A stretch of DNA of 64,000 nucleotides from Octopus sinensis. Lineage: Eukaryota. The first letter of the stretch is position 1. Each line of letters opens with the position of its first letter. Location: assembly GCF_006345805.1 (NCBI RefSeq), contig NC_043004.1:17174001-17238000 (forward strand), in the 5' to 3' direction. The position numbers were made by a program, and so were the translations under genes. A model generated the notes under the pieces. It was not told the DNA's origin. It saw nothing but the letters and a program-made list of their open reading frames with translations, and ran no database searches. Positions 1 through 64,000 of the stretch are shown piece by piece.

Positions 1-204
1 TAGCCATTAAAAAAAAACCTCACAATAACTGTTAACTTCACTTAAACATTTATTATTTGGTGTCAAAATTTTCGTGAACTTAATAATTTTGTTTATTTTT
101 GAAAGGCGAATATGTGCCTAACATGCTGTAATTGTTTTGTTTCAACACATGGTCTTAACTCTTACAAATGCCCCCCGAAATATTTGTAATATATTCCAAT
201 AAGT

Positions 205-419
205 GAAGGCAGCGACCTGACAGAATCGTTAGCACATCGGGCAAAATGCTTAACGGTATTTCGCCCGTCGCTACGTTCTGAGTTCAAATTCTGCCGAGGT
301 CGACTTTGCCATTCATCCTTCCGGGGTCGATTAAAATAAGTACCATTTGAACACGGTGATCAATGTAAACTACTTAACCCCTCCCCCGAATTTGCTGGCT
401 ATATACCAAAGTTTGAAAC
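205..419 (+). mobile_element. SINE-A copy (tRNA-derived SINE, ~215 bp)
   Basis: Head GGCAGCGACCTGACAGAATCGTTAGC, B-box-like GAGTTCAAATTC and body GTCGACTTTGCC..CATCCTT..GGGGTCGAT..AAGTACCA, shared with about 19 copies in the window. Confidence 0.85.
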
Positions 420-651
420 TAATATGTAAAGTATATGTTACAATTTACAAGAATATATTTAAAGAGGGATACGCTAATTTTTACGATACTTAAGAAAGTT
501 AAAGTTTAAAAGGACTTAGCAAAATATCAATCCCATAAATATCATTGTTTTTACCTCACGAATACACTATGTCTGTGTATTACCCTGTATACAACCCGAT
601 AGAAGAAGTACTCAATGCTTAAAGTAGAGTTAATAATGATAATTCTTTTTA

Positions 652-1443
652 ATTTTGCTACAAAGCCAGCAGTTTTAGAGGGTGTGAGTTAATCGATTAC
701 ATTGACCCCAGAACTTACTTTATCAACCCCGAAAAGATGAGAGGTGAAATCGACCTTGAATGCATTTGAGCTCATAACGTAAACAGCCGGAAGAAACACC
801 GTTATGCGTTTTGTCCGGTGCAGTAAAGATCCTACCAGCGCATCCCTTTTTATAGTAGTTAGCAATAATGGTTTCTAATTTAGGCACAAGGTAAGCAATC
901 TAAGAGGGAGGAGAATGGTCAACAACACCGACTCCAGTACGTGACCGGTACTTTATTTTATCGCCACTGAGGAGGCGAAAGGCAGCTGACCACAAAGGTT
1001 TTTGAATTCAGCACGTTAAAGCCAGAAGAAATGTTGCTAAGCATTTTGTTTCGCATGTGAGTGATTTTACCAGCTTGCCACCTAAGTTAATGTTATCATA
1101 TCAACAAAAGAGCAGATTTTCACCGACATTTCTTCCAGGATTTGTGTTGACACTTGTCCAAAACAACGGATGTGTCGGTGAAAATCTGTTTGATAGCTAC
1201 AACTATAAAATTTAGTAAAACAAGTCCTACTAATAGTGATTCCAAATTTTGGCACATGGTCAATGGCAAGAGTGAAAAGTCGATTACATTGATCTTAATA
1301 CTCAACTGCTACTTATTTTATCGACCTCGAAATGATGAAAGGCAAAGTGACCTTGGCGGAATTTGAACTCAGAACTTAAAGACGGACAAAATGTCGCTAA
1401 GCATTTTGTCCGGCATGCTAATGATTCTGCCAGATCACCGCCT
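652..1443 (-). mobile_element. Cluster of three decayed SINE-A copies (~652-845, 868-1083, 1240-1443)
   Basis: Each matches the reverse complement of the SINE-A body (e.g. GGCGGAATTTGAACTCAGAAC, CTAAGCATTTTGTCCGGC). Confidence 0.75.
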
Positions 1444-1639
1444 GACAATTATTAAAATTCTGCTATTCAAATTTGAATATATATCTAACAGTTAAACAAG
1501 GATATTATTACGTACGTGAAAGATACAGCTAAAAACGTAATGAGAGGGCAGAGATAGAAATATAATGATAAAGAGGGAAATAAAAGTAGAAAGAAGCACA
1601 CACACACACAAACACACACATACACACATACACATACAC

Positions 1640-1808
1640 ACAACTGGCTTCCATGCACTTTCTGTTTACTAAATTCACTCATGAAGCATTGGTCGATGCG
1701 GAACTATAAAAGAAGACACTCGACCAAAGTGCTGCGCACTGTGAGAGTGAACTCTAACCCACGTGGTTGCAAAGTGTGCTTCTTAACCACTCAGCCAAGC
1801 CTGCGCCA
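1640..1808 (-). mobile_element. SINE-B 5' half, decayed
   Basis: Similar to the SINE-B head region (AGAAGACAC..CAAAGTGC..CACGTGGTTG..CTTAACCAC.CAGCC). Confidence 0.65.
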
Positions 1809-2029
1809 TAAGCCATGAAATTCCCATAGAAAAAAAAACTGACCTTCTTCAAATACCTTGTCTGGTGACAACATAAATTCTTTTGTCTAGGATAAGAAGG
1901 GGGAAGATTCTGAAAAACGAAAGGTTGATAAAATGAGGTCACATCTAAAAAAAAAAGTGTAAGAAGGATCTGCCGAATGAAACAGCAGAAGCAAGTACGA
2001 AGACACGCGTATCATAAGTATAATGGTAA

Positions 2030-2150
2030 TTAACAGAACAGCAACAACGAAAGCAACTGCTACAACACCAACAACAATAACAACCAGAACAAGAACAAGA
2101 AAAACAACAATGAATTATACAACAACAAATACGACGAAAATAATTTACAA
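2030..2150. repeat. Degenerate (CAA)n low-complexity tract
   Basis: Runs of caa/aca triplets. Confidence 0.8.
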
Positions 2151-3178
2151 TAAATATGCCTGAATAGAATGTAGCAGGTCGATGATGTCTAATTGAGTGA
2201 ATTATGTCTACGGTTGTCCTTTCCTTCAACCAAAGATCTGATTAGAATTGCCTTGCTCTCATCCTTTAAATTGACTTTCAGGCATTAATTTTTCGAGTCT
2301 TTAAATTACCTCTCCATTCTTTAGGAATTGCTAACATTTACCTTAGGGTTTTGCTGTCTTTCTGAAACTAAGAAATAAAATCTTGTTAATTGACAATATT
2401 CGCTCTACAGTATTCGGTACATCACACCTTAATTTAATTATTCTTGGTCCTTGTAGAAAGTAAAGACTTTGGCGTGTTTTTCGTGATGAAGCGTTCTTAT
2501 AAACTTAGAAATAACAATTTGATGAGAAATAAAACGATGACAAAGAATTTATTGTTTGAAAATTTCTAAACAGCGGTTTTGTCTAGCATCAAACAGGAGG
2601 ACACAAATAGATCAACCAAAACAAAAGAGATTTACCATCCCGTTGTACCATTCTTTATTCGGGAATTTATTCCACCATTGTCTTTTGTACACTGTTCGAC
2701 TTATTTATAGTTACTGAAGAATAAACATGAAGGAAATAAGTAGACGAATAAATCGAAAACAAAACAGATGAATAGAGAGATAAATATACAAATTGTTAAA
2801 CATTTCTAGAAGATTAAATCTACGGTAAAGAAATAAACCTTCGGCAAAAGATCAATGACAATAGGAACAATTTAAAAGCAAATAACACAAAAGTAAAAAG
2901 AATCATAATTATTTGCGAATAAATTTTTACTTATTTAGACTATTGTTCCCAGTTTTAAACAAAGCTTAGGTGCGTCAATGCTTCCGGTTCAGTTGAAATA
3001 TTTTGGTTAGTTGTATAGACATTGTCTGGAGAGAATTAGTTTTAGCAAACTAAAGATTAAATGAGATAAGCTGTGGAGAAGGGGGCTATGCAAAAGACCA
3101 CACATATATTAATATATTAAAGTAACAAACTTCCACACATGGCTAATACGTACATATATATATGTATATATATATATA

Positions 3179-3214
<36 letters not shown>

Positions 3215-3255
3215 ATTAACATATATCTATATGAGCACATATATATATATATATG

Positions 3256-3288
<33 letters not shown>

Positions 3289-3370
3289 GATATATATATA
3301 TGATATATATATATATAGATAGATACATATATATATGCATATATACATATATATATGTATATACATGTAC

Positions 3371-3745
3371 AGGCATGGCTGTCTGGTAAGAAGCTTACTT
3401 CCCAACCACATTGTTCCGAGTTCAGTTCCACTGCGTGGTTCCTTGGGCAAATGCCTTCTACTATAGCCTCGAGCCGACCAAATCCTTGGGAGTGAATTTG
3501 GTAGACGGAAACTGAAATAATCCCGTCGTGTATGTATGTGTGTGTGTATATGTTTGTGTGTTTGTGTTTGTCCTCTGACCATCGCTTGACAACGGATGTT
3601 GGTGTGTTTAAGTCCCCCGTAACTTAGCGGTTAGGCAAAAGAGACCGATAAAATAAGTATCAATGTCGATTTACTCGACTAAAGGTGATGCACCAGCACA
3701 TCCGCAGTCACATGACTGAAACCAATAAAAGAATAAAAGAAATAA
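3371..3745 (+). mobile_element. SINE-B, near full length (tRNA-like head, internal (TG/TA)n, (TAAAAGAA)n-like tail)
   Basis: AGGCATGGCTGTCTGGTAAGAAGCTT head, GAGTTCAGTTCC B box, conserved GGTAGACGGAAACTGAAA and GACTGAAACC.ATAAAAGAA tail. Confidence 0.85.
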
Positions 3746-3746
3746 C

Positions 3747-3788
<42 letters not shown>

Positions 3789-3964
3789 ATTTATGTATAC
3801 ATCCATACATATATATATGCATGCATGTAAGTATGTATATGTATATATATGTACTATGTGTGTGTATGCACTTATATATGGAGAGAGACACATAGACAAA
3901 TACATACGTATTTTAAGAGAGAGAGAGAGAGAGAGAGATTGAAAGATGCAAGTATACATATATG

Positions 3965-4230
3965 TTAACCACCACAGGAAATTCGCGCGACAACAGGGAT
4001 ATTGACTGCCTCTACCTAAAACGTAAACGAGAACGCAAAGTTTTGACTTCGATTCAAACAGCTCTTAATGTCGGATCATATCTCTTTGACAGCTTCGAAA
4101 CGCATCCATGAATCAAGTTTGCATACATGAGGCAAATAACACCATCTATCTTCGACACAAAAGACAAGCAGCATCAGCTGATAACAAATGTACGTGCGCT
4201 ATGCAAAACCAAGACCGAAGACATTAATAT
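3965..4230 (+). pseudogene. Remnant of a restriction-like-endonuclease LINE (R4/Dong-like), post-RT region
   Basis: Translates TGNSRDNRDIDCLYLKRKRERKVLTSIQTA, resembling the recalled DIDRLY..RK.GGRGL.SI motif of these LINEs. Confidence 0.5.
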
Positions 4231-4654
4231 GTCTTTACTTCTGATGTACCATTTCCTATATTCATCAAAGTGAAAAAGGACTCACTTTCTTTTACTTTTT
4301 ATTTATTATTTTTTTGCGTAATATAGAAACTTTACAAACCAAAATCATTTCATTTCAACTGACAGAACACTAGATATATTGATATAAACATATAAGCTCA
4401 AATATGAACGTTTGTATAAAGTATGAATGTATATAAACACGCATCAGCGGATACGAATAATAGTCAAAATTTCGAATACCAGCGGCAATCTCAGCACCCA
4501 TGCTGCATCAGTCCTATTATCCTTGCTACAATGCGCTAGTTAGACGAACCAACATAAACTACAATTTCTAGAAAATGAAACTGTGAAATTATATGCAAAA
4601 CAAAAATTCGATATTAAGCTGAAGAAGTACTCAATACTTTTTAGTAAAGTACAT

Positions 4655-4761
4655 TCTTTTATTCTTTTACTAGTTTCTGTCATTTAACCGCGGCCATGCT
4701 GGAGCATCGCCTTTAGTCGAACAAATCGATCCTAGGACTTATTCTTTGTAAGCCTATTTAT

Positions 4762-4837
<76 letters not shown>

Positions 4838-5146
4838 CCTCTTTTAAGTCCTGCTTGTGTTACTTATTTTGACACTCCGCAAAATCCCAAATTTTATTAA
4901 TTTGCTTTGCGGGAGCAACTGTTTTATCGAAAGCGTATATTGTTGCTAAATGCTCGAAATACGAGACTAGAAAAACACCCAACGACTGATGGAGGGTTGT
5001 TCTTTATGTTGTTTCTTTTGTTTTCGATTTGTGTCATTCGTTGTTCGAAAGAATAGTTCCATGTACTCGTGCTTCGTATTTTTTTGTTGTACACGTATTA
5101 TGACGGCCTGTGCCCACATATGCATATATATATATATAAATATATG

Positions 5147-5233
<87 letters not shown>

Positions 5234-5490
5234 ATTATTTATATATATATATTATTATATCATTATTATATATATATGTATATTCTTTTATTTGTTTCAG
5301 TTATTTGACTGCGGCCATGCTGTAACACCGACTTTAGCCAAACAAATTGATCTTAGAACTTATTCTTTGTAAGCCTAGTACTTATTTTATCTTTCTCTTT
5401 TGCTGAACTGCTAAGTTACATGGACGTAAGCACACGAACATTGGTTATCAAGTGATGGTGGTGGGAACAAACACAGACACACAAACATAG
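4655..5490 (-). mobile_element. Two SINE-B 3' fragments (4655-4756, 5283-5490) separated by (TA)n tracts
   Basis: GCGGCCATGCTG..GCACCG.CTTTAG..AACAAAT.GATC..AG.ACTTATTCTTTGTAAGCCTA in both. Confidence 0.75.
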
Positions 5491-5519
5491 ACCATAAGCT
5501 TTTAACTTATATAAATACC

Positions 5520-5589
5520 ATTATTATTATTATTGTTATTATTGTTATTATTCTTATTATTATTATTATTATTATTATTATTAGCAGCA

Positions 5590-5637
<48 letters not shown>

Positions 5638-5640
5638 CCG
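5520..5640. repeat. Compound (TTA)n-(GCA)n microsatellite
   Basis: Direct reading. Confidence 0.9.
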
Positions 5641-5920
5641 TATAATGTACATGTCTATTAAACTTTTACAAGAAAAGTGTTGACAGTGTCTTCGAAGTTT
5701 CGGCATGCTAGCCTTCGTCAAACTGCATATGTGTGTGTGCATGCATGTATGTATATATGTGTGCATATATTTTATGTTCAGAATAGACTAAACAGGACAG
5801 TAAGAGGCATGTGGGGAGAGAGTTACTGAAGAGGTCACAGGATATAAAACGAAAGATTGCAGACGCAGGACACTAAAATACGAACAATCATAAAGCTGAA
5901 GTGAAGGACGAGTATACAGT

Positions 5921-6303
5921 AAGTACCTTGCTTACCAACCACATGGTTCCGGGTTCAGTCCCACTGCATAGCACCTTGGGCAAGCGTCTTCTACTATAGC
6001 CTCTGGCCGACCAAAGCCTTGTGAGTGGATTTGGTAGACGGAAACTGAAAGAAGCCCATCGTCTATATGTATATGTATATGTGTGTGTGAGTGTATGTGT
6101 GTGTGTGTGTGTGTGTGTATGTGTCTGTTGTCCCCAACAACATCGCTTGATAACCGATGCTGGTGTGTTTACGTCCCCATAACTTAGCGGTTCGGCAAAA
6201 CAGACCGATAGAATAAGTACTAGGCTTACAAAGTCGATTTACTTGACTGGAGGCGGTGCTCCAGCATGGCCGCAGTCAAATGACTGAAACAAGTAAAAGA
6301 GTA
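5921..6303 (+). mobile_element. SINE-B, lacking the first ~20 nt
   Basis: GCTTACCAACCACATGGTTCCGGGTTCAGTCCCACTGC...GACTGAAACAAGTAAAAGAGTA. Confidence 0.9.
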
Positions 6304-6344
6304 GTGCGTGTGTTTATTCGGCAAAAATATATGAGTGTCCTTGT

Positions 6345-6557
6345 GGTCATGCTGGGGCACCGCCTTTATCCGAGCAAATCGATCCCAGTACTTATTCTTT
6401 GTAAGCCTAGTACTTATTCTATCGGTCTCTTTTGCCGAACAGCTAAGTTACAGAGACGTAAACACACCAGCGTTGGTTGTCAAGCGATGTTGGTAGGACA
6501 AACATAGACACACAAACATATATACACACACATATATATTTATATATATATACATAT

Positions 6558-6613
<56 letters not shown>

Positions 6614-6793
6614 AATATATATATATATTTATATATATATATATATTCATATACGACGGGTTTCTTTCAGTTTCCATCTACTAATACGCTCACAAGGCTT
6701 TGGTCGGCCCGAGGCTATAGTAGAAGACACTTGCCCAAGGTGCCACGCAGTGGGTCTGAACCCGGAATCATGTGGTTGGTAAGCAAGCTACTT
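6345..6793 (-). mobile_element. SINE-B body, head cut at the ORF1-element insertion site
   Basis: Full body on the minus strand, ending at CATGTGGTTGGTAAGCAAGCTACTT where non-SINE sequence begins. Confidence 0.9.
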
Positions 6794-7310
6794 TATTTCA
6801 TACAATTTGCCATAGGAGCATAACGTAGAGTAACTGCGGGCTGGACAATTGCATTAATGGGATGAAATGAATATAGAAATATGAATGAGGGAAACGAACG
6901 GCGCCCGCCGACCGCCGTCTCCCGAAAACAATGTTCTTTTTAGAATAAACAAAATGAGGTTTCAAACTTCTTATCATTTTACAATGACGAGGCTTTCCTA
7001 CCTCTTACCCGTAGTCCTCTTCTTCAACATCTTCAAATTCATTATCACTTCTGACCCCGTACCCCGCCATTTCCCACGCCTCACTCAAGCTCAAAGTGTG
7101 TGCCATACCGGTGACACCTGGCCATAAGTGATACTCCTCTATGAGTCCCTTCAACTTTGTATCACGAGCAACTTTATGAACTCCACAGCTATCTGCGGAG
7201 GCCAATCGGGATCCCGTGTGCAGGCCAGAACTACTCCCTCTTGGTGCTTCTCCACCACCTTCTCCATCTCCACGCCCCTGTAGAAGAATACTAGTAATTC
7301 TTCTTCATTG
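6794..7310 (-). mobile_element. 3' portion of an ORF1-only non-LTR-like element (family member 2)
   Basis: Minus frame reads LLVFFYRGVEMEKVVEKHQEGVVLACTRDPDWPPQIA, homologous to FFYH...FIDRPEWPPQVA at ~39040-39150; shares 3' UTR motifs GCGCCCGCCGACC and AACA.TGTTCTTTTA and terminus CTATGGCAAAT..TGAAATA with 38616-40451. Confidence 0.8.
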
Positions 7311-7313
7311 TTG

Positions 7314-7315
<2 letters not shown>

Positions 7316-7355
<40 letters not shown>

Positions 7356-7510
7356 CAGCGGCAGCGGCGGTTGTGGTGGTGGTGGTAGTAGTAGTAGTAA
7401 TAGCAGCAGCAGCGGTGACGGTAGTAGTAGTAGTAGTAGTAGTAGCGGCGGCGGCGGCGGTTGTGGTGGTGGTGGTAGTAGTAGTAGTAATAGCAGCAGC
7501 AGCGGTGGCG

Positions 7511-7549
<39 letters not shown>

Positions 7550-7690
7550 CAGCAGCAGCAGCGGTGGCGGTGGCGGCGGTAGTAGTAGTAGTAATTGCTG
7601 TTGTTGCTATTGTTTTGGTCCTTGTTTTTGTTGTCCGTGTCGCCTGGGTTGTTGCTGGTTTCTGTTGTTGTGGTTGTCGTAGTTGTTGTT
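7316..7690. repeat. Compound (AGT)n/(GGC)n/(GGT)n/(GTT)n microsatellite with a duplicated higher-order unit
   Basis: Block GCGGCGGTTGTGGTGGTGGTGGTAGTAGTAGTAGTAATAGCAGCAGCAGCGGTG occurs twice. Confidence 0.9.
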
Positions 7691-8107
7691 TGGGGTCAGA
7701 TCAACCTCACTCCGGCAAATCAATGCCTAAAAACCTTCTACTGAAATTTTTGCCCTTTCTTTTTTTCTTTTTTCAATAGAGCTATAAGGTATCTGAACGA
7801 AATTAATCAATGAATCTCCCTTTCATTTAAAACAATAGAGGGTGCTTTGAAAGGCATAGATAAAGACTTTGTTTTCCCCTCACAAGAAGTACAGAATACT
7901 GCTACGATATATATCTCTATTGTACACTGTGCAATCACTCGTGAATCATTAATGGATTATTAGCGCTGAAGTATTAAAGATTTCAGGCATAAAAAAAGAA
8001 GATATCCAAAAGGCCTTCTTTTGAAGATGAATTCATATTTAGCTTGTCCCAAGCGATGAGATAAATGCATAAGCATAGTGTGTGCTCACAAATATACAAT
8101 ATCACAT

Positions 8108-8425
8108 GCGCACATAGCCTAGTCGTTAGAGCAGCGGACTCGCGGTCGAGGGATCGCGGGTTCGAATCTCAGACCGGGCGATGTGTGTGTTTATGAGCGA
8201 AATGTATAAGTCTCAAGTATAAGTTCCACGCGGCTCCGGCAGAAAGTAATGGCGAACTTCTGCTTACTCTTTCGCCACAACTTTCTTTCACTCTTTCCTC
8301 CTGCATCTTGTAGCTCACTTGCGATGTATCGGCGTCCCGTCCAGGTGGGGAATCTATACACCATGGAAACCGGGAAACCGGCCCTTATGAGCCAGGCATG
8401 GCTCAAGAAGGAACAAACAAACAAC
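8108..8425 (+). mobile_element. tRNA-derived SINE of a third family (Meta-domain-like centre)
   Basis: A box TAGCCTAGTCGTTAG, B box GGTTCGAATC; centre GCGATGTATCGGCGTCCCGTCCAGG..GAAACCGGGAAACCGGCCCTTATGAGCC resembles the recalled MetaSINE central domain; (AAAC)n tail. Confidence 0.65.
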
Positions 8426-8964
8426 ATATATGTGTGTATGTGTGTGTGAGCGTGTGTGTATTGTGTATACATATATGAGCATATATGGTCACAGATATTA
8501 CATGCGCGCATTCATACATATACACACACATGCACACTCACATATACATATATCTATATACCTATATATACATATATATATATACACAAATTTATGTAAG
8601 TGATGTGTGTGTGTGTGTAATGATGTGTATAGCATATCTCTTATAACAAATGCGAATGTCAGTGTGTCAGTGTGTCACATGTTTTCAACTTTACTCCTAG
8701 AAGCTGTAGCCCAACATATCAAACCATTTTGGAATCAGGCCGACTCCATGAGTAAATTAAAACCATTTCGGGTCGAAACCGGATCCACAATTCTGAAATT
8801 TAGGATTCCCAACTTTTCATTACAGCGATTTTTTTTCTTTACCTGATTTTTGTGACGAAACTTTTTGTACGATAACAATTTCTATAACTTGGAAATAAAT
8901 TTGGGAATAATTGAAATTAATTGCGAAATCCAGCGAAAGTCACCCATGAAATAGAAATAATTTT

Positions 8965-11205
8965 TTGTGCGGAAAGGAGCTACGTACATCGAATTGTCTG
9001 TATCCTGAAGTTTACAAATACTACACCTACAAGGCTGGAAAATTCGAGAGGAAAAAGCAAGGAGAACCTCATCCAACTGAACCTGGAATCAAAATGGGAG
9101 ATGTGCTTGGGAGGGTTTTTACAGTTCATCCAAGAAATCCTGAATGCTTCTTTCTCAAATGGTTGCTTCATCACTTAAGGGATCCAACATCATTTCAAGA
9201 TATGAAAACAATTGATTGAGTTGTCGAAGAGACTTACAGACAAGCATGTATCGAGCTTCGCCTTACAGAAGATGATCATCGTTGGGATAAGACTCTGGAG
9301 GACACAATTGCAACAAATTCTCCAAAACAAGTCGGAGATCTGTTTACAGTAATGATTGTCACTCTCCAACCTAGTTATTCTTCGGGAAAAATATCAGGAG
9401 GCTCTCAGTGAGGATATTTTTCAAATGAGACTTGCTCATCCAGGATTGCAATTGAATACTCAGATTGCAAATTTTGCACTCTGTGAAATTGAAGACAAAG
9501 TGATGAACTTGGCTCAAAGAGATCTCAGCAATTTTTGTCTGTCAAAGCCAAACAGAGAAACTGGACAAATCAACAGAGAAATTTTGAGAGAAACAGGATA
9601 CTATATAGAAGAATTGCGGCAATGTGTTCAAAGCAATGAATCCCTGTTGAACCAAGACCAACAGTAAATGTATCAGAAGGTCCTTGATGATATCAACAGC
9701 AACGATGGAGGGATTGTCTTCTTGGATACACCTGGAGGTACTGGTAAAATTTTTATAGCTAACCTTCTTTTATCTGCAGTGAGTCTCCAAAACAAAGTAG
9801 CTCTGGCAGTAGCAACCTCTGGAATTGCTGCTAACCTCTTGCCTGGAGGACGTACAGTACTCAGCACCTTCAAATTTCCATTGGATTTGAACAATAATGA
9901 AACCGCCATTTGCAATATCAAGAGGGAAACCAACTTGGCTAAGCTGCTGGTGGAGATGGCACACAAGCGAACATTTGACAAAACACTCCAAGACGTTAGA
10001 CAGAATTCACAAATCATGGGAGCTATCACTGTGCTACTCCCTGGTGATTTTAGACAAACATTACCAGTCATTACAAGAGAAATTCCAGCTGATGAAATCA
10101 ATGATTGCCTGAAAATGTTTTACATCTGGAGCCATGTTCAAAAACTCAGCCTGAAAACAAACATGAGAGTTGGAATCACAGATGACCTTGAAGCAGGAAG
10201 ATTTGCTGCTTTGTTGTTGCAGCTTGGCAATGGAACCATCAAAATGAACTAAAACGGAGATATTTCACTCCCAAATGGTTCTGGAGTTTCAGTCTCAAGT
10301 ATCCAAGAATTGATTAACCATGTTTATCCAAACATTAAACACCATTTCATGGATTCAAACTGGCTTTGTGAGAGGGCCATAGAGGATCGACTTCAAGGGT
10401 TGTCAGAAGAATTGAGGAAACATACATTATGCTAGGGATCAAAAAAGGCGGCGAGCTGGCAGAAACGTTAGCACACAGGGCGAAATGCTTAACGGTATTG
10501 CGTCTGTCGTTGCGTTCTGAGTTCGACTTTGCCTTTCATCCTTTCGGGGTCGATAAATTAAGTACCAGTTACGCACTGGGGTCGATGTAATCGACTTAAT
10601 CCGTTTGTCTGTCCTTGTTTGTCCCCTCTATGTTTAGCTCCTTGTGGGCAATAAAGAAACACATATTAGCTCCCAAAAATCAAACTGTGGATAGCATCAA
10701 CTGGAAACTTCTCCAAGAAATTCCAAAAGAAACCATGAAGTACCTTTCAACTGAGACTGTGGTTGAACTCATTGAATCCTCCTGGAATGCCATCACACGA
10801 GCTGAAACTAAAAGAAAATGTGCCAATTATGCTATTGATAAATTTGGATCCTCCAAAGCTTTGTAATGGAACAAGGCTAATTGTCAAGAAGATGCTTTCT
10901 AATCTCTTGGAAGCAGAGAACCTTTCTTGTCCAGGAAAGGAGGAAAGAGTTTTAACTCCAAGAATCCCCTTAATGCCTTCAGATTTTCCTTTTGATTTCA
11001 AAACACTTCAGTTTCAAGTGCGAGTGGGCTATGCAATGCCAATCAATAAGTCCCAATGACATTCATTGAAAGTAACTGGGATTCATCTTATGGAACCCTG
11101 CTTTTCTCACGGCCAGCTCTATGCTGGTTTTCAAGGGTTGGAAATGGAAACAAGCTATTTGTACTGACCTCGAATGGGAAGGCCAAAAATGTTGTTTGTC
11201 ATGCA
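8965..11205 (+). pseudogene. Helitron RepHel helicase region (PIF1-like SF1B), frameshifted and stop-interrupted
   Basis: LGRVFTVHPRNPECFFL, PTSFQDMKT, Walker [83 protein letters not shown]; no HUH Rep motifs seen. Confidence 0.92.
10447..10659 (+). mobile_element. Young SINE-A inserted in the Helitron
   Basis: GGCGGCGAGCTGGCAGAAACGTTAGC ... CTTGTGGGCAATAAAGAAA; removing 10382-10665 restores the helicase frame ERA-ILAPKN. Confidence 0.9.
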
Positions 11206-11669
11206 GCTGGCAATAAGTTCCAAATAGACAAATTATATCAGTTTTGATGAAACTGTTAATTGTTTGAAAAATATTGTTCAAGTTTAATAAAATTTTATAT
11301 ATATTCAATGTATAAAGTGTTATTGTTGGGCCCAAAGCCTAATCAAGGGCCCTCTGCAGGAGCTAGCTCAAAAATCACCCTATCGGGTGGCTTTCAAGTA
11401 GGTTTGTAATATATGTACAAAGATAACTGTAAATATTTTGTCTCGAAGAGAACATCTAATGCAGCTGCATGTGTGTATATTGATTTAATTCAAGTTTGGC
11501 CAGCTCCTGCACTATTGGAAGGAAAGTTTCAACTTAGCTCAGAAATTCCGGGGTTGTTTGTCACTGAGGAAACCAAGTCAGACTCAAATACCGGTGACTG
11601 GCGATCCACTGGCTTCATTCTCAGTAGATTCTGTTTTTTTTTTATGTACAAAGTCTCTTGAGAAAGATT

Positions 11670-11985
11670 TCTCTAAAACAAACTATTAGAGCTTGCACCG
11701 TTTTACTTTGGGGACAAAGCATGGTGAACGGGACGGTTATGAGACAAGTGTTGTCCCATGATTTGCTAGAATATAACGGATAAGGAGTGATTCAAGGCTG
11801 GATACTCTGTCTTGGTTTTTTATCCAAGTTTTCTATGTTCATGTTTCAAGCGTCTTCCTTCGTGCAACCGCTTTCAAACACCTCAGAATATCTCGGTAAA
11901 ACTCCTTATTGATCGCCTGACCATGTGAAATAATCTAATGAGAAGTGGCGCCTTTCTAATTTTCATAAAGTTTTTCATCAGCATC
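11670..11985 (-). pseudogene. Decayed mariner transposase fragment
   Basis: Minus strand reads GQAINKEFYRDILRCL...SLLIRYILANHGTTLV...FVPKVK, matching mariner catalytic-domain motifs. Confidence 0.6.
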
Positions 11986-12234
11986 CAAACACTCAAATAG
12001 TACCTGACTGTTTTTTTTTATTCATTTGTCAACAGACGCGCACAAATTTTGCCCCAACATGATACATGTCAACCTCGGCGGAATTTGAACTCAGAACGTA
12101 TAGCTGTTTTCTTTTAAATTAATGTGGTACGAAACTTTACCCATCTCTATTTCGTTAGAAACTGCTTAAACAGTCAGGTGGTGATTTTTACGGATCTAAG
12201 CAGGTATGTACTCAATATGAGTCTCATCGATTAA

Positions 12235-12447
12235 GTCGGCTAGCTGGCAGAATCGTTAGCACGCTGAGCAACAAGCTTAACGGCATTTCGTCCGGCTATA
12301 CGTTCTGAGTTCAAATTCTGCCAAGGTTGATTTTTGCCTTTCAACATTTCTGAGTTGATAAAATAAATACCAGTGGAACACTGGGGTCAGTTCAATCGAC
12401 TTTGCACTTTTCCCAAACCTGCTGGCCTTGAGTCAGAACTTGAAATC
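12235..12447 (+). mobile_element. SINE-A copy
   Basis: GCTGGCAGAATCGTTAGCACGC..GTTCTGAGTTCAAATTCTGCC. Confidence 0.8.
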
Positions 12448-13489
12448 AATATGATTGTAATCGATCGTGGTGAAAAGACGCCCAGATTTCAATCGACTTT
12501 GGTGAATGTTTCTCCTGATTTAAAACTCTGTTTCCACTCATCACATTACGTGCGTTTCAAACATCAGAAAGGTGTCCGTAAAAATTTTTCAGAATATCCA
12601 ACAACACTCCATCTAAACACTTCCATCTTTCAAGTCTTTCATTTTCCAGCTTGCAACAAATCACCAAGTGCACTCATCAAAACTGGTCACCTTAACATGC
12701 ATCGGTCGACGAATATCCGATCTGTCGTGATGTGATTACCATTATATCTAAGCTCGCCGTCTCCCATACTCGACGCACGCTGTTACGGCTGTTCGATGCA
12801 CAATTTCAAAAGTTCTCTCTTTTGGGGAAGACTTTATGCGAAATATTTCCTTCTTTGCAGACATATTAAGTAAATTAATGTACATCTTCTATAACGTGTG
12901 CATGCAGTTTCTGTGCATGTGGAGTAATTCATAGCCTCTATAATGCATGTGTCGTGTGTTGTTGGTGTATGCATGTTTGAGATGTATGCATTATATTTTT
13001 AAAATTGTAGTATCATGACGCTGAAAATATTGTAAAATAATGAGTTATATAATATATGACAGTACTGTGGCTTAGATGTTAATTTAATTCCAGCTAAGAT
13101 TGACGTCACCAATTTTTAGTAAAAATATGTTTTTATCATTTTAGTTGAAGCTTGTTCGTAAACGTATTAAATATCAGAAGTTTAGTTTATTTAAACAGTA
13201 ACGTTATTAGTTCTGAGAGAATAAATCTTCGACTTCTCTGTAAGTCAAACGGTTTGATCAGATATCTTTTTTTTAACGTCAAAGCAATAGTTACTTTATT
13301 TATTTATTTATTTATTTATATATAATATATGCGCTCGATTCGTATAAAACACACAAATATATACTTTATGCAGGTTTCATAAGTTTTATACCGTAAAATA
13401 AACGTTACATATTTTGAGGGGAACGAGCATGCCTGTTTTAATGAACTTGTACATATAGATAGATAGAGAGCGAGAGAGAGAGAGAGAGG

Positions 13490-13509
13490 TGGGGGAGAGA
13501 AAGAAAGAC

Positions 13510-13598
<89 letters not shown>

Positions 13599-13600
13599 TA
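13490..13600. repeat. (GATA)n microsatellite
   Basis: Direct reading. Confidence 0.95.
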
Positions 13601-14325
13601 CAGGGTGCAATGAGTAAATTTTTGCCATTTATATTTTTAATTTCGCACATGCGTCTTGTTTGTTTTTGATTTTGTTGACTACGTAGGGTCAGTCGGGCAC
13701 TGTCTGTGAGAAAAACAGCACCATGATGCAATTCACTCTACCAGAGATCTCGAAACGACATGTTGTACTGCTAGGTATTCGCGCCAGAAGCTCCAATACG
13801 AACATTTCAGAGTGTTTGAGTATCAATCTGTGGACAGTACATGTACCGAAAGTGATAAAAATCAAACATCCGGCCAACATCATGGTGTTTGGAGTGATCA
13901 CTAGTGATGGCGACGTTATGCCTTCATTCATCTTCCCACACGGCCTCAGACTCAACGCGGAGGCCTACATCAAGTGCCTGGAGAAGGTAGTGCCGCCCCG
14001 GGTCAACAAGGTGGTTGTTGGAAGACCCTATATCTGGCAACAGGACCCTGCACCATGCCACACAAGCAGAAGAGCACAGTCATGGTTGTCAGACAATTTC
14101 TGCAACCACATCACTCCTAACATCTGACCACCTAACTCCCCAGACTGCAATCCCCTTGATTATTATGTGTGGGGCGCAGTTGGGCGAGAGACCAAAGAAA
14201 CTCCTTGTAACACCAAATATGAACTGAGGGCAAGAATTAAGGCAGCATTCACCAACTTAAACAAGGAGACCATCCAGAAGAGTTGCAGGAGATTCTGAAG
14301 TCGTCTGGATGCCGTGGTTAAGTTA
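13601..14325 (+). mobile_element. Tc1/mariner DD37D (maT-type) element, internally deleted, 3' TIR missing
   Basis: TA|CAGGGTGCAATGAG start; KHPANIMVFGVITSDGDVMP, WQQD followed 37 residues later by D in PPNSPDCNPLDY (W mutated to stop); HTH start joins directly to the KHP motif, so the first catalytic D is lost. Confidence 0.85.
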
Positions 14326-14338
14326 ATGACTATATACA

Positions 14339-14546
14339 CGAGGGGTACTGACAAGTTCCTGACTTTGGGTAAAAGAAAATATAGGAGGATCAGTTAATTA
14401 TGATTTCATTCAACATATTCCCCTCTCATATTCACACACTTGCGGCAGTCTTCCAGTTTTTCTAATCCCTGTAGAACTCGAAAGGTTAGGCCTCCAGCCA
14501 AGCTTTTGGTGATATCATTAAAGTCAAGAAACTTTCAGCACCCTCG
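14339..14546 (-). mobile_element. 208-bp mariner-derived MITE
   Basis: Imperfect ~28-bp TIRs CGAGGGGTACTGACAAGTTCCTGACTTT / AAAGTCAAGAAACTTTCAGCACCCTCG followed by TA; carries the transposase C-terminus KCVNMRGEYVE* on minus. Confidence 0.8.
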
Positions 14547-14619
<73 letters not shown>

Positions 14620-14770
14620 TACATATTAATAATCAGCATAAAATACACAGTAATCCAACGGCCGAGTGTTTCGTATATTGGCATTAAATATACTTTCATA
14701 AGATAAGTTTGATAAGTGTCGATGCAAAACACTCTCAGCCGCTGAATCAATCTATACTTTCTACCGATTA

Positions 14771-15950
14771 CACCGGTTAACAAAGAATTCACCCCAAGAA
14801 AAAATATCTGTATCTTACACGTTTTAGTATGCAGAATTCAAAAGTAACGTTAAATTATCCGTATCACCCACAGTTTCTCTGTTCCACGACATCCCTCTCA
14901 GTTACTGTTACGTGGGCTAAATTTCAGTTAAGCTGTTGAAATGTGAAGCTAACGGTTTAAGAAATACTGCTAATTTAAATGTTTATGAATAGAAGTAGGC
15001 TAATGAAATCATAAATCTAGTTATATGAGTCAATTAGTCACCGAAGCTTGGCAAAATTGAGTCGATAAGTCACCGATGCTTTGTCAGTACTGTGCTTGAG
15101 GTGTAGACTCACGGTTGTGTACTAAGTTTACATATTCCATTCACCTTCATAACGCCAAGAAACTGTATAAACATCACAAAAAACGTTTGCTATATTTGCG
15201 GTGATGACTTAATATTAAAGTCACAAAGATGGCGTTTCACGCCATTGATTAAAAAGTGCTATGAACATAACTGCAAAGTGGGTGATCAGGATAAAAGCTG
15301 GGCTCTTCATGTGTGTTGCGTAACCTGTGTCAGGCTTCTCACTGCATGAACCAAAAGTCCACGCCATATGCCTTTTGCCTTCCTTATTATTTAGAGAGAG
15401 TCCAACGATCACACTTCAAATTACTAATTCTGCACGACGAATATACAAAGTATAACGTCAAAATCCAAGCATACTGTAAAATATTCTTATATACAATCTA
15501 CTGTGAGGCCAGTACTTCACAGTCAAAACTTACCTGTACCTGACCCTCAAAACAAATGACACTTAGTGACGACGAGTCAAGTGATGGAGATATGAAGAAA
15601 GAAAAAGAAGACACGGACTTTGAACCTAACTGTTCTTCATGTGAACCACATATGTTGAGTCAGGGAGATCTGAATGATCTTGTGCGGGATTTAAACTTGT
15701 TGAAAAAGCAAGTTGAACTTCTTGGTTCCAGGTTAAAGGGTTGGAACCTTCTCCGGAAAGAGACTAAAGTTATTTTTTATCGTGCTTGGCACTGTGATTT
15801 TACAATTTTTTCTCACTTGAGGATGGTATGGTGTTTTGTAATGATGTATATTCTGTTATGGAGGAACTTAACCACAAATATAGCACGAATGAGTGACGTT
15901 TCTTTATTGACTCCTCAAAAGTAAGCTTGAAATCAGTTTTACTCCCCAAT
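14771..15950 (+). mobile_element. Chapaev3-like (CMC superfamily) DNA transposon, 5' end and N-terminal transposase part
   Basis: TTA|CACCGGTTAACAAA terminus; decayed CYICG..KVGDQDKSWALHVCCVTCVRLL..MPFA..LNDLVRDLNL..ELLGSRLKGWNLL..FIDSSKVSLKSVLL; superfamily label from recalled motifs. Confidence 0.7.
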
Positions 15951-16725
15951 AGAGACTAACAATAATCAACCAACATAGAAGATCTCCACTTTCCTTGGTA
16001 GTGGGTTTCATGTTCAGAATGTCCTGGTGAAATCTCTCTCTGTGCTCGTCGCTGACACCCCCAAAATTTGCAGAAAAAAGTCCAAGTGAGAGTTTAAGAA
16101 GTGGATTTTTAGGCTCATATTGCACCCCAAGGCCTTGTATGATGTCAGTAGCGCTTTCACAATGTCAGAATAGTTCTCTCTGTTCCGTGATTTCCCACCA
16201 AACTCTCTGCAAACTTTCTTAAATGACAGCCACGCAGTTTTTACAAAACCATTCAGCTCTTTGTTAAACTTTTGGTCTCTCATCACCTCTCTAATCTGTG
16301 GCCCAACAAAAATATCTTCCTTGATTTTTGCGTCACTTACTCTTGTAAATTTAGTTTTCAAATTCATGAATCTCTTGCCAGTCCTACCCATACCTTTGAC
16401 GAAATTCTTCATCAACCCTATCTTAATATGCAAAGGAAACAGATAAATATTCTCAGAATCAACAAGGGGAGGATTGATGACATTCCTGTCCAGGAGTCAG
16501 AGACCGTTTCGGTCACGCAATCTTTTCGTAATGACTTTTCTTATCCCCACTGTCCCACTCACAGAGAAAATAACAAAACCTAGCGTAACCTAGCTGCATT
16601 TCAAGTAAAAGTGCCACAACCTTTAGGTCACCACACTTCCTCATAATTAATTTTTTGCAATGGAAGCTTCATGCTCTCGTATGTTTCCGTCATGTTAGCT
16701 GCATGGGCCAGAGGAACAGAGTAAC
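15950..16725 (-). pseudogene. Inverted C-terminal part of the same Chapaev-like transposase
   Basis: Minus strand YSVPLAHAANMTETYESMK..CGDLKVVALLLEMQLGYARFCYFLCEWDS..PLHIKIGLMKNFVK..SDAKIKEDIFVGPQIR..LGCNMSLKIHFLNSHLDFF..GVSDEHRERFHQDI..YQGKWRSSMLVDYC. Confidence 0.85.
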
Positions 16726-17560
16726 TCCTCCAGAAGATATAGAGTTAAAATTAAAAGAAGAGTGCCACTGTCATCTAGTGAACGATATTTCGACATCTTG
16801 TGTGTCTTCAACAGGTTCAAAAAATTGATCATGTTGTCTCCAAGTGCAGTCTTCTTGTGCCTACAGAGTATCTCAACAGGCATGATAGAGCTGCATAATA
16901 TATTCACTGGGTAATTTGCAAAAACCTGGACCTGCCCCATGATAGAAACTGGTGGGAACACAAACCACCTCCAGTGCTTGAAAATTATCACATCTCACTT
17001 CTCTGGAACCTCACCATTCAAACTGACAAAAGATAGATGCAAATAGGCCAGACATTATATTGAAAGACTTCAGCCAAAAATCATGCCTCCTCATTGCTAT
17101 GACTGTTCCAATCGATATAGATGTGTCTGTCAAGACCTACCAAAAACTGAGAAAGTACAAAGATCTTGAAATAGAAAATGGCAAAATGTGGAACCTAAAG
17201 ACTAAAACAATACTTGTTGTCATAGATACCCTAGAAATGATAGCAAAACGTACTGATTCCTACCTAACTCAGATACCGGAAACCCCAAACTGGCAGAAAT
17301 TTAAGAGAAATGCTCATGTGAACAGCCTATATCCTACGTAAAATACTGTCTATGTAATCTCAAATTTTAAAACAAACTCATAATTGTCTTATGTTTTCTT
17401 AAACATTCTCTAGCACAATACTTTTGTGCAAAACCAGATATATGACACCCTAGGCATAACACCGACAAGAACTTCTAACTTGTTGTCTCTTGATGTCTCT
17501 GGGTGAGACTTGGAGCAAACTTGTACAAATACAAAACAAATGTTAAACATATAATGATAT
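16726..17560 (+). mobile_element. 5'-truncated R4/Dong-like LINE: zinc-finger remnant, restriction-like endonuclease and 3' UTR
   Basis: IDHVVSKCSLLVPTEYLNRHDRAA*YIHW, IDANRPDIILKD, KTYQKLRKYKDLEIE..MWNLKTKT; 3' UTR TGTCTCTGGGTGAGACTTGG. Confidence 0.85.
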
Positions 17561-17625
17561 ATACGTATGTTGTTTATTATCCTGTTTGCATCACTAAACT
17601 CTATATATATATATACGCACACAAT

Positions 17626-17658
<33 letters not shown>

Positions 17659-17970
17659 GTGTGTGTATGTGTGTGTCTGTGTGTGTGTGTGTGTAATATG
17701 TATGTATGTATGTATATACATATGCACACACATACACTAACGGACGTTATATCATTTATACACCTAACGTGGATGTGAGTGAACATTGAATATTCTTCCA
17801 TTTATTCACTATTAAATATAAATCTCGATTAATTGTATTAGATATATTATATGACGCATAAACTGTGTAATTCGAATCTGCGTCAATTGGGAGCCAAACC
17901 CTTGTTGCAGACAGATCTGTGCAAGGTGCAACTTATATTTTAGTCCTCGGCACTCACTAATTGTGCACAA

Positions 17971-18441
<471 letters not shown>

Positions 18442-18456
18442 ATAATACATATTGAT

Positions 18457-18895
18457 TTCAAATTTTGGCACAGACCAGCAATTTCGGAGGAGATGATACG
18501 TCAATTTCATCGGCCACAATGCTCAACTGGTACTTATTTTTACCAACCCAACAAGGATGAAGGGTCGAGTTGTTATCGGAGGAACTTGAACTCAGAACGT
18601 AAAGTTGAATGAAATGCCACTAAGCATTCTTCCCGGCCAACGATTCTGCCAACCGGCAATCTAATTTATATACAGTATATATTGAATTCAAATTTTGGCA
18701 CAAAGCCAGTAACTTCGAGGTGGAGAGTATGTCGATTACATTGAACCCAGCTCCCAACTGGTAATTATTTTATTAATCTCAAAAGTATAAAAGCAAAGTT
18801 GACGTCGGCGGAATTTGAACTCAGAATGCAAAGACGGATAAAATGCTGCTAAGCATTTTTCCTGGCGTGGTAACAATTCTGCCAGCTCACCGCCT
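18457..18895 (-). mobile_element. Two adjacent SINE-A copies (18457-18657, 18685-18895)
   Basis: TTCAAATTTTGGCACA 3' ends, GGCGGAATTTGAACTCAGAA, CTGCCAGCTCACCGCC head. Confidence 0.8.
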
Positions 18896-18904
18896 CCTTT
18901 ATGT

Positions 18905-19495
18905 GCAATATATATTCTTTTCTACTCGAGGATCAAGGCCCGGCATTTTGGGGGAGGAGCCAGTCGATTAGATCAACCCCAGTACGCAACTGGTAGTAAA
19001 TTTATCGACCCCGAAAGGATGAAAGGCAAAGTCGACCTCAGGAGAATTGGAACTCAGAACATAACGGCAGACGAAATACCTATTTCTTTACTACCCACAA
19101 GGGGCTAAACACAGAGAGGACAAACAAGGACAGACAAACGGATTAAGTCGATTATATCGACCCCAGTGCGTAACTGGTACTTATTTAATCGACCCCGAAA
19201 GGATGAAAGGCAAAGTCGACCTTGACGGAATTTGAACTCAGAACGTAGCGCAGACGAAATACCTATTTCTTTACTACCCACAAGGAGCTAAACACAGAGG
19301 GGACAAACAAGGACAGACAAATGGATTAAGTCGATTATATCGACCCCAGTGCATAACTGGTACTTATTTAATCGACACCGAAAGGATGAAAGGCAAAGTC
19401 GACCTCGGTGGAATTTGAACTCAGAACGTAGCGGCAGACGAAATGCCGCTAAGCATTTCGCCCAGCGTGCTAACTTTTCTGCCAGCTCGCCGCCT
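18905..19495 (-). mobile_element. Head-to-tail SINE-A trimer (one head, 183-bp period)
   Basis: Junction GAAATACC|TATTTCTTTACTACCCACAAG at 19080/19081 and 19263/19264. Confidence 0.9.
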
Positions 19496-20051
19496 GGTGT
19501 ATAATATATATTAAGTGAAATAAAAGTCTCATATAGAAATAACTATTTGATGTTGCTTAATTGTCCACTACAGAAATATAGGTCATAATTTTATTAATAC
19601 ATTGCTGTTTACTTTCAGACTACTGAGATGATAAAACTAACGTTATATTCTTAATATTTGAATCAGCAATGAAGAAACAAATAAATTTATTTTTATAATA
19701 GTGTCTGTGTTTATTGCTGTAAGACTTTGGCCGGTGAGTCAAAATATTGCTATGTATACATGGAGTGCAAATATCAAACATAAATTTTTCGTGCAAAAAT
19801 ACAAGATCTAAAGAATGATAATTGAGGTCAATGGGAAAATGACACTTTCGGAAAGCGACCACATGGCTTATTTAGAAGACATTTACATATACAGAGCTTG
19901 TAACTAGACTGAAAGGAAATGTTGACAACTAATGGGGGTCAAAGAAAAACAACAGTAGAAACTGCTACAAAACTGAAGGAGTCTTGTGAAGCACTGCTCA
20001 CATTTAGTAAAGGAGAGGTTTATTTCTAGAACTGGGATTGAAAGAATCTTT

Positions 20052-20250
20052 TTATTCTTTAATTCTTTTATTCGTTTCAGTCATTTGACTGCGGCCATAC
20101 AAGAGCACCGCCTTTAGTTGAACAAATCGACCACAGGACTTATTCTTTGTAAGCCAAGTACATATTCTAACGGTCTGTTTTGCCGAACCGCTAGCCTACA
20201 GGGACGTAAACACACCAACATCGGTTGTCAAGTAATGGTGAGGGTAAAAC
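20052..20250 (-). mobile_element. SINE-B 3' half; its (TA)n tract hosts the Tc1 element and its 5' half is not found
   Basis: TTTCAGTCATTTGACTGCGGCC..AAACACACCAACATCGGTTGTCAAG. Confidence 0.8.
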
Positions 20251-20254
20251 ACAA

Positions 20255-20322
<68 letters not shown>

Positions 20323-20359
20323 CACACATATATATACATATATATATACATATATATAC

Positions 20360-20390
<31 letters not shown>

Positions 20391-20395
20391 ATATA

Positions 20396-20433
<38 letters not shown>

Positions 20434-20445
20434 TATATATATATA

Positions 20446-22078
20446 CAGTTGCAGCCAAAATGTTCAGAACGGCATTGTTTTCGTCAGAAAAGTAGATATA
20501 ATTTTTTAGCGAAGTTGTTTTATATTCTATAATTTTCACAGACGATAAATACAATATTATTTGTTATTGTCTGAGATTTTGGTGTAATTTGAGAGGATAA
20601 TACAAAAGTTATGGATGATTTAGTGATTTACTGCAAAACCCATGGTGGCCAAAATGATCAGAACGGTTGCTTTTACTCCGTGTTTTAGTATATTGAACCG
20701 ACGAACTCTAATGTTTTGAATTTGTTTACTTGACGGTTCGTTTACTAAACATTAGTAAGAATATCTGCAGTGTACTTTGTTTATATAATGTCACTTACTC
20801 CGTTACCAATTCGTCAGCAGATTATTAAGCTTCGAAAGAAGGATAATTTAAGTATTGGGTCTATTGCAAAGATTGTTAACAAGTCAAAAAGTGTTGTTCA
20901 TGGTATTCTTAAGGTCTACGATGATTGTGGTTCGTGTGAAGCAAGAAAGTCTACAGGTAGGCCAAGAAAAACGACCAAGAGAGAAGATTGTGTTATGGTA
21001 AATTTGGTTAAAAAGGACAGATTTAAAACTGCTGCTGCTGTTTCTCGGGAAATGAGCATTGTACTGAAGAAAACTTTATCTCGAAAAACTGTGTCTCGTC
21101 GTTTAGTTGAACATGACCTACAAGTAAGAGCACCTGCAGTGAAGCCACTGATCAGCTCCAAGAATAAAAAGTGTCGTCTTACCTTTGCAACCTAACATGT
21201 TTTGTGGTCTCAAGAAAAATGGCAAACGGTGCATTTCAGTGATGAATCTAAGACGATAGAAAGACGATTTAGTAAAACAATTTCATCGGCCAAAAGTAGG
21301 TGAAAAATTGTCGACTAAATTCCTTAAGACTAGTGTTAAATTCGGTGGAGGAAGTGTCATGGTTTGGGGGATGATATCTGGAGATGGTGTGGGCCCTGTG
21401 GTGCGATTACATGGAAAGTAAAATGCAGGAGTTTATAAACAACTTGTAAAAAGATCATGCCTTGCCTGTGCTGAGAAATTCAACTAAGCGACCACCCATA
21501 TTCATGCAGGACAATGCCCCATGTCACAAGGCTAAAGTGGTCATGAACTTCCTCAAGGCTGAAAAGGTTATTGTTATGGATTGGCCTGCTCAAAGCCCAG
21601 ATCTCAATCCTATTGAAAATGTGTGGAATATTCTAGGATGACGTTCGAAAGCCAGAAATCCTAAAACAACCGAGCAATTATGGAATGCCCATCAGGAAGA
21701 AAATTGAATAAGATCACCCAGTAAGAAATTGAAAATTTAATTTCATCATGCATTCAAAGATGTCAAAGTGTAATTGAAGCTAAAGGGCTTCACGCTAAAT
21801 ATTAAATAATTCCAGTATTCTCTGTCATTTTTGATTATTTTGTTATTTTTTCAACCATTCTGATCATTTTGGCCGACATGGGTTTTTGCAGTAAATCCCT
21901 AAATCATCCATAACTTTTGTATTATCCTCTCAAATTACACCAGAATTTCAGACAATAACAAACAATATTATATTTATTGTCTGTGAAAATTATAGAATAT
22001 AAAACAACTTTGATTTAAAAAATTGTACCTACTTTTCTGACGAAAACAATGCCGTTCTGAACATTTTGGCCGCAACTG
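20446..22078 (+). mobile_element. Full-length (1633 bp) Tc1-family transposon with ~225-bp IR/DR-type TIRs, TA flanks
   Basis: TA|CAGTTGCAGCCAAAATGTTCAGAACGG ... CCGTTCTGAACATTTTGGCCGCAACTG|TA; inner direct repeat GGCCAAAATGATCAGAACGG. Confidence 0.95.
20788..21805 (+). pseudogene. Tc1 DD34E transposase with stops and frameshifts
   Basis: Paired-like HTH, GRPRKT, HFSDESK, VKFGGGSVMVWG, FMQDNAPCH; 34 residues from D to E in WPAQSPDLNPIE. Confidence 0.93.
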
Positions 22079-22329
22079 TATATATACATATGTCCAAAAT
22101 CTAATGAGTTATCGACTTGACTCCCGACAATAGGATCTTTAGACTTTCAGCTTTTCAAGCACAATAGCGCTTGTTACCTTACCTTTCCAGCTTCTCCAGT
22201 ATAATCAGTGAAAGATCCACCACTGAAAATACTTTAATACTGTACATTTTCACAAGTTATAAACAGGTTCGAAACTGAATTAACTCTGTAAACTTGTCTG
22301 CAAATAAATAACATACTCTGCTTCTTCAA

Positions 22330-24130
22330 GTATTGAGTACTTTATTCTGTAATATAAGCCTTTCTTCAAAAACAAACACACAACCACTCCAGTATCCAGC
22401 ACTATACTTACATATTCTATAATGCAGAAACAGCAAATTATGAACAAAAACAACCATTCCTCTAGAAAAATTTATATGAAATGTATTAAACATGAAACTT
22501 TCAGCTTCATTAAAAGACTCGGACGGCACGCCTACTTTTCCGACAAAGAGGGAGAGAACCAAATTAAACAGTATTATATATGGATTCAAATCCTATATAA
22601 AGCCTAAGGTAAATTTTTAATTCCGTTTGAAGGAGATCTGGTTTCCTTAATTAGTAGTTTAAAGTTACTAAGTACCATGTTAGGAATGAAATAAAATACA
22701 AAATATTTTCAAACATTTCGCATAACACCAGTTACGATCACAAATTTCTCTCAGAAATTAGTATTATCTATTAGAAAATCAATTAGGACACGTTGAATTT
22801 CATCATCAACAACCAGAAAACAACGTTAGGCTTTCACATAGATGACGGAGCATAACTGATCCTGCCAAAAACTACTGAACTTCACGTTTCAGTATCATGG
22901 CCTACCTTTGGCAATAAGCCAACCATGCAACATATCAACTTTACGAAGATTGACATGGAAATTATTAGTACTCATATATTAGATAAAATTGTTCCAAAAC
23001 TCAAGGAGATATCACACTGGAGGCGTTGGAATAATACAATTAATGTCATAGAGAGATTTTCCCGCAACCAGATATTAGTGATTACTTAGTTACTTCCGTT
23101 TTCAGTTGAGTGATATCGATTAATAACTTCATTGACGAATTAATGATTGTACACGTCCGAAAAATACTGGTGAACCACGTTAGCTCTAACTAGATTTAAA
23201 AGCAATCAGGCATCCTTTTCGATGTTAGTATCACCTCAGCTGATTCAACGGAGGTCAGTGATTTAATAGGCTTCTAGTTATAATCAAACCTATAAATGCT
23301 CAATTTCCAACGATTGTAAAAGGACTGTATAGAGACGACGGACTTCTATTATTCACATGAAACAGAGATATATGAAAGAAAAAAAACTACACACTTTGTT
23401 TTCAAAGTTTGAGACGTTCTATCCGCATTAAAACAAAGTGTTAGCTTCCAGGACGCCATCCTTGATTTTACAATCTTTATGCACTACTTGTCTCATGAGT
23501 CGAATGAAACAATAATTTGCATTGCATTAATTTATATCCACAAATAATCCAACCATCTGAAAAAACCTTTTCAACAATTTACAGATATTTCACATATACT
23601 TTCAGACTTCTCTGTAAAAAAGCAAATAATCACAGATATATCTACATATTCAATAGCACTGTCATACCTAGGCTCCTGTATGTAAGTGAGACGTGAGTTG
23701 CTACGAAGAAAGAATATAGATTGAGTACAAAACAAAGAGCCATGGAAAAAAATCTATACTAGGAATTTCATTGTGAGAACAAATCCCAAATAAGGTGATT
23801 TGAGAACGAAATGAAAGGAACGATGTGTTTGCAGAATACTGAAAGCACAAATTCTACTGGGTTGAGCATGTCACAAAGTTCAAAAACAACAGGTGGATTT
23901 GTGCAGTTATTTAGTGACAACCAATAGGCTACTCGGAAGGCCTCCACGACGATAGAAAGACGATTTAGTAAAACAATTTGGGTAAGATAGAAAAGAAGCG
24001 TTCAATCAACAAAAATTTGAAGCGCCTTGTGACCAGTGGTGTGTAACAAACAACCGTTATTCTGATCAATACAGTGATACAATGGTATAAAGAGACTAAT
24101 GAAGCTTTGTTGTGAAGCAGGTTTGCAGAA
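22330..24130 (+). mobile_element. Highly decayed Penelope-like element (RT plus GIY-YIG)
   Basis: FIKRLGRHAYF, YGFKS, FEGDLVSLI, PTFGNKPT, ILDKI..WNNTINVIERF, FDVSITSADSTEVSDLIG, LYRDDGL (~23325-23345), IGYSEG..FSKTIW. Confidence 0.8.
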
Positions 24131-24606
24131 ACTAATACATAGAAGAACCACCTAGAAAAGCCAATGTTAGCATTTGAAATAGCAGTAAAAATATTAGCAG
24201 GTTTAATGCCTTATTTAACTTCAAAATAAAAACACAAATAACCAAAATCTTCATTTTAAGAAATAGTTCATATCGCCACATAAATATAACCGAATTTTCC
24301 GCAGAATAACAATTTAGCTTTTTTCCTTCACCATGAAAGTTAGTCTGATTATCTGAAGACAAGAACATGGCTGTGGGCACAAGTTTTTGTCGCTTCAGAC
24401 AACCAGTCAGTCTTTTCCTTTATGACCTCTCGATTTTGAAAGATTTGAAGATTCTTTAAACTTGATATTATCTCCCTTTCTCATTTGGAATTGGTGCCAA
24501 TTGTTCCTAGAGATTGGTCTACGCTTTCTGGAAACAGATAATCTCAACAAATCAAAAATTTACCTTGTATGTTACTTAATATACACTTATACGATTGTTG
24601 TTTAAG

Positions 24607-24755
<149 letters not shown>

Positions 24756-24769
24756 TTATACAAAAACCT

Positions 24770-24880
24770 GGAACGCAACACTACAAAGCTCTCCAGCTAC
24801 ATCTGGGATATAAAAGAGGGGGTCCACCCTCGAGCCCATCAACTAGAACATCCTAAAAATGCACTAACTACTACACACAA
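24770..24880 (+). pseudogene. Short Penelope GIY-YIG C-terminal fragment
   Basis: TTKLSSYIWDIKE resembles the T.LS.YIW.LK motif. Confidence 0.45.
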
Positions 24881-25973
24881 TCATCAAGATATTCTATGAG
24901 CTTTTACATTTTATTCTAGTTCACTTTATCTTTATTAATTTTCATCAATTTGTGTGTATGCTGTTTATCTTACCAACTTATATAGAATTATGTAGATACG
25001 CACACTGATGTGCGAATATATGAATGTATGCATTTGTATGTGTTTATGCGCATGTGTGTACATATGTGTGAACTTAAAACTATATGCGTGTATGTATATT
25101 TTTATATTTTGATATTTTACAATAATTTTATATTCGTATATTTTATATGATTTTATATTTATATTTATGTATAATTTTATGCATTATTACTAGAGCTTTC
25201 TCCAACCACGCTTCACTATACATTTATATATACACTTCATACATTTCTAAATTTTTCATGTATTTTTCAGATAATTGATAAATTTTATGCATTATTGTTA
25301 TATATTACATATATGTTATATATTTTCCCCCAAATACCACCTATGCACACATTTCTAATTCCAAGTTTTAATATATGTATGTTTGTGTGTGTGTGTGTGT
25401 GTGTTTGTGAGTATGTGATTGTGTACACACACACACACACACACAGTCACATAAAACACATTACGCCCATTTTATATTACAGTATATTTTGTATAATATT
25501 ACATTATATTATAACCTATATTAAATTATATCACATTTTATTTCATTACATTATATTATACTATTTTATATCCTATTACCCAGTATTAATTTATTTCATT
25601 TGATTTTATTATATGCTGTATTTTCATTCTATTATTTTTCAACTTTTTAATTTTTAATTTTAACCGTACGTCATCATTTATCACGATTTTTAAAATCAAA
25701 ATCTTATAATTAAATCCGTCAGAGTTGTACCCCTTGAACACTTCAATGTTGTCGTTCATTTTTGGATGGTACTAGCTGTTTTTCTTGTAATGGCTTCATA
25801 CAACAAATGATGAACAGTGGCACATGCTTTGACTACTTATTGAATAACGCCATTCTTGTGACTTGCAGGGAAACTTCAAGTATTGCATATAAATATTTCA
25901 TGTTAAATATTAAATATATATTAAATATATTCCTTTATTTCAATAATATTGGGGTTTACTTTTTTGTTGTTAT

Positions 25974-26010
<37 letters not shown>

Positions 26011-26996
26011 TAGATGGATATCATCTGAGAAAAATACACTGTGTCAGCTTTCACTAAAAATGGTACGTTAGACGAGATGACACTAACACAATTAATTATA
26101 TAAATTACTTGTAAAATTAAGGAAGTGAAATTAACACAAGTAATTATTTAAAAGGAGAAGGAATTTTTTCTTATTGAAGAATGAAAGAGTTACAAAACTG
26201 AAGGAAGAATCTGGAATCTAAAGAAGTTAAAAGGAGAGAGAAAAGACGGAGAAAAAAGATATTTATTTTACATGATGACATTATTAAATAAGACTAAGTC
26301 TAAATATGAATTCATTAAAATGTATGTGTTTGTGTACGCATGTATGTGTGTGCTGACTGCTCTATTCCGTGAGGTGTGTATATAGAGGGTTGTTTTCAAT
26401 GCGCAGTATTGCATTGCAATAATAGCCAGTCAGCTATGTGCAGTTCAGTTCTGTGTTACAACATGGATTGGTCTTGCTAATGATGATGGTTTCATTTATT
26501 CACAAGTTTCCAATGTTTCGTTCTGTGGCATTTTCACGGGTGTTTTTTTTTTAATGGCAGAAGAATTATCATAGAAGTGTTTTTTAACTATATTACTGAA
26601 GTATCAGTGTATTTGTACGTGTATGCGTATTAATATGTTTGTGTGTATACGTATACATAAGTGTGTGCGTAAGGACGTGCATAAGAAGTAAATGAGATCC
26701 TATATTCTTCATGCATTTCTTAACAATGTTATCAATATAATTGAATGGAATTTCCGGCAAATGATATTCCCTGTATGAACGTAATTGACTGGAAGTTTGC
26801 TTATTGCATATTTTTGGTTTCTTCAAATTTAAGATATACTACATTTCTCTGTTTTAATCTCGTGCCATGGTCATAGTTACATTTAACATTAACACTGGTG
26901 ATAATAGTAACATCATAATAATAGTGTTATCGTGGTAAATAATATCGATTTTTAATATTCGCAGATAACCAGTTTTTTTCAATATTGATGCCAGTA

Positions 26997-27590
26997 GGTA
27001 CGGCTATGGTTGTGTAGTTAAGAAGCTTGCTTTATAACCAAGTAGTTTCTGGTTCAGTCCCACTGCGCAGCACCTTGAAAAGGTGTTTTCTACAATAACC
27101 TCGGGGCCAACGAATGTCTTGTGAGTAAATTTGGTAGACAGAAACGTTGCGAGCTGGCAGAAACGTTAGCATGCCGGGCGAAATGCTAAGCGGTATTTTG
27201 TCTGCCGTTACGTTCTGAGTTCAAATTCCGCCGAGGTCGACTTTGCCTTTCATCCTTTCGGGATCGATAAATTAAGTACCAGTTACGCACTGGGGTCGAT
27301 GTAATCGACTTAATCCCTTTGTCTGTCTTTGTTTGTCCCCTCTATATTTAGCCCTTTGTGGGCAATAAAGAAATAAGAAACGTTGTGGAAGCCCGTTGTA
27401 TATGTAGATGTGTATGCGTATTTGTGTTTGTCTTCCTCCCCGTCGTTTGATAACTGGTATTGATTTGTGTATGCCCTTGTAACTTTGCAGGAAAAAAGTG
27501 AATAAAACTTTAAGAAATAACGACTGGGGTCGATTTATTTTACTAAACCCTTCGAGGTGGTACCCCAACATAGCCGGGCTCCAAAGACTG
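26997..27590 (+). mobile_element. SINE-B interrupted by a SINE-A
   Basis: Head GGTACGGCTATGGTTGTGTAGTTAAGAAGCTTGC; body resumes at 27376. Confidence 0.8.
27150..27375 (+). mobile_element. Young SINE-A with 10-bp TSD AGAAACGTTG (27140-27149, 27376-27385)
   Basis: Exact flanking duplication; near-consensus body. Confidence 0.92.
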
Positions 27591-27906
27591 AAAGTTTAGA
27601 ACTTTAATTAAAACGTTATACTCATTAAAATAGTAAATTACTAATTATAAATCTCTCAACTTGAGGCATTCAGTAACAGTACTCTAGACGATGTTTCCTG
27701 GGGTTAAATAACAATAACATTCGTCCTAACCAGGACTGCCACGTTATGTTGACAAATAATCTTTACTCTAGAGTATTGTTACTGAATGTCTCTCGTTGAG
27801 AGGTTTAAAAATAGTAATTTTCCATTTTATTAGATCAGTGATTGTGTGTCACTTTGAAGACTATATATTTCGAACACGGGTTTAGCAGCCCCACCTCTAG
27901 CCGAAC

Positions 27907-29608
27907 AATTTTGTTTTTTTTTTTAAGAATACTAAGCGAAATTTTTGTGCGAAGCCACCATCGTTGGGTGGTAGTGAAACAATTGAAAAAATGAAGAGTT
28001 ACGCAGAAGCTACTGGAAGTCGAGATGCCATAGACCCACGTGTGCTGAAGCTGGGGAGGATGGAATGGAATAAGAAGAAGATAGCCAAATATTATGATAT
28101 GATAACAAAGAAGGGTCAAATATAAAGATGATCCTGCCAGAGGAGGAAAAGAAAAAATGAAAAACAAGACGGAACATTTTCGAATGTAAATAAGAGAATA
28201 GAACACGCGCTGCAGGAAGAGATAGAGGAAATCTTGGAGGAACAAATGGGAGAATGAATAACGTTCTTTACAAGAGGAAGAAAATATGCGACTATAATAG
28301 TAACCTTTGCATCAGAAGAAGGGACGAAAATGAACGATAACATACTGATACTGGGAGAGAAATGGAGGTTTGGAGTCGAACTGTTTGAGCAAAAGAATTG
28401 TAAGGGTCAAGGTGGGAAGAATCGATAGACCCAGAATAGGCAATAGTCGCAATATTTAATTCAGAGCTGGTGAAGGGAAGTGAAAACCTGCATAATAAGC
28501 AGAACTCAACAATTGAATTGGAATTGATGGGGATATGGTTTTGAAGTAATTTGCGCAGTAAGCCCCGAATATTACGACGAAATGGCGGAAACTGGAATTA
28601 CCAAACGGGGAAAAGCTGGAAGTAATGCTGGAGGAGAGACCCCCAAAATGTTACGGATGCGGTGAAAGACGGCACCTGAAAAAGAAATGCCCTAGAGCAG
28701 CAGTAGAAATGGTGGAAGAGAGTGTACAGGAAGATATAGTGGTGGATAAAAAGCAGAAGCAGGGAACAGAATATGACGGGAATTTGATGGAGGTGAAACC
28801 CACGAAAAGAGAGAGAAGAAAGTCACCGACGACAGTGGAATTGAAGAAGTGTAAAGGAATGGAAGAGGAAACCCAACCCACGGTGAGAAACGGAGAAAAC
28901 TTACCAGTGGAAGTACCAGCAAAGGAATTAAAAGTACAGAGTCATTCAGACCAGAAACAAGACAACCCAGAATTACGGAAACCTAAAGACATAGACACAC
29001 AGACGAAACACGTAGAGTTGCAGTCAAACGAACACAGAGAGACACAAATACAAGAACACACAGATTTAGAGACGGAAATACAAGAACACATAAAACAGCA
29101 GGAAATAGGAGCAAAAACAGACATCAAAAGCACAAACGAAAAGAAAAATTATAGTGAGATAGGACACCCCAACTTGAAAGGAGTAAGTGGTAAGTCATTA
29201 TAATTTTGTAAAGACTGTAACTGATAGAAATGATTGTTTGAACTTTTCAGGAAAAAAAATAATGTAAAATTTGAAACTTAAATGAACAGGTTTCCTAAAG
29301 TTTTTTTGAACACTGTGATAAATATTTTGGTCTTCTTTTAGTTTAAAAGAAAAAACAAGAAAAGAAATGAGTAAGGGCTGTATGAACATTGGTAGGGCAA
29401 AAGCGAAGAGGGAAGTCGCGGTTTCGCCTCGGAGCGAGGCTAAAGGTTAAAGGAATACACGGTGTCATCTCGTAGCAAGAGCGAGATGGCCGACTCATTT
29501 GCATTGTAAATATATTTATTTAACATTCATCCTTCATATGTTTTATGTTCCTACATGTCTTTGTATGTCCCCTCTGTAATTAGGTATTGTGCCTGTAATA
29601 AAGAATTA
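27907..29608 (+). mobile_element. ORF1-only non-LTR-like element (family member 3), 1702 bp, 14-bp TSD
   Basis: TSD ACCTCTAGCCGAAC at 27893-27906 and 29609-29622; 3' end TGTAATAAAGAATTA; no endonuclease or RT motifs inside. Confidence 0.85.
27991..29203 (+). pseudogene. Gag-like ORF1 with CCHC zinc knuckle, N-terminal half disrupted
   Basis: MKSYAEA start; QEEIEEIL..FFTRGRKYATIIVTF; VMLEERPPKCYGCGERRHLKKKC (CX2CX4HX4C at 28649-28690); long charged C-terminus. Confidence 0.8.
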
Positions 29609-29628
29609 ACCTCTAGCCGAACGGTTAT

Positions 29629-29673
29629 TCTGTGCTGATGAAGGGAAATAACTCAGACATCACAATACACAGA
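29629..29673 (+). ncRNA. Degenerate hammerhead-ribozyme-like motif
   Basis: Stem I TCTGTG/CACAGA flanks CTGATGA; GAAA core decayed to AGAC. Confidence 0.35.
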
Positions 29674-30059
29674 TATTGTTTTGTGCTGCGCGGAGATGTT
29701 AAACTCCCTTGTTCGAAAACATAAGGTCACAGATAGTGTGTTGTATAGCCAGATGGAGGCGATGTTTCCTGGGGCTAAATAACAGTAACATTCGTCCTAA
29801 CCAGGACTGCCATGTTATGTTGGCAAATAATCTTTACATTATATTCATTCCAATTCCCAAAGGCTCATATAATGTCAATCCAATACTAATGCAAATTATT
29901 CGACATGTATGACTGGCCAACTAACAGAGAAGTGCTGTGCTACGTTATATATGCTTATCGTAGATTTAAAAGTTGCGCACAAAACAGTTGTTGCAACCAT
30001 AACTGCCAGAGTCCATTCACCACAAATTTACTCGTTGACTCGGTCATTAAGTGATACAT

Positions 30060-30300
30060 GGGTACGTGTGCGTGCGTGTGTATGTGTGTGCGTGCGTGAG
30101 TGTGTGAGTATGTGCGTGTGAGTGTGTGTGTATGTGTGAGTGTGCGAGTGTGTGAGTGTGCGTGTGTGAATGCTTTTGTGTGAGTGTGTGTGTGTGAGTG
30201 TGTGTGTGTGCGTGTGTGCGCGTGTGTGTGCATGTGTGAGTGTGTGTGTCTATGTGTATATGTATGTATGTCTATGTATGTGAGTGCGTGTGTGTTTGTA
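30060..30300. repeat. Complex (TG)n/(TGAG)n/(TGCG)n tract
   Basis: Direct reading. Confidence 0.9.
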
Positions 30301-30379
30301 AAATAAAATATTTGTTGCCTCTGTCATTGAACTGCAGCGCCCGATCAGCTCCGTACTTAAGTCTGATGCGTAATCTATC

Positions 30380-30515
30380 GATCTCTTTACAGGGACACAA
30401 ACAAAATCAACACCGGTTGTCAAGCAATGGAAGGGACAAATACAGGCACAAAAACATACATAGATCCAGATATATATATATATACAACGGGCTTCCACAC
30501 AGTTTCCACCAACCA
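30380..30515 (-). mobile_element. SINE-B middle fragment
   Basis: CAACACCGGTTGTCAAGCAATGG..ACAACGGGCTTC. Confidence 0.6.
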
Positions 30516-30890
30516 GTGTCTTTCGCTGACAGGAGATAAGGTCAGACTATTGTCGGACTGATGACGGCTATGGAGCCTGAAACACGCTTCAGCATTTTTC
30601 GTCTTATCTACAGACAATACGTCTGTCTTTTTCCTTGTGTAGCATGTGATCTTCGAAGAATTTGTGATTGTTACGATTATCTCCCCTTCACATATGGAGC
30701 TGATCTTATTTACCATTTAGTACTATGATGCATCGTCTGGAGGCGGAGGTAGCATTAATAAATCAAAAATATATGTTGCATACATTTGATATTCGTGTAT
30801 TTGTCTCTCTTGTTTAAATATATGCCACTGGCCACTCCGAATTACTTTTAGTGGCTCATATTTGCTTAGAAATATGTATGTGTGTGTGCG

Positions 30891-30939
<49 letters not shown>

Positions 30940-31026
30940 AATCCAAACGGGAAAACAAAAAAACAACAACAATGGAACAATTACAGTATTATTATTAATA
31001 GGCGCTCAGGAAATGGAAGTAGGAGG

Positions 31027-31061
31027 GTATGACGTTTCGAGCGGAGCTCTTCGTCGGAAAC
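31027..31061 (-). ncRNA. Minimal (Penelope-type) hammerhead-like motif
   Basis: Minus strand GTTT-CCGACGA-A-GAGC-TCC-GCTC-GAAAC-GTC-ATAC; U4 replaced by C. Confidence 0.5.
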
Positions 31062-31592
31062 ATAAAGAAGGAAGAGAGAGGAAAGAAAGATCCCAAAGCG
31101 GGCAACAGGGATAGAGAAAAAAAAACGACTGGTGTTTACGAGTTACACATGGTGAAAGGCGGAAGTTTACGATAACAAGAGCAAAGTAGGTTTTTAAAGG
31201 CAAAAGAGTGGAGACAAGGTTTGTAACGCAACAGATGTGTGTGTATGTGTGAGTGTGTGCGTGTGCGTGTGTGTATGTGTGTGTGTGAGGCGAGATAAAA
31301 AACAAAAAATATGTATGTGTTAGTGTGTGCGTCTGTGTGTAGGCGTGTGAGGTAGGGCGAGACAGTGGTAAGCATAGCAGACACTGGTCAGTAGTAAGAA
31401 AAAGAAGGAAGGAGGAGGGAGGGAGGGGAAGGGGTGGGGGCGTATGTAGCGTGCCAGCGTGTGTTGAGTAGTAGTGTGTGTGTGTGTGTCCAGTGTCGTG
31501 GTAGTATTAATGGCGAGTAGATTGAATGTGTGTAAGAGTAATGTATATATTTAAGCAATGTGTGTATATGTGTGCGCGTGTGTGTAACAAAA

Positions 31593-31599
<7 letters not shown>

Positions 31600-31667
<68 letters not shown>

Positions 31668-31692
31668 ATATATAATATATATATATATATAG

Positions 31693-31737
<45 letters not shown>

Positions 31738-31830
31738 ATATATAGATATATATATATATATATGGATGTTTATGTATATGTATATATATATAATATATAT
31801 ATATATATGTTTATGTGCGAATATATATAT
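31600..31830. repeat. Long interrupted (TA)n tract
   Basis: Direct reading; similar tracts at ~3150-3360, 4760-4835, 5125-5280, 20260-20445, 42040-42140, 48040-48145, 53700-54020, 55120-55225. Confidence 0.95.
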
Positions 31831-33024
31831 ATATGTATATAGTCTATAAAATATATGTAAGTGCATATATAATATTTCATTGATTTATCCCATGTCAGTA
31901 CGTTTAAATAAATTACGTTCAATATTCTGTTATTTTAGAATTCTAGATTTTACTTCATTTTTTACATATTTATCAATATTAAGCGAAATCTACTTTAGAA
32001 ATGTCAACTACTGCCTGTGTTTGTCAGTTCATATTTTCTATTTAGTATTATTAAAAGTTTGCAATGATTACAATATTCTGCTGTTTTATAAAGTTTATAC
32101 ATACATCTAAACGTTGATGTTACTTGTAATGAGTTATACTTTTGCTGACACAAAGCTGTATTTATAAATTTTATATCAAGAATGTTTGAGTACAATGGCG
32201 TCATTCGTTAATAGATCTCAGAACTGTTCGTATTTCATTTCAGTGTTTTCATTGGTGCAATTCGGTTGCAATAAATAATACATGATATTTTGTTTTATAT
32301 TTTGTATCCGATGTGTGCGTCCTTAAATGTCTACATAGTTCGTCGATATGCGGTGTGTTTTCACAAATACATACATGCGCGCGTGTGAGTATGTATGTAT
32401 ATATACCCATACGTACATATATAAAGCCATACATACAAATATATATTTATAGTAAATGTACTCACAGAAAGCTAAGCAGCACAATTTTAGTTCATCCGAG
32501 ATATTAATTACCGAAAGAGCTCAATGAATTACAGGTAACCGCTGTTATAACTTTGTGTCAGTGTGAATTTAACTGGTGTTTAACAGGTAGACAGAACCTC
32601 AGATATGTAACAGAAAGAAAATATGGAATATTTGTCACAAATCAACCTGCGAGACATCTAGATATATCAGTAACTATTTGTCACGTCAGCAGTTGTTCGG
32701 TGAAGAAAGGAATTCATTTAACGATATAAATATAGTAACAGTTGGTATCATGAATATTTAATATATGAATTGATCAAAAAGAAAGCGATAGCTCTATATA
32801 TCACCGAAAATTCGTAACTGTCTAGACAGGTAGTGAAAACTACCTTTAAAGTTCTCTGAGGGGTTAATATATGACAAATATACCAGACACTATATGGTAG
32901 ACAGATAGGCAGTACAATTTTAGGTCATCTTAGCGTGATACTTAATCACTGATGGTACACGATGACACAACAGGTAGTCAATGATGTATATAGTAAACGA
33001 AAATAGTGTGGAAGCCTTCTATGC

Positions 33025-34530
33025 TGACTTCATCTACCAAGTTTCCCCCACAAGGCAATTAACCAAAATGAGACTATAGTAGAAGACACTTGCCCTAGTT
33101 GCTTTGCATCGAGATTCATCAATAAACCCCTACGCCCTATCTTAACCATTTTTCAAAAGGGATTTTTATTTATAGGGATGATAGCAGCTCCGTTTTTTGT
33201 TCATCATCCAGTTAATGCCGGAGGTGATATAAAAAGATTTTCTTGTCTTTTAACTTTTTCGTTGCAAAATATATTTTGTTTAAGCATTGTCTCTTGTAGT
33301 TTCTAACATGTATGCGTTTCACAAAAATAGATTATATCGCGACGTTGGCATGTGCTTTTTTTTTTACATTGGAGAGAGTTTATTTTAATTAATGTCTCAC
33401 CATAAGTGCAGGCATGGCAAAGTTGATGAGAGAAGCATGTATGATCCAGTGGTTATGAGGTGCTCGTGTGGCTGTGTAGTAATCTATTCGCTTCGCAATC
33501 TCGTGGTCTTGGGTTTTATCCCACTGCGCAAGTACATTCTAAGGTTGGCCAATATCTGGAATTTGGGATTTGGTAAACAGAAACCCTACAGAAAATTGCC
33601 ATGTAAATTCATATGTGTATATCTGTGTTCGCGTTTGTGTTTATGTATTTAACACAACACTAGCAGTTAAAAAACTGGCTTTGCAGCAAAAAAAGGTAAC
33701 TTATTCTCTACGTAATCATCCATCATCTAGGTATCAACAGATAAGCTTGCCAAAATTTTCCAATTCCCATGGTGTACTGCATGCATACACTCACCCAGGC
33801 TCTTGTTTTCAGTCCATTCTAGGATATCAACTGTCTACAGACGTCTTTGACGATGTTTTGCTCTCTTCCCTTTCCACACTTACTGTCAGAATAGTTTGTA
33901 AAATGACGAGCGACGCATTTATGTCCAAAATTTGATAACTTTATGAACTTCATTTTCTCGAGAATTGATGTCTTTGAACTTTCAGATTTTCTAGTACTGC
34001 AGCGTTTGTTACTTTATCTTTCCAGTTTATCCTGCACAATATCAGCATGGGGATTGGGAAATTAATTTTTAATTGTGGGGTTGCGGTGTGTGTTTTTATT
34101 GTTTGTTTGTGTTTGATTTCACCTTTCGTTAATCACAAATATACTAAGGTTAGAATGGTACTGAATATTTTGTTTATTTCTGTATCGTAATATGAAGGAC
34201 ACTGGTCCGTCCTTCAACAGTTTTTGTACTAGATTTGTAACTGGCACCTTCTTCAATACTTTTCTAGTTTTGGAGAAATTAACACTCTGAGTAGTTTGCC
34301 TCCCCACAACGCTTCAAACAGCGTAACGTAGCTGATTCTGAAAGAGAGGAAAATATGGAGGAAGAGAGAGAAGAATTGACTTCAACTATTTAGTTGGGAC
34401 TTCAACTACCGACCCTAAAATGATGAAAGGCAGAGCTAACCTCAGTATAATTTGAATTCAGAGAGTGCAAAGAACTGAAACAAACAGCTAGGAATTTTAT
34501 CCGCTGCTCTAACAAAACTGCTCGTTCGCC
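33025..34530. mobile_element. Three strongly decayed SINE remnants (SINE-B ~33025-33120 minus, SINE-B ~33405-33640 plus, SINE-A ~34385-34530 minus)
   Basis: GACTATAGTAGAAGACACTTGCCC; ATCCCACTGCGC..ATTTGGTAAACAGAAAC; GATGAAAGGCAGAGCTAACCTC. Confidence 0.55.
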
Positions 34531-35337
34531 CATTTCATTGAATATTGCTAAATTTAATTCATCGATAGATTTTTTTTTAATTATTCTCCATATTTTTTAT
34601 TATTTTTTTAGTTTCATCGTACTATATATCTGGGTTGTTTGTTTTGGAGAGTGTCTTCTCTTGTTATTTTATTTTACTTATTTCCTCTTAAATCCATAAA
34701 TAGTTTGTCTATGATTTAGTCAGTGTAGTTATTATTGAATAGGTTTTGTTTATTAGTGTAATACCTTGTGGTACAGAGCGATACTAGACGATGTATTAGA
34801 TGCACTTTCGACGACTTAATAACATGTATCTTTTGTTTATCTGAGAATTCTGCTACGTGTTCAATCAAGTTTGTTTTTGTTTTATAGTGTAGTGAAGAGG
34901 TGTAGTTATTATCATAAACTTAATACGTAAATGACTAATAAAGTATTGAGCGTGATTAGTTCGACCGCATTCCTTCTAAAAAATTACGTGACCTTGTGCG
35001 AAAATAATAAAAAGAATCAATACTTTCATTTGTTGATGTATTTGATCACAACTACGAATGAACATAAAAAAATAACAATAAAACATTTGTATCAACAAAA
35101 GAAAAACTCTATTTACTATTGATTCCACTTTATTTATTTGTTTCCTTTTGTCTTTTTAATCAACTTAAATACTTCTTCGTATTTAACTATGTAGTATCTT
35201 GTTGCTATATATCATGGTGATCTACATCGTTATTTATATTGTTTATCTACTTGAGAGCAACGTTGAGTGATTAAAACATTCTCAAGTCGTTGTTGTGGTT
35301 ATTGTTGTTGTTAATCTTGTTACCGTTGATGTTGTCT

Positions 35338-35368
<31 letters not shown>

Positions 35369-35464
35369 GGTTATCATCGTTGTCGTCGTCGTTGTTGCTG
35401 TCGTCGTTTAACACCAGGCTAGCCATGGTTTAACGGAACTATGATGAGGCCTATGAAGAGAACT

Positions 35465-35710
35465 ATGATCTCAGAGTATCGAAAGCATTACATTCGTTGG
35501 ACCGGACGTGTTGCAAGGTTCTCGGAGAACAGATGGACCCGTGAGGCTGTCGAATGGTATCCAAGAGATCGGGAAAGGACACTTGGAAGGCCTTCACAAG
35601 AATGGGAAGACGACTTTGTTAAGCAATTCGGGTCAAGACAGAAAAGAATAGCGCCATCAAGACACAGTTTGAAACGCATTATGACCAGCATGTATAGAAG
35701 CTGGTCATAA
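35465..35710 (+). pseudogene. RTE-clade LINE ORF2 C-terminal fragment
   Basis: RWTGRVARFSENRWTREAVEWYPRDRERTLGRPSQEWED matches RWAGHVAR..NRWT....W.PR..KR..GRP..RW.D. Confidence 0.8.
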
Positions 35711-36019
35711 CTTACTATAAATCTTACTACTTATAACTTACTATAAATCATTTGAAACAATTTCCCGTGTCTGGAAAACTAATTAGCATCTACACCAAAA
35801 AAGTGGCGAAGTCTGTTGATACTGTGATACTGTGATGATCAAAGGCGTACAAGCTGTAACCCTCCACGAAAATCGTTATACAATGTTTCCTTTAACGGTA
35901 GGTTAATATATATTATGGTGATTTAGTGCTATTTCTAGCTGGTAGAGGTTCTCTTGTTGGATCGTCATTCTTTGGTAAAGCTATTTGTTAACGACTTCAT
36001 TTTTGTAATTCGTAGGCAT

Positions 36020-36660
36020 AGCTGTGCATTAAGAAGTTAGCTTCGCAACCACATGGTTTCGGATTCAGTCCCACTGCGTGGCACTTTGAGTAAGTGTATT
36101 CTTCAAAAGTACCAGGCCGGCCATCATGTGGATAGATTTAGTAAAGTGAAACTGAACGGAACTCCTTGTGTATGTGTGTATAAGTGTTTATGTTTGTTCC
36201 TCTACCGTTTGACAACCGACCTGGTTTGTTTACACCCCAGTAAGTCAGCGGTTCGGCAAAAAACACCGATAGAATAAGTACCAGAATTTTTTTTTAATGG
36301 ATACTGAGGTTGACTTGTTCGACTAAAATCCATAATGGCCACAGTTACATGACTGAAACAAGTAAAAGATGAAGGAAAGGTTGACATATGAAACTTTGTT
36401 TACCAATATTTTATACATTCCCTGACTAAGGGGTTCAGCTGGCAGAACCGTTCGTTAGAATGCCGAATAAAATGCTTAGCGGCATTTCGTTCATCTTTAT
36501 ATTCTGAGTTCAAATTCCGTCGAAGCCAACTTTGCTTTTCATTCTTTAGGGATTGATAAAATAAGTACCAGTCGAACATTGGGGTTGACGTAATCGATTA
36601 TCCCCCTCCCCACAGAAACTTCTGGCGTTGTGCCTACAGCAGAAAGGATTATAAATTCCC
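36020..36660 (+). mobile_element. SINE-B (36020-36368) followed by SINE-A (36435-36660)
   Basis: Family-diagnostic heads and bodies. Confidence 0.8.
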
Positions 36661-38231
36661 CCAACGTCTACTGTTTCTCGAACCATTCTTTCTATATCTT
36701 CCTGATCCTTCTTTATTGTTTTGTTTTAGAATTTCTATTCTTTAAAACCTCCTGCATCCAGCTCAAAAACATTACAAAGGTAACGGAAATGTCCTTTGCC
36801 ACTTCTCATAAAATGTTTTATAAGACATTCTTTTGGCAGGAATTCCATAAAATAAATATCAAACGTTGACTGGAGATGATTCAGTTAAGTAAAACTACCT
36901 TCTCAAAACTGTTATTCTTCATGTTGTTGTTGTTGTTGTAGTATTGTAATAACTTACTATTTCCCGTGTCTGGAAACAATTTCACGTGTCTGGAAAACTA
37001 ATAAACATCTACACCAAAAAAGTGGCGAAGTCTGTGCTCATTCTATGGGATTATTGAAAAGAAACCAAATACATATCGAATATCAAATATTGATCTTACC
37101 ATTTTTTTCTAATTTATTTTGTCCAATATTCATTGTTAAGTTATAAAGAACAGCAATTCAAATAAAGGGCTTTTTACACAAATTCACGAAACTTCATAGT
37201 CTACTGTCGAAATAGGATGTAAATAAGAAAATAACAGACATCAATAATTTAGTTGTTCCAACAGCATACTATAAGCAACGTGAATAAACTGAACTGGTCA
37301 ATGTGAATAAATTGAACACACACAGACATATATTTAAAGTAAAACAATAACGATAATAGTTAAATCATGTCTGATAAGAAAATATTTAATATGAGTCTGG
37401 GAAGCAGGGATCTCTATCTAGAAAAATGTAATTCTGTTATTGAATTACCAAAATATCTAATGCAAATGATAAAGAAGATAAATTGACTCAAAGAAGAAGA
37501 AAACAAAGATAAAACAAAAATTAGTTTTCTATTTTCATAGCAGCAAGCTGATTTAAAATAGAGACCGTAAAGTAAACATTAGTGAGATTATCTTCGAGGA
37601 CGTGTTATGAAATTCTTATATAACACATTAAAGAAGCAAAATATAAACTCTATACTAAAATGGAATGGAAATTATCTGTATAGACAAAAGCCGCGAGCAA
37701 TGTAGCAGATTGTTAATTGACAATCGTAAAACGTAACACTGATTCAAAATCGGAATGAATATTCGAATGTTGTTACTTCTAAAAATGCCCGTCTAAAACA
37801 AACTCCTCTCGACTTAAGAAAACGTCCGGATCCAATGAAAAGTGATGGTTTACGTGGGCGTAGGTTAATCTCTAGGAGAATTCGTAAGAGATCTAAACAA
37901 ATTCAATTGCTTTGAGAATTGATTAATATTGAAAAAATTGGAGAATATTCAAAGAATTGATGAATATTTAAAAGCTCTTTGTCTGATATCGAAAAAGTCA
38001 ATGAAAGTAATGTCTCTTGTTACTTGGACATTTGCTTACAAGTGGCCCAAGTGACAACACCACTTTTTCTTTTTTCTCACTCTCAGACAAAAGCAACGGC
38101 GGAAATAGCAGATAGTTCTTCTCGGTTATGGATAATATTGAACTCTCCTATGAACTCCCATCTTTAATTTTTCAGACCACTTTAAGGATCTTCAGAAAAC
38201 AAAAAATATTTGCACTAGTATCTTAAAAGTA

Positions 38232-38615
38232 TACTCTTTTACTCTTTTACTTGTTTCAGTCATTTGACTGTGGCCATGCTGGAGCACCGCCTTTAGTCGA
38301 ACAAATCGACCCCAGAGCTTATTCTTAGTAAGCCTAGTACTTATTCTATCGGTCTCTTTTGCCGAACCGCTAAGTTACGGGGATGTAAACACACCAGCAT
38401 CGGTTGTCAAATGATGTTGGGGAGGACAAACACAGGCACACAAACATATACACACATACTTACATATAAATACACGACTGGCTTCTTTCAGTTTCCGTCT
38501 ACCAAATCCACTCACAAGGCTTTGGTCGGCCCGAGGCTATAGTAGAAGACACTTGCCCAAGGTGCCATGGAGTAGGACTGAATCCAGAACCATGTGGTTG
38601 GTAAGCAAGCTACTT
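38232..38615 (-). mobile_element. SINE-B body; its first 19 nt lie at 40452-40470
   Basis: Ends CATGTGGTTGGTAAGCAAGCTACTT; the missing head CACAGCCACTCCTACGCCT is found beyond the 1.8-kb insert. Confidence 0.93.
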
Positions 38616-40451
38616 TATTTCATTTCATTTGCCATAGAGGCAGTACAAAGATGGGTAGCTTTGCGAGGTGGACAAGACATTGAAGAGGCCAATGATAATA
38701 ATACAAGATGATAAGGATGGGAGAAGACAGAAAGCGCCCGCCGACCCACTGCTTCTCTATAACATTGTTCTTTTAAAAAGACACACCTTGAGGTAATAAC
38801 CCTCTTACAATTTACAATATTTTACAATTGTTGGGACTAAGAAGTCCATTACAATTTAAAACATAATAAAACACATATTGAGGCGATGAACCTCTTACCT
38901 CAAGTTCCCGATTAATTCTCTTGCGACCTGCAGACACCCCTGTATCCGCAAGTCGAGGTACCAATAAAGTAATCTATAATCCTCCCTTGGGAAGGAGCCT
39001 GATGTATGAAATAACTCATTCTTTTCTAGTAACAGAGCAGCCACCTGCGGAGGCCACTCTGGTCTGTCAATAAATGTCGGTTCCATTAGTTCCCGACTCT
39101 GAAGGACATTTTCCACATAATTATCAATGGCTCCTCCACTGTGATAGAAGAACTCATATCTTTCCACACTTACATCGGGAGGGGTCTCCACTCCCTCGCT
39201 TGGTGGCACACATCGTACCGGCGAGGTTTCCATCTTCTCTCCCTCCGGTGGCAATCCCACCAAAGGGGTTTCGGGGCATGCCGCCGCCGGCGATGCCCCG
39301 TTTTTCTTTTTTTCTTCTTTTTTCCCTTTTTCACAGCAGGGGGGGTGAGGTTCCTCCGGCATGTCCGTAGACCTCTTCTTCTCTCCCGCCGCCTCGAGAT
39401 CCATCGGTGGGCAACCATTGTTGCCCACCTTCTTTCTTTTTGTTCCATTTTTCGAGGGGCTTACCTCCCCTCAACTTTCTCCCTCTCTCCCTCCAATGAA
39501 GGAGCAGGGTGCTCCGTTGGGGGAACAGGGAGTTCTTCATCGTTTAACTGTTCCAGGACCGTTGCCTGGTCCCGGCGACAGGGGCCTTATGTGGCCCGAT
39601 TCCAGGCACAGGTGACACTTGAGGGGGCGTCCCTCAACCATCACCGAGTACCTGGAACCGGCCATTGTTAAAAAATCTGGTAAAACCAGATCTTCAGCCG
39701 ATTGGGCCCATAGGGTCAAAATTGCTTTTGACCCGACCCAATCGACCGCAGGCATTACTTTTACGTTTAAGAGCCTGGCAGGGCCCCGACGGATAGTGTC
39801 TTCTGTCCATTTGGCCTCTATACCGGGTGGCAGCCCACACACCTAAGCTCTTGTCAACCCTCTACCGCCATAAGTAGAGAGAAACAAGATTTTCCCCCCC
39901 TCCAAAGGCGTGGTTGCAAAATCACGAGCTTCCGCAGGGGTGTTAAAAAGTACGCACACAGTTCGGTACTTCGCACCCCTGCGGATAAACTTAACAGTTG
40001 GCAGATAGTCTGCCAACTCCTCCTCAATTTCTTCCTCAGAGAAGACCTTGATGGTGTCAAGGACCTTGGAATAGGTCCTTAACACCACCGTCTCTCCGTG
40101 TAATTTTTTAACCATTCTTTGCCACTCCAAAGCGGGTTTCATAGTTGCCATGTTGATAGCCAAAACAAAATAATAATTCACAAACAAAAGTCCAAATGTC
40201 CAAATGAAAGTCTATAAAAAAACTCAAAACAGATCAGAAAGACAGACAAGAGAAGAAAGAGCGAAGGAAGATAGTCCAAAATGGCAACACAACACAATTC
40301 TGCTACTAGTAATCCAAACTGGTAATCCACAAATGGTATTAATACTTGCTGTCTTCGTACTCCTTGCCTGTGGTAAATCCAAGGAACTTCCAGGGCACTT
40401 TCACAAACAAATTTTTGCGGAGGTGCTACGCCTCCTCAAAAACACAATTCT
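38616..40451 (-). mobile_element. Full-length ORF1-only non-LTR-like element (family member 1, 1836 bp) inserted in the SINE-B A box
   Basis: Bounded by the two SINE-B halves; ~300-nt leader, one ORF, ~280-nt 3' UTR, tail ATGAAATGAAATA; no TSD, ~4 nt (TGGT) of target missing. Confidence 0.9.
38895..40151 (-). pseudogene. Gag-like ORF1 (~420 aa reconstructed) with CCHC knuckle
   Basis: Track ORFs 39843-40187, 39537-39842 and 38895-39428 share one frame; one premature TAG at 39843-39845; a -2 deletion in the knuckle and a -1 deletion ~120 nt later restore RPLKCHLCLESGHIRxxCRRDQATVLEQLNDEELP. Confidence 0.82.
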
Positions 40452-40470
40452 CACAGCCACTCCTACGCCT
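40452..40470 (-). mobile_element. Displaced 5' end of the SINE-B at 38232-38615
   Basis: Reverse complement AGGCGTAGGAGTGGCTGTG equals the SINE-B start seen in intact copies. Confidence 0.9.
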
Positions 40471-40484
40471 ATAGGATAAGATGA

Positions 40485-40860
40485 CAATAACCTCGGCAGA
40501 ATTTCAACTCAGAATATGAAGACAAATAAAATGCCGCTAAGCGTTTTTGTCCGACTTGTTAACGATTCTACCAGCTTACCATTTTAACCAACAACAATAA
40601 AGGTTTACCAAGATGGTTACAGTTTGGATAAGGTTTTACACAACAGAATCTTCTTCAGTCAACGTCTGATACTGATTTTATGGAACTTCTGCAAAAAGGA
40701 TGTTTTTAAAATTATCTTTAAATTATTTTGTGTGAGGTGACAAAGGTAGTTACATTAGACTATAGTAGAATAGACTTGCCCATGGTAGGTATGCAGCTGG
40801 ATTGAACCCGAAATCACGTAACTGCAAAGTGAGTTTCTTAACCACCAGCCATGCCTGCGC
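40485..40860 (-). mobile_element. SINE-A fragment (40485-40585) and SINE-B head fragment (40755-40860)
   Basis: CCTCGGCAGAATTTCAACTCAGAA; GACTATAGTAGAATAGACTTGCCC..CTTAACCACCAGCC. Confidence 0.65.
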
Positions 40861-42049
40861 CTTGTTAAAGTTTCATAATGCTCTCTGATACTGGCTAACT
40901 TATTTTTTTGGTGATGTGAAGTTTTGCAAGGTCCATTTGTTTTGTGCTTCACATACATTAAACTTGAAGTATGTATTCCTCTTTTAACCTTGGGTCGAAT
41001 AATAAAGTTTTCATTTGTTTTCATTTCGTTTTTCTTTTATTCTTTGTGATAGACAAATGTTATGTCTGCTTCTGATTTGACTCATGCATCGATGGTGTCA
41101 GTTATACGTAGTGGCGATTTACAGACAAGATGGACATTTGCAATATATTATTTATATGGAGAGATATAAACCAATAAAAATTCTCAAAGTTAATGCGTTA
41201 CTTACACAGTTATCTTTCAACAGATCATATTTTTTTTTATTTATTTGATTCGTGGTTATTTGATCGACGTTAATGGATATTTTACACAGATCTGAAGTAG
41301 TATTCTCTCATGATCATGATCAACAGTCTCTGGTGCTCTTATTGTTACTGTTATTATTACTATTGCCGTTGTTGTTGTTGTTGTTGTGACTGGCGTATAT
41401 TTAGTTGTTATGTCTAGTTTATAATCATTAAATTGTCGAACGTTAGAAAATTTTTCTGCAAATGGAAATCAAACTCTGGATATGCTTCTCGTTTTCAATA
41501 GCTGCTTTCTAATGCTCTTGTGGTTAACGTAAACCCCACCACAACGATTCGGTTTCTATGTCTATGAACATGGCTTTGTAAACTAAAGTGGTTTTGATAA
41601 ACAATGCCAGTGTCAGATCCAAGGATTTTAATGTTAAATATCACAATAGCAGAACTAATGAAATAATAATACAACACGTTAGAACTCAAGTACTCTCTCT
41701 TAACACACAATAGGTTTTAAATCTTTTAAAAGCATCTCACTCTTGCGTATTTGCTTTAAAACACGCACATACTTCACATAGTTACAAATACACACACACA
41801 GACACACACACACACACATACTTACTCTCACAAACACACACACACACACACAGTCATAGAGTGATATACAAATATATCTACACGATAAAAAAATATACAA
41901 ATCGATATTTGTCTAAGATTATATATTGCTATGTGCGTGAGTGTGTGTATACATATATATAAATGTATGTATATGCATATTATATATATATATATATATA
42001 TATGAATCTATGCATCTATGTATTTATGTATCTTCGTATTTGCATATAC

Positions 42050-42082
<33 letters not shown>

Positions 42083-42109
42083 ATGTGTATATATATACAT
42101 ATATATATG

Positions 42110-42178
<69 letters not shown>

Positions 42179-42212
42179 CATACATATACATATGCAAAGA
42201 CAGACAGACAGG

Positions 42213-42305
<93 letters not shown>

Positions 42306-42556
42306 TGATAGATATATATATATATGTGTGTATTGTTAAGAGAATGTGCAAGTGATATAAGTATCAGAATATGTTCCTTCCACTTATTTCAGAATGATGG
42401 ATAATTATAATGATTTATCTATCTGCACACATGTACACACGCACACACCCACCCACCCACCCCCACACACACATATATATATATCCTTATATATGCATAA
42501 TCACATACCTAATTTCATTCTTGTGAATCAGTGTTCCCAAATCACTTACACACGTG

Positions 42557-42588
<32 letters not shown>

Positions 42589-44174
42589 AATGCACATTTA
42601 TATATATAGGCGCATATACATATTATGATATTATGTATGTATATATATATATGTATGTGTCTAGGTATGTATGTATATGTAGTGTGGGGAGAACATCATA
42701 GATAAGAATAATTAAGTTATTGCTATACTAAATTGGCAAGAGTTTTACTAAAGCTATCTAAATTACTGACGGGAATAATTTTGAAATATAATCCAGCTTT
42801 TAGATACTTATATCTTAAGTAGCACTCAGACCAATGTGTCATAAATTAAGTTTACTGTACAAAGATTATTCGCTTCCAGAATTGCAGGTATTACTACCAT
42901 TTAAAGAGTTTAGTATATATCAAGAGATATATTATAAATACATTCTAATTCAGAGTCTGTTAAATACAACAGTAACAGTCGACAGAAATAACGGAAATAT
43001 AAAACTGAGAATATAGACAGAAATAATCTAAAATATATGTGGATTGTTGCTGCGATAAAGTACATAAACATAAATATATAAACCTTACAGATATAAAGTT
43101 ATGTACATGAATATTTCAGTGTATACATTCATACTATATGCACTATTTGTGCATGTGTATGTATACCAATAAGCATATATGTATGTAATTAAGTATGTTT
43201 TAATCATGATAGGTGATTTTTATTTGTAAAATGAGATATGAAAAATGCTATCTCGATGCGCAAGCATGATTTACTGGTTGTACAATGCTAAGAGTTTATC
43301 GACTAAGAAATCTTTATTTGGTTCAGTTCCGATGTGGTATTAGAATACGCTGCCGATACTGCCCCAAATTTATATATTTTCTGAACGGTTTACGCTATAA
43401 CCAGTCCCATAAGGTTTCTTGCAGATATCCAAAAGATACCAAATTGTTTTGATTTGTTACGCACGTTAAGCTAAATTAGTACTCTCGGAGGCTATGTATT
43501 AATAGCAATGCTTGGTCAGTGAATGATCATATTAAATTTCAATGTGGAGCGTAGAGGAATAGATACGTTGAATATCTCTAATAAAAATGTTTGGGGATTT
43601 ATAATCAAGAGAAAGGATTCTCAATAAATCTATCAGTATTATGTTTATTCATGGGAATATGGTAATTCACTGATACTATTTAGAGATTTTCACTGACAAC
43701 ATAGATGAAGAGAGGATTGTATTGTACCGGAAAGTAATCCATACGTTATTTTCATTGAACACACGAGGTTTTCACTAGATGCAATTATTCAGCTGAGTAC
43801 AAAAAGTATTATCGTACTAAATGATCTAGACTTACTTGATCATGTAGTATGATGGCTCTTTGTCCAAGTGTAAGTTTCAGAAATCACGGGGAGATAACTC
43901 TATACTTTCCTTTTTCGTAAGGAATCTGATGTACGGGCTTTTTTAAACGTTTCTTTAGAGAGATTACTGCCGATGAAAGACGTTCAGTTTGATAACCTAT
44001 TTACTACCACATAGTTTCGGGTTCTGTCCCATAGCGCAGCACTTTAAGGAAGTGTCTCCTACTATAGCATAGCATGGCACCTTCCACAAGTGTCTCCTAC
44101 TATTGCCCGGGGGTGGGGGTCGTCTGATGGCTTTTGAGTGAATTTGATTGACGGAAAATGTGTGGGAACACGTC

Positions 44175-44235
<61 letters not shown>

Positions 44236-44579
44236 AGATAGATAGATAGATAGATAGATAGATGGATAGATAGATTCATATGTTTGTGTATAGATATATG
44301 TTTATGCATACACTTATGTGTATATATATATATATACAGTACATGTGCGTGCATATTTTAAATAAGAATGAGCTAAGAGCAATAGCTCACATGCCTCTTC
44401 TTTTCCTTCCTTAAATTGTACCATGGAGAATGGCTATGAGCAGAGACGTGTTGAACTGTACCAAAAGATGCTTGTTGTCTACCAGCATCTTTGGTGATTT
44501 GCTGCCTAGCAAAGCTATTTGTCTTATCGTGTACGACGATGCGTAGCAACTATATGAGCCAAGGGCTCAAGAACACATG

Positions 44580-44887
44580 CATTCTATGTTCCATAACAAT
44601 TTTTGTCTATTTATTAGCGAAGTCTCATATAAAATAATTATTTTTGTTCTAATTGCAGGTTTTTTAAAACCCACAAACATGAACAAATTGACTCTGCAAC
44701 AGAGAATCTTTGTTATTGAAAAATACTACAAATATGGCAATGCACAAAGAGTCTGTGAATAATGGATAAACGTGTATGATGTTTCATATCTAGATGCTTT
44801 TATTAAATTCATTCAGTTGTTAAACATAAATAAATATTGAAATTAAATGGTTTTGATTTACTGTCGGGTGACTTTTGGCCAACCCTG
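44580..44887 (+). mobile_element. Tc1/mariner-like deletion remnant with one TIR
   Basis: MNKLTLQQRIFVIEKYYKYGNAQRVCE resembles a transposase HTH start; terminal GGGTGACTTTTGGCCAACCCTG|TA. Confidence 0.5.
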
Positions 44888-45019
44888 TATATTTCAATCT
44901 CAGGCTGAAAGCGTCACAATGAAATTCTCCATCACTGACAGTAACCTCTGTAGCAATCTCGGTTAGTAGCAACAATTAATAATAATATTGTCCTACTATT
45001 CCAGCCACTTTTTGAATAT

Positions 45020-45340
45020 CTGTGGTCCCTGGATAAGGGTCGTTTAAGGATGTTGAACGAAACACCCATGTTTCCAGAGGTGGATTATTCAAACCCCAAA
45101 GACTTCTTCTCAATACATGGCTATGATTTTCTCTCACTACTTCTGCTCGTGATCAGAGATGGACATATTGTCAACCACCAATGGACATGCTCAACTGGGT
45201 ATGGTCAAACAACTGACAAGCACATCTGTGGTAGAATATTTACTGTAGGCCATCTTTTATACCAAGACAAAACAATGTACATGATAACACTTCCAATCAG
45301 TTAAGATCAGAAACCATGAGAGCCACTGTCTGGTACTGCA
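45020..45340 (-). repeat. Interspersed repeat, class uncertain (possibly a LINE 3' UTR)
   Basis: Resembles a recalled common octopus repeat (GATGCAGTACCAG..GTGGCTCTCATGG..CTGATCTTAACTG); abuts the (CTT)n tract; single copy in this window. Confidence 0.4.
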
Positions 45341-45344
45341 TCAG

Positions 45345-45485
45345 GGCATTTTTCTTCTTCATCTTCTTCTTCTTCTTCTTCTTCTTCTTCTTCTTCTTCT
45401 TCTTCTTCTTCTTCTTCTTTTCTTCTTCTTCTTCTTCTTCTTCTTCTCTTCTTCTTCTTCTTCTTCTTCTTCTTATTGTTATTAT

Positions 45486-45520
<35 letters not shown>

Positions 45521-45548
45521 TTATCATTATTATCATTATTATTATTAC
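45345..45548. repeat. Compound (CTT)n(CTA)n(TTA/TCA)n microsatellite
   Basis: Direct reading. Confidence 0.95.
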
Positions 45549-45755
45549 CCCAGAGATTACACAGGCTTCTAGAGTTTCGTCTCGAAACACTTTTGAACTT
45601 GAGATTGAAATATTCTGGGCGGTGTATTTATAGTTTTGTCATGGAAATCGATAAAATATTCTTTGAAATACCATTAGAGTCACGTGATTATGCAATATGA
45701 ATTCAAAAAGTCAGTGATATAATCGGTTCTGACGTGGAATAATATACATACATTC

Positions 45756-45843
<88 letters not shown>

Positions 45844-46023
45844 TATTCGTATGTGCAAATGAGAAGTTTACATATTTACGTATAAATATATATAACTGTT
45901 TACATATACAAAGCCACACACAATTCGCAATTCACATAAATATTGTGCTCAATATATACGTACATTCTCACATGCTACGCATGTGCATTCATACAGCACG
46001 CATGCATCCTCATGTATGTATGC

Positions 46024-46056
<33 letters not shown>

Positions 46057-46859
46057 TGTATGTATGTATGTATGTATGTGTCTGTGTGTTTGTTTCTGAC
46101 TATGCATTATATATATTCATTTACAAGCATACGCTTGCACCTTTACTCATGAACTCAATAGGAAATTAACACTGATAAGTATGCGCATTCATATGTGTAT
46201 GTTTGTATGAATGAATTTGAATTAAAGGTCACACCACATATACACTGTTGTATATGTATCTGTATAGGGGCATACATATGTGTGTGTATATTCTTTATAT
46301 ATATATGTGTGTGTATATATATGCATTCATCTATTTATGTGTATGTATGTATGTATGTAAGTATATATTTATGTATGTATGTCATTATTCGGTCTTATTT
46401 CAAGATTTCTTGCCAATAGAGAAAGAGCTGGTTTCTAACCTAGATCCAAAGCTCCTTCACTGGAATTTAAACATCAACAATGTAGTTTAGTATGCATGTA
46501 CATATATATGCAGATTTCAATTTCTTTTATGTATGCATTTTAATGCATATAGTTGCATAGCTAGACAAACATATACTTAAATGATACACTTCTGGAAAGT
46601 TTTACTGATTTTGACAGTTCCAGCTTTCTCCTTCTGGGTTTGAGAAGTATTTTGGGAGTGTATTACATATCCCAGTACCCCAATAATTACAAGTATAAAC
46701 CAGTATGTATATATGTATGTTTGCATGTATGTATATTTGTATGTGTATAGCTATTTATCTAAATATCTATCATATTTAGTCTATATACACAGTCGATACT
46801 GAGATATTTAGCTTGAGATAGCATCTCTTACGGACGTGCTATGTTAAAAATACAGTAGA

Positions 46860-47087
46860 TATCTATTTCTTTACCACCCACAAGGGGCTAAACACAGAGA
46901 GGACAAACAAGGACAAACAAGGACAAACAAACCGATTAAGTCGATTATATCGACCCCAGTGAGTAACTGGTACTTAATTTATCGACCCCGAAAGGATGAA
47001 AGGCAAAGTCAACCTTGGCGGAATTTGAACTCAGAACGTAGCGGCAGACGAAATACCACTAAGTATTTCGCCCGGCGTGCTAACGAC
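46860..47087 (-). mobile_element. Young SINE-A with internal GGACAAACAA x3
   Basis: TATTTCTTTACCACCCACAAGGGGC..GCCCGGCGTGCTAACG. Confidence 0.88.
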
Positions 47088-49219
47088 GACAAAAACTCAT
47101 TTCAGTGGCAGCCAGCCATAAAGATAGAGGCATTTCAACCTTGTATGACCTTTTCAATGGTGTCTGCTAGCAGCCAGCCACATGCTCGGACGAGAAATCG
47201 TCCCAAAATGGTCAAAATGTATCTAGTGTACTCGCTGACCACTACTGGGACGAATTTTATTCGTCACCCTCTGATATCTATTGGTTTTTTTTTTAATACA
47301 CAGAATTCATAACAGATGTTGTCTCAGACAAAAACTGCAGCAACCGGCCTATCAACATTGTATACATTTTCAATATAATGAATAAACGATTATTTAAAAT
47401 AAATACAAAATCAATTTCGTATGTGTTTGCGTGTGTACATACATTATTTTCCCTGTTTTTTTACTTAATTTTTGAGAGCGGTCGGGTTCATTTTTAATAT
47501 TCTGTTGTGAGAGCAGTCGAGTTTATTTCAGATATTCTCATTTAAAAAAATCATCTCTGGTTAATCGTTGAGAGAATGTTGGTGTTACCTTCGCGGAGGT
47601 TTGAGCTCTCTGAGTGTTCTTGCTATGCTTTAATATACATATCTTTTATCCGTATACAATGTTATAATAAACATCGTCGATACTTTAAGATTCTTTCTCC
47701 TTCTCTTTCTATATCTCTCACCCTCTCTCTTTCTCACCTTCTCTCTCTCTCTCTCTCCCTCTTCTGCTTTTATCGATTTTCTCTATTCTTACATGTAGTC
47801 TCTGTACGTATTATTTTTTTCAATATTCTTATGTGTTAATAGACACATGTGCATTTGTATGTAAGAATAGGTGAACGTAGCTTCTCTGGGTGTATATACT
47901 TGCATGCACACTTATACAGATATGTATGCATAGACGCAACACACACAAGCGCACATTTGTGTGCATATGAACGTGTGTGAGATGAGTGTATGAGTGTGTG
48001 TGTTTATGCATGTGTGTGTATATATGTGTGTGTGTGTGTATGTATGTATATATATATATATATTATATATATATATATTATATATATATATATATATTAT
48101 ATATATATATATAATATATATATATATATATTATATATATATATATACTGCAGGTGTTCTTAGTTACAAGGTTAAGTGTTTGTAAACCAATGCGTTTCAC
48201 GTGAGGGTGTACTAACTTACTTATTTTTATTTATATATTTAATTAATTGTATAATTCCCGTTCCTGATACCTTGCAAGGATTGAGGTGTCTCAAAGTTCA
48301 CTGTGGTGCTCGAAGAGCGAATCTCCCGGGAGATGGGGAAATATATATTCCGTTAAAAGGATTGGATTTTTATACCATATCACATACATACACATACACA
48401 CACACAGAAGAAATAAACATACACGTACAGGCACACACACATATAGATATGTATGTATGTATGTATATTTGCAGACATGTGCATACATTCACACACACTC
48501 ACACACATTGTAACCTCTACTAAATGCTTAACTGCTGATAACGAAGACGTTATATCAAGTTTAAACCTCTTTCAATCAAACAGTAGCATCCGCCTTAGCT
48601 TAAATATTCTTCGGATTACTGGAAATCTCTTTCTGCCAGATAACTCCTACAAAATACTTAATAAAAATACGATCAAATTTTTGTACTCTACTACATCAAA
48701 TTCCGCTTCAGTAATCATCATCTCCAGTATTAAAGATGTCAATCTACCCCAACTACTCTTAATTCTAATAGCCTCAATTGCAATTGCTCAAATCCGGTAC
48801 ACTACGTCTTAATTCAATCTAACTAGATATGTTGGTACCAGTACAGTGTAGTCAGCCCTAATCTCACCCAAGCCTACATGGGCATCCCTGTTAATCATTT
48901 TAAGTTACGAGCACTTCTCCAGCACTGCTAGAAGTAAAGCGGGTTCAATATCGAACGCATCTACGATATAAGATGCATTATGACTTAAAGTCGAAAATAA
49001 CTTGAACAAAATTTTACTCAGGAAACCACAAACCCTGTAATTTATGCATTCCTGATATATACCACATACATTTCACTAAAGACAACCTACCAAATAAACA
49101 CCCAGAAAGACTTATATTTTCTCATTGTTGAAAGTATACATATACTTTTAACCTATTTCTTGCCCTAATAGATTAACTTTGGTAACCTTCTGAGGTGAGT
49201 AATGCTTATAAATTCACGG

Positions 49220-49420
49220 TGACGCGTTGTGTCCTTGTGCAAGACACTTTATTTCACGTTGCTCCAGTCCTCTCAGCGGCAAAAATGTCAACTCTGTGTC
49301 ACGCTGATTCTCCCTGAGAACCACATTAAAGGTATGTGTGTCTGTGGAGTGCTCAGCTATTTTCACGTTAATTTCACGGACAGGTTGTTGATCGGAGCAA
49401 CTAGAACCCTCGTGCCAGTA
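49220..49420 (+). mobile_element. SINE of a fourth family (SINE-D), head decayed
   Basis: GTTGTGTCCTTGTGCAAGACACTTTATTTCACGTTGCTCCAGT matches the reverse complement of 63400-63440. Confidence 0.6.
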
Positions 49421-49449
49421 GAAGAGTGCTTACTTGGAAGCAGTGCATT

Positions 49450-49680
49450 GGCACAAATGCGTTGAGGTACTTACTTGTATCTGCTTAGGATCTGCGTTCA
49501 AATCCCGGCGGAGTAGGCTTTCTTGTCATCTTTCCGGAAGATCGACAAAATACAAGGACTAAAATTTTGGAAAATGATATTATTAATTAAACTAAGCGTA
49601 GAACCAGTAAAGTACTACGGTTAGTTTAATTAATATCATTTTCCAAAATTTTAGTTCTTGTGCCTCTGTTAGAAATCAAT
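49450..49680 (+). mobile_element. Decayed SINE-A containing a fold-back inverted duplication (49553-49660)
   Basis: GCGTTCAAATCCCGGCGGAG..CTTTCTTGTCATCTTTCCGG..TCGACAAAATA, then the inverted arms. Confidence 0.6.
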
Positions 49681-50241
49681 ATTTGAACTTAAATTTTATT
49701 TTAGCTGTTAGTTCATAACAAGATAAAAATAACATGCCAAAAATACGTTCAGAGGTGCGGTGCATGTTTTTGGATATATGTTTAATTATGAATCAATTAG
49801 ATTAAGAAATGGCAACAAAAAAGATGAGATTGGATTTATGTTGAGAGGCATACAGTACAAAAATTCAAGAGAGTAAGTTCTTGTAGTCGTAACGTCTGAA
49901 AAATCAGAACGATAACAAAACTAGGCGTAATCTAGAAGCTGTTGCAAGCTTTTCAAACAGCATTTGCTCTCAGCCAAAGAACAGAACCTTTTTTTAGGAT
50001 TCAATTCAGAATGTTTGCGTGTCGGAAGGACAGCACACCTATTGTCCAAAGTATATAAATAGTAAACTATCATTATGCGGGTTCAGTTTGTGTTTGTCTC
50101 CGAACTTAAATATGCCTGGTCCTCAAAAAAGTAAGCCAGTGATTTTAGTGTAACCTTACCAATACGATACGTTTATAACGGCTGTAAGAAGACATTAAAC
50201 GCAGTATTGTTTATTATTTGACCAATGTGTGTGTGTTTTAT

Positions 50242-50316
<75 letters not shown>

Positions 50317-50365
50317 TTATATATATGCATATATATATATATATATGCGCGTGTGTGTGTGTATG

Positions 50366-50409
<44 letters not shown>

Positions 50410-50418
<9 letters not shown>

Positions 50419-50810
50419 AAAAGGGAACAAGAACGCAAAACATCCAGACAGAAGGTGATACAAAAAAGGGACAAAACATCCTGACAGACGATACAAAGAA
50501 AACAAGGACTGGTCATTGGGAGTTTTCTATCGTCGGTGGAGTTCCAGATTATCTTTGCAATTTCGGCTGGTTATACTCGAGATTGCTCCAATCTGGCCAA
50601 ATCCAAGGAAAAACTAAGCTAAGAGCATTAGATTCCTTGGAAGAAAGCAGCGAATGTATACGAAAACAAGGACGGAAAAAACAGAGAAATGTTACACAAA
50701 TAGAAATGCAATTAACAGGACATAATAACAGATGTCTTTCGACTGAGGACGAATTAAATTAAGCTGGCGTATGTGGAAGAAAAGCCTTACGGCAGGGACA
50801 TAGGAGTTAA
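50410..50810. repeat. Interspersed repeat of uncertain class with a short internal tandem duplication
   Basis: AAAAGGG..CAAAACATCC.GACAG..GATACAAA occurs twice; resembles a recalled octopus repeat. Confidence 0.35.
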
Positions 50811-50958
50811 TGGGTACAGATATATATATATATATTGAAAAGAAGAACTGAATAGAAAATTGGTTTTCTGATATTTTTCCCACTATAATAATTAGATGCT
50901 TATAAACTATTAGGTATTTACGATTTATAAACACTTGATAATGTGTATAAGGCCTAAT

Positions 50959-51604
50959 CTTTTACTTCTCTCTTATTTGTCTCAGCCATTTCACTGTGGT
51001 CATGCTGGAGCACTGCTTTTAGTCGAACAAATGGCCCCCAGGACGTATTCTTTGTAAGCCTAGTACTGATGATTCTATCGGTCTCTTATGCCGAACTGCT
51101 AGATTACGGGGACGTAAACACACCAACATCGGTTGTCAAGTGATGGCGGGGGGACAAACAGGCACAAACATATATATAGATATATATATTATATATATAT
51201 ATATATAAATTTATATATAGAGGGCATAATTATACATACATGCCAGGAGGCATTATATATACCTGCCAAACGCTAAGAGGGACAATCATCATTTCTACCA
51301 AAAATATTACTAATCAGTATGAAATCACTGTGATACAGGCCTATATATTTTTAAATGTCTTACTTTGAAAAGTTGCATTCGGTGGGATTAGTAATATTTT
51401 TGGTAGAAATGACTGATTGTCCCTCTTAGCGTTTGGCAGGTATATATAATGCCTCCTGGCATGTATGTATAATTATGCCCTCTATATATAAATTAATATG
51501 TTCAATAAGAAATAATTATTTTCGAAATTTTTTCTCTTATGAGGTTTTTACGCTATCTACCTGACAATTTCTTGTTAAGTTTTCCTTATTAAGTAGTTGT
51601 CCTT

Positions 51605-51650
<46 letters not shown>

Positions 51651-51807
51651 GCTTCTTTCAGTTTCAGTCTACAAAATCCACTCACAAGGCTTTGGTCAGT
51701 CCGAGGCTTTAGTAGAAACACTTGTCCAAGGTGTCACGTAGTGGGACTGAACTCGGAACCATGTGGTTGGGAAGCAAGCTTGTGATCACACAGCCGCTCT
51801 CGTGCCT
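50959..51807 (-). mobile_element. SINE-B expanded by insertions in its internal (TA)n
   Basis: 3' half 50959-51170, 5' half 51645-51807. Confidence 0.85.
51208..51494. mobile_element. Palindromic MITE-like element: 108/109-bp inverted arms, 70-bp spacer
   Basis: 51208-51315 is the reverse complement of 51386-51494 except for one extra C; TA-rich flanks. Confidence 0.85.
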
Positions 51808-52059
51808 TCCACACAACCAATCCTTTGCACGTTCAAAAAGTCTCTCCGCAGTAAGTATTTTATTGCAAAATTAACATTTATAAGATGGTATAAGACTACC
51901 AAAAATATATTAGACTTTACAAGCCTTTAAAAAACTTTATAAGAAGTGTTGAAAGTGTCGTCTTTCATTTTCAATACATAATTTGACTCTACACATGTTT
52001 TGAAATATATCTTGGAGGAAAAAATTCACTGAGGAGAGACTTATTGAACACTCTGTATA

Positions 52060-52290
52060 TGAGCGTGTATCTTTCTGCAAGCATTTGTACTTCCACAGCC
52101 GCTTGACAACCGGTGTTAGTTTCTTTACATCCACTTAATTTAGCCAAAGGGTAAGACGCTTGTAGAATAAGTTACAGACTTGTAAAAATAATAAGCATCA
52201 GGGTCGATCTCTTCGATTAAAAAGACTTCAAGGCAGTGCCCCAGCATGGTCGTATTCCAATGACTTATATAAGTAAACTATGAAAGATAT
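52060..52290 (+). mobile_element. SINE-B 3' half
   Basis: CCGCTTGACAACCGGTGTT..GGGTCGAT..CAGTGCCCCAGCATGGTCG; a similar 3' half lies at ~57720-57985. Confidence 0.65.
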
Positions 52291-52469
52291 ATTCTGTGTG
52301 TGTGTGTGTGTGTAAATTTTATCTTGATTAAAGTAGAATAATAGAAAGAAAAGTGTGTGTGTGTGTAGGTGTGTGATTATACATTAGATATACAGGCGTG
52401 GGTTTCCCTTTCTCTTTTACCCTTTCTCTCCACTTGTCAATCTCTTTCATTCTATTTCACTCTCTCTCC

Positions 52470-52505
<36 letters not shown>

Positions 52506-53246
52506 TGCCGTACTTATGTGCATTTACATATACGCGCATACATACGGACATACGCTTACCACTTATATATATATATATATATGTCTGTGTGCGTGTATGT
52601 GTGTGTATGTATATACATATACATATATATGCATATGTATCTATATATATACATATGTATATATATATACATATGTATATATATACATATATAAATATAT
52701 ATAGGGATCTTTTCTATTCTGAAGCCAGTTTTTTCAAATTTTTCCTACTGAACCAAACAATTTGAAACTTCGTATACTGGTAGAATGTGTCAAAAGTAAA
52801 CTTAATTGTAAACCAGAATGAAAACGGAATTGTAACCTCTAAGTTTAACGTTGTTTAATAATTAGAATTTTAACCAATGATATTCCGTCATTCGGCTTTA
52901 TTTTATTTACTCCGTCTCGACCACCAATTTCGTGACGTATTAAACATCTTAAATGTAAACAAAGCGCTTTCGTTTGCTATTAAGAAGTGGCATCTCCGCC
53001 GAGGTCGATTTTGCCTTTCATCACACACACACACACACACACACGCTCACACACGCATATATATAATTATACATACATTACACGCACGCACACACACACA
53101 CACATATATATATATATGTATATATATATATCATCAGTTTAATTATATAAGGCTCACACATTTTAGATATTTAATACATCCGCACGAATATGTGTGTTTA
53201 TTTATTTCATAAATATTTACATACATATATGAACATACATATATAC

Positions 53247-53329
<83 letters not shown>

Positions 53330-55148
53330 GAGAGAGAGAGAAAAGGACAGACAGACAGAAAAAAGGAGGACGTTTTATTTCAATGAGTTCAAGCAAGATA
53401 AATGTAATATAGTAAGAGAGGGGGAGGCAGACAGACTTACAAAGAGAGAGCAGACTACGTCAAAACTGCTTTCAACGTCACACTAACAGATCGCAGTAAC
53501 GTTTTACATATGAAAACAAGCAATCTCATTGGTTAAAATTCGCAGTTTTAATCTACGATTAAAGTCATAAAATAGATTTTTCTCAAATAAACTAGTTCCA
53601 ACTGGCGAATAAACTAGTTCCACTCTATGAGTACACGAAGTTTCAAATTATTTAGTTAACTAGAAAGATCTGGGGTCCTGGCCACGATATTGAAAAGATC
53701 CATATATAGATAGATATATACATATATATATATAAACATTTATACATATATATACATATATATATACATATATATATACATATATATATACATATATACA
53801 TATGTATATATACATATATACATATGTAAATATATATATATATATATACATATATATATACATATATAGATATACATATATATATATACATATATATATA
53901 CACATATATATATACATATATATGAATATATACACATATATATATTTACATATATATATATATACATATATACATAAGTATATATACATATATATATACA
54001 TATGCATATATACATACATATAAGGGTTGCATTTAGATCCTTTCTTTTATTGTATTTCCTTTTAGCGATAGCTACTGACCCCTCTACCCCTGACCTTGTT
54101 TATTCTCTTTAAATCCTCTTTAGATTCATATCTGCTTTCATCTGTGTCGGGTTGATAGTAAATAGCTGTGTACTGGTCAAAAAAAAAATAATAATAATAA
54201 TAATAATAATAATTTTTCTTTCCACATAGTTCCTGAATTCTTAAAGTTTCTTAAAGATTCAAGCTAACTAAGCTATCTAAAAATTCTTCCGTATTTGGTC
54301 ACTTAAAAAAAACCCCTCCCGCTAAGTTGTCACAGTATACTCTATATAGGCGCCTTTTCTTTTCTCCCCATTCCACTTTTTCTTTCTTTCTTTTCCTTTT
54401 TCTTCTTTTTCTTTTTTTCTTTTTCTTTTTCTTTCTCTTCCTTTCCTTATTTCTTCTTTTTTCCTTGTCTCTTTCCTTTTTCTTTTATCTTATTTTATTT
54501 TCTCTGCCCCACAAATAAATTCCTTCAGCCTTTAGAATTCTCAACATAGCAGTTTTGCACGGAGAGCAATAACATGGCAAATTACCTTATCATATAGCAT
54601 GAAATGATTGTGGATTAATAATGGTTAAATACATCGTCTGTGAGTATGAAATCCCTCATCTTACCACTGGAAATGTAAATCTTCACTATGGATTAATTCA
54701 CCTTTTCTGTGAAACTAATAAGTCTTTAAAAACCTGTGATAAGTCTGTGCATCATCCTCTTCATATCTCTGGAAATTTAAATCCACACTATGGATTGATT
54801 CATCTTCTCTTCGAAACTAATAAGTTTTTTGAAAATTCTGTGATAAGACTGTGCATCATCATTAAGGAACTTTGGAAAACTGTTTACAACCTATATCTGC
54901 CTCTAATGGAACTATCTCCAATATCTCATGAGTATAACCTCACCCACTAAGATGTCTAGAGAACTCAAATGTATTTTAGCTGATGAGTACGGGACACTTT
55001 TATCTGCTGCAAGTTTTGCAACTTGTAATAAAGCCTGTCTTTGTATGAAACAATTGTACTAAAAACCAATCCATTCTTGTTGCTTCTTTCTCGTATACAT
55101 ACATATATATACATACATACATATATATATATATATATTATATATATA

Positions 55149-55187
<39 letters not shown>

Positions 55188-55195
55188 CATATATA

Positions 55196-55227
<32 letters not shown>

Positions 55228-56568
55228 CCATGAACAAACATATATGTATCTGTATATCGGTAACTGTTGATATACATTTGATATACATTCATATTGTCTC
55301 CAAAATCCATTGAGAGTTTAAAGTAGTAAGAATTGTCATATATGATAAAATATCTTCTCGTCAGTGTACTTTTGATAGACATTCTATTTCATTCCCATTT
55401 TCAACAACAATCATATAAATATTTTCTCTCTTTTCTAAGCTATCAGATTTGCCAGAGGAAACGTTCCGTTTCTACAATCCATTATTCTTACGATTAAGAG
55501 AGAGGCGTACGCACAACAAGGGAACGCAGAGCTGTGTTTTTTCCTCTTCCTGCTGTTGAAGTGATGCGTGAACAAATGTAAAACATTCGACAAAATACAG
55601 CAGTTGTTACACAAATGTTATGTGCTTGTGAGTGTTTGTTCTTTCTTTTAGTTGTTTGAAATTTTCCCATAAAGAATTTTCGATGAGATGTTGATATCCG
55701 TGCAAACATCCTTCAAAGGGGAACATGACAGACTAGTCTGCTTCAACAACACCAAACCACAATCACTACTCACATCAAAGGGATGATGTTGTTACATTAT
55801 ACACTCGCTACTCATGAACAACGCATGACTGGAACACTCGAAATTGCTGCAAATGCCAGTTCTCACAATTTCAGTTTCTGAATTGCAACAAATCTCAAGT
55901 ACTAAACCACAGTACACTACCGCAATTATAACCAAGATGGTGATGCGGTTACACATAGAAACGACCTAGAAAACATTAAATAAAATTAATCCATTATTTG
56001 ATAAGCATTCCTTCGTCAGTTTTTTACAATCATTATTTCATATACGTGCTGTTTGCTTTCAGTTTATCTTCAGCTGATACTGAAAATTGCTTTCGTTTTT
56101 CTCAACTAACAAGCTGCGTACCTCCTAAACTTCATCCCGTTCTCTACCTGTCATCATTTTACTTTTTAGTCAAACTCCAAACACAACATCAATAAAAATT
56201 CATTCCGATCTGTCTACTCAAACCAGCAGCCACCAGGACGCACGAACAATTTTCTCTGCAAGCATCAATCTACAGAGTTCCAAGTAAACATCATCCGATC
56301 GATCTCCCAAGTCTAGAAAAGCTCCCAAATATCCTGAGTGCCACTCCTCTTCCTCCTTCTGCTGCTCCTCTTTCTCCTCTTGATCCTCCTTCTTAAATAA
56401 AAATTATTACAATCACAGGTACAAGCCCATCAAGATATTTTCTAATATAACGACGCCTAGACTGGACTGGTATTTTATTCTATCGATCCCAGAAACATAA
56501 AAAGCAAAGGTGACCACGGTAATATTTCAATTCATCACGGAGAGAGCTAAGCAAAATATCGCAAGATA

Positions 56569-57131
56569 TTGGGTTGTCCGGAAAGTTCGTGCCGATTCAT
56601 AGTAGCTTACCTTTCGGCTTATTTTAGAACATGGTTGAGTCCATAAAATAGAATTTGACTACACCTCCATTTAGAGCACAGGTTAAGCTATCTTTTCGTG
56701 GAAGAAGGTTAACCAGTGTTAATTCTGTAACCCTTTAAAATGGAAGATAAGAAAGTTCATTTTCGGCACTTGATGCTTTTCTTTTTCCGTAAAGGGAAAA
56801 ATGCCTCACAAGCAACCAAAGAAATATGCGCAGTTTACGGTGATGTTTCTTTATCCGAAAGAACTGAACGGAAGTGGTTCGCAAGGTTCCGAGCTGGAAA
56901 TTGTAGCCTTATTGATAAAGAGCGATCAAGTAGACCATCCACTACAGATGATGACCAAATCAAGTCATTAATTGAGAATAACTCACATTGCACAACCCAA
57001 GAATTGGCAGAAAGCCTCAACCTATCAAAATCCGTCGTTCATGAGCACCTGGTAAAGCTTGGGTAATGGCAAGTATTTATTGACCTTTTTCTTTCCTTTA
57101 AAAATCGGCACGAACTTTCCGGACAACCCAA
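56569..57131 (+). mobile_element. 563-bp non-autonomous mariner, perfect 29-bp TIRs, TA TSD
   Basis: TA|TTGGGTTGTCCGGAAAGTTCGTGCCGATT ... AATCGGCACGAACTTTCCGGACAACCCAA|TA. Confidence 0.95.
56740..57066 (+). CDS. Truncated mariner transposase, DNA-binding (two HTH) region only, 108 aa
   Basis: MEDKKVHFRHLMLFFFRKGKNASQATKEICAVYG..RKWFARFRAG..SRPS..LAESLNLSKSVVHEHL; uninterrupted; catalytic domain deleted. Confidence 0.75.
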   Translation: MEDKKVHFRHLMLFFFRKGKNASQATKEICAVYGDVSLSERTERKWFARFRAGNCSLIDKERSSRPSTTDDDQIKSLIENNSHCTTQELAESLNLSKSVVHEHLVKLG

Positions 57132-58479
57132 TATTTGCTCTAACTCTTCCGCCAATTCAGCAATAAAAAGCAATGCTCTGGAAACACAGATAGGATCTCC
57201 TTTGATCGAAGCTGACCATGTATCTGCTCTTATATATGCAGCTCTGTGCAAGATTCTATTTGAGAAGGAAGACTTTCATTTTCCAATGTTTATCGATGTT
57301 TATCCAAGGGACAGGTCACCGACTTATTCCGATACAGTTTGACTGTAGTATCATCTCAAACGTTGCTGTCAGACCATAAAGTATCGGAAGAGATACCGTA
57401 TGTATAAAAGTCATCTGTTTACAATCTTTCAGATCTGACAGTTAATCATTAGGTCAATAATATTTTATTCTATATTTTCGTAAATTTATTTGGATATGAA
57501 TAATTTCAAGATAAGCCTACTTTTATATTGTAGATCAAATAACCAGTTTTGTCGGTATTTATTTTTTTAACACGTCATATGACGTGTTTCAGAGCTTAAA
57601 TTAGACTCGTGAAACTGGGAAAGTTTAGAAATTCATCAGATCAGACTGTATAGTTTAATTTATTGATATTCCTTTATATAATAAAAATTAGCAAATCATG
57701 CCATAAGCGAATTTAGAAGACGGAAACTGTGTGGATGACTGTTGTATGCGTGTGTGTGTGTGTGTGTGTGTGTGTCTGTGTGCATCTTTGTTTTTGCCCT
57801 CCCCCCCCCCGGCCATCACCACTTGACGACTATTGTTGGTTTCTTTACATCCTGTACGTAAGCGATTCTGCGAAAGAGACAGTTAGTACCGGGCTTGATT
57901 TGTTCAATTAAAGCCTTTAGAGCAGTGCCCCAGCATGACCGCAGAAAAAGATTTAAAAAATTAAAAGAGTAACAAAAGATAAAAATATTAAATGTCTTTA
58001 TTTCTTTTAAAATTACTTCACAGTTAAATGTTCTGAGATAACCACTGATATTTTAGAAGAAGCTTAGCATGAGATTTTGTAATAATCATGCTTTTCCAAG
58101 CTTTCAGTTGATATCTTAAGCGAACAGAATTTCCACCAACTGAGAATCAAAACTGAATTACAGCCCCAACACACCAGCTGCGCAACTTTTACTCTAAGAC
58201 AATCGCATTAACTAAAAGTATTATTGATCTCCTACAAGGTCACAAAACCACAAATACAATCGACACCAATAAACGATCCATGCTTATTTTATCGACCCTG
58301 AAAAGCAGAGCAATCACCGGCAAGTGTCCGAGACAGAACATAAAGGGAAGGGATGTAACTCTGTATCGGAATAACTTTAAGGCACTCTACCTTTTCTTTC
58401 ATTCTGGCATTCCACTGTTTGTTCCATAGCTAAAAATTTATCATCAACATTAAGTATAATATAAGATATATAATTAATA

Positions 58480-58680
58480 TGTAGAAATTGATTAATAAAT
58501 AGAAAATGCTTAGTGACATTTCTCCCGACTTTACGTTCTGAATTCAAATGCCGGTGGGGTCGACTTTATTTTTCATCCTTTCGGGGTCGATAAATTAAGT
58601 ACCAGTCAAATAATGGGATCGATGTAAGCGATTTACCCCCACCATGGAAAATACTGGCCTTGTGCAAAACCTTGAAATCA
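58480..58680 (+). mobile_element. SINE-A copy, decayed (another at ~62910-63065)
   Basis: GTTCTGAATTCAAATGCCGGTGGGGTCGACTT..CATCCTTTCGGGGTCGATAAATTAAGTACCAG. Confidence 0.75.
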
Positions 58681-59221
58681 ATAAGTGGGATTAAATACAT
58701 TGATAAGAAATTTCATTGGTCCCAGAATTTTTGTCAATATTTCTATAATGTCCATTCTGCATGGCATTTCGAAAATGAGGCTGATTCTTCACTTTTTTTT
58801 TATTGTGGGTGACGACGATCACTCGGAAGACACTTGTAGATATAGAGCTGCAAAGATGAAAAAAAATATTATAAAACAGTAACATACTGGAGTGTATAAC
58901 TACGTCGAAAAATACTGAGATATTGAATGTAGGCGTGTTCACGTGCCTGTGTGTGTGTCAGTATTAATGTGTGTGTGTATGTGTGTGGTCTGTGTGCCTG
59001 CGCCGTAGAATCCTAAAAACCTGTGGCAGTCTATGCCGGTAAACACTAAGTACAAAATGTTCACAAAGTATGATAAAAAAAAAAAGTTTGCCTTAGGGAA
59101 AAAATTGGAACGTTTTGAGCAGAATTCTTTATAAATTACAGCGATTAACATATTCACGTTAATAATATTTTTACTGAATTTATAAACAAGAGCCAAGAAA
59201 TCTTGTTAGATTCATTAGTTC

Positions 59222-59280
59222 GAGGCGCCTTTGGCTGAGGAGATACATCGATGTCGAAACACCGAGTGTCCCATAGTCTC
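59222..59280 (+). ncRNA. Type I hammerhead ribozyme candidate with intact catalytic core
   Basis: CUGAGGA 59235-59241; stem II GAUA/UGUC with 6-nt loop; GAAA 59256-59259; stem III ACAC/GUGU with CGA loop; GUC triplet 59268-59270; stem I CUUUGG/CCAUAG (one U.U) plus distal GAGG/UCUC beyond a 3-nt bulge. Confidence 0.75.
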
Positions 59281-59704
59281 CTTACACTAATAAATACATA
59301 TTCATCTTAAATGAGGAAATACATGAGTGAGTAGTATATTTAGGTTTGAATCTGCCGAAACGTATTAAGAATGAATATACCAGTCAATATCTTCATATAT
59401 TATTTTGTCATGACAAAAAAACAAAGCGGGTAAATACATTGTGACCTCCATCTTTGTTTGAATGACATCAGTAATGGAAGTGATGTATATGAAATGAAAA
59501 TATTTTATATAGAGAACGAAACCACTTCAGATATTCTGCATGTCAGGAGATAAACTTTTCTTCTATTCGACGCAACTAGCGTTATAAGTATTTCAGCTTA
59601 CGTCAACGAAGAGAGCTTCTGGAAAAGTTCGTGATCCATTCGTGATTTGTTCTACACTTTGTGAATTGTTTCCATTATATAATATATATTTTGTGTGCGT
59701 CAGC

Positions 59705-59735
<31 letters not shown>

Positions 59736-59809
59736 TGTGTGTGTGAACATACATACACAAACAGACAGACGAACGAACAGACAGTAAATAAAAGAGAATG
59801 AGATAAATG

Positions 59810-59887
<78 letters not shown>

Positions 59888-59888
<1 letters not shown>

Positions 59889-60364
59889 TCTTTCATTCTT
59901 TTACTCGTTTCAGTCGTTTGACTGCGGTCATGCTGGAGCACCGCCTTGAAGGGTGTTAGTCGAGCAAATTGATCCCACGACTTATTTTTCTTAAGCCTAG
60001 TACTTATTATATCGGTCTGTTTTGCCGAACTACTAAGTTACGGGGACGAAAACACACCAACACCGGTTGTCAAACAGTGATGGAGGGACAAAGACAGACA
60101 CACAGATACATACATACATAAATACATACATACATACATATATATATATGTTATATAATAATAAAAGGGTAAAATTAATTAAATATTAATTAATAATTTT
60201 ACCAAGTAGTGTTCAGTATGTAAAAAGACCATTTGCGGTATATTTAAAACATTACGTTATATAATTAGGGTTCAGTAAAAAAAATTTACTTTACCACACA
60301 AGTTCGGTGTGTGGTAAAGTAAATTTTTTTACTGAACCCTAATTATATAACGTAATGTTTTATA

Positions 60365-60395
<31 letters not shown>

Positions 60396-60553
60396 ATCTA
60401 CAGGCTTCTTTTAGTTTCCGTCCACCAAATCCACTCACAAGGTTTTGGTCAGTCCGAGGCCATAATAAAAGACACTTGCCCAACGTTCAACACAGTGGTA
60501 CTGAATACGGAACCATGCGGTTGGGGATCAAGCTTCTTACCAGACAGCCACAC
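59888..60553 (-). mobile_element. SINE-B with a foreign ~200-bp segment in its internal microsatellite
   Basis: 3' half 59888-60110, 5' half 60398-60553. Confidence 0.88.
60245..60362. repeat. Near-perfect inverted repeat, 56/55-bp arms, 7-nt loop
   Basis: TAAAACATTACG..TTACCACACA-AGTTCGG-TGTGTGGTAA..CGTAATGTTTTA; the only difference is A8 vs T7. Confidence 0.92.
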
Positions 60554-61862
60554 CAGAGAGACAGTCATTTTACTACTGATATTACTATATGTTTCTATTA
60601 TATAGTATATCCTAGATATTTATTAAAAATATATAACTGATACTTTATACTTTCTTACTGAGTTGCTTTCACAAATGTGTTTTGATGTTTTATTTTCTAT
60701 AGCGTTGTTGTGAAAAGTTTTGGATGTTTATTTATTTATGCATGTTAGCATGTCTATCTCTCTGGCTGTATTTATGTCTATATGAATGCGTGTGCATGTG
60801 TTTATATCTCTGTGTTGTACAGAAAAGTTCGGTTGACGTAATGAAGTAAATATATTCAAGTTTACTTAACGTGGTTAACGTTTAAAATATTTAAAACTCA
60901 TCTTCAAAACTGCCAAATTACCAACAACACTTTGGAGTCATTAGATATTCCAGTTCAACGAACAGAAATAGAAATTTAGAAAACAGTGTTATATTGAAAG
61001 ACAATAGGGTATGTTTCTGCAGATAGTATTCTTGGGACACACAAAATTAAAGGTAAACCACACATTAAAATGTAATCCATCACAGAGCTTGAGTTATAAG
61101 TTTTATTGGAAGAAAACAGAGTAGATATAAGCAAGGGTACCACTCGTTGTTAGCATAGACTATCTCTACAAACGACAGAACAATTCTTAGTTGTTAAGAG
61201 ATGTGTGAAACAAGTTTCGTGAAATTGTCATTGGTTATTTATGTAAGATATTTGGAATCCAATGTAAGAGTTTAAGTCCACGATTCAGCCTAAAAGTCCA
61301 GACAATCTCCAGTAACATAAAAGAATAGCTCAGAAAGTTGGGACTCATTTCCGTATGATATCGATCGTGAATATCTGCGTCAGAGGAGAAAATCTGAAGA
61401 TTAAATGACTCCAGGAAATCAAAATTGATTTATGAGCGATTAAATATCATTAGAGAAATATGTTATCTTTCAATGGAGAGTGAAGTTATTTCTGCGTTCT
61501 GACGATGCATTCTTTTCAAGAACATCAAGGGGTTTTCCAAGACATGTCTTGTGTGTAATATGTCATATGACAAACGCTTCCGATACAAGGCGTCACATTC
61601 TGTCATATTGTTACAATATGCTATATTATTAAAGGATACTGTGACACTGAATGGAGCATTTGAATTGTTTTTTTTTGTTTGTTTGTTTGTGTTTGTTTTG
61701 TCTTTTTTTGTTTTGTTTTTTTTTTCGCGTGATATTTTAAGAGTATGGAAAGAATACGCTTTACAAAATCAAATTTTCAAGCAAAATTAAATGAAGTACA
61801 TCTAATTTTACTTCAATATAATTATGACCACCTATTCTTAGTGTAAAGCTAGTCCAAGTACT

Positions 61863-61925
61863 CAACGGTTCCCAAAGTGGGCGGTGGAAAGTTCCAAGGG
61901 AGCGTTGAAGAAAAGAACACAGCCA
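61863..61925 (+). mobile_element. Possible hAT (Charlie-like) terminal fragment
   Basis: CAACGGTTCCCAAAGTGGGCGGT resembles CAGTGGTTCCCAAA hAT termini; no partner end seen. Confidence 0.3.
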
Positions 61926-62079
61926 CCGCTCGTAAGCGAAAAATGGTTTCGTAACTTGCACCATATTTTCGCTAATTGCTTTCAGTGTATATGTAGTCAC
62001 GAGCAAACTGGCATTCCACCAGTTACGACGGTGAGGGTTCCAGTTAAACCGATCAACAAAACAACACGCTCGCGTATTT

Positions 62080-62255
62080 AAGGTACAAGTGGTTGAGTAC
62101 TCCACGTAGTTCTCAGGGAGATTTAGCATGACACAAAATGTAACAAAGCTGGCCCTTTGAAATACAGGTACAGCTCAAGAACACAACGTGTCGTCAGGCA
62201 TCAAACTCACGATCGTGAGCCGAATACCCCTAACCACTAAGCCACGTGCCTCCAC
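62080..62255 (-). mobile_element. SINE-D-related fragment with tRNA-like head
   Basis: CAAACTCACGATCGTGAGCCGAATACCCCTAACCACTAAGCC parallels 63470-63512. Confidence 0.55.
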
Positions 62256-62495
62256 ATGAGTGAGAGATGAAGGGAGGGGTTGCAACAGCAATCGACTGGT
62301 ACTCGTTTTCAGCTGAGTAGACTGGGCCAAAGTGAAATTATGTACCTTACTCAGACATGATATGCCTTCTATTCGCATCATTTATGTTTGTGGGTCAAAC
62401 TAGAACCTGAGATCTAAAGGTTGTGAGACCAACGTTCTAACCACAAGATATTCACTCGCCTTCACAAGATATAGGTCATCAACAAACTGAACCTA

Positions 62496-62704
62496 TTAGG
62501 TTGGTGCATAATTATTGCGGGGTTTTTTTTCCATCTTTAATGATTATTCCGACTGGCTGCCAAGCAAATAGGAAGCAGTAATTGAATTAGATGGTGAATA
62601 TGCTCCGGAATAATCATTTAAAGATGTCGTTGTTAAATGTTATAATTGTTTTTGTTGAATGAAATTTGTTGAAGAGAAGCCGCAATAATTATGCATCACC
62701 CTAA
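62496..62704 (+). mobile_element. 209-bp mariner MITE (Hsmar1/MADE1-like TIRs), TA TSD
   Basis: TA|TTAGGTTGGTGCATAATTATTGCGG ... CCGCAATAATTATGCATCACCCTAA|TA (2 mismatches); carries the C-terminus EAVIELDGEYAPE*. Confidence 0.88.
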
Positions 62705-63214
62705 TAGTATTAACCATTATTTATTTAAAATCTGAGCTTCTATACTTACATAATACAACTTTCCAACAAATGAATCATCATGACAACCTCCAATTACAAG
62801 CGGGGAATGTGTATTAGCAACACTACCTGTAAACAACAAAGAAGATTGTAAAAACAACAACTAACGGTCTTTAAATTGAATATTTTATAATAGAAGTATT
62901 TGGTAGGCATAAGACGGTGAGCTGGGAGAAATTTTAGCATGTCAGGCAAAATGCTTAGCGGCATTTTGTCCGTCTTGCTAATCTGAGTTCAAATTCCGCT
63001 GGGTTGATGAAATCGACTTACCTTTTCCCCAAAATGCTGGTCTTGTGCCAAAATTTGAAACCAATATATCAGAGCGACATGAATTAGATTGCAGAAACCT
63101 TTCTTCTCTTACAAAACTTGAGTATTCTTCACTCGTTATTTAACTTCATTCTCAAAATTCATATTGAAAAATATATCAAACTGCAGACCAAACTAAGTTT
63201 TGGAATGCTGCTGA

Positions 63215-63512
63215 CCGTGGGATTGCACCTAGAAAGTTACCCTCCCAGGCACAAGTACGGGCAGGGTTGTTTATGGAAGACCAGCAGTCCCCCATGCATA
63301 CTGTCCTCCCCTCTCCGCGCCACCAGTGTTATCCAAGGGAAAGGCAACAGCAGATACAGTTTGACACCTATGACATCGCAACTCATTTCTACAGCTGAGT
63401 GAAGTGGAGTAACGTGAAATAAAGTCTTGCTCAAGAACAAAACACACAGCCCGGTCCGGGAATCGAACTCACAACCTCACGATCGTAAGCTCGACGCTCT
63501 AACCACTGAGCC
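63215..63512 (-). mobile_element. SINE-D with clear tRNA-like head
   Basis: Minus strand GGCTCAGTGGTTAG (A box), GAGTTCGATTCCC (B box), then TTGAGCAAGACTTTATTTCACGTTACTCC central domain. Confidence 0.75.
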
Positions 63513-63779
63513 CACATATACTGGGATACAGTATATATAATCGAAGCAAGTAATGTCATCGGTATACAAATGCTTGTAAATCTAAGGGAACCATCCTGAG
63601 AAACGGGCATTTGAGGTAAATTTTATACAGCTTTATAGATCATAAAAATTTAAATGAGCAGACGTGAAAAATTTCACTGAAATTCTTTTGCATTTCTACA
63701 ATATATGCATGCCGGAGTCTTATTTCTCTGTTCACCGATGTGTGTGTGTGTGAGTAGATATGCACGTCGATATATATAT

Positions 63780-63960
63780 CTATATTCGTCATGATAGATC
63801 GCTAGCCACTACACATTCTTTATTTTCTCTCCTTGTTTCTGTATTTCTTTCTGTGCAAGAGCGTATGCTCGAAACGTTAAAGACTTTTTCACTTCCCGAG
63901 CGTTATACTAATACATATGTTTGTTGTCTACACCACCTGTCTTCTTCTTTTGTTTTGTAT
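63780..63960 (+). repeat. Penelope pLTR-like repeat with a degenerate minimal hammerhead (63847-63882)
   Basis: CTTT-CTGTGCA-A-GAGC-GTAT-GCTC-GAAAC-GTT-AAAG; same architecture as 31027-31061. Confidence 0.45.
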
Positions 63961-64000
63961 TTTTGTTTGTGAATTCTCCCTCTCTCTCTCTCTCTCTCTC

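What the first reader, a model, noticed from the sequence alone, without database searches (positions are those of the whole stretch)
38232..40470. ORF1-only retroelement inserted into the Pol III A box of a tRNA-derived SINE: candidate site-specific parasite of a SINE
Seen: a SINE-B is split into a 19-nt head (40452-40470) and body (38232-38615) by a 1836-bp co-oriented insert. Against the intact copy at 18411-18429, the break is GGCTGTG|TGGT|AAGTAGC: inside the A-box-like TGGCTGTGTGG, with no TSD and ~4 nt lost. The insert has a leader, one ~420-aa gag-like ORF with a CCHC knuckle (restored by compensating -2 and -1 frameshifts), a 3' UTR and a short TGAAA-repeat tail, but no endonuclease or RT. 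Established: ORF1-only 'half-LINE' (HAL1-type) elements exist, and Tx1-clade LINEs include sequence-specific families (Tx1L into the Tx1D transposon, Keno into U2 snRNA, Dewa into tRNA-array spacers). Inference: a non-autonomous, protein-coding element mobilised in trans by a site-specific LINE, which uses abundant SINE heads as safe havens and destroys the SINE promoter on insertion. I know of no description of this combination in cephalopods, but cannot check databases.
Basis: partly seen in the sequence, partly recalled or inferred. Interest (0 to 1): 0.9.

Follow-up and report, generated by a model that had tools for sequence, protein, structure and literature searches.

The report
ORF1-only retroelement that targets a SINE
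An octopus genome carries a small retroelement that encodes only an RNA-binding protein and has inserted, in all three copies whose ends could be read, at the same nucleotide of an abundant SINE; it is a mobile element that lives inside another mobile element, a new variant of a known habit of Tx1-type LINEs.

Summary
On the minus strand a SINE ("SINE-B") is split into a 19-nt head (40470-40452) and a body (38615-38232) by a co-oriented 1836-bp insert. The insert has a 300-nt leader, one decayed ~419-codon ORF, a 279-nt 3' UTR and a fixed tail, and no endonuclease or RT.

- The ORF belongs to an octopod-only ORF1 family: tandem RRM plus a CCHC knuckle. Its full-length relatives carry an L1/Tx1-type ORF2 (APE, RT, zf-RVT). 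They share the insert's 3'-terminal motif.
- A second, deeply diverged copy (window 7315-6794) and a third, 5'-truncated copy in O. bimaculoides (L074) sit at the same SINE-B nucleotide (T23|A24), in the same orientation.
- The third copy has the SINE head directly upstream. That rules out chance, a transposing composite and template switching.
- Two subfamilies share the ORF1-stop-UTR-tail layout, so ORF1-only is a lineage trait.

Not shown: the autonomous partner, its clade by RT phylogeny, and genome-wide frequencies (n=3 junctions). The cut lies at the 3' edge of the A-box-like motif, not strictly inside it.

Verdict: a new variant of known kinds (target-specific Tx1-type LINEs, HAL1-like ORF1-only derivatives); interest moderate.

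The parts
40452..40470 (-). SINE-B head (nt 1-19), ending inside the A-box-like motif TGGCTGTG(TGG)
   Evidence: It matches the heads of intact copies; the pattern occurs 4 times against 0.08 expected.
38616..40451 (-). ORF1-only retroelement, copy 1 (1836 bp), probably full length
   Evidence: Its 5' end coincides with the 5' end of the 70%-identical O. sinensis copy in L001.
40152..40451 (-). 5' leader. It starts AGAATTGTGTTTTTGAGG, and the T5 run would stop Pol III coming from the SINE head (inference).
38895..40151 (-). Decayed ORF1 of about 419 codons: tandem RRM-like domains, a CCHC knuckle, a low-complexity linker and a C-terminal domain. It is broken by a TAG at 39845-39843 and by frameshifts at 39581/39580 and about 39470-39464.
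   Evidence: dN/dS is 0.23 against the O. sinensis copy.
38616..38894 (-). 3' UTR and fixed tail. It holds a direct repeat (two 34-nt copies, 38794-38827 and 38838-38871), the conserved block GGTCGGCGGGCGC, the mini-hairpin TGCC-TCTAT-GGCA (38642-38630) and the end AAATGAAATGAAATA.
38232..38615 (-). SINE-B body from nt 24 (AAGTAGCTTGCTTACC...). It includes the B-box-like GGTTCAGTCC, an internal TG/TA microsatellite and the (GTAAAAGA)n-like tail.
6794..7315 (-). Copy 2, from a diverged subfamily and lacking its 5' part. It keeps the ORF1 C-terminal domain (stop 7007-7005), a 211-nt 3' UTR and the same tail, joined to SINE-B at the same nucleotide.
6340..6793 (-). SINE-B body that hosts copy 2, with an expanded internal (TA)n
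17972..18440 (-). Intact SINE-B of the same 'T4' variant (..GGCTGTGTGGT|AAGTAGC..), which shows the unoccupied target
5921..6303 (+). Headless SINE-B body that starts at the same nucleotide (AAGTACC...) with no recognisable insert upstream. Unexplained.

Best explanation
The insert is a member of a non-autonomous, ORF1-only lineage derived from octopod L1/Tx1-type LINEs.

Its RNA carries one ORF, for an ORF1p with two RRM-like domains and a CCHC knuckle, and a 3' end of the same type as the autonomous LINEs of this group.

It is copied into the genome by target-primed reverse transcription. This step is inferred to use the ORF2 protein (APE plus RT) of a related LINE acting in trans.

The bottom strand of SINE-B is nicked at one position, the complement of ..GTGTGGT|AAGTAGC.., one nucleotide past the A-box-like motif. 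Reverse transcription starts there, so the 3' junction is invariant.

The 5' end is joined by microhomology, so the 5' junction and the length of the copy vary. Window copy 1 is 1836 bp with 4 nt of target lost. The O. bimaculoides copy is 138 bp with no target loss.

Insertion puts 0.1-1.8 kb, beginning with a T5 run, between the A- and B-box-like motifs. This should silence that SINE copy.

Shown: the anatomy, the homology, three independent insertions at the same site and in the same orientation, and the ORF1-only layout in two subfamilies.

Inferred: mobilisation in trans, specificity residing in the partner's endonuclease, and loss of SINE transcription.
For: 1. Anatomy.

2. ORF1 homology.
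- A phmmer scan of 1.84 billion proteins gave 20 hits; the 19 with a named source organism or a linked genome record are octopod, the rest being unattributed sequencing-run or metagenome contigs.
- The best hit is 61% identical (O. sinensis XP_029652367).
- An AlphaFold model of that protein (pLDDT 79) matches tandem-RRM proteins.

3. The same ORF1 family sits upstream of ORF2s.
- Pfam finds Exo_endo_phos, RVT_1 and zf-RVT in them.
- Their best solved-structure match is human L1 ORF2p, E = 2e-71.

4. The 3' ends of copy 1, copy 2 and three full-length LINEs share ..TTTGT..GCCYYTRTGGCNAAT..AAA. The motif includes a 4-bp hairpin with two compensated pairs.

5. Site specificity.
- The 3' junction is identical in window copy 1, window copy 2 and L074.
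- These are the only three copies with 3' ends among the four family copies in 191 kb.

6. Independence of the three events.
- The inserts are 47-75% identical to one another, while their SINE bodies are 88-91% identical to each other and 94-98% identical to the consensus.
- L074 has the SINE head directly upstream of a copy truncated to 138 bp, with AAG microhomology at the junction.

7. Both copies that span the region lack ORF2, and the sequence around their stop codons (G*EV) is homologous.

8. dN/dS is 0.23 over 186 codons.

9. Precedents.
- Tx1 families target other transposons, and non-autonomous SINEU elements share those targets (PMC4494074).
- HAL1 is an ORF1-only derivative of L1 (PMC5753468).
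Against: - There are only three junctions, and one of them drew attention to the window in the first place.
- No ORF2-bearing element with this 3' end or this target was found in the DNA I could reach. The partner is hypothetical.
- The L001 copy has no clean SINE-B head at its 5' end. A head plus 18 nt lies 236 nt upstream, and the sequence in between is unexplained.
- All occupied targets are the 'T4' variant (AAGTAGC). I cannot tell variant preference apart from the younger age of that variant.
- Clade assignment (Tx1 versus L1 proper) rests on domain content and on a repeat census of O. vulgaris (PMC13282606), not on an RT phylogeny.
- Both copies of the ORF in this window are dead (stops and frameshifts).
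Confidence: 0.78

Rival explanations
1. One ancestral insertion into a SINE-B was followed by amplification of the composite (insert plus SINE body) through the SINE's own 3' tail. On this view the shared junction is inherited, not re-created.
For: The three SINE bodies next to inserts, plus the headless body at 5921, are more alike (91-94%) than they are to most intact copies. Copy 2 shows no SINE head upstream.
Against: - The inserts are far more diverged than the bodies: C-terminal coding 47% and 3' UTR 61%, against 88-91% for the bodies.
- The L074 copy is truncated to 138 bp yet has the SINE-B head immediately upstream. A 5'-truncated composite could not have that.
- Intact copies of the same T4 variant exist with their heads (win 18418, L073 6270).
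Confidence: 0.05
2. The junction comes from template switching. The reverse transcriptase copies SINE-B RNA from its 3' end, stalls at nt 24 (for example at a tRNA-like modification or structure) and jumps to the 3' end of the ORF1-element RNA, as in U6/L1 chimeras.
For: It would give a constant junction. It would also explain the headless SINE-B body that starts at the same nucleotide (window 5921).
Against: Copy 1 and L074 have the SINE head (nt 1-19 and nt 1-23/26) directly upstream of the insert, at normal SINE 5' ends. That would need a second, precise switch back to the same RNA.
Confidence: 0.05
3. The insert is an ordinary nested insertion of a non-specific LINE fragment, an internally deleted one-off that landed in a very abundant SINE by chance.
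For: SINEs make up about 11.6% of the O. vulgaris genome (PMC13282606), so nesting is common.
Against: - Three of three 3' junctions fall at the same nucleotide and in the same orientation. The expected chance is about 3.7e-5 each.
- The ORF1-only layout is shared by two subfamilies.
Confidence: 0.02
4. Targeting comes from the RNA and not from a sequence-specific endonuclease. Read-through transcripts that end in SINE-B sequence anneal to SINE-B DNA nicked by a non-specific L1-type enzyme, and so guide integration by homology.
For: - Every copy lies upstream of a SINE body, so read-through RNAs would carry target sequence.
- Co-transcribed target sequence is known to sharpen targeting in R1/R2-type elements (discussed in PMC4494074).
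- The nick context CTT|A resembles a degenerate L1 site.
Against: - The tail is intact and identical in length in all copies, and the junction is exact to the nucleotide. This fits a fixed nick better than annealing anywhere along 380 nt of homology.
- No direct test was possible.
Confidence: 0.1

Closest known systems
Target-specific Tx1-clade LINEs and their non-autonomous riders (Tx1L in Tx1D; Tx1-Mar and SINEU in Mariner-N4_AMi; Keno in U2; Kibi/Koshi in microsatellites). Source: Kojima 2015, PMC4494074.
   Same: - An APE-type LINE group whose members insert at one position, in one orientation, of another repeat.
- Non-autonomous elements that share the target.
- Small target duplications or truncations.
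- Relatives here are flanked by (ATT)n or arranged in tandem arrays.
   Different: - The target is a SINE, next to its A-box-like promoter motif. I found no report of a SINE as the specific target in the papers searched.
- The rider encodes a protein.
- Tx1-clade membership of the relatives was not tested by RT phylogeny.
HAL1 ('half-L1') of mammals: non-autonomous L1 derivatives that encode only ORF1p (PMC5753468, citing Smit 1999 and Bao & Jurka 2010).
   Same: Layout of leader, ORF1, short 3' UTR and LINE-type 3' end, with no ORF2. The layout persists as a lineage: two subfamilies here, several independent origins in mammals.
   Different: - The ORF1p is of a different type (tandem RRM plus CCHC). 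No Pfam family scored above threshold on the ORF, and mammalian L1's Transposase_22 was not among the weak hits.
- HAL1 is not site-specific.
- The host is an invertebrate.
R1/R2-type rDNA-specific LINEs
   Same: Nucleotide-precise 3' junction, variable 5' junction and 5' truncation, and residence inside a multicopy 'safe' target whose copy is inactivated.
   Different: The clade and endonuclease differ (R2 uses a restriction-like endonuclease). The target there is a host gene, not another parasite, and those elements are autonomous.

Membership tests
L1/Tx1-type non-LTR retrotransposon lineage (as a derivative) | ORF1 homologous to the ORF1 of elements whose ORF2 has APE, RT and zf-RVT | tested here: met
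L1/Tx1-type non-LTR retrotransposon lineage (as a derivative) | 3' end homologous to that of the autonomous elements | tested here: met
   Shared terminal motif and mini-hairpin in 5 sequences. The sample is small.
L1/Tx1-type non-LTR retrotransposon lineage (as a derivative) | TPRT hallmarks: fixed 3' end, 5' truncation and microhomology at the 5' junction | tested here: met
   Copies of 1836, at least 522 and 138 bp share the 3' junction. TGTG and AAG microhomologies occur at the 5' junctions.
L1/Tx1-type non-LTR retrotransposon lineage (as a derivative) | Own ORF2 (APE plus RT) | tested here: not met
   No ORF2 in copy 1 or copy 2 and no ORF2 hit in the window. The element is therefore non-autonomous.
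Tx1 clade specifically | RT-domain phylogeny that places the partner or relatives inside Tx1 rather than L1 proper | not testable with these tools
   No reference Tx1 RT set was available. The indirect support is that, in a census of recently active O. vulgaris LINEs, L1-like elements appear only under L1-Tx1 (PMC13282606).
Target-specific non-LTR retroelement | A large share of copies flanked by the same target (Kojima's criterion is more than 20%), at the same position and in the same orientation | tested here: met
   3 of 3 copies with 3' ends. The number is small, and a genome-wide census was not possible.
Target-specific non-LTR retroelement | Endonuclease with demonstrated sequence-specific cleavage of the target | not testable with these tools
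   The partner LINE was not identified.
HAL1-type ORF1-only derivative | Encodes ORF1p only, and does so as a propagating lineage rather than as a single deletion | tested here: met
   Two subfamilies (3' UTRs 61% identical) share the ORF1-stop-UTR-tail layout. Copy 1 and the L001 copy share their 5' end.
HAL1-type ORF1-only derivative | Descent from mammalian L1 with a Transposase_22-type ORF1p | tested here: not met
   Pfam gives no Transposase_22 hit, and the fold is tandem RRM plus CCHC. The element works like HAL1 but is not a member of it.
tRNA-derived SINE (the target, SINE-B) | Internal Pol III A and B boxes at tRNA-like spacing | tested here: met
   TGGCTGTGTGG at nt 12-22 (10 of 11 positions of TRGCNNAGTGG) and GGTTCAGTCCC at nt 55-65 (9 of 11 of GGTTCGANNCC), read. 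This is a motif-level match only.
tRNA-derived SINE (the target, SINE-B) | Detectable similarity to a tRNA | tested here: inconclusive
   ARAGORN found no gene and Rfam gave no tRNA match even at E <= 10.

The most novel reading that the evidence does not exclude
An ORF1-only, protein-coding retroelement lineage has split into at least three subfamilies and kept nucleotide-exact specificity for one site beside the promoter of an abundant octopus SINE. It has knocked out a sizeable share of the young 'T4' SINE copies (3 of 7 sampled). On this reading it is a hyperparasite that curbs SINE expansion. It would depend on a dedicated SINE-targeting LINE that has not been described, or else its own ORF1p or read-through RNA supplies the targeting.
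Probability: 0.3. Interest if true: 0.7.

Novelty: new variant of a known kind. Interest (0 to 1): 0.58.

Why it matters
Octopus genomes are about 12% SINE and 13% LINE (PMC13282606), and what limits these expansions is not known. An element that inserts only beside the internal promoter of one SINE family offers three things:
- a natural example of parasitism between transposable elements;
- a candidate brake on SINE activity;
- a pointer to an APE-type endonuclease with a defined 15-20-nt recognition site, which is of interest for the study of targeted integration.

It also extends the HAL1 idea, an ORF1-only derivative persisting as a lineage, to invertebrates and to a different type of ORF1p. 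If ORF1 is kept under selection in elements that lack ORF2, this bears on how far ORF1p acts in cis.

Tried and rejected
Searches that gave nothing useful:
- Pfam on the ORF pieces gave nothing above threshold.
- The word-indexed protein search failed three times. The conceptual ORF gave no hit, probably because its low-complexity linker swamped the candidates. P0001 found only itself.
- The third search used a peptide translated across the 3' junction, meant as a stand-in for a DNA search. It found no candidate, so ORFs from octopus repeats are not in that collection.
- A metagenome scan for the tail pattern gave 60 chance hits, none from a cephalopod.
- No route to more copies or to the partner LINE was left: the DNA collections offered do not include cephalopod genomes, and contig look-ups take only proteins already returned by a search or encoded in the window.

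Ideas tested and dropped:
- That the leader is built of tandem monomers, and that the unexplained 236 nt in L001 are extra monomers. The alignments score no better than shuffled sequence.
- That the SINE-B 3' tail derives from this LINE group. There is no significant similarity.
- That SINE-B can be recognised as a tRNA. It cannot, with ARAGORN or Rfam.

Rival explanations considered and rejected: a transposing composite, template switching, and chance nesting (see the rival explanations).

Not pursued: a G-to-A-edited head upstream of the headless body at 5921. The match is weak and overlaps another repeat.
Full report
**1. The observation**

Read on the minus strand, the region is as follows:
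- a 19-nt SINE head, AGGCGTAGGAGTGGCTGTG, at 40470-40452;
- an 1836-bp insert at 40451-38616;
- the rest of the SINE, AAGTAGCTTGCTTACCAACC..., at 38615-38232.

The head pattern occurs four times in the window against 0.08 expected, each time at a SINE-B 5' end. Intact copies read ..GGCTGTGTGGT|AAGTAGC.., so this copy lacks TGGT.

The insert has these parts:
- a 300-nt leader;
- one reading frame of about 419 codons, from the ATG at 40151 to the stop at 38897-38895;
- a 279-nt 3' UTR;
- the end ...CTATGGCAAATGAAATGAAATA.

The frame is broken by a TAG at 39845-39843, by a frameshift inside the CCHC knuckle at 39581/39580, and by another at about 39470-39464.

It has no terminal repeats. A tblastn search of the window with an intact octopus ORF2 finds nothing. 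The description is correct.

Two details need adjusting.
- Numbered from AGGC, the A-box-like TGGCTGTGTGG is nt 12-22 and the conserved junction is T23|A24. The cut is therefore at the 3' edge of the motif.
- The tail is a fixed sequence, not a microsatellite.

**2. What the ORF is**

Pfam finds nothing. An exhaustive phmmer scan of 1.84 billion representative proteins gives 20 hits. The 19 that could be traced come from Octopus sinensis, O. vulgaris, O. bimaculoides, Argonauta hians, or contigs assembled from unattributed sequencing runs and one metagenome. The best hit, XP_029652367, is 61% identical.

The family shares several features:
- an RGxxYGTVxVxF-type motif;
- a second domain;
- the motif VEGRxPxCxxCGxxGHxxxxC;
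- a low-complexity linker;
- in the long members, a C-terminal domain with FPxDVG.

An AlphaFold model of the closest relative (pLDDT 79) folds as two RRM-like domains. Its best Foldseek matches are tandem-RRM proteins such as SFPQ/NONO and hnRNP A1 UP1. From my own knowledge, this is the LINE ORF1p type that combines an RRM with a CCHC knuckle.

**3. The relatives are L1/Tx1-type LINEs**

I fetched the loci of several homologues.
- In an ENA contig, ORF1 is followed 35 nt later by MALLKVGSINVRGL..., a typical start of an APE domain.
- In O. sinensis (L002), ORF1 is followed by a decayed ORF2 with Exo_endo_phos and zf-RVT.
- In O. vulgaris (L064), an intact 1132-residue ORF2 has Exo_endo_phos, RVT_1 and zf-RVT. 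Its best match among solved structures is human L1 ORF2p, E = 2e-71.

The behaviour of these LINEs hints at targeted insertion.
- The L002 LINE is flanked on both sides by (ATT)n.
- The L064 and L075 LINEs form head-to-tail arrays with a 5.28-kb period.
- The Argonauta LINE has a 16-nt target-site duplication.

Their 3' ends share a motif with the insert..TTTGT..GCCYYTRTGGCNAAT..AAA. It includes a 4-bp hairpin that is 95% paired, with two pairs compensated. Five sequences make this suggestive only.

A recent repeat census of O. vulgaris lists 13 recently active L1-Tx1 families and no plain L1 (PMC13282606). It does not mention targeting.

**4. Is it site-specific?**

Three findings bear on this.

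*A second copy in the window.* Positions 7315-6794 on the minus strand hold the ORF1 C-terminal domain, a homologous stop context (G*EV), a 211-nt UTR and the same tail. It is joined to another SINE-B at exactly the same nucleotide. The two inserts are only 47% (coding) and 61% (UTR) identical, while the two SINE bodies are 88-91% identical. The junction was therefore made twice, not inherited.

*A third copy in another genome.* A locus fetched for an unrelated reason, O. bimaculoides CM046628 (L074), reads on its minus strand:
- the SINE-B head, AGGCGCAGGAGTGGCTGTGTGGTAAG;
- a 138-bp 5'-truncated copy, 75% identical to copy 1;
- then AAGTAGCTTGCTTATC... and the rest of the SINE.

The 3' junction is the same. 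The 5' junction and the truncation point differ. There is AAG microhomology at the 5' junction.

*The tally.* Relaxed BLASTN over all 191 kb of Octopus DNA I held finds four copies of the family. The three that keep a 3' end are all at this site and in this orientation. With 14 such sites in 191 kb, random integration predicts about 3.7e-5 per copy.

A constant 3' junction with variable 5' junctions is the signature of target-primed reverse transcription from one specific nick. The L074 head rules out a transposing composite and template switching.

**5. Is ORF1-only a lineage trait?**

Both copies that span the region run from the ORF1 stop through a short UTR to the tail. Copy 1 and the 70%-identical O. 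sinensis copy (L001) begin at the same nucleotide, (TGTG)AGAATT. About 1.84 kb is therefore probably the full length. Between those two copies dN/dS is 0.23 over 186 codons. ORF1 was thus under purifying selection while the lineages diverged. The ORF2 status of the L001 copy is unknown, because its 3' part has been lost.

**6. Loose ends**

- The L001 copy has no clean SINE head at its 5' end. A SINE-B head plus 18 nt lies 236 nt upstream in the same orientation, followed by sequence that matches nothing I hold.
- A SINE-B body at 5921-6303 starts at the same nucleotide with no head and no insert.
- All occupied targets are the T4 variant (AAGTAGC): 3 occupied, 3 empty and 1 headless among 7. 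None of the 7 A4 copies is occupied. The numbers are too small to separate variant preference from age.

**7. Comparison with what is known**

- Tx1-clade LINEs are known to target DNA transposons, LTR elements, microsatellites and small-RNA genes. Non-autonomous SINEU elements share the target of their Tx1 partners (PMC4494074).
- HAL1 is an ORF1-only derivative of mammalian L1 (PMC5753468).
- This element combines both habits, in an invertebrate, with a different type of ORF1p and with a SINE as the target.
- I found no description of this combination in the papers searched. I could not consult Repbase or Dfam.

**8. Verdict**

The partner LINE, mobilisation in trans, the clade and the genome-wide frequencies remain to be shown. 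This is a new variant of known kinds, and of moderate interest.

Noticed in passing
window 5921-6303 (+): A SINE-B body starts at exactly the nucleotide where the inserts end (AAGTACC...). It has no head and no insert, and it is 94% identical to the body that hosts copy 1. Its upstream sequence is another repeat, also seen at L002 15684-15768. It may be a scar of an aborted event at the same nick, or a coincidence.
   Followed up: partly
L001 9450-9726 (O. sinensis CM016886): A SINE-B head plus 18 nt of body is followed by 236 nt of unmatched sequence and then by the 5' end of a family copy. The copy's ORF is annotated as the gene LOC115225585 (XP_029652367-9), which is probably a transposon remnant.
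   Followed up: partly
L064 2400-17026 (O. vulgaris OX597840) and L075 (O. sinensis CM016867): Full-length L1/Tx1-type LINEs lie in head-to-tail tandem arrays with a period of about 5.28 kb, and at least one ORF2 is intact (1132 residues). The ORF1 protein there is annotated 'EPM2A-interacting 1-like', which looks like a misannotation.
   Followed up: partly
L002 9700-9790 and 15340-15380 (O. sinensis CM016872): A related LINE is flanked on both sides by (ATT)n, which suggests a microsatellite-specific family.
   Followed up: no
window 7316-7700: A compound minisatellite of (ACT)n, (GCC)n and (GCT)n blocks, with a unit of about 60-90 nt, abuts the 5' end of copy 2 at the place where copy 1 has its low-complexity coding linker. 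It may be an expansion of that linker.
   Followed up: no
window 40476-40600 and 18445-18600 (minus strand): In two cases a different tRNA-like SINE (GGTAAGCTGG..TTCTGAGTTCAAATTC..) lies directly upstream of a SINE-B in the same orientation, and it is broken at a different point in each case. This is probably ordinary nesting.
   Followed up: no
window 8120-8190: A strongly tRNA-like segment (..GGGTTCGAATCTCAGACCGGGCG on the plus strand), presumably the head of a third SINE family. ARAGORN did not call it.
   Followed up: no
L066-L071 (Logan contigs from six runs, SRR11869384-94): The same ~1.7-kb contig recurs in six runs. It carries a 294-residue ORF1 homologue followed by about 560 nt with no ORF2 start. 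It may be a transcript of another ORF1-only element or of a domesticated gene, in an unidentified species.
   Followed up: no
window 38794-38871: A direct repeat (two 34-nt copies, 71% identical, 44 nt apart) lies inside the 3' UTR of copy 1 (GTAAGAGG..CCTCAA..GTGTG). It is absent from copy 2 and accounts for most of the difference in UTR length.
   Followed up: yes
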